A DNA stretch of 64,000 bases. Source: Salpingoeca rosetta (taxonomy: Eukaryota; Protista; Choanoflagellata). Both the position numbers and the translations under genes were made by a program. Where the stretch lies: assembly GCA_033442325.1 (NCBI GenBank), contig JAWQFM010000033.1, positions 670,909 through 734,908 on the forward strand, written 5' to 3'. This document shows positions 1-64,000 of this stretch, piece after piece (position 1 is the stretch's first letter; every line of letters starts with the position of its first letter). Below the pieces are notes generated by a model. The model searched no databases. It was given only the letters and a program-made list of their open reading frames with translations, and was not told the origin of the DNA.

Positions 1-49
<49 letters not shown>

Positions 50-210
50 TGCACATACAGTGATGTGTTGGGTTAGTAGATTGAGTAAACGCTGATGACA
101 CACAACAAAAGCCAATGCACAATAAATTGAATGAGCACAGACTTCATCCCCGCCACCACCGCCGCCACCATCACCGCCACGATCACCATCATCATCACCC
201 CCATGCCTAC

Positions 211-10500
<10,290 letters not shown>

Positions 10501-10678
10501 GTTTCGCTCGTCTCTTCTTGCTTGTTTCCGCGCGCGGACACTACACTGCAGTTTATGGTGTCGTGATTAATACGTGGCGGTGCGGCGTGCATTCCCACAT
10601 GCACGCGTCGAGAAGGACACCTTCACCCACCCATCACACCCCTCCACACCACACACCCTCTTGTCGCATGATACAACG
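10501..10678. promoter_or_regulatory. Probable compact bidirectional promoter between ATAD2 and the TPR gene
   Basis: Only 178 bp separate the two divergent inferred start codons; no motif identified. Confidence 0.45.
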
Positions 10679-13827
<3,149 letters not shown>

Positions 13828-14443
13828 CAATTGCGCAATCGACACGACATCTTTCACCACGCCCCCCCCCCCTGTCGTCTCCGTTTATACTCACGTGAAG
13901 GCTTGTTTGATACGACGTTGTGTGTGTGTGTGTGTGTCTGTCTGTCTGTCTGTGTGTCTGTGTGTCTGTCTGTGTCTGTCTGTATGTGTCTGTCTGTGTC
14001 TGTGTCTGCCTGTTCATGTCTGTCTGTTCGTGTCTGTATGTGTCTGTGTCTGTGTGTGTGTGTGGTGTGAACCTCAAAATACACGTTGTCAACTGCACCA
14101 ATGTTGCACTGTGAGTGTGTTCGTGTCCACATTTCAACATCAACCTCAGCGCACCTGACTCTCCAAGCAACCAAGCGGAGGTACACAGCGCACACGCAGA
14201 CTTGAAACAGCAACAAAACAAACGACACATTTCAACTAAGCAACAACAAAACTGAACTGCACAACTGCACAACTACACTGCCGTTGTGCGCGCATGTGTC
14301 CGATGTCAACACGTGCATGCATCCACGCGAGATCAAAAAAGCCATCAAACCATTGCTCTTTACCGGCCACCACCACCTTTTATCATCGTCAGTGCAACCC
14401 TTCACCACCCATCACCAGCATGCATCGTCCATCATGGCCGCCA

Positions 14444-15367
14444 TCACATAAAGTCGTCTTCGTAGTCGTCCACGCTCATGCCGTGTTTGTTCGTCTCCAT
14501 CAAAGCCTCATCCTGCAGTGTCTCGTATGTCCTGTACATACACACACACACATGCACACACACATGCACACATGCATGAGTGGTTTTACAATGCGTGGCG
14601 GGAAAGGTGAAGGGACAGGTGGTGCAGACGGGAATCAAAGCAGCAGCAGAAGACACACAAACACATACGCACGCACACACACACATATGTACATACACAT
14701 ACGTACATACACGCACATATACACACGCATGTTGATACATGCACATGCGTGCATGCAGATACATGTTCACACACTTGAGTTTCTTCTCTTCGCGTTTTCG
14801 TTCAACTTTGAGTTTTTCCTGCTGGCGCCGCTGCTGCTGCTCTTTCCTGTTGGCGCAACAAACACGACGATGACCGTGGTGGTGGTGATGATGATCAAAA
14901 GGGTGTGACGATGACCATGGTGGTGGTGATGATGATCAAGGGGTGACGATGACCATGGTGGTGGTGATGATGATCAAGGGGTGACGATGACCATGGTGGT
15001 GGTGATGATGATCAAAAGGGTGTGATGATGACCATGGTGGTGGTGATGATGATCAAAAGGGTGTGACGATGACCATGGTGGTGGTGATGATGATCAAAAG
15101 GGTGTGACGATGACCATGGTGGTGGTGATGATGATCAAGGGGGGGACGATGACCATGGTGGTGGTGATGATGATCAAAAGGGTGTGACGATGACCATGGT
15201 GGTGGTGATGATGATCAAGGGGGTGAGGGCGTGGGCAGCGTCCACGTTCACGCGCACATACACACACATGCTCGCGCACGTACAAATGCGTGCACTGACT
15301 TTTTCTTCCTCAATTCGCGTGCATGTCGTTGTGATTGCTCGTGTTTCAAGTCGGGATGCCGCTCATC

Positions 15368-15403
<36 letters not shown>

Positions 15404-16218
15404 CACACACACACTAATACACATACGGAGAGACATGCAGATGCAGATATATCTCATCGTTTGCAGCACTACACGTTGGCACTTATCCGGATTTAGGTAC
15501 GTACCCGACATTCTCATGCGTATAAACATCTGCAATTNNNNNNNNNNNNNNNNNNNNNNNNNNNNNNNNNNNNNNNNNNNNNNNNNNNNNNNNNNNNNNN
15601 NNNNNNNNNNNNNNNNNNNNNNNNNNNNNNNNNNNNNATACCATACATGAGTTCAATCAGATACATGCGGATGCAAGTGTCAAGACACGTTTCAGCCGCG
15701 CACAATAACGTGGTGCAATGATGGCGGCGATGTGCAGAGCAATATATTTCAGCAGCACACAGGACCTCGCACCAACACACTGCACCATTACCTTGGTTGC
15801 ATACAGCTTCTTCAAGATCTCCTTGTTTCTCTTCTCCACCGTAAAGTACTTGAGCTGTCAACAGCGCCATGGTGAAGGGGCGAATGACGGCGGCGATGAG
15901 GAAGTAGAGAACAGACGGAGGATGAGCACATGCATGCAGACGTACGCGCACACGCACACATGTACACACGCACACACGCACACACGCACACACGCACATA
16001 CGCACACATGTACGCGCACCTCCTTCCTGCTGTGGAAGCTGACTTGGCCTACTTCCATATCACTGGTCTTCTTCAAATTTGCCCAGGGCGTGTACACCAC
16101 CCGCACGTTCGTCTTTTTGCAACCTTTCAACAACCACACATGCGTGTGCGAAGGAGCAAGGTGAATGGGTGAGCTTTGGCAGCCGTTGAGCCATCATCAG
16201 CTGCAGTACACACACACA

Positions 16219-16295
<77 letters not shown>

Positions 16296-16489
16296 ATCAT
16301 GAGCGCAACCACCGAACATGCGAGTCCAGTCCAAGCCGCGCGAGTGTGTGTACCCACGGTGTTTACACCTTCGATGCTGTTCTGTTTGACGAGCTGACAG
16401 CATTCCTCGATCAGTTGGTCTGGCAGCTCCTTCCACAAGTGGCCTTCACCCTACGCAGTGTGCGTGTGTGCGTGTGTGTGTGTGTGAGT

Positions 16490-16522
<33 letters not shown>

Positions 16523-17122
16523 CGTTCGTGTGTGCGTTCGAGTGTGTTAATGAAGATGACGAGTGTGCATCAGCTGGGCAGGTGACGCAGACATGCAGAA
16601 ATGCTGTGTCGGTGTACCTCGGGAAGGCGCACGTACACGTGGGCAGACGACAACGAATCGACGTGAAACCTGCACACGTGTCGGCATTCACAAATGTTGA
16701 GCAAGTCTAACCGAATACATGGGCCAACATGCTCTCACCACTCACAAAACACACATACACACACATGAGCATGCGCACACACACAGACACACACTCACAC
16801 ATACAGACACACACATATACACGCATACACACACACATACACACGCATAGACATGAGCGTGCGCACCACAGGTCATCGGGCCAGCCGTATGCGATCAAGT
16901 CCTCATTCTCATACTTGTCCTTGCCCATGTACAAGTGGTATGTCTTGCCATCAACTTCGCCCCCAAAAAAGAAGTAATGCCACGAACAAAGCACATGTGA
17001 AGGAGGGATGAAGACACGCGCAAACAAGAAAAGCCGAAGCAGGTGGACGCGGGTGAATCAGGCATGCGCAGTGCCATGCGCAGTGCCTTACACTCACTCT
17101 CTGTGTCAAAGTAGAACACCAT
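14444..17122 (-). CDS. CCDC25: CCDC25 / Jlp2-family protein (NFACT-R/DUF814 domain plus coiled coil); multi-exon
   Basis: MVFYFDT|...[23 protein letters not shown]|[15 protein letters not shown]|...[12 protein letters not shown]|[30 protein letters not shown], ending YEDDFM-stop. This matches the hallmark CCDC25 motifs. Confidence 0.95.
14866..15225. repeat. Intronic minisatellite, about 9 copies of a 38-41 bp unit (GACGATGACCATGGTGGTGGTGATGATGATCAA(A)(A)GGG(T)GT)
   Basis: Directly visible head-to-tail copies without unique spacers, inside a CCDC25 intron. Confidence 0.9.
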
Positions 17123-17224
17123 GACTGCTTGTTGTGTTCTCAGCTTCCGCCAGTCGAACGTGATTGAAGAAAAATGACCAAAATATTCCGCAAACTTTCG
17201 ACGCACAAAGGACGAGAGAGAGAG

Positions 17225-17263
<39 letters not shown>

Positions 17264-17465
17264 CTCACTCACCCTGTTCTTCGTGTTCCCTCATACATAA
17301 TTTGCTCCGCTGCTTGCGGTGTCGGCAGGTTTCTTTCCTTTAATCTGCGACGCCCGACAAGCAAACACACACGCACCGCGCACACAACACAGTCTTCCAT
17401 GGAGCATAAACAAGCACACACACGCACACACACACACACGCACACACACACACACGCACACACAC

Positions 17466-17514
<49 letters not shown>

Positions 17515-17567
17515 GCAAAGCAAAAGCAAAAGCAAAAGCAAAAGCACCACCTGCTGCTGGTGGCAAC

Positions 17568-20208
17568 TCAAAGCACGGCGTGGTCAAACTGCTTGACGTC
17601 GTGCGGGGACTTGTATGTGCCCAGCAGTCGGTCCCACCACATGAAGAGGTGCCCATAGTTGAACTTGAACAGCCGGTGGTGCACGTGGTGGTCAGCAGCA
17701 GTGCCTGCAAGCAATTTTAGTTGATGGAGCGCAAGACAAGTCGCAGACCAGAAACCAATGTGAGCGAAGTGAAGACAGGAAGGCGAGCGCAGCTGCAAAC
17801 ATACAGCTGACACACACACACACACACATTCACACACACATTCACACACATTCACGCATTCGCACACGTTCACACATACACATTCACACACGTACACGCA
17901 CATTCACACACATTCACACACATGCACGCGCATTCGCACGCGTTCACACATACACATTCACACACGTACACACATTCACACACATGCACACACATGCGCA
18001 TTCACACACATTCACACACACACTGACCAATGCCGAGATAGGAGACATAGTGGTCCCACGGGTTAGGGAACTCCGAGTGGATGAGTGTGAGGTAGTTGGC
18101 GTAAATCTGACAGTGGAGCGTGAACACGGCAGAGGAGGTAAGGGGCCTTGGAGGATGCAACGTTTTCGAGGCAATGCAAACACACATGATCACACATGGA
18201 CACACACGAACACAAAAAAGCAGGCACACACACATACAAACACACACACACACATACACACCCACACCCACACACACACCCACACCCACACCCACACACA
18301 CATACACAAACACACACACACACACAAACACAAACACACACACAACACACGCTCACCGTGCCAAAGGCCATGTACGACCAAACATTGCAGTGGACGATGT
18401 TGGCGGTGATGAAGAGCGGGATGAGAATCATGCAGATGGTGTCGCCCAGAGAGCCGTTGAAGGCATCAAAGAGCCGTGGGTTGAGCCACTTGTGGTGCGG
18501 CTTGTGGCTCGCCTTGTACACCTGTTTAAAGGTGGTGGTGTTGATGGCAGTGAGGGAGATAGGGATGGGGAGAAAGTAAGAAGGGAGCAGCAGTGATTCG
18601 GAGAGAGGCGAGACATCGCAGGAACGGGGGAAAGGAAGAACAAAGGCTCATGACATTGGCACGAGAAAGAGCCAAGAAGAGCGAGCCAGACACAGCACGC
18701 AGGTCAAAGAGAGCAGGGAGACACACACACGTACATACATACATACATACATACATACATACATACATACATACATACATACATACATACATACATACAT
18801 ACATACATACACACATACATACATACATACACACATACATACATACATACATACATACATACATACATACATACATACATACATACATACATACATACAT
18901 ACATACATACATACACAGCAGGCACACAGAAACCCCCCCCCCCCCACATACACACACACTGTACCGCTGGGGAGAGCTTGTGTTCGAGGTAGTGCATGAC
19001 AGTCTGGAGTGCATCGACGATGGCGAGCTGGGCGAGGACGTGGTACCAGTTGACCGAGCCAGACATGTCGTAATATGACGCCGGCATGAGATTGAACATC
19101 CACGTGAGGGAGAGGTAGCTGCCGAGGAGCACAAACCCTTCCGGCTGCGCCAGATGCGTGGTGACGCCCTCCCAGAAGTCGTAGTTCTCCTTCTTCTCTG
19201 TCTGGATGAACCGGCTGCACTTGAGCACCTGCAGCGAGAAGTGTGACCGTGGTGGAAAAAAAAGTGTGTGCGCGTGGGTGGGGGGACGCACGCAACGGAT
19301 GGAGGAGAGCAGTGGTGGTCAGTAATGGTCAGGGGTGGTCAGGGGTGGCTAGTGGCGGTCAAAGCAGCAGCCACACTGATGAATGGAATAATCCTCATGA
19401 ACAGACACGCACCCAAGCCCTCACGCACCGACAAGCAGAGAGAGAAAGCGAGAGATGTGCGGACATGGAGGCATACGCACGAATTGTACGCACACAGATG
19501 CACCAACACAAACACGTGCACACACACATGCACACATGCACACACATGCACACACATGCACACTTGCCTCTCGCCTGAAGTAGAACCACACGAGCACAAA
19601 GACTTGGCCGACAGCGACGGAGAGAAGGCCGAGGGACAGGCCGACTGGGGAAGGCCACTCGCCAGGGCCATGCGGCAGTGTGTATGAGGAAGCGGCGGCT
19701 ACAGTTGGCGCAGCAGCGGTGCTGGCGAGGGATGATGTGTTGAACCCGCCAAGCAGCGATGTTGGCAGCGAAAAGGATGACAGGGAGCGACCAAGGAACA
19801 GCTGTGACGCATTGTCAAGCAGCTGGCTCACAACTGCATGCATGTACGTGAGTGAGTGAGTGTGAGTGAGTGTGTGTGAGTGAGTGAGTGAGTGAGTGAG
19901 TGAGTGAGTGAGTGAGTGAGTGAGTGAGTGAGTGAGTGAGTGAGTGAGTGAGTGGGTGAGTGAGTGAGTGAGTGAGTGAGTGAGTGAGTGTGAGAGAGTG
20001 GGCGTGTGTTTGAGTGAGTGTGAGTGAGAGAGTGTGAGTGAGCGAGTGTGAGTGAGAGTGTGTGTGTGTGAGTGTGAGAGAGAGTGAGAGAGAGTGAGAG
20101 AGTGTGTGTGTGTGTAACAGCGTGCATCGGCATGGTGCAGTGTGTTTGTTTGCACGACAAGCTCCTGTCGGCTTTGCAGTGTCACTCACAGTTCCACGAC
20201 GTCGCCAT
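17568..20208 (-). CDS. Sterol desaturase / fatty-acid hydroxylase superfamily membrane di-iron enzyme; about 6 exons
   Basis: Histidine boxes HYLEH, HKPHH, IHSEF and HHVHH followed by NYGHLFMWWDRLLGTY, plus hydrophobic segments. Start MATSWN|FVSQLL (phase-1 intron). Confidence 0.88.
18732..18914. repeat. (TACA)n tetranucleotide microsatellite
   Basis: Near-perfect array in a desaturase intron. Confidence 0.92.
19848..20112. repeat. (TGAG)n microsatellite
   Basis: Visible in the first desaturase intron; a similar array lies at about 57392-57520. Confidence 0.88.
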
Positions 20209-20711
20209 GCTTGTCTGTGAACTCGTGTCCGTACAGTCTTGGCTGTGTTGTCTATCTATCGGTGATCCCCAAATCGTCTCCAGCTTTGCACCCAGTTTCA
20301 CTCACTCACGCACGCACGCACTCACGCACACACACGCTATGTCTGTCGGCACGGTTGTCTTCCAAGCCAGCCAGCAAGGACTGTTGTCGCAGGTGCTGTG
20401 TTCGCGGGACGCAAGATTCGCGAGGCAAAACAGTTACCAACACCATAAATACTTTGACAGCTGAGCCCACACAGATCAAGCCAAACGTTGACAGCTTTGA
20501 CAGGTGTGACAGGTGTGTCACAAATGTCACCCCACCAGCCACGCCACAACTGCACACCCCCTGTGTTGTGACATGATGGGTGTATGCTGTGTATTGCCTT
20601 CTGGCTCCGAACACAGTGAACACACACATACACATACGCACATACGCACACACATGCAAGAGCGAAAAGGAACAAAAGAACAGCTGGCGGACCCATTCTT
20701 GCATCACCACA

Positions 20712-28938
<8,227 letters not shown>

Positions 28939-29385
28939 CCTGCCAGTTGTGCTGGTTTTGCTTGTTCGTGTCGGCTTCCTTCATTTGCGTTTGAGAGTGA
29001 ACAACGGAACGTCAGCTTGCGTTGATACACATCAACATAAACATCAAGGCGCAGCCACCACACACACACATGCACACACACATGTGCACACACACGCACA
29101 CACACATGCACACACATGCACACACATGCACACACACACACACACACACTGATCCATTCACAGCACACGCACACCACCACGCACCACCACAGCACATCCA
29201 AACAACTCACTGCCGTGCTGGTGCTTTTGCTTCGCTGTCGTCTTTGGGTCAGTCGAAGTGTGGCCAATTTGTTAAAGATATGGCCAATAATCGTCAAAAT
29301 ACGTATTCTTTTCGCCCTGAATTTGAACGACACACACAAGACACAGAAAGGCGGTCGGTTGGTTGGATGTGAGTGCACATGCATG

Positions 29386-29427
<42 letters not shown>

Positions 29428-29623
29428 TCCTCATATCCCATGCATGCCTTGTGCTACTGGTAGCAGTGGTTGCCTCGCTCGAGTCGTCGCTGTAGGGCTT
29501 TCATTGTGTTCACTGGCTCCTCACACACTCACTCACTCACGCACACACACGCACACACATGCACACACACACACACACACGTGTCGCTGCATTCACGCGA
29601 ACGCACGCGCCCTCACGCTGCAG

Positions 29624-29907
29624 ATGGCTTCGTTCGACCGCAAGTTTCGCCGCGGACAAGTGCCGGCGTCGCCGGCGTCATCCACGTCGTTTGCGGCCAC
29701 CATGGGCAGCCCACAGCGCGGTGGGCTTGGCATGCATCAGCAGCAGGAGCAGAATCAGTCAATGTATGGCCAGGGCGCGGGTCTGTCCTCGCCGCAGCAG
29801 CCACATCATGACACCGGCATGTTTGACGGGCCCATGTCGTATCAGCAGCGAAGGGATGAACCCCGTTCCACAAACTTTCTCCTCAGACCAAAGGTGAATG
29901 CGTACGT

Positions 29908-29949
<42 letters not shown>

Positions 29950-30553
29950 AGCTCTGTCTGCATTGATTTTGTTGCGGTTGGCCTCTTGCTTTCACCTCCA
30001 ACTCATCTCGGTTTCATGGTCCTGAACCCGTGCCGTTGTTGATCCTGTGCCCGAACGCCAACACCAACAACAACAACAATCGAATACATGCACGTGGGCG
30101 CACGTCAAACAGCAACAACAACAGCAACAGCAGCGCCAACAACAGCAGCAGCAACAGTACCAGCATGAGCAGCAGCAGCAGCACCTGTCTGCGTCCCAGC
30201 GACCAATGTTTGGCGGTGACAGCGGGTCGCTCTTCTCACCGCACCCATCCTCGATGGGACAGAGCGATACAGACGGCGGCAGCAGCGGCGGGTATCACTA
30301 TCAACAGAACCACCACCACCAGCAGCAGCAGCAGCAAGGGTTTGATCAGCATCACAGCAGCATGTTCTCTACCTCCTACGCAGGTGCATACGGCCAACAG
30401 CAACAACAGCAGCAGCAGCAGAATAGGCCACTCCGCCCAAGTGGGTTGCGCAACGAACAGGGTCTTGGCATGATGGGTAACGGTGGTGCGGTAACGCGGA
30501 CCAAGACCTCCTCACACGTCGACCCGCCTATCAGCGGTGCGCGCGCGCGTGTG

Positions 30554-30619
<66 letters not shown>

Positions 30620-31417
30620 CTGCCTGTGTCTGTCTTCATGTGTACCTCCCTCTGTGTGTCTATACCTGTATGTTTATGATGTTTGGATCCAATGTCTGTC
30701 TGTGCCGGCATCCATTGCGGGGGTGTGTCAGCTGCCGCTGTTTTTACCATGTTGCCCTTGCTCACGCAACCAATGCCCCCCCCCCCCACTGCAACCCTTA
30801 CACAATTCGTTGTGTTTCTCTCTCCACTTCAGGTCTGCACGACACGGAATCTCCCGTCTCTGCCACACCCTCCATGCAACTGCCAACCACCGCAACAGCA
30901 ATACCGCCACAGCCATCATCGTCGTCAGCATCATCGTCACTGCCCCCCTCATCCACGGGTGTGCACTCTACATCTGTCTTTGGCACTGCGGACGCCATGG
31001 CGCCACACGACTCACCGCTGGTGCGATGTGTGTGCATGTGTGTGTGCATGTGTGTGTGTGTGTGTGTGTGTACCTGTTTTGTTGCGTTCGTGTCTTCGTT
31101 GATGCTCATTTTGCCCTACCGCTCCTCACATCACCTTCCTCCCAACTTTCTTCCTTCCCCCCCCCCCCTTGGCTTGACTGCCGCCGTCAGTCGCGCGTGC
31201 CAACACATGTCCATGCCGGACCCCACACGCCGGCCCGCTCGACACACCACGCGCGCGCCGTAAGTCACGCCCATGCACACGCTTGCACGGGCGCATCGGA
31301 CACTTGCACACACATACCCACATGCAAAACATGTATGCACACGTACACACACACACTCACTCACTCACACACCCCCGCTCACTCACACCCGCTCACTCAC
31401 TTGCGCACACACACACA

Positions 31418-31455
<38 letters not shown>

Positions 31456-32135
31456 GCAGGGCGGGGGAGATACGTGTGTGACGGTGTTTGGGTTCACGCC
31501 GGAGCATGCTGGGCACGTGCTGTCGGAGCTCGGGTCGTGCGGAACAATTGTCCGCAAGCAGCACGGCGCTGGAAATTGGATCCACATCCAGTTCTCGTCC
31601 CGCATTGAGGCGCAGCGGGTATGCGCGGCTGGAGGGAAGACGGGAGGGGGTGAGGTGGTGGGAACTGTGATGTGATATGTGTATGTGTGTGTGTCTGTCT
31701 GTCTGTCTGTGTCTGTCTGTCGATCTGTGTCTGTTTGTCTGTGTTGTCTATCTGTCTGCCTTGTCGATCTGTCTGTCTTGTCGATCTGTCTGTCTTGTCT
31801 GTCATGTCTATCTGTGTCTGTTTGTGTACATGCCCACCATATTCTCTCACCACCACCACCACCATGGCGCATCAGGCGCTGTCGCGGAGTGGGCACGTGC
31901 TGCACGGGCGGGTGATGATTGGCGTCATCCCCTGCACCGACGATGATTTCCTCAGCGGCGCAGGGCAGGTGGGCAGCAGCACAGCAGTGGTGGTTGGAGA
32001 TGGTGATTGGTGGTGATACGAGAAAAGGGAGAGCAAATGGAGCGAAGGGCGGAAGCTTATGGTCGGTGCATGTCGCTGTGTTTGGATGTGTGCGTGAGAG
32101 AGTGAGAGGGAGGAGCAGGAAGCTGTGTTCGACAC

Positions 32136-32195
<60 letters not shown>

Positions 32196-32633
32196 CATCT
32201 CTCTGTTGCCCTTGCTGCCACTCACTCAACATCACATTGCATCTCCTCACCCTGCCCTCGCCGCAACCGCCATTATCAGACCACGCCAACCACCCCTGGC
32301 GTGCTCGGTACTCCAATGCACAAGAAGACGCCACGCATTCTCGGAACAAAGAAGGTGGGCACAAGCTGACACGTGCGCGCGTATTTGCACATGTGTATGT
32401 ATGTGTGGGTGTGTGGGTGTGGGTGTGGGTGTAGGTGTGTCGCAAATGATGTCCGCAACTACGTGGTATTGCAACATTGTTTCATGCTTCCAGTCACCAT
32501 CACTAACATCCGCCCTCCTTAATGCTCCAATCAGTCGACTGCGCCCGGGACGCCCGGTGGCCCGACGACGGCAACGGTGTCGCCCTCCCGCTCGTATATT
32601 GGCGCTCTCGGCGACTTTTTGTGGTCGTGGTGA
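29624..32633 (+). CDS. NUP35: Nucleoporin NUP35/Nup53 (MPPN RRM domain); multi-exon
   Basis: CVTVFGFTPEHAGHVLSELGSCGTIVRKQHGAGNWIHIQFSSRIEAQR|ALSRSGHVLHGRVMIGVIPC is the Nup35 RRM. PPISG|LHD motif. Terminal exon 32535-32633 ends in an amphipathic helix SYIGALGDFLWSW-stop, as in Nup35/Nup53. Confidence 0.88.
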
Positions 32634-33021
32634 TGGGTGATTGGGTGGCGGCTGTTCTGGTTTGGATTGGGTTTGTGCTAGTGGTGCTTCGTGGCTATGT
32701 CAACTGGCCGGTGATGGCGGATGATGGTGATGAATAATGACAGACAACGATGACATGCAAGCGCGCACCATGACACAGACGCGCGAGATGGGTGGTCTGG
32801 GGAGTTGGAAGGTTCGTTGCACTGATGCTTGGCTGGGCTTTGACGGCGATAGCGACAGCGCGTGTTGGCCGTGCTTTGGGCCCTGTGTCCTGTGCCTTGC
32901 CTTGCTTGTGGTGTTAACCAGTGAACAGTATGCATGAGTGAGTGAATGAACGAGGGATGGGAGTGAATGAACGAGGGATGGGAATGAATGAACCAGGGAT
33001 GGAGTGAGGGAGTGAATGACA

Positions 33022-33160
<139 letters not shown>

Positions 33161-33634
33161 GCACACACACACACACAAAAGCACACATTCGCTATTCCAT
33201 GAATGACTTTTATCAATTTTCTGCGTTGGTAACGGCTTTGAGACAAAACAACAACAAGGTTCGATGTGTGTGGTTGTGTTGTGTGTTTGGTGTTTGTGGT
33301 GGTGGTGGTGGTTGGCAGGGGAGAGCGAGGCACCACCAGCAGCAGCGATGATTGTTTCATCACACGCACATTCACAAGAAGAACAAGAGCAGCAACAACA
33401 AACAAACAGCTCCGCTCAGCCACAACACAGCTCACACACCTCACGCTCTGCAAAGCAAGCCGAAAAGAGCGCACGCGCCCTTGGATACACATCCATTCCC
33501 TTGCTTTCCAGCGTCCCGCCACCCTCACATCCTTTCTTTAAACAACGTACGCGTCACTAGTAGACAACCAGGGTAATCAGCAAACAAGGCAACCAATCAA
33601 TAACCGCCCACGACAACAGCACAAACGATACACA

Positions 33635-35985
33635 ATGGGTTGTGGAAGCAGCAAGGCCGCCGAGGTCAAGCAGACCACCGTGGAAGGTGCACGCATTTGC
33701 ATGTGTGTGTGTGCGTTTGTGCGTTTGTGTGTTTTGTTTCTTCTGTGTCTGTGTTCGTGCACCTGTGTCCGTGCACGTGTTTGTGTGCGCGCGTCCATCT
33801 GTGTGCGTGTGTGAGCTTGAGCAAGCCGAGTCTCGTATTCATCCTCTTGCACATGGCTCCATCATGGCTCCCTGTTGGTTTTTCAGCCGCCCCAAGCTCG
33901 GCAGCACCAACGGCGACCAAAGTCGACGTCTCACAATCGGTAGGTGCTGCTGCTTGCAAGCAACAGGCGTGAGTGTTAGTGAATGCTGCGCTGCGGCACA
34001 GCCAGCGCAGTCTGCCTCGTGCGCGTGCCATGCCCTCCTTCTCATTGACAACCACACAACGGCTTTGTGTGATGGGGATATGTTTGCACAGAACAAGAGC
34101 GTTGCGCAAGCAGAGGGCGACAAGAACGACACATCCACACAGCAAGCGCAGCAAGATTCAGCACAAGCAAAGCCAGACACGAAAAAGGATGAAGCAGCAG
34201 CAAGTCAAGGCATGAACACCGATGGTGAGCCTTTGTGTGTGAGTGTGGGGAGGGAGTGGGAGTGTGAGAGAGTGCATGTCTGTGTGTGTGTGTTCATGTG
34301 TGCGCGCGCGCATTCATGTGCGTGTGCTTCTGCGATTGATTGTGTGCAGGCGTGTGTGTTTGCTTTGTTGCACATGCCATCTTTGGCAACATGCCATCGT
34401 GCCATGCATACACCGTGCGACACTGCCCCAACTCACATCTTTGCTCATCCCTCCGCCATCAGCGGACCTCAGCGTAACCGGCCGCAAGATTGAGAGCAGA
34501 GCCGGCTCACGGGACCAACAGAACCCACCGGTATGTGCTGTTTAGCGACCACGCCTCGCCTCTGTCTTGCGAGAGAGTGCGGGATAGTGATCGTGCGTGT
34601 CGAGCACTGCCCACATTCCGCTCGCATGCGGAATGCAATGCATGACTTGAACCCATTTGAACAATGGCTTGTTTTCCCTCTTGTGACCAAACACACTCCT
34701 TCTATTTTTATTTCTCACTGCTCGACACTCCGTGGAACACCTCATCAACCACCCCGTGAACTATCGCCACGGATCAGGACACGCCTGCGACAGACGACGA
34801 CTATTCGCGCATGACGAGCGCCATCTCCACGCGGAGTGCACCGCCGTCCATTATGGAGAGGCCCTCGTCCCGCGGCGGCCGCGCATTCGAGATCAGCGTA
34901 AGCGCCCTCGCTTCCCGCTGCTGCCGTTTTTTTTTTCCGTGTGTGTGTATGTGTTTGTCTGCGTGTGTGTGTGTATGTGTGTGTGTGTGTATGTGTGTCT
35001 GTGTGTCTGTGTGTCTCTGTCTCTGTCTGTCTCTCTGGCTCTGTCTCTCTCTCTGTCTCTGTCTGTCCGTCTCTCTCCCTCTCTGTGTGGTTGGAATACA
35101 CTCCCATCCCACTTCACTGTCACCCTCCTCACCCTCCTCCTCACCCCCCCCCCCCTTGTCTCTCCCCCACCAGTTTGAGGATGGCGATGTGCGCCGTGCG
35201 CCGCGTCGGCTGCAGAAGTTGCAGCACTCGTCGCGCCGGCGCAAGGGCGACTTGACGCTCGACCAGCTGCAGCGCAAGCTCGAGGCCGCCGAGAAGAGGA
35301 AGAAGGAGTACGAAAAGCGCATTCTCGAGAAGATTTCCGTCGACGTGAGTTATTCGTGTGCTTTTTTGGATTTGTTCGTTTCCGTGTCTGTGTGTGTGTG
35401 TGAGTGTGTCTGTGTTGTGTGTGTAATTGTGTGTGTGCATGTGTACTTGTGTATGTGTACTTGTGTGTGTGTGTGTGTTTGTCTGCAATCCCTGTCTCGT
35501 CGTACGTTTATCCTTGGCCCTCATTCCTCGCCCGTCCTAATCCCCCCCCCCGTTATCCAACTGCACCAGACGCGCAAGCCCGCTGACCGCCGAGAGGAGC
35601 AGACGGAGCAGCAGGCAAAGGAGGTTGAGAAGAAGGTCGAGAAGAAGGTTGACAAGGCAATGGTACGTTGTTTGTTGGCTCAGCCATGCTGCCACGCGTG
35701 TGCTCATGCGTGTACCCATGCGTGTACTCCAGTGTTTACACACACACAAACACACACACACACACACAACACCTTCCTCTCTCACTCCCCCCCCTCCCTA
35801 ACCACCTCTACAACCATCATCATCATCATCATAACCACCACCACCACCACCACCACCATCGACAACAGGAGAACCGGGAGGCGCATCTGCGATCGCTGCG
35901 GGAGAAATTGCGCGCACGCGAAGAGCACGGCCGGAAAGTACGGGAGAAGAAGCAGCAGCAGAAGACGGACCAGAGCGAGGCCTGA
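33635..35985 (+). CDS. STMND1: Stathmin-domain protein with N-terminal acylation motif, STMND1-like; multi-exon
   Basis: Start MGCGSSKAAE. ERPSSRGGRAFEI; LTLDQLQRKLEAAEKRKKEYE; KVDKAM|ENREAHLRSLREKLRAREEHGRKVREKK. These follow the stathmin consensus (AFE, KLEAAEERRK, ENREA). Confidence 0.85.
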
Positions 35986-36272
35986 TGGCGCAGTACATGG
36001 CGCCGCCACAACTCAAGTGAAGTATTTTGCACTACTGTTTCTTCCCTGTTTTTTGCCTCCACCCCCTCCTCCTCCTCCTCCTCCTCCTTCATGTTCTTAT
36101 CGGCCAGACAAGGCGGTGATTGTGTCCTTGCATCACATCAACGGACCCACCAGCCATGCTTCTCCCTCCTTGCCTGCCTTCAACAAACAACAATCCTACG
36201 CAACACCCGCGCACACTCTTTAATCTCTTTTTATCCCCTGGCTTGCCAGCCAAGCTTTTTTCTTTTCTCTCT

Positions 36273-36336
<64 letters not shown>

Positions 36337-37284
36337 GTGGTGATGCTGATGTGCTTGCTCGCCCCATGTCATCATCACGCCATGTCGTGTCACATGTCGT
36401 GTCACACCGTAGCTTTCAGTGTTGATTGTTCTTAGGATGTTCGTTCGTTCGTACATGTCAGCAGACAACAACTTCACTCCTCGTCCCGTTGTTTCGGTGC
36501 ACACGTGTCTCCTTGTGCCACACGCACGTACGCGATGGTGTTTGTGCATTCATACACTTGCACGCGTTTGTTTTTCGGGAGAGTTTGCCAGCAATTCAAT
36601 GAACGAGTGGAACGATTTCAATAAAGAAAGACAAAGAAGCAATGTGATAAGCAAAGAACAAAAGCGCACACGTGGAGTGGAGTGAAATCAAAATAACACA
36701 CGAGTGCAAGACGGACACGAATCACGCGGTTGAATATGTGGTGGTGTCATGTGCAACAGCACCAGAGCAAGGAGAGCGAGCGTACAGCGGGCACAGAAGA
36801 AGGAAAGAGAGGAGAGGGAAAAGAGGCACGGCGCATCAACAGGCAACAAATGGGTCAACGGATGCACCAGTGCATGGAAGGGATTCAACGCCATCGTGGC
36901 AACACAACTCATCACATGACACACGACGCATGACCCATGACAGAGCGCAACGGGCGGAACGTGGCAGCACGGAAGCACGCAGCGCGCCAGTGGAAGAACA
37001 ATGCACACGCGCACAAGGGGGGGGGGGCGGGGTGGCACCACAAACGAACAGAGGAACAGAGGAACCGAAACCATGGACGGCAGTCGCAGGGAACTTGCCA
37101 TAGAAAGAAGCATGAACGATGGAAGACGATTGCGCTGCAACAACAAGAAGAACCATCAATACAGGAAAGCAGCAAGAGCAACAAAAAAAAATGCACCAAC
37201 AGAGCATGCAAAAGTGCAAACAACAGAGCATGCAACAACGGGGACGCCTGTTTGGCATGGTTGAGTTGTTCCTGTCGCAGGAGT

Positions 37285-40200
37285 TCAGCGCTTGCGGATG
37301 GTGTAGTGGCCACCGTACACGTTGTTGTACGTGTACACGTTGTCCAGGCGCACGTTGAACGTCCAGCTGGGGAAGTAGTAGCCAGAGTTGTAGCAGTACT
37401 TGTCTGTGTTGGTGTTGGAGTAGCAGAGCTGGGCCTGGTAGCTGTAGCTGCCGGTCACGGGCCGAGCATACACACGCTGCGTCACAGAATAGTACGTGCG
37501 CGTGTACACGCGATACAGTTGCCACCTGGTGTTGTTGGATGGTGGTGGTGGTGAGACGATGTGGTGGTGGTGAGACGATGTGGTGGTGGTGAGACGATGT
37601 GGTGGTGGTGAGAAAGCCACGAAGCAAAGCCTCGATGCAAGCAATCGTGGGGTCAACGTGACGGTAACTCACAAGTGCTTGCAGGCAACCAACGAATGAG
37701 CGAACCCACAACAAGGATGCACACGACAGACTGGGCGCACAACATGTACACACACACACATGCGCGCGCACACACACACGCATGTGCACACATGTCACAC
37801 GCATACACACACGCATGCGCGCACATGTCACACGCATACACACACGCATGCGCGCACACACGCACACACACATGAACTTACTGCTCTGGGACAAAGAGGG
37901 TCTGGTAGAGGTTTGTGGCGTAGTAGCAGTAGTAGCAGGAGGAGCTGGAGTACGAAATCTTGAGGGAGATGGGCGAGGGGTAGATGTAGGTGTTGTAGCC
38001 AGACTGCGCCCGCCAGTTGGTCACGAGCAGCGGCAGCTTGCGCAGGGCACCGGCGTTGACGGGGAACGCCATGCGAGCGTTGAGCGTGGCTGCGCTGTGG
38101 TAGGCGCTCAGGCGGGAGTTGAGGTAGCTGATGGTGGAGTAGGAGGACAGCTGGTTCGGCGTCACAAATGAGGTGGACTTGGAGTGGTAGCGGTTGTCGA
38201 GGGAGCGGAGGAACGAGCCCTGGATCCAGTTGCGCAGGTTGTTGATCTCCGCCGCCACCTTGCTGTTGACGTAGGTGGTGGTGGCGTACGACGACAGCTG
38301 GTTGGCCACGGCGTTCACCTTGGTGTCGACCTGGCTCTTGGTGTACACGTTGTTGAGGCGGGTGTGGGCGGAGTCAGCCGTGTTCTGCGCGGTGTTGATG
38401 CGGCCAGAGAGCTGGCCCTCCGCCTGCTTGGCGCGGTTTGCCTCGGCCGTCACATCGCCCGAGACGCCCTCTGCGTACGTGCGCGCGGCCTTGATGGCGT
38501 TGGACAGCGTCGTGTCCATGCCCTTGAGGCCCGTGATCTCGCCGTTGATGTTGCTGATGTCGGTGTTGATGCCGGACTCGGCCAGCTGTGCGCGTGCCTG
38601 CTCGTTGGCGAGCGACTCGGCCAGCATGGCAATGCTGCCCTCCAGGTTTGACTCCAGGTCTGACAGGTTGCTCTCAAGTGCCATTGCAGCGTCATCGCGG
38701 GCGCTGGCGAGGGCGCTGTTCAAGGTGGTGACGGCAGAGTCGAGGGCCTCTTGGGCGTTGCTCTCTGCCGTGCTGACGGCTGTGTTGAGGTTGGAGGTTG
38801 CCGTGTTCAGGTCCGAGGCCACGCCGTCCACGCGCGTGGAGATGGATTCCTCCGCCTCGCTCAGCGTCTGCGTGAGCGAGCTGCCCTGCGCCTCCAGGGT
38901 GCTCTGCAAGCTGCCCACTTGCTCTGTCAGCATGTCCTGCAGGTTGCTGCTGAGGTCGTCCAGGTTGCTCTCCATGACGGCTGCGACGCTGCTGGCTGCC
39001 GCCTCAAGTGACCCCTCCGCCTCCTGTGCGCGACCGGCCTCTGTGTCGATGGCGGAGCTGAGCTCGCCCACGGTGTAGCGCTGCTCGCCCATGACAAAGG
39101 CGATGGTGCGGTTGGCGCCAGTTCGCAGCTCCAGATGCCCGCCGTCCGTCACCACAGACGTGCGCACTGTTTGGCAGGGAGAATGTGACAAGTGGGTGTG
39201 ACAAGTGAGGGTGATGAGGGTGATGAGGAAATGAGGGTGATGACGAAGGACTAAGGAGGGGGGGGGTTAGAATGGACAGCATGAGCATAAACAAGCGAGC
39301 ATAAGCAAAGACACAACCGACACCATACACACACACACACACGAAACAGCGCACTCACCACAGCCTTTGCCCTGTGGGCCAGGGACACCGGTGAAGCCGT
39401 TGAGGCATTCGCAGTGGTAGGCGGTGCTTGGAGCAGGCTCGTCCACGCACACGGAAGACCGCAGGTCACACTCGTGCGAGGCGCAAGCATCAAAGTCTGC
39501 GTGTGCGTTTGGAGAGAAGAGGGGGGAGGGTTGTTTGTTGATGTGAGCATGAACCAGGGCAGTGTGAGTGTGAGCGATGTGCACGGTGTTGCTGTTGCGG
39601 GCACCGAAGCGCTGACGGGTGATATCAACAGCAAACTTGCACGCGCGCTCACAACCAAATAATAAACAAAACAAAACGAAAACCCAAAACAACAACAAAG
39701 TCAACATGCAGTCACGTACAAAGGCAAGCAGTAACAGTTGCAGGCAGCACCGAACATGCTAAGCGAAGCAGCGTGCACAAGCGCACACATGATGAACATC
39801 AGCACACACGCTCACCTTGGCAGAGGTCGGAGGGCACGGCAACGCCCGTCTGGGCATGCTGCCAGCGGCCATCAGCGCAGACAAAGACGGGTTCAATGGA
39901 AGGGACAAAGCCTGTGGCGCAGGAGAGCTCGCAGCGCGCACCGTCGACGATGCTGGTGCATGGATCTGCAGCCGGCTCGGCGTTGTCTGGCAGAGAAAAA
40001 GGCGGGCACACAACCGTGGTAGTGGTGGTCGTTGTGGTGGTGGTTGTGGTAGTTGTTGTGGTTGTTGTTGTGCTTGTTGAGGTTGTGGTTGACGCTGCGG
40101 CGGCGACGGTGGTTGTGCCGTTGTTGTCATTGCCTGCTGTCGTTGATGGTTGTGACGATGCGCCTCCGGGCGTCGTCGTTGTTGTCGTCGTTGTTGTCGT

Positions 40201-40335
40201 CGTCGACCCTTGACCAGCTGTTGACAGCGGAGAAGTGGAAGAAGAAGAAGCAGCACGCACTGTCATCAGGGGACCTGTTGCCTGCAGGCACGCCAAGGCC
40301 AGCGCGAGCACCAGCAAAGCTCGTCCTTGGATCAT
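37285..40335 (-). CDS. Secreted protein: signal peptide, Thr-rich mucin tract, Sushi/CCP-like domain, EGF-like domain, long coiled-coil stalk, Tyr-rich C-terminal head; 4 exons
   Basis: Exons approx. 39816-40335, 39358-39495, 37882-39167, 37285-37525 with compatible phases. MIQGRALLVLALALACL signal; CPPFSLP...CELSCATGF...CADGRW; DFDAC...YHCECLNGFTG...GC; heptad Ala/Ser/Leu region; no TM segment. Confidence 0.8.
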
Positions 40336-41058
40336 GATGTTGATGTTGAGGGTGTTGAGGATGGAGATGCGCCGCTCGATATGGAATAATGATGAGACGG
40401 GTTAGTGCAGAGGGAGGAGACTCTGCAACTCGGTGCGCGCAACGCAACAGGGCGGCCAAAAGCTCTGGCTGTGGCTGGTGCTCTGATAACCTCCTGAGGT
40501 TCAGCAGCAGCGGTTGCTGGAAGAGGTGGAGCAGGAGGGAAGCAGAAGGAAGGAAGGAGAAATGCGTGCGCGGAGAAAAACAAACAAACAAACAAACAAA
40601 ACAAGCCAGAAGAAACTTGCTTCTTGCTTTGCTTGCTTGACGCTTGATGCTTAGGGATGCTGATGGCGTGGACGGGTGCGCTGCGTGAACTGGTTCCCGT
40701 GCTTTCCAACCTTTGCTTGCTTCCTTGGGACAAACCAAAGCATGGCCAGAAGTGGGGCGTGCGTGCATGCAAAACACTGTGCCGTTCGCCTCCTTCGCGA
40801 CATCGCCAGGTTGTCTGTCCTTGGTGTGTGTGCTTGCATTTGCCACCCCATTTCATCGTGCCAAGCAGCGATGGCACCACGAGCACGGAAGATTCCATGG
40901 CAAACTAAGTGGTGGCGAATGTTACGTTAAGTGTGCATGGAATTGGTTGAGTGCGAAAAAAGTGTTGTTGGTTGTTGTTGTTTTGGTTGGATACGAGAGA
41001 TGTGTGTTGTGTTTAGGTTTGCATGGCAGGGACACTGATCGAGCGAGATTGAAAGAGG

Positions 41059-41098
<40 letters not shown>

Positions 41099-41239
41099 GA
41101 GCCCTTGTGTGTGTGTGTGTGTGTGTGTGCTTGGAGTACGCCAATACCTTGTTCATGTGTGGTATTACCGACGAGTAGATACTGGAAGTGCCACCACCCT
41201 TTTCCCTTCACAACAACAACAACAACAACAACACACACA

Positions 41240-41272
<33 letters not shown>

Positions 41273-41694
41273 TGACGGTTGATTGAGCTGGGATGTGTAT
41301 TGGCGTGTCGAATGACAACAGCAAGCAACAAGGCGGGGAGAAAGCAAGGGTGCTTGCTCAAAACACAAAGAGGCGCGCACACGCACGCAAATGAAACAAA
41401 CAGAGACCACCACAAACAACATAGGAAAGCAGCAATCGTCGGTGCGGTGCAACGCACTCACGCACGACACACACAAGAATGAGGATAAAGAGGAGGCAAT
41501 CAACAGAGTCAAAACAAGATGAAACAGACAAACAACCACCACTGACAAACAAGCACAAACAAACACCACGTTCGAGCAAAAGGCGCGTGTTGTGGTGGTT
41601 TGGTCGTGCCGTGACGTGATCACACGGTCGTCATCGCCGTCGCCTTGTTGTCATCACCGTGCGCGTCCTCCTCGGCCTTGTCCATCGTGTCGAC

Positions 41695-41973
41695 TTACTT
41701 GCCGCCGCCATAGCAGACGAGGCCGCAGAGAGCGAGCGTGCAGGGCACATCGGAGTCGCAGGGGATGGCGCTACGGCAGTCGCAGCAGCAGTCCACGCTC
41801 TGGCACTTGATGCAGGTGGTGGGCTTCTTGCACTTGCACTGGCTCTCGCTCTCCATGCACAGGCACTCGCTCTTGCTGGCCAGACCAAGCTGGAACTCCT
41901 TGAAGCCGCAGATCTCGCAGAAGAAACCTGTGAGCAGCTTCAGGTCAGACACCTCGCGGTCGAGCATGGACAT
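41695..41973 (-). CDS. Small cysteine-rich protein (92 aa, 16 Cys), function unknown
   Basis: Non-repetitive GC3-rich ORF MSMLDREVSDLKLLTGFFCEIC...CCCDCRSAIPCDSDVPCTLALCGLVCYGGGK. The end could alternatively be spliced (AA|GTAAGT). Confidence 0.7.
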   Translation of the reverse strand: MSMLDREVSDLKLLTGFFCEICGFKEFQLGLASKSECLCMESESQCKCKKPTTCIKCQSVDCCCDCRSAIPCDSDVPCTLALCGLVCYGGGK

Positions 41974-42438
41974 GGCTGGCTGGTCGGTTGGTGGGAGCAA
42001 GGGGAAGGGGGAAAGCGAGAAGGCGGCCGTTGGATGAGACAGAGAAGAAAAATGCCACGCACATAACCGCACAGCAGAGCAGGGTGACGAAGGGAAACGC
42101 GAACAAGCGAAAAAAAAGGGAAAGTGGGCGGTGCCAGTTGTTGCCACAATAGTTTATTATTTGGAATATTAGTTGAAGTTATACAATAAAAGACGCAAAT
42201 CAAGTGCATTGCGCAAGATCCCGGTGACGTCACACAATAGCACGCAAGTCGCCGAAGCAAGCAACAAACGCAAGGGCAAGAGAGAGCGGAGAAACGAGGC
42301 GCGAGTGTGCACAGACAAAGAAGGCGCGCGCATACACAAGCGCACAAGCGTGCACACATAAGCGCACACATGCACAGTCACACACACACGCATACACACA
42401 AGCGCACACAAACACAAGCGCACACATACATACATCAC

Positions 42439-44608
42439 TCACTCCGAGTCCCATGCATCATCATCAGACACGTCGCTGTCGTCGTCAGCCAGGACCAGGC
42501 CGCGCTCAAGAGCGTCGCGCATGTAGGCAGCAGTGCGGCCAACAAACACGGCATCTGGCCAGCGCCAATTGACAGACTCGCGGTACACCCTGCACCACAC
42601 CAAGGTCAAGGTGGGTAGCGCGGGGAGTGCCTGCATGTCCTCAATCGTGCACATGTGCAGAAACAGACGGTGCACGCCTTCAAGCCGCGCCCAGGTGGAG
42701 GCGTCGTTGATGCTGCAGCTGAGCATGCGACACGAATACACGTTAGACATGCGCGGCAGGCGCGCAGGCGGCCTCAGGGCACACAGCTCCACCAGTCGCA
42801 CGTCTCGCACCGCCGTCAGCTCAAGCCCCTCGCCGCCATCCACCCTCAGCACATCGGCGTCCACGACAGACACCCGCCCGCTGCAGCTGCAAAGCTCCAC
42901 GCGCTTGCACCCGGCAATCTCGGTACTGAGGAAATGGCACCGCGTCAGGTCGAGGTGGGTAATGCTGCGCAGGGCGGCAACACCGTCCACAGTGACTGGC
43001 ACCTCGTGGTCCACGCTGATGGTCAGCCGCCGCACGTGCGCAAAGTGGCCCAGGTCAAGCGTTGGATAGGTGGTGCTGGTCCGTGCAGCTGGCAAGATTG
43101 CACAAGCACGGGTGCTGCTGTTGCCATCGCTGCTGTGCTGGTGGCCGTGGTCGTGGCGTTGGCTGTTGGTGTGGTCGTGGTCGTGGTTGTGGCTGTCGCT
43201 GTTGGTGTCGGCATTGCTGTCATCAATGTCCTCGAGGACTAGCTCAACTTGGTTGCTGCTGCGTGCCTCGCCCTCCCTGGCGACTTCGCCTCCATCATTA
43301 TCATCCTGCGCTTGCCCCTCTTCCTCCTCTTCTGCATGTGCTCCCCCTACACGCTCATCAACCTCGCCACCTCCTCGGCGGCTCGCGAGTCCAGCACCAA
43401 CAGCATCGTCGTCGTGGTCGTCTTCGTCGTCACTGCCTGTGGTGATGCACAGCTGCAGTTGGCGCACGCACGCGGGGAGATTGGCAACGGCAGCGTCATG
43501 CACCAAAGCGCGCGTGGCCGTGAGCACGCAGTCTTTGATGCTGACAAAGACGTGGTCTGGGATGCAGTGCAGCAGGGAGAGGTCGCCCACTGCATCGCCA
43601 CTCAGCCCGAGCCTGTCCACGCGCTGTCCTAAGGTGTGCAGCATGGCTGATGAGAGCGGCATCTTGAGGTGCACGCGGCGGGCGTGGCGGAAGGTCGGCA
43701 GCGCACGCAGCGATGGGCAGTCCTGGAGCGCAAAGTAGCCGAGTTGACCGCAGGTGGTGTGGTCACTGGCCGTGGTGGGAATGGTGGGAATGGTGGCGTT
43801 GCCGTCACGGTTGCTGCTGCTGTTCATGTTGTTACTGTTGCTGCTGCTACTGCTGTTGTTGTGTCGACCATGATCATCATGATGATCATCACCACCACCA
43901 CCATGTGCAGCAGTACTCTTGCAAGCACCACCGCCACCAACACCACCGTCACTGCCATTGCCATTGGATAAGACCAGCTCCGTGATGCCAGCGCAGTCTG
44001 TGACCTCGATGCAGCGTGCGTGGGGCAGGTGCAGCACGCTTGGCAGGCCGCTGACATCAAAGAGAGACACGTCCTCGCAGTACAGCGCGTTGTGTGGCGC
44101 CTGCAGCCTGGCGCTGGTTAAGTGTAGTGTGGGGATGCGCGTGAGTGGGGTCAGGTCCACACCGTACATGCGATGAAGATGAACTTCACGTGCGGTGGAC
44201 AGTGAAGACACGTCCTCAACCGCGGGCAGGTCAGACAGGTGCACGACGTCCACGCCAGCCAGGATGCTGATGTCTCGAATCAGGGTCGTGCCAAACCCGC
44301 CAATGTACACCGACCGCACACGCTGCATAGTCCCGCGTATGTGCTCTTGCGTGTCATGCACAAACCAGCACAGGTGGCCAATATCGACGAACTCGACGCT
44401 GTCCACGGTACTTGTCGCGTGCAGCGTGACGATATCGGCTTTCCGCACCGCAAGATGCTGCACCGGGCCTCGGACGCTGATGTTGAGGGAGCCCGTGCCG
44501 GCACTGTACCGGCTGCACACCTCAGCCAGCTCATCCGCATCCGCCTGGTTCATCAGCAGCGCCGACACCGAGTACCACGCAGGCTGCAACGCCTGCTGCT
44601 GCTGCTGC

Positions 44609-44662
<54 letters not shown>

Positions 44663-44703
44663 AGTTGTTGTTGTTGTTGTTGTTGTTGTAATTGTTGTTG
44701 TAG

Positions 44704-44741
<38 letters not shown>

Positions 44742-45534
44742 CTCTCGTGTGCCCGTTTGGGCTGCTGTTGGCTGCATCCTGGGGGCTAAGGCGATAGGGC
44801 TCGCCATCAGCATTGGCACAGCCGCCCTCTTCACTTCCATTGTCACTGTCGTCGCTGTCGGAGTGTGTTCGCCGCCACAACTCCAAGTCGGCCAGCGTCA
44901 AGTACCTGACCCGCACGCAGCGCCGGAAGTCGTCCCTAAACCAGGGCGGGTACCACGCGTCGGGTTTCAGCAGGAAGGGGCACTGGTGCCGCCACGTCAT
45001 GCCCAGCCAGCTGTGCACAAGGAATCGCATCTGCAGCCACGCACGGTACCTCACCGGCGTCATGCCGCTAGCTGTGGCGGGGCATTGTTCCGCAGCCGTG
45101 TGGGTTTCTGCGACCGTGTCTGTAGCTTTGTCTGCAGCTGTGTCTGCAGCTGTGTCTGTGTCTGCAGTCGTGTCTTGCCGCGCATCCTCCGTGATGACTC
45201 CACATGCATCACCATGAGCGGCATCATCCCCGTTGTTCCGTTCAACCGCACCCCCCTCCACCCCTAACCCATCATCGTCCTCATCGCCATCATCATCATC
45301 ATCCAGCCAGGTCTCGGACACGGCACGCTTCATCCACACACTCCACTTTGGCATGGCCCACGGCAGATCGTGGTACAGCTCCCGGCACGTGAGCATGAGG
45401 TTCATAACCGAGCGCACGCGGGCCTTATCCTCATAGTCGCTCTCCACAACCCCATCATCATCATAACGATGGTCGTTGTCATTGTTGTTCAGCACATGCC
45501 CAGCCACAACCGCCCACACATCCACACTGAACAT
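42439..45534 (-). CDS. Intronless F-box-like / divergent LRR protein, copy 1 (about 1030 aa, polyQ and acidic inserts)
   Basis: Uninterrupted ORF. N-terminal MFSVDVWAVVAGHVL...VMNLMLTCRELY resembles a split F-box. LRR-like units IRDISILAGVDVVHLS, VEDVSSLSTAREVHL, VDLTPLTRIPTLHL. Collinear homology with the ORF at 60534-62941. Confidence 0.78.
44593..44740 (-). repeat. Coding (CAA/CAG)n polyglutamine tract
   Basis: About 49 codons, nearly all Gln, inside LRR copy 1; absent as a long tract in copy 2. Confidence 0.9.
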
Positions 45535-46699
45535 CTGCTGTTGGTGCGTGTCGCGTGTGCGTGCGTGCGTGTGTGTGTTATAACCGCATTGGAATTTTGT
45601 TTTAAGACTTCTATCAATCGTCCGAACCCATTGCGCGCAAATGTGAAGAAGCAAGACCAGCGAAGTCTGATGACACGAACACATCACACACACACCACGC
45701 ACCACAGCAACGCACGCACGCGTCAACGCACAGCCTCTCTCCCTCTCACTCTTCGTGTGCAGCGAAAAAGGGTTGGGCCCGATGTCTCGATGCAAGACAC
45801 AGCCATTTTTGCGTCCATTGAAATGGCCATCATCAGCATCAGGCGCAGAAGCAGAAGCAAGACGCCGAAGAAACACTGCCCCCCACCCCCACCAGCAGCA
45901 ACAACCCCGCCTCGCCATCACCATCACTGAACGAGAATGTAACCATCGCCGCCGTGCTGCCACTGCAGCTGCTGCGACAAAGCAAGGAGCACACACCGCA
46001 CTGCAAACAATGCGCCAGGTTAGTTGGTTGGAGCACAGAACAGAAGGAGGCAAGGAAGGAAGGAAGGAAGAAAGGAAGAAGAAACAACAACAACAACAAT
46101 GTGCCAACCACACAGGCTTGCTTATGTTTGGGTGTGTGAGTGCGCTTGTGTTTGTGACTTTGTTACTTTTACACCAGCAGCAGCAGCAGCTGCTGCCACC
46201 ACCTCCACAAAGTCTCACACAGCCTCGAGCCGATCATTTTCTTCTTCTTCTTCTTCTTCTCTTCCATCTGACTGGCTTGTTTGCCAATGCACCTGGCCAT
46301 CCAAGGCATCACTTTCACCGTCCATCGACATTGTATCGACCGCACACGCACAAGCAAGTACGTGTACTCACAATCACACATGGATTGACAATCACACACA
46401 CGCACACGCACACCCGCACCCGCACCCGCACCCGCACCCGCACACGCACACACACACACACACGCTCGCGCGCACACATACACGCACGCACACACACACA
46501 CACACATGCACATGCACACACATGCACACACACACACGCACACACCCATTCCCTCTCTCTCTCTCCCACACCTTCCCCGTCTCACATCTACATGTACATT
46601 CATTCGCATACCTAGCTGTAACGGAGGAGACCTTTCTGGTTCCACAACCCTTCGCAGCAATCGAGCAGAAACAACAACTCCTCGCATCTGCCTGACAAG

Positions 46700-49600
46700 A
46701 TGCCGACCGCACGGCCACCGTCCGATATGGACACCGTGCCACTCGTGAACAAGGACGACGACAACGTGCGTGCCATCGACAACTACCTCGTCCCGGATGA
46801 CCATGTGGTCAAGGTACCCGCGTCCAAGCTCGGCGCCGACGACGACAATTACACCAGCACCACCGCCGCCGTCAGCACCGCCAGCGGTAGCAGGAGCAAG
46901 CGCTTGGGCGTGGTGGGCGTTGCGCTGGGCTTCCTGGGCGTGCTCATCTTTGCCATCATCGTGGCCACGTCCCTCATCGCCCTCATGAACAGCGCCAGCC
47001 TCAAGGACACCGCCGTTCACTCCATGGACATCTACATCATGGATCCCAGTCCCGACGGAAACAGCGACAACAACAGCGGCGGCAGTGGTCATACATCTTC
47101 CTCCTCCTCCTCCTCCTCCTCCTCCGCCTCCTCCTCCTCCTCCTCCTCCTCCTCCTCCTCCTCCTCCTCCTCCTCCTCCTTCTCCTCCTCCTCCTCCTCC
47201 TCATCATCATCATCATCATCAACATCGTCTTCTTCGTCGTCGGAGCCACGAGCGTTTGCATCGGCGCTGCCCTCGACAGTTCCAACACCAGACAACGCAG
47301 ATGTCGTGGTGGCCATGAGCCTCGCACTGCCCACCATTGCCAGCATGCATGCCGTGTACCTCGACGACATGACCTGCACCGTCTTCGCCGATGGCCAGCA
47401 GCTGGCGCGCGCGTCCACGCCGCAGCTGGGCAGGCTTGGCGACCCCCACGTGTCGTTCAACCTCAGCATGCTCGCCACAAACCAGGACCTGCTGGGCCGC
47501 CTGCGCTCTGTGCTGCTCACAGACAACATCGCCCCGATGACCACCCCTGCCCCCAATGCCTCAGCAGCAGGTGATGGTGGCGCTGGCGCAGTGCCCGTGT
47601 TCACGGCAGCCTGCGGCGTCACCACGCGTGTGCGGCTCTTTGGCACCATCTCGACCGGCAGCTTTGTGATCCAGCGCACCTTCAACATCACCGACACGCT
47701 GATCAATGCTGCACAGTCCATCAGTGACCGCGCTGCTGCTACCAACGAGAACATTGACAGCGCCATGGGTGCAGGCCACACCGCCAGCACCGGCACGCAC
47801 GATGAGCAGGAAGCACAGCACCCGCTGCTGCTGTATGTCCGCGGCCTTCTCTCGAACTCGTCATGGACCCCTGTGAAGCTCGGATCGGTGCCTGCAAGCA
47901 TCCTGCGGCAGACCATGCCCGTTGCCAACATCACCGTGCACCTCCCGCCCACCGCGTTTCTCTTCTGGACACAGACGCCGCTCTCGTCAGCATCATCATC
48001 GTCAGCATCATCGTCATCATCGTCGTCAGCGCCCAACATGCCGAGCCACTTGGCGGTGTTTGGCCCCGTTGCGCCCTGTCGCATTGGCGAGGATGTGGTG
48101 GTGGTTGGCTTTCACCGCAACAGCGTGCCCATTGTCCGTGGCGGGCGCCTGAAGACGAGCATGCGCCTCAAGGTGCTGTCCTCCGCCACGGAGCTGGATG
48201 TCGTCGGCAACAACGCGTCGACACAGCTGCTGTCGCGCCTCGATGCACGCGGCTCTGACGGTGGCAGGGGCTTGCTGTCCCTGCTTGGCTTCCACCTCGC
48301 CTCCTCCCTCATCAAGGCGCAGTCGACATCGTACTTCCGCTCCGCCAACACCCACGACAACCTCCTCACCTTCCTCCTGGGCCACTTCCAGCTCGCACAC
48401 ATGAGCACCACCACACGCAGCAGCACCACCACCACCACCACGATTACGCCTTCGTCGCCCAACGCACCCCCACCACCGCCACCATCATCTTCATCATCAA
48501 ACAGTGACGACAGCAGCAGCAGCAGCAGTGGTCGGCGCCGACGCCTTGTGCTGGACGAGGACAAGTGGGCCTACACAGCGCTGTATGTGGAGGTGCGCGT
48601 GTACGATACACTCGACGGGCAGGCGCAGGGCGGCCTGTCCGCCAACGTCACGCTGGCACAGGGCACCGGTGGTGTTGTTGAGCACGACATGCACGCCACC
48701 CTCGGCGCCGCGCTGTCGTTCCACGGGAAGCTGCAGGCGAGCGTGGCCGGCGCTGTCGACTTCAACGACAACGACAAGACGATGAGCATTGCAGGGGAGG
48801 TGGAGACGCCCCAGTACCCGGCGGCGTGGGTCGCGGTGGACACGTGGTGGACGTGGTGGGAGGACGGCGACGCGCTGCACATCAACACCACACACACGAC
48901 CACGTTTATGGAGAATGGCGACGAGGCGAGCGGGCTGCTGCGCATCCAGGCTGACAAGGCAAGCAACGAGCTCTTTGTGCACCACACGATGACGAGTGAC
49001 CGCGGGTTTGACACGACGATGCAGGTGCTGCGCGCCAACGCATCTACCCGCGACACGCGCGACTACCACATCCTGGAGGTGACGGTGAGCGAGGCCGCGG
49101 TGGCGGTGGACGAGGAGAGCAAGCTTGCGCTGGACGAGTGGCGTGGCATGTTGCTGCAGGTGGCACGCGCCAACAGCAGCAGCGGCGCGCACGCCATCCT
49201 CATGACCATCGACGCCGACCTGTCTGGCGTGGCGCTGGGCGGACCAACCACGTTCACCGCGCAGCTGTGGTCGGACGACGGCAGCACCATCGTCATGGAC
49301 GCGGAGCTGAGCGGCGGCACCAACGCCCTCCTCACGTGGCACTCCAACGTCACCACCAGCGACACGCCCCAGTATGACGTCATCGACTTTGACGTGACGC
49401 AGCTCGGCCTGTACGCGGACGGCGACCCCATCGTGGCCGTGGACACGTGGCACCGTTTCCGTGTGATGACGGTCAAGGGCGGCGTGTTTGACGTGGGCAC
49501 GCGCGAGCTGGTGGTGTCTGTGCTGGTTGACTTTGAGGGCAGCGCACTGCCGCAGGACGCCGCCACGCTCGTCGCTGATGTCAGCGGCAACGGTGAAGTG

Positions 49601-52578
49601 ATTGACATTGACGTTGCTGCCGTGGGCGACAACACGCTCAACATGACGTGGCACTCCAACGCCACGGCGGCGGAGGACGCAGACTACGACATTTTCCTCT
49701 TTGAGCTCCCGCGTGCCGGCTTCTACTGGAACGACGATGCCGTGTTTGCGGTCGACACCTGGCACCAGTTTGTCATCAAGAGCCTCAAGTCGGGTGGTGG
49801 TGGTGCTGGTGACGACCTGAACGACTTTGAGGCGTGGGTGCTGTTTGACATGGAGGTTGGCGATGAGGTCGCTGCGATCAGCTTTGGTGCGTGGTACAAC
49901 GACGGCGTGGTGTCGCTCAACACGTCGTGGGCAGGCACGGACGCGCTGCTGTTTGCACTGCACGTCAACGCCACCAGCACAGAAGATGCAGACTACGACA
50001 TCTTCCTCCTGGACATGCCGCGTGCCGGCTTCTACTGGAACGACGACGCCGTGTTTGCCGTCGACACCTGGCATCAGTTTGTCATCAAGTCTGTCAAAGT
50101 TGACACGGACGACCTCAACGACTTTGAGGCGTGGGTGCTGTTTGACATGGAGATTGGCGATGAGGTTGGCACAATCACCTTCGAGGAATGGTACAACAAC
50201 GACGTCCTCTCTTTCAACCTCTCATGGGCCGGTGTGGACACACTGCTGTTGACCGTGCACGCCAACGCCACCAGCACAGAAGATGCAGACTACGACATCT
50301 TCCTCCTGGACATGCCGCGTGCCGGCTTCTACTGGAACGATGATGCCTTCTTTGCGGTGACAGACTGGAGCGAGGGCACGATCAAGACCCTCAAAGCCGG
50401 CAGCAGTGCTGCGCTGAACGACTTTGAGGCGTGGGTGCTGTTTGACATGGAGGTTGGCGATGAGGTTGGCACTTTTGCGTTTGAGGAATGGTACAACGGC
50501 GGTGTTCTGTCGTTCAACTCATCGTGGACTGGCACGGACACAGTGCTGTGCACCGTGCACGCCAACGCCACCAGCACGGAGAACGCAGACTACGACATCT
50601 ATCTCCTCGACATGCCACGTGCCGGCGTCTACCGCAACGGCGATGCCGTGTTTGCTGTCAAGGACTGGGACCACTTTGAGGTGTGGTCGGTGAAGAGCGG
50701 AGGCACACCCTCGCCCAACGACGTGGTTGCGTCGTTCCTGGTCACGCTGGAGGGCGACCTGGTGCCCAAGGGCGAGATGAGCGAGGATTTCCACATGGCA
50801 TCGCGCGACAACAGCTTCAACATGACGTCCACTGTTGGGTTCCCCGCATCCTCGCTCACCCTCGTTGTGATGCGACAGGAGGTGGACAGCCACAACTACG
50901 TAACCTTTGATGTCACCCGTCACCTGCACGGGATTGCTGTGCCGGAGGCGTTGGAGGACTGGCACGCGGACCTGGCCCTGGACCTGTACGATGATGGCCT
51001 GGGCAACTGCCACTTTGCCAACGTGACCGATTTTGTGTTCATGCATGACCTCACGCGCGTATTTGTTGTGCACCCGCACTCGCTGCTGCACCTCTGCGAT
51101 GACACGCGCACGCTCGGGATTGACCTGCTGTTTGCCGTGACCACGCTCGGTGGCGCCGGCGGTGACGTCGGTGCTGTGGCCATGGTGCTGGACGCAGACT
51201 TTGATGACGCAGACAGCAGTGGTGGTGGTGGTGGCGATGACTTGCGTGCAAGCATCTCGCTTGGCCACTCGATGGTGCGACGCCCGGAGGAGGGGCCCGT
51301 GCAGGCGTGCGGTGTCCTGACGGGCGATGGGGATGGCGTGGACGCAACGGTGGAGGTGTGCGAGTATGTGACAGACTCGTCCGAGGCTGAGGTCGCGGAC
51401 GGCAGCGCGCGTCTGTTCTTCCAGGAGACCATGGGCATCGAGAGCACAGGCATGAACATGACGTGGTCGCTCTCGGGCCTCCTGTTTGCCACCTCGGCTG
51501 GCTCAACCCTGCCAACCGTGCCCACCATCTCCACGACATCGTCATCATCATCGTCATCATCATCGTCATCGTCACCACCAGCATCGTCCTCGTCGTCAAT
51601 GTCAACCAGCTCCTCTTCCACTTCGACGGCTCCGATTGCGACGAGCAACGAGACAACGACACCGCCAATCTTCACTAGCAGCAGCAGCAGCGGGCCGACG
51701 ACCACAACCACCACCACCACCACCACAACTACAACCACAACTACAACAACGGAGGCCGAGACGACTGTCGCAACGACGACCACCGCCACGACCACAACGA
51801 CGCCCAAGAAGAAGCTGCGTGCGGTGAAGCTCAAGTTTGTGTTCCTGAAGGATTTCAGCGAGTGGACGACGGAGGCCGAGAACGGCACGGACAGCGACGA
51901 GTACAAGGCGCGCTACGATCTCTGGCAGAATCTCCTCAACGAGGGGTGAGCTGAAAGGGGGGAGGAGGGGTTGTGTGTGCATGCGTGTGTGGGTGTGCTT
52001 GTGCGTGTGCGTGTGCGTGTGTGTATGTGAGGGGGAGTGCGTGTGCGTGTGTGGGTAGGGGTGTGCGTGTGCGTGTGCGTGCAACTTTTGTTCCGTTTGG
52101 GGCACACTTTGACACTGTGTGTGTGTGCTTGCTTGATTGATTGTGTGTTTTCAGGCTGCTCGACCTGCTGTTGTCGCAAGTGATCAGCGAGGGCGCGCAG
52201 GAAGGCAGTGTCGTGTGGAATGCGCGCGTTGAGGATCGTGAGAAGGAGGACGTGGACGTCATCAAGACATCCGTCATGAAGCAAGGCGTCACATTCGCCT
52301 CTCTCGGCCAAGGAACCGTCCAAGGCGGTGAGTGTGCTGTGTGTGTGCACGTGTGTGCGTGCGTGTGTGTGTGTGTGTGTGCGCGCGATACGTGCACCGA
52401 GGCAAACTTGCTCACAGGCCGACGTTCTGTTCGTGTGTTTGTTTCGGCAACAGACGTTGTGGATGACGACGGCAGCGACGACACTGGTACGTTGTGATGC
52501 GGCCTGCGCAGGCGTGTTTGGGCTCGCCTTATTTTGCGGCACGTGTCACGCAGTGCATCATCACGCGCCACTTACACA

Positions 52579-52619
<41 letters not shown>

Positions 52620-53009
52620 ACACTCACACACACACACACACACATACAACTACTCACGCACACAACTACTCACGCACACGCACACACACACACACACACA
52701 TCCGCAGGTGTGATTGTTGGAGCGGTGCTCGGCACGATTGCCGGCGTTGCGCTGATTGCGCTCATCTTTGTTCTCTACAACCGACGTGGGCAGCGCGAAG
52801 AGGAGGAGGCCGCCGAGAAGAAGCACGAAGAGGAGCTGAAGCAGCAGCACCATCACGAGCAGCAACACCACCACCGCCCGCACGAGCGCCGACACAACGT
52901 GTACGAGGCGCCCGCTGCTGTTACGGGCGACAAGACAGACAAGAGCAGGCAGCGGCCAGGGGAATACCACCTCGAACACCACCACCGGGCAGTGGAGGTG
53001 GAGGTGTGA
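46700..53009 (+). CDS. Large (about 1900 aa) double membrane-anchored glycoprotein with ~100-aa tandem repeats, Ser/Thr stalk and SEA-like domain; 4 exons
   Basis: Exons 46700-51945, 52155-52327, 52454-52486, 52708-53009 join in frame. TM1 LGVVGVALGFLGVLIFAIIVATSLIAL; TM2 VIVGAVLGTIAGVALIALIFVLY; many NxS/T sequons; EGSVV motif. Confidence 0.85.
49031..50860 (+). repeat. Six coding tandem repeats of about 100 aa (297-312 bp period)
   Basis: Units start near 49031, 49340, 49652, 49961, 50258 and 50558, with consensus HxNATSTEDADYDIFLLDMPRAGFYWNDDAVFAVDTW...LNDFEAWVLFDME. The inner copies are near-identical in DNA blocks. Confidence 0.9.
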
Positions 53010-53014
53010 TGATG

Positions 53015-53049
<35 letters not shown>

Positions 53050-53229
53050 GGGCTTGTTTCGGTTGTGGCTTTCATGTTGTTGGCTTGACACGTTCATTTT
53101 TGGGAGTGGGGAGCACGTAGCTGAGACAAGCCGACCCGTGTCAACAACCTTCATAAACGACAAGAGCTGTAACAATGGGATTGACATTGTTGGCGGTGTA
53201 GTGCGTGACAGTTGGCCAGATCACTGCAT

Positions 53230-60105
<6,876 letters not shown>

Positions 60106-60533
60106 TTGGCGTGTGCGTGTGCATCAGATCAGAGAAGCCAGGGTAAAGGGGGAAAATGCACGCCGAGGTTTGTGGTTGATGAGGCAAACAGCGCTTGTGC
60201 CACTGTCAGTTGGTAGACCAGTCAACGCAAGCAGACCTCGAAGAACGGCTGCAGCTGCAGCGGTGAGGAGAGGGGATGATGATGCGACCATGACGGCGGT
60301 TGCCGTCACCGTGTGGTGGCTGTTGATCTCGTTGCTTGTTGTTGTTGTCCTTGTTCGTTTGCTTGTGGTTGCGCGCGGAAAATTGGTTAAAACCTTCAAC
60401 GACTTTTCTACAATCACAACAAACAAGCGAAGGAGAAAGCGCTCCGCACTCGCTGTCCTACATCCAGCAAAGCAGCAAGAAGCCATCCCTCCATCCATCC
60501 GCTCCCCTGTTTCACTTGTTGTCAGTCCTCGCG

Positions 60534-62941
60534 ATGCCGGCAGAGTGGGCACTGGTTGCTGAACACCTGCTGTTGCTGGCAGATTGGAGAGATCGCCTGC
60601 ATGCATCGTCCTCATCCGGTTCCAGTGCATTTGCTGCGACGAGCGCTGACGAAGAGGATGTTGCCGTTGCTGCGGTTGTGCAGGGTGATGTTCATGACCA
60701 ACGCGCGCTTGTGTGCACACGTTGATCGCGTTGATGCTCACGTGCCGTGAGTTGTATCACGACCTGCCATGGGCCATGCCCAGGTGGTGTCTTGCTGCTT
60801 TGCTCAATCGCCCACGCCAATCCGTGTGGGAGAGCAAAACCTTTGTGGACAGCTTCCAGCGCCGCCTGCTATCTTCCCTTCAAGGAACAAGAGCGGCACA
60901 CAAGGCGCGAGCTGGGCAGCGCCGTCTTCCTGCCGCTGCCGACACACGCATGGACGACGATTGGGCTGTTTGGCTTGAGAACCGCTTTCTCGCTTACAGC
61001 TGGCTCGGTGTTACGTGGGACGCGACCTGCCCGTTCCTTCGCGCACAGGTGCGATCCGTTGCAGCGGCTCCCAACAGCAACAACCTCTGGCGCAAGTTCC
61101 AGCACTGCGGTCGCATCTTCTTCTGCGGCTTGGACAAGCTGGAGGCGTGGGCTGCAGACACACAGCAGGCTTCGCATGCCACAACCCAGAAACCTCGCGA
61201 GGAACGTGGCGCAGCACACAGAGCTCACAGAGAAAGTGGGGACAAGAGAGACGCCCTCATGATGCAGACTCAAGAACCGTGCGCGCAGCAGCAGACACAC
61301 GTACTCGAGACAGCAAGCCACGAGAACCAACACAAAGACCTTGGCACTGCGCACAGTATGTCCACGCCCACGCGCGCACCCACACTCACACCGGCAGTCT
61401 TCTCATTGTACGCATCCCTGAACAGCCAAGCAGATGCTGAGCGTTTCCAAGGCCTACGCACGACCGTGTTTGCGAATGCGCGCGCAGAACACGTCTTCAT
61501 TCAGGCACAGGCACCCCTGGCCTCCCTGACGGTGAGCAACGCAGACAACGTTCACATCAACGCGTGCTCGGCGGTGATTGACAACTTGGTGATCCGCGAC
61601 GTGACACGCGTCGTCTGGCTGCCAGCAACAACACAACGCAGCACCGCATGCCACCTCAGCAACGTCCAGCATATTGACCTGCGCACCAAGAGCACGCTCA
61701 CAGAAGATCTGGGCGCATTTGCCGGAATCCCGAGCGTTGGCCTTGCAACTGCAAACGATGACACCGGTGTGGACCTTGCGCCGCTCCATGGCGTGAAGCA
61801 GCTGGAGTTGCCCACCGAAGGCACGGAAGCAGTACGGGGACACTCGGTGTTTCAAGCAGCAGAAACGCTCGTGCTGTCGCACACGAGCCTCACCCCGACA
61901 GACACGCTGCCGGTGGCGACCGTTGTCAAACTGTCCCACATGAGTGCTGTGCCGGAGCTGCTGCATCTGCCCAACGCCATCGACATTGCCCTGGGGTATG
62001 GGTCCAAGGTGCGGCAGTTCACATGTGCGCCACGCGTCGAGAGACTCGTGATTCGTGACGCCACGGGCACGCCGCCGTGCATTCCAAAGTTTGAGCACGC
62101 CCAGGTCGTGTGCCTTGCGCTGCCGCATCTTCACCTGAAGAGCGAGCAGCTGGTTGACCTCAGCAACCGCGTTGACAAGTTGGTACTTCGACGGTTGCTG
62201 CGCGTTCCGTATGATGCAGACTCGCCGCATACAAGCACAAGCGTCGTGCGTGGCATCCCCAACCATGCGCACGTGTGCCTGGACTGTTTCGAGATTGACG
62301 GACCGGTCCCGCCATGCGTCAAAGAGCTCCAAGCGCTGCTGGAAGGCAGCGCTTTGCAAGGCAGCTTCGTCAGCCACGTCCCGCGCCTGAGTCTCAACGA
62401 CAAACGCGGGCACACTCGCATCAACGACGTGCACTTGCTCTCTGGACGCAAGGTGCTGCAGTTGATGCAGGTCTTGCTTGAAGGGCAGCTCGCGTCTTGC
62501 GAGCAGCTGAGTCTGTGCGGGTGCCGGGGGCGCCTGGGCTTGACATCCATTGGGTCCCTCGACCTGAATGGCGCAGTAGTGACTACTGAGGATGGCAACG
62601 GCGACGGAGACACCAACATCGATTCTGGCGATGGCAGTGACGACAGTGACAACAGGGCACTTGCGGAGACGAAGCTTGTCATCACGCGCGTGCACCATGT
62701 GACCCTCTGCCGTCTCGAGGAGTGCGACATCCACGACTTTGGGTGCTTTCAGGACGTGCAGCACCTCACGCTGAAGGAATGCACTTTCAAGGACCTGGCC
62801 AGCTTTCCGCCCGTGCATGTTCTCTTTTTGCGCAACTGTGAAACCATGGACGAGGACGGGTGGTGCCCAGATGCGGTCTTCGTGGACCGCTCGCCGAACG
62901 AGATGGAGCAACTCTTGCTTGCCGAGCGAAGAAGGTGGTGA
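60534..62941 (+). CDS. Intronless F-box-like / divergent LRR protein, copy 2; apparent frameshift near 60717 (pseudogene, truncated allele or assembly error)
   Basis: Main ORF 60713-62941 shares LMLTCRELYHDLPWAMP, RFLxxSWLGxTW...CPFL, QADA, RVDxLxL and WxPDAVFVxR with copy 1. The homologous N-terminus MPAEWALVAEHLL lies in another frame, from ATG 60534. Confidence 0.72.
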
Positions 62942-62946
62942 ACGGT

Positions 62947-63006
<60 letters not shown>

Positions 63007-64000
63007 CCTTCAGTCAGAACGTACGAAACACGGCAGCCCAGAACAGACACCACTGTGCTCGAAAACGCCATCACAGCCACAAACGTGCACGACCTCACCA
63101 CATTCACGTGCAGGGACATCAACGCGGCCCTCTTGTAGGCCTCCGTGGCTTGTTGCTGTTGTTCTTCTCCTTGTTGGTGACCTGCTTCCTTTCTTCCCGC
63201 TTGTCCGCGTTCGCCCGTGTCGGTGCGCGGGGTCCGGGGGGGGGGCTTGCCCCTGCCCTTCTCCTCCTCCTCCTGCTCCACCAGCACCTTCTTCTTCTCC
63301 ACCTCCTTCTCCTCCTCCTCCTCCTTCTTTGTCTTCTCCCCCATTCCAGCATTCCCTATTCCTCCCCCCCCCTATGCCCTGCTCTTCCCGTCTGTTGCAT
63401 CTGCTGGCGCCCTCTCCTTCTGCTTCTTCCTCCTTGGCCTGTTACCCCCTCCCCTCTTGGTTCTCCCTGCCGCGCCTTCAGCAGAGCCATGGGCGCCAGG
63501 TCAATAAACGGGAACGTCCTGAGAAACGCCTCCCATGTGCACGGCTGTACTGGCCATCTTGCACACCCACCACAGAGCTGGTTGCACGGTGACGCATGGA
63601 CCATGTATGCGCACACCGTCGATGCCCTGCCAACGTGTGGCAGGTACTATGCCATGCGCTCGAGCTGTGCCCAGCAGTCTACTGTTTTGGTTGTTGTTTT
63701 GCTTGTTGTGAGTTGGTGTTTGGTGGCCATTTTCCTCGAACCACCTCAACCACAACAAGCAAGAAGCAACCAAGAAGCATAAGCGAAACAAGCCAAGACT
63801 GGTTGACCACATACCACGCACATCCACCGGCGTTTGTGGTCCTTTGATCATCAGGACAGCGCTGCCTCTCCCTTGCCCCCTCAAGTCCTCAGCTTTCCTC
63901 TCAGTCCACACCACCCTTGTGTGTGACCACAGGACCACGGTGTGCGTGAGCGTACTCGCCGCCTCAGGCTGACGGTTTCTTTGCTTCTTCTGCCAACTGC

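What the first reader, a model, noticed from the sequence alone, without database searches (positions are those of the whole stretch)
46700..53009. Doubly anchored giant loop protein with two candidate cleavage sites (RRRR and SEA G/SVV)
Seen: N-terminal TM preceded by RSKR and C-terminal TM followed by NRR, implying both termini are cytosolic around a roughly 1700-aa lumenal or extracellular loop. GRRRR at about 48530-48544 follows a flexible Ser/Thr/Pro linker. A mucin-like Thr/Ser stalk precedes a SEA-like segment (LKFVFLKDFSEW...DSDEYK...EGSVVW). Known: RxRR is a furin/kexin consensus, and SEA domains of transmembrane mucins self-cleave at G/SVV. Inference: a precursor processed into a type II membrane piece, a sheddable repeat ectodomain and a type I stub. 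I do not recognise this architecture from characterised proteins.
Basis: partly seen in the sequence, partly recalled or inferred. Interest (0 to 1): 0.72.

Follow-up and report, generated by a model that had tools for sequence, protein, structure and literature searches.

The report
Two-anchor giant choanoflagellate surface glycoprotein
This is a real, transcribed gene of the choanoflagellate Salpingoeca rosetta for a 1,917-residue orphan membrane glycoprotein that is probably held in the membrane at both ends; it has a conserved multi-arginine site and a small membrane-proximal module that looks SEA-like but cannot be shown to be a SEA domain.

Summary
Window 46700-53009 (+) is a four-exon gene of Salpingoeca rosetta encoding 1,917 aa. 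From N to C it has:
- a 68-aa N-tail ending in RSKR
- TM1 (aa 69-97)
- a 1,721-aa loop: Ser/Thr linkers, beta-rich domains, five clear ~100-aa repeats plus degenerate ones, and a 100-aa S/T stalk
- a ~104-aa alpha/beta module with G1766-S1767-V-V-W
- a mini-exon
- TM2 followed by NRR
- a 76-aa tail

RNA data confirm introns 1 and 2, show that the stalk is kept in the transcript, and show continuous sense-strand coverage that includes TM1.

The family is tiny. It comprises this gene, a 5'-truncated duplicate (PTSG_10645) and one 29%-identical paralogue. That paralogue keeps the N-tail, the TM and an RRRRR run in the same, otherwise unconserved, linker.

The juxtamembrane module has one outside relative, a lectin-module-TM transcript, which keeps G-S-T-V-W.

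SEA membership is not shown:
- Pfam SEA gives no hit.
- hhalign against two S. rosetta SEA domains gives under 1% probability.
- The AlphaFold model is poor (pLDDT 50) and matches only generic ferredoxin-like folds.

Both cleavages remain inferences. I put convertase cleavage at about 0.45 and self-cleavage at about 0.25.

I rate it a new variant of a known kind (mucin-like membrane glycoprotein) of moderate interest. The scan had noted this same stretch once before (s1-432504).

The parts
46700..51945 (+). Exon 1 (aa 1-1748 plus two bases of codon 1749)
   Evidence: ORF. The GTGAG donor is seen. Intron 1 is confirmed by RNA reads and spliced contigs.
46700..46903 (+). N-terminal tail of 68 aa, predicted cytosolic, acidic, with Y29 (YLVP) and Y51, ending in RSKR
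   Evidence: The 564-nt RNA contig of run X2 starts about 238 nt upstream of 46800, so it covers the ATG.
46904..46990 (+). TM1, a predicted uncleaved signal anchor (aa ~69-97)
   Evidence: It is the only strong hydropathy peak of exon 1. The C15 paralogue has an equivalent TM after a longer tail.
47075..47254 (+). Poly-Ser linker 1 (the (TCC)n tract)
   Evidence: RNA contigs break here.
47255..48409 (+). Domains A (aa 186-430) and B (aa 447-570), joined by a Ser linker
   Evidence: They are collinear with the C15 paralogue. Pfam finds nothing. The Atlas feature search gives a weak LEA-2/DUF3712/Tag1 lead, score 0.81.
48410..48544 (+). S/T/P linker 3 ending in G-RRRR (aa 611-615, nt 48530-48544), the candidate proprotein-convertase site
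   Evidence: RRRR is expected 0.003 times by composition. The C15 paralogue has RRRRR in the same, otherwise unconserved, linker. P-domain convertase genes are present in the genome.
48545..51499 (+). All-beta ectodomain: degenerate units (aa 616-850), five clear ~100-aa repeats (aa ~851-1345, DNA period 297 nt) and a post-repeat domain (aa 1346-1600)
   Evidence: AlphaFold on two units gives 7 strands per unit at pLDDT 55. No specific fold match was found. There are 26 N-x-S/T sequons in exon 1.
51500..51805 (+). Mucin-like Ser/Thr stalk (aa ~1601-1702)
   Evidence: It is retained in the spliced RNA contig X5 record 13, whose record and genome coordinates stay collinear across 51530-51753.
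51806..52327 (+). Juxtamembrane alpha/beta module (aa ~1703-1806), split by intron 1 (51946-52154). G1766|S1767 lies at nt 52204-52209.
   Evidence: It is 37% identical to the module of P0003 and shares G-S-[VT]-V-W-x-A-R-V. The AlphaFold element order is strand, helix, helix, (bridge), strand, helix, strand, and a strand starts right after G-S. Exon 2 is 100% identical in the C30 copy, whereas the flanking introns are 88-92% identical.
52454..52486 (+). Exon 3, a 33-nt acidic mini-exon (DVVDDDGSDDT)
   Evidence: The joint 52326/7 to 52453/4 is seen in RNA. The exon is present in the annotated paralogue P0001.
52708..53009 (+). Exon 4: TM2 (aa 1819-1841, nt ~52710-52778), NRR, a 76-aa His/Gln/Glu-rich tail with YEAP and YHLE, and the stop codon
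   Evidence: It is 100% identical in protein to P0001 residues 1378-1477, with three synonymous and no non-synonymous differences from the C30 copy.

Best explanation
The locus is a single expressed four-exon gene of Salpingoeca rosetta. It encodes a 1,917-aa, lineage-restricted membrane glycoprotein with hairpin topology.

Topology and layout:
- A 68-aa cytosolic N-tail and an uncleaved signal anchor (TM1) put the chain into the ER lumen.
- A 1,721-aa exoplasmic loop follows.
- TM2 returns the chain, leaving a 76-aa cytosolic tail.
- The loop is a string of beta-rich domains and ~100-aa all-beta repeats spaced by Ser/Thr (probably O-glycosylated) linkers.
- The loop ends in a mucin-like stalk and a ~104-aa alpha/beta module next to TM2.

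Most likely mechanism (inferred):
- In the secretory pathway a kexin/furin-type convertase cuts after the conserved RRRR. This separates a type II piece (TM1 plus domains A and B) from the repeat ectodomain.
- The ectodomain stays tethered through the stalk and the juxtamembrane module.
- That module sits where SEA domains sit in mucins, dystroglycan and choanoflagellate Sema-FN1. It may act as a mechanical fuse or shedding point at its conserved G-S-[VT]-V-W.
- The protein would then serve as a glycocalyx, adhesion or tension-bearing surface molecule whose two Tyr-containing tails face the cytosol.

What is shown: the gene model, transcription, the domain order, motif conservation and family restriction.
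What is inferred: the topology, both cleavages and the function.

My probabilities:
- one gene: 0.9
- two-anchor topology: 0.7
- convertase cleavage: 0.45
- module homologous to SEA: 0.4
- self-cleavage at G|S: 0.25
For: - Gene model and RNA. Introns 1 and 2 are confirmed, the stalk is retained, and sense-strand depth is present in every bin, including the TM1 bin.
- Organism and annotation: one search returns only PTSG_10645 of S. rosetta. One search shows that this model is the C30 duplicate at 100% identity, not this gene.
- Topology: hydropathy; RSKR before TM1 and NRR after TM2. The 26 sequons and the S/T linkers lie in the loop. The C15 paralogue keeps the tail, TM, juxtamembrane DIYI(M/I)D, poly-Ser and the same domain order (E 7e-83, 29% identity).
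- Multibasic site: 0.003 occurrences expected by chance; RRRRR at the same linker position in C15; convertase P-domains in the genome.
- Module: the only non-self relative among 1.84 billion representatives is P0003, aligned over the module plus TM. L029 shows P0003 is mucin-like linker, C-type lectin, module, Ser linker, TM and Tyr tail. G-S-[VT]-V-W is conserved.
- Fold: the model's element order and the fold searches fit a ferredoxin-like sandwich.
- Register: G-S falls in the same alignment column and at the same distance from strand 1 as in two S. rosetta SEA domains.
- Selection: the module and tail exons are the most conserved part between the C33 and C30 copies.
- Literature: choanoflagellate SEA domains with G|S[V/I]VV next to S/T-rich regions are described in PMC8011033.
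Against: - No Pfam family, SEA included, hits any part. The SEA profile finds only C28 in this genome.
- hhalign of the module against S. rosetta SEA sequences gives probability 0.1-0.4%.
- Both AlphaFold models are low confidence (pLDDT 50 and 55), so the fold matches are weak. No SEA chain is listed.
- The segment before G-S is polar and Gly/Ala-rich rather than a hydrophobic beta-2 strand, which weakens the case for strain-driven self-cleavage.
- The C30 duplicate lacks TM1 yet looks constrained, so the N-terminal anchor may not be essential to the C-terminal part.
- No read or contig bridging the poly-Ser tract was listed.
- The 3' end of the C15 paralogue is masked, so conservation of the second anchor could not be checked.
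- There is no protein-level evidence of any kind.
Confidence: 0.5

Rival explanations
1. It is a stable two-anchor loop glycoprotein with no processing. RRRR and G-S-V-V are structural or incidental features, and the protein works as one uncut chain, for example as a glycocalyx or adhesion molecule.
For: There is no evidence of cleavage of any kind. SEA membership fails every sequence test. The pre-G-S segment is unlike canonical SEA beta-2. GSVV alone is expected 0.125 times per protein.
Against: RRRR is expected 0.003 times, and the run is kept in a linker that is otherwise unconserved at 29% identity. G-S-[VT]-V-W-x-A-R-V is kept at 37% identity in an unrelated architecture. Convertases are present in the genome.
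Confidence: 0.3
2. It is an ordinary type I mucin-like receptor. TM1 is a long, cleaved signal peptide, or translation or processing removes the N-tail, so only TM2 anchors the mature protein.
For: Small residues (SAS) follow the hydrophobic stretch. The C30 duplicate carries the rest of the protein without TM1 and looks constrained. The relative P0003 is type I-like.
Against: The hydrophobic stretch is about 29 residues long and starts 68 residues from the first Met. No internal Met lies closer to it. These are features of signal anchors (established knowledge). The C15 paralogue has an even longer N-tail (~100 aa) before its TM.
Confidence: 0.15
3. It is an annotation or assembly artefact. 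The N-terminal TM-containing part and the repeat/C-terminal part are two genes, or the C33 copy is a mis-assembly of the C30 locus.
For: The public annotation holds only the 5'-truncated PTSG_10645. RNA contigs break at the poly-Ser tract.
Against: A single 1,749-codon frame runs across the junction. RNA depth is similar on both sides (X2 75.6 against 89.5, X5 11 against 15), and reads are present in the bins between. The C15 paralogue has the same collinear N-terminal and repeat parts in one frame. C33 and C30 differ by 3-12% in sequence and in repeat number.
Confidence: 0.05

Closest known systems
Transmembrane mucins and other SEA-bearing surface proteins (MUC1/MUC16 type, dystroglycan, choanoflagellate Sema-FN1)
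   Same: They share an S/T-rich stalk next to a ~100-aa membrane-proximal alpha/beta module that carries G-S-V-V, followed by one TM helix and a Tyr-containing tail. S. rosetta itself has canonical SEA with FAPG|SVVV, and this is described for Craspedida Sema-FN1 in PMC8011033.
   Different: There is no SEA profile match. The residues before G-S are polar. An N-terminal signal anchor replaces a cleaved signal peptide. The ectodomain is dominated by orphan all-beta repeats, not by PTS repeats, FN3 or cadherin-like domains.
Precursors cut by proprotein convertases in the ectodomain (Notch S1 site, plexin-B, many adhesion receptors)
   Same: A multibasic R-x-R/K-R motif lies in an exposed linker between folded ectodomain parts, and convertases are encoded in the genome.
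   Different: Here the cut would release a separate type II membrane fragment rather than produce a type I heterodimer. Cleavage is untested.
Tag1/DUF3712 and other LEA-2-repeat type II membrane proteins
   Same: Both have an N-terminal cytosolic tail, a single signal anchor and then a long lumenal array of ~100-aa beta-sandwich-like units. The Atlas feature search of aa 186-570 returns only LEA-2-like/DUF3712 clusters (score 0.81, a lead only).
   Different: No Pfam LEA-2 or DUF3712 hit appears even at E of 10 or less. Those proteins have no C-terminal TM, no mucin stalk and no SEA-like module. The fold of the repeats is unresolved.
Two-pass membrane proteins with both ends cytosolic and one large outside loop (CD36/SCARB family, ENaC/P2X type)
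   Same: They have the same predicted N-in/C-in hairpin topology with a glycosylated loop.
   Different: Their loops are 300-450 aa of a single fold, against a 1,721-aa modular, repeat- and linker-rich loop here. There is no sequence relation.

Membership tests
SEA domain (Pfam PF01390) | Match to the SEA sequence profile | tested here: not met
   There is no SEA hit for the exon pieces, for P0001, or for P0001:1255-1400 at E of 10 or less. The genome-wide PF01390 scan finds only C28:706292-706501. hhalign against the C28 and C24 SEA sequences gives probability 0.1-0.4%.
SEA domain (Pfam PF01390) | Alpha/beta sandwich of order beta-alpha-beta-beta-alpha-beta | tested here: inconclusive
SEA domain (Pfam PF01390) | G|S[V/I]VV motif at the beta2-beta3 turn | tested here: inconclusive
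   G1766-S-V-V-W is present and conserved as G-S-T-V-W in P0003. It sits immediately before a predicted strand and in the same column as the G-S of two S. rosetta SEA domains. However, the preceding residues (SEGAQEG / GRGATPG) are not a hydrophobic beta-2 strand.
SEA domain (Pfam PF01390) | Membrane-proximal position beside an O-glycosylated S/T-rich region | tested here: met
   The 100-aa S/T stalk lies directly upstream, and TM2 starts 12 residues downstream. P0003 has the module, then a Ser linker, then a TM.
SEA domain (Pfam PF01390) | Autoproteolysis with the fragments staying associated | not testable with these tools
   This needs protein work.
Proprotein-convertase substrate | R-x-[K/R]-R in an exposed exoplasmic linker, with a convertase present | tested here: met
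   GRRRR follows a 40-aa S/T/P linker. The run is conserved as RRRRR in the C15 paralogue. Four PF01483 P-domain matches in the genome pass the cut-off.
Proprotein-convertase substrate | Actual cleavage after the basic run | not testable with these tools
   This needs N-terminomics or blots.
Transmembrane mucin | Type I topology with a cleaved signal peptide and a dominant PTS tandem-repeat domain | tested here: not met
   The N-terminal hydrophobic segment is a 29-residue stretch that begins at residue 69. The S/T tracts total about 300 of 1,917 aa, and the bulk is beta-rich domains.
LEA-2 / Tag1 (DUF3712) | Match to the LEA_2, LEA-2_4, LEA-2L_5 or DUF3712 profiles | tested here: not met
   Pfam gives no hit at E of 10 or less for domains A, B and C, single repeats or the C15 equivalent. 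Only a sub-threshold language-model lead exists.

The most novel reading that the evidence does not exclude
The protein is made as a membrane hairpin and is then cut twice: by a convertase at the conserved RRRR, and by self-cleavage of a highly divergent SEA-type module at G1766|S1767. This yields a type II piece, a large repeat ectodomain held only non-covalently, and a type I stub with a Tyr-motif tail. That would be a three-part, force-sensitive surface device in the closest unicellular relatives of animals, built on an otherwise orphan fold family.
Probability: 0.15. Interest if true: 0.65.

Novelty: new variant of a known kind. Interest (0 to 1): 0.42.

Why it matters
Choanoflagellates are the reference point for how animal cell-surface machinery arose, and S. 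rosetta can be manipulated genetically.

If the module is a divergent, self-cleaving SEA relative and the RRRR site is used, this protein would show that the mucin/dystroglycan/Notch style of pre-cut, force-sensitive ectodomains had already been combined in unusual ways before animals. Here it would sit on a chain anchored at both ends.

Even on the conservative reading it is useful in three ways:
- It corrects the public annotation, which holds only a truncated duplicate with the stalk spliced out.
- It defines a small orphan family.
- It defines a mobile ~100-aa juxtamembrane module that current domain libraries do not cover.

Tried and rejected
- Pfam on exon pieces, on single domains, on single repeats and on the spliced paralogue gave nothing credible. 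FIST, Mucin15 and TMEM51 were sub-threshold noise.
- The word-index protein search found only PTSG_10645.
- The exhaustive HMMER search with P0001:278-1477 found only itself, P0003 and P0002. I reject P0002 as a relative: it is an unrelated internally repeated protein matched in 39-aa stretches.
- A search for more relatives of the P0003 module found none.
- A search for relatives of the canonical C28 SEA exon, meant to build a SEA profile, found none.
- A metagenome scan with the module alignment found none.
- The Atlas feature search on the module gave no usable hit.
- The 3' end of the C15 paralogue lies in a masked N stretch. The first readable DNA after it is a different, TPR-type gene, so conservation of TM2 and the module there could not be tested.
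- The high-depth 'joints' at 48003-48030, 48510-48530 and 51214-51236 are cross-mapping of Ser/Gln-codon low-complexity reads, not splicing.
- Paper searches for PTSG_10645 and SRR23274238 found nothing. Pei & Grishin 2017 is not held.
- The window's exons were never joined. Every step that needed the spliced module used the database protein P0001, which is the C30 paralogue. It differs from the window in 2 residues of the exon-1 tail and is identical in exons 2 and 4.
Full report
ORGANISM AND LOCUS

The window has GT-AG introns packed with (CA)n/(GT)n microsatellites and about 58% G+C. The only database protein that matches the region is 'hypothetical protein PTSG_10645 [Salpingoeca rosetta]' (P0001). 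The window is G000:C33:670909-734908 of a 55.4-Mb, 68-contig assembly. The organism is therefore the choanoflagellate S. rosetta.

GENE MODEL

- The 1,749-codon ORF from 46700 ends in a stop that is part of a GTGAG donor.
- Reading the splice sites gives exon 1 46700-51945, exon 2 52155-52327, exon 3 52454-52486 (33 nt) and exon 4 52708-53009.
- All exon phases are consistent, and the product is 1,917 aa.
Where a spliced sequence was needed I used the database protein P0001, which is the paralogous copy.

RNA EVIDENCE

- Two stranded raw RNA-seq runs give low but continuous coverage in one direction. X22 has depth in all 30 bins from 46800 to 52799, including the bin that holds TM1.
- Intron 1 is skipped by three X22 reads and by contigs of X2 and X5. 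Intron 2 is skipped by one read and by the same contigs.
- The 36-letter 'side' after the second joint fits a 33-nt exon that is then spliced onward.
- X5 contig 13 is collinear with the genome across 51530-51753: the gap is 224 nt in both the record and the genome. The S/T stalk is therefore coding sequence, not an intron as in the public model of the paralogue.
- An X2 contig reaches about 238 nt upstream of 46800, so it covers the ATG.
- Contigs break only at the poly-Ser tract and inside the 297-nt tandem repeats. Depths on the two sides of the poly-Ser tract are similar.
- No listed molecule bridges that tract, so a single transcript is very likely but not strictly proven.

ANATOMY

- aa 1-68: acidic tail with Y29 (YLVP) and Y51, ending in RSKR.
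- aa 69-97: the only strong hydrophobic segment of exon 1.
- aa 98-125: a juxtamembrane stretch that includes DIYIMD.
- aa 126-185: poly-Ser.
- aa 186-430: domain A. A Ser linker follows.
- aa 447-570: domain B.
- aa 571-615: an S/T/P linker ending in G-RRRR.
- aa 616-850: degenerate repeat-like units.
- aa ~851-1345: five clear ~100-aa repeats, each with an H-x-N-A/V-T ... D-Y-D-I ... F-A-V-D-T-W-H signature.
- aa 1346-1600: a further beta-rich domain.
- aa 1601-1702: the S/T stalk.
- aa ~1703-1806: an alpha/beta module split by intron 1, with G1766-S1767-V-V-W.
- The acidic mini-exon.
- aa 1819-1841: TM2, then NRR and a 76-aa His/Gln/Glu-rich tail with YEAP and YHLE.
- Exon 1 has 26 N-x-S/T sequons and only 8 Cys.
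- The positive-inside rule, the sequons and the S/T linkers all point to N-in/C-in topology with a 1,721-aa exoplasmic loop.
- The hydrophobic stretch is too long (~29 residues) and too far from the N-terminus (68 residues, no closer Met) for a typical cleaved signal peptide. This rests on established knowledge and was not tested here.

FAMILY

- C30 duplicate. A segmental duplication copies window ~48008 to at least 54518 onto contig C30 at 92-97% nucleotide identity. P0001/PTSG_10645 is 100% that copy. It starts inside the second Ser linker, so it lacks the tail, TM1 and domain A, and it has one extra repeat. Its public model splices out the stalk.
- Constraint on both copies. Exons are 97.6-100% identical, while introns and flank are 88-92.6% identical. 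Exon 2 has no change at all. Exon 4 has three synonymous and no non-synonymous changes. Both copies therefore look constrained, most of all in the module, TM and tail part.
- C15 paralogue. A third member on C15 (from 1484925) is collinear from the N-tail and TM through domains A, B and C into the repeats (29% identity over 816 aa, E 7e-83; TM and domain A segment 25%). Its 3' part is masked, and the DNA after the mask is another gene, so its C-terminus could not be examined.
- Outside S. rosetta. An exhaustive HMMER search of 1.84 billion representatives with the C-terminal 1,200 aa of P0001 found nothing convincing except P0003 (E 2e-4), aligned over the module plus TM.
- The window's own protein is not in the protein databases.

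THE MULTIBASIC SITE

- Arg makes up 3.5% of this protein, so RRRR is expected 0.003 times.
- In the C15 paralogue the linker between domains B and C is otherwise unalignable, yet it holds RRRRR 12 residues before the conserved Trp that opens domain C. In this gene the distance is 8 residues. In both, acidic residues follow the run.
- The genome has four PF01483 P-domain matches above the cut-off.
- A proprotein-convertase site is therefore a reasonable inference. I put it at about 0.45.

THE JUXTAMEMBRANE MODULE

P0003 comes from a 2,083-nt transcript-like contig (L029) of an unidentified organism. Its open frame reads Thr/Pro-rich linker, C-type lectin domain, module, Ser linker, TM, then a tail with Tyr motifs. 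The module is therefore an autonomous, membrane-proximal unit used in two different architectures. The two versions are 37% identical and share G-S-[VT]-V-W-x-A-R-V and G-V-x-F-x-S-L-x-x-G-T-V.

Is it a SEA domain? Points in favour:
- Its position beside a mucin-like stalk and the TM.
- The G-S-V-V motif.
- An AlphaFold element order of strand, helix, helix, (bridge), strand, helix, strand, with the third strand starting right after G-S.
- Fold searches that return only ferredoxin-like sandwiches, the fold class SEA belongs to.
- The G-S falls about 65 residues from the module start, exactly as in the canonical S. rosetta SEA on C28 (FAPG|SVVV after FN3 repeats, probably the Sema-FN1 described in PMC8011033). 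It also aligns with the C24 SEA-like domain (FYPG|SINI after poly-Thr).

Points against:
- No Pfam SEA hit at any threshold.
- hhalign probability under 1%.
- pLDDT of only 50, with no SEA chain in the top fold-search lists.
- A polar, Gly/Ala-rich segment where SEA has its hydrophobic beta-2 strand.

I put homology to SEA at about 0.4 and self-cleavage at about 0.25.

THE REST OF THE LOOP

- No Pfam family matches any piece.
- AlphaFold on two repeats with a nine-row alignment gives seven strands per unit at pLDDT 55.
- Foldseek finds nothing, and VIA-align finds only geometric likeness to porin sheets. I do not read that as a membrane barrel.
- A language-model feature search of aa 186-570 returned only LEA-2-like/DUF3712/Tag1 clusters at a sub-threshold score of 0.81. 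That fits the type II anchor and the ~100-aa beta units, but it is a lead, not a result.

VERDICT

The two-anchor hairpin is the best reading of the sequence. The RRRR site has real comparative support. 'SEA' should be softened to 'SEA-like in position, motif and gross topology; membership unproven'. The three-piece processing model is possible but untested.

The protein is best filed as a new variant of the mucin-like, pre-cleavable surface glycoprotein theme, built from orphan domains and restricted to S. rosetta as far as current data show. Interest is moderate.

Noticed in passing
window 48008-54518 and G000:C30:715387-721985: This is a segmental duplication at 92-97% identity. Its upstream breakpoint lies in Ser-codon low-complexity DNA, and it extends past this gene into the next one. 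The C30 copy (PTSG_10645) has no N-terminal signal or anchor of its own, yet its exons are far better conserved than its introns. How its product enters the secretory pathway is unexplained. An unrelated signal-anchor ORF lies just upstream, at C30:712867-714702.
   Followed up: partly
G000:C30:719206-719539 (equivalent to window ~51518-51802): The public model PTSG_10645 treats the S/T-stalk coding sequence as an intron. In the window's copy, a spliced RNA contig keeps this stretch, so the public model is probably wrong there.
   Followed up: partly
G000:C15:1484925-1488767 and onward: This is a third family member with a ~100-aa N-tail, a TM, the same domain order and near-identical tandem repeats. 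Everything after ~1488900 up to 1500949 reads N (withheld).
   Followed up: partly
L029:1-1246 (Logan contig of SRR23274238): This is a transcript fragment from an unidentified organism. It encodes a Thr/Pro linker, a C-type lectin domain, the same juxtamembrane module, a Ser linker, a TM and a tail with NPLYVYEGE and NTYNPFEF motifs.
   Followed up: partly
window 46784-46795 and 52899-52910: Both predicted cytosolic tails carry a Y-x-x-P motif (YLVP in the N-tail, YEAP in the C-tail). This is the pattern bound by Crk/Abl/Nck-type SH2 domains. It is of possible interest in a species with a large phosphotyrosine toolkit, but it is speculative.
   Followed up: no
G000:C28:706292-706501 (-) and G000:C24:545489-545512 (+): These are two other membrane-proximal SEA-type domains in the genome. 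One is canonical (FAPG|SVVV) and follows FN3 repeats. The other (FYPG|SINI) follows directly after a ~40-residue poly-Thr stalk.
   Followed up: partly
window 42439-46218 (-): The upstream divergent neighbour is a long ORF with leucine-rich-repeat-like units and a ~60-residue poly-Gln run. Only ~480 nt, mostly (CA)n, separate it from this gene's ATG.
   Followed up: no
window 47990, 48005, 48510-48530 and 51214-51236: RNA depth spikes of 10- to 40-fold, with many loose ends, occur at short Ser/Gln-codon repeats. They are cross-mapping from other genes and would mislead automated splice or variant callers.
   Followed up: yes
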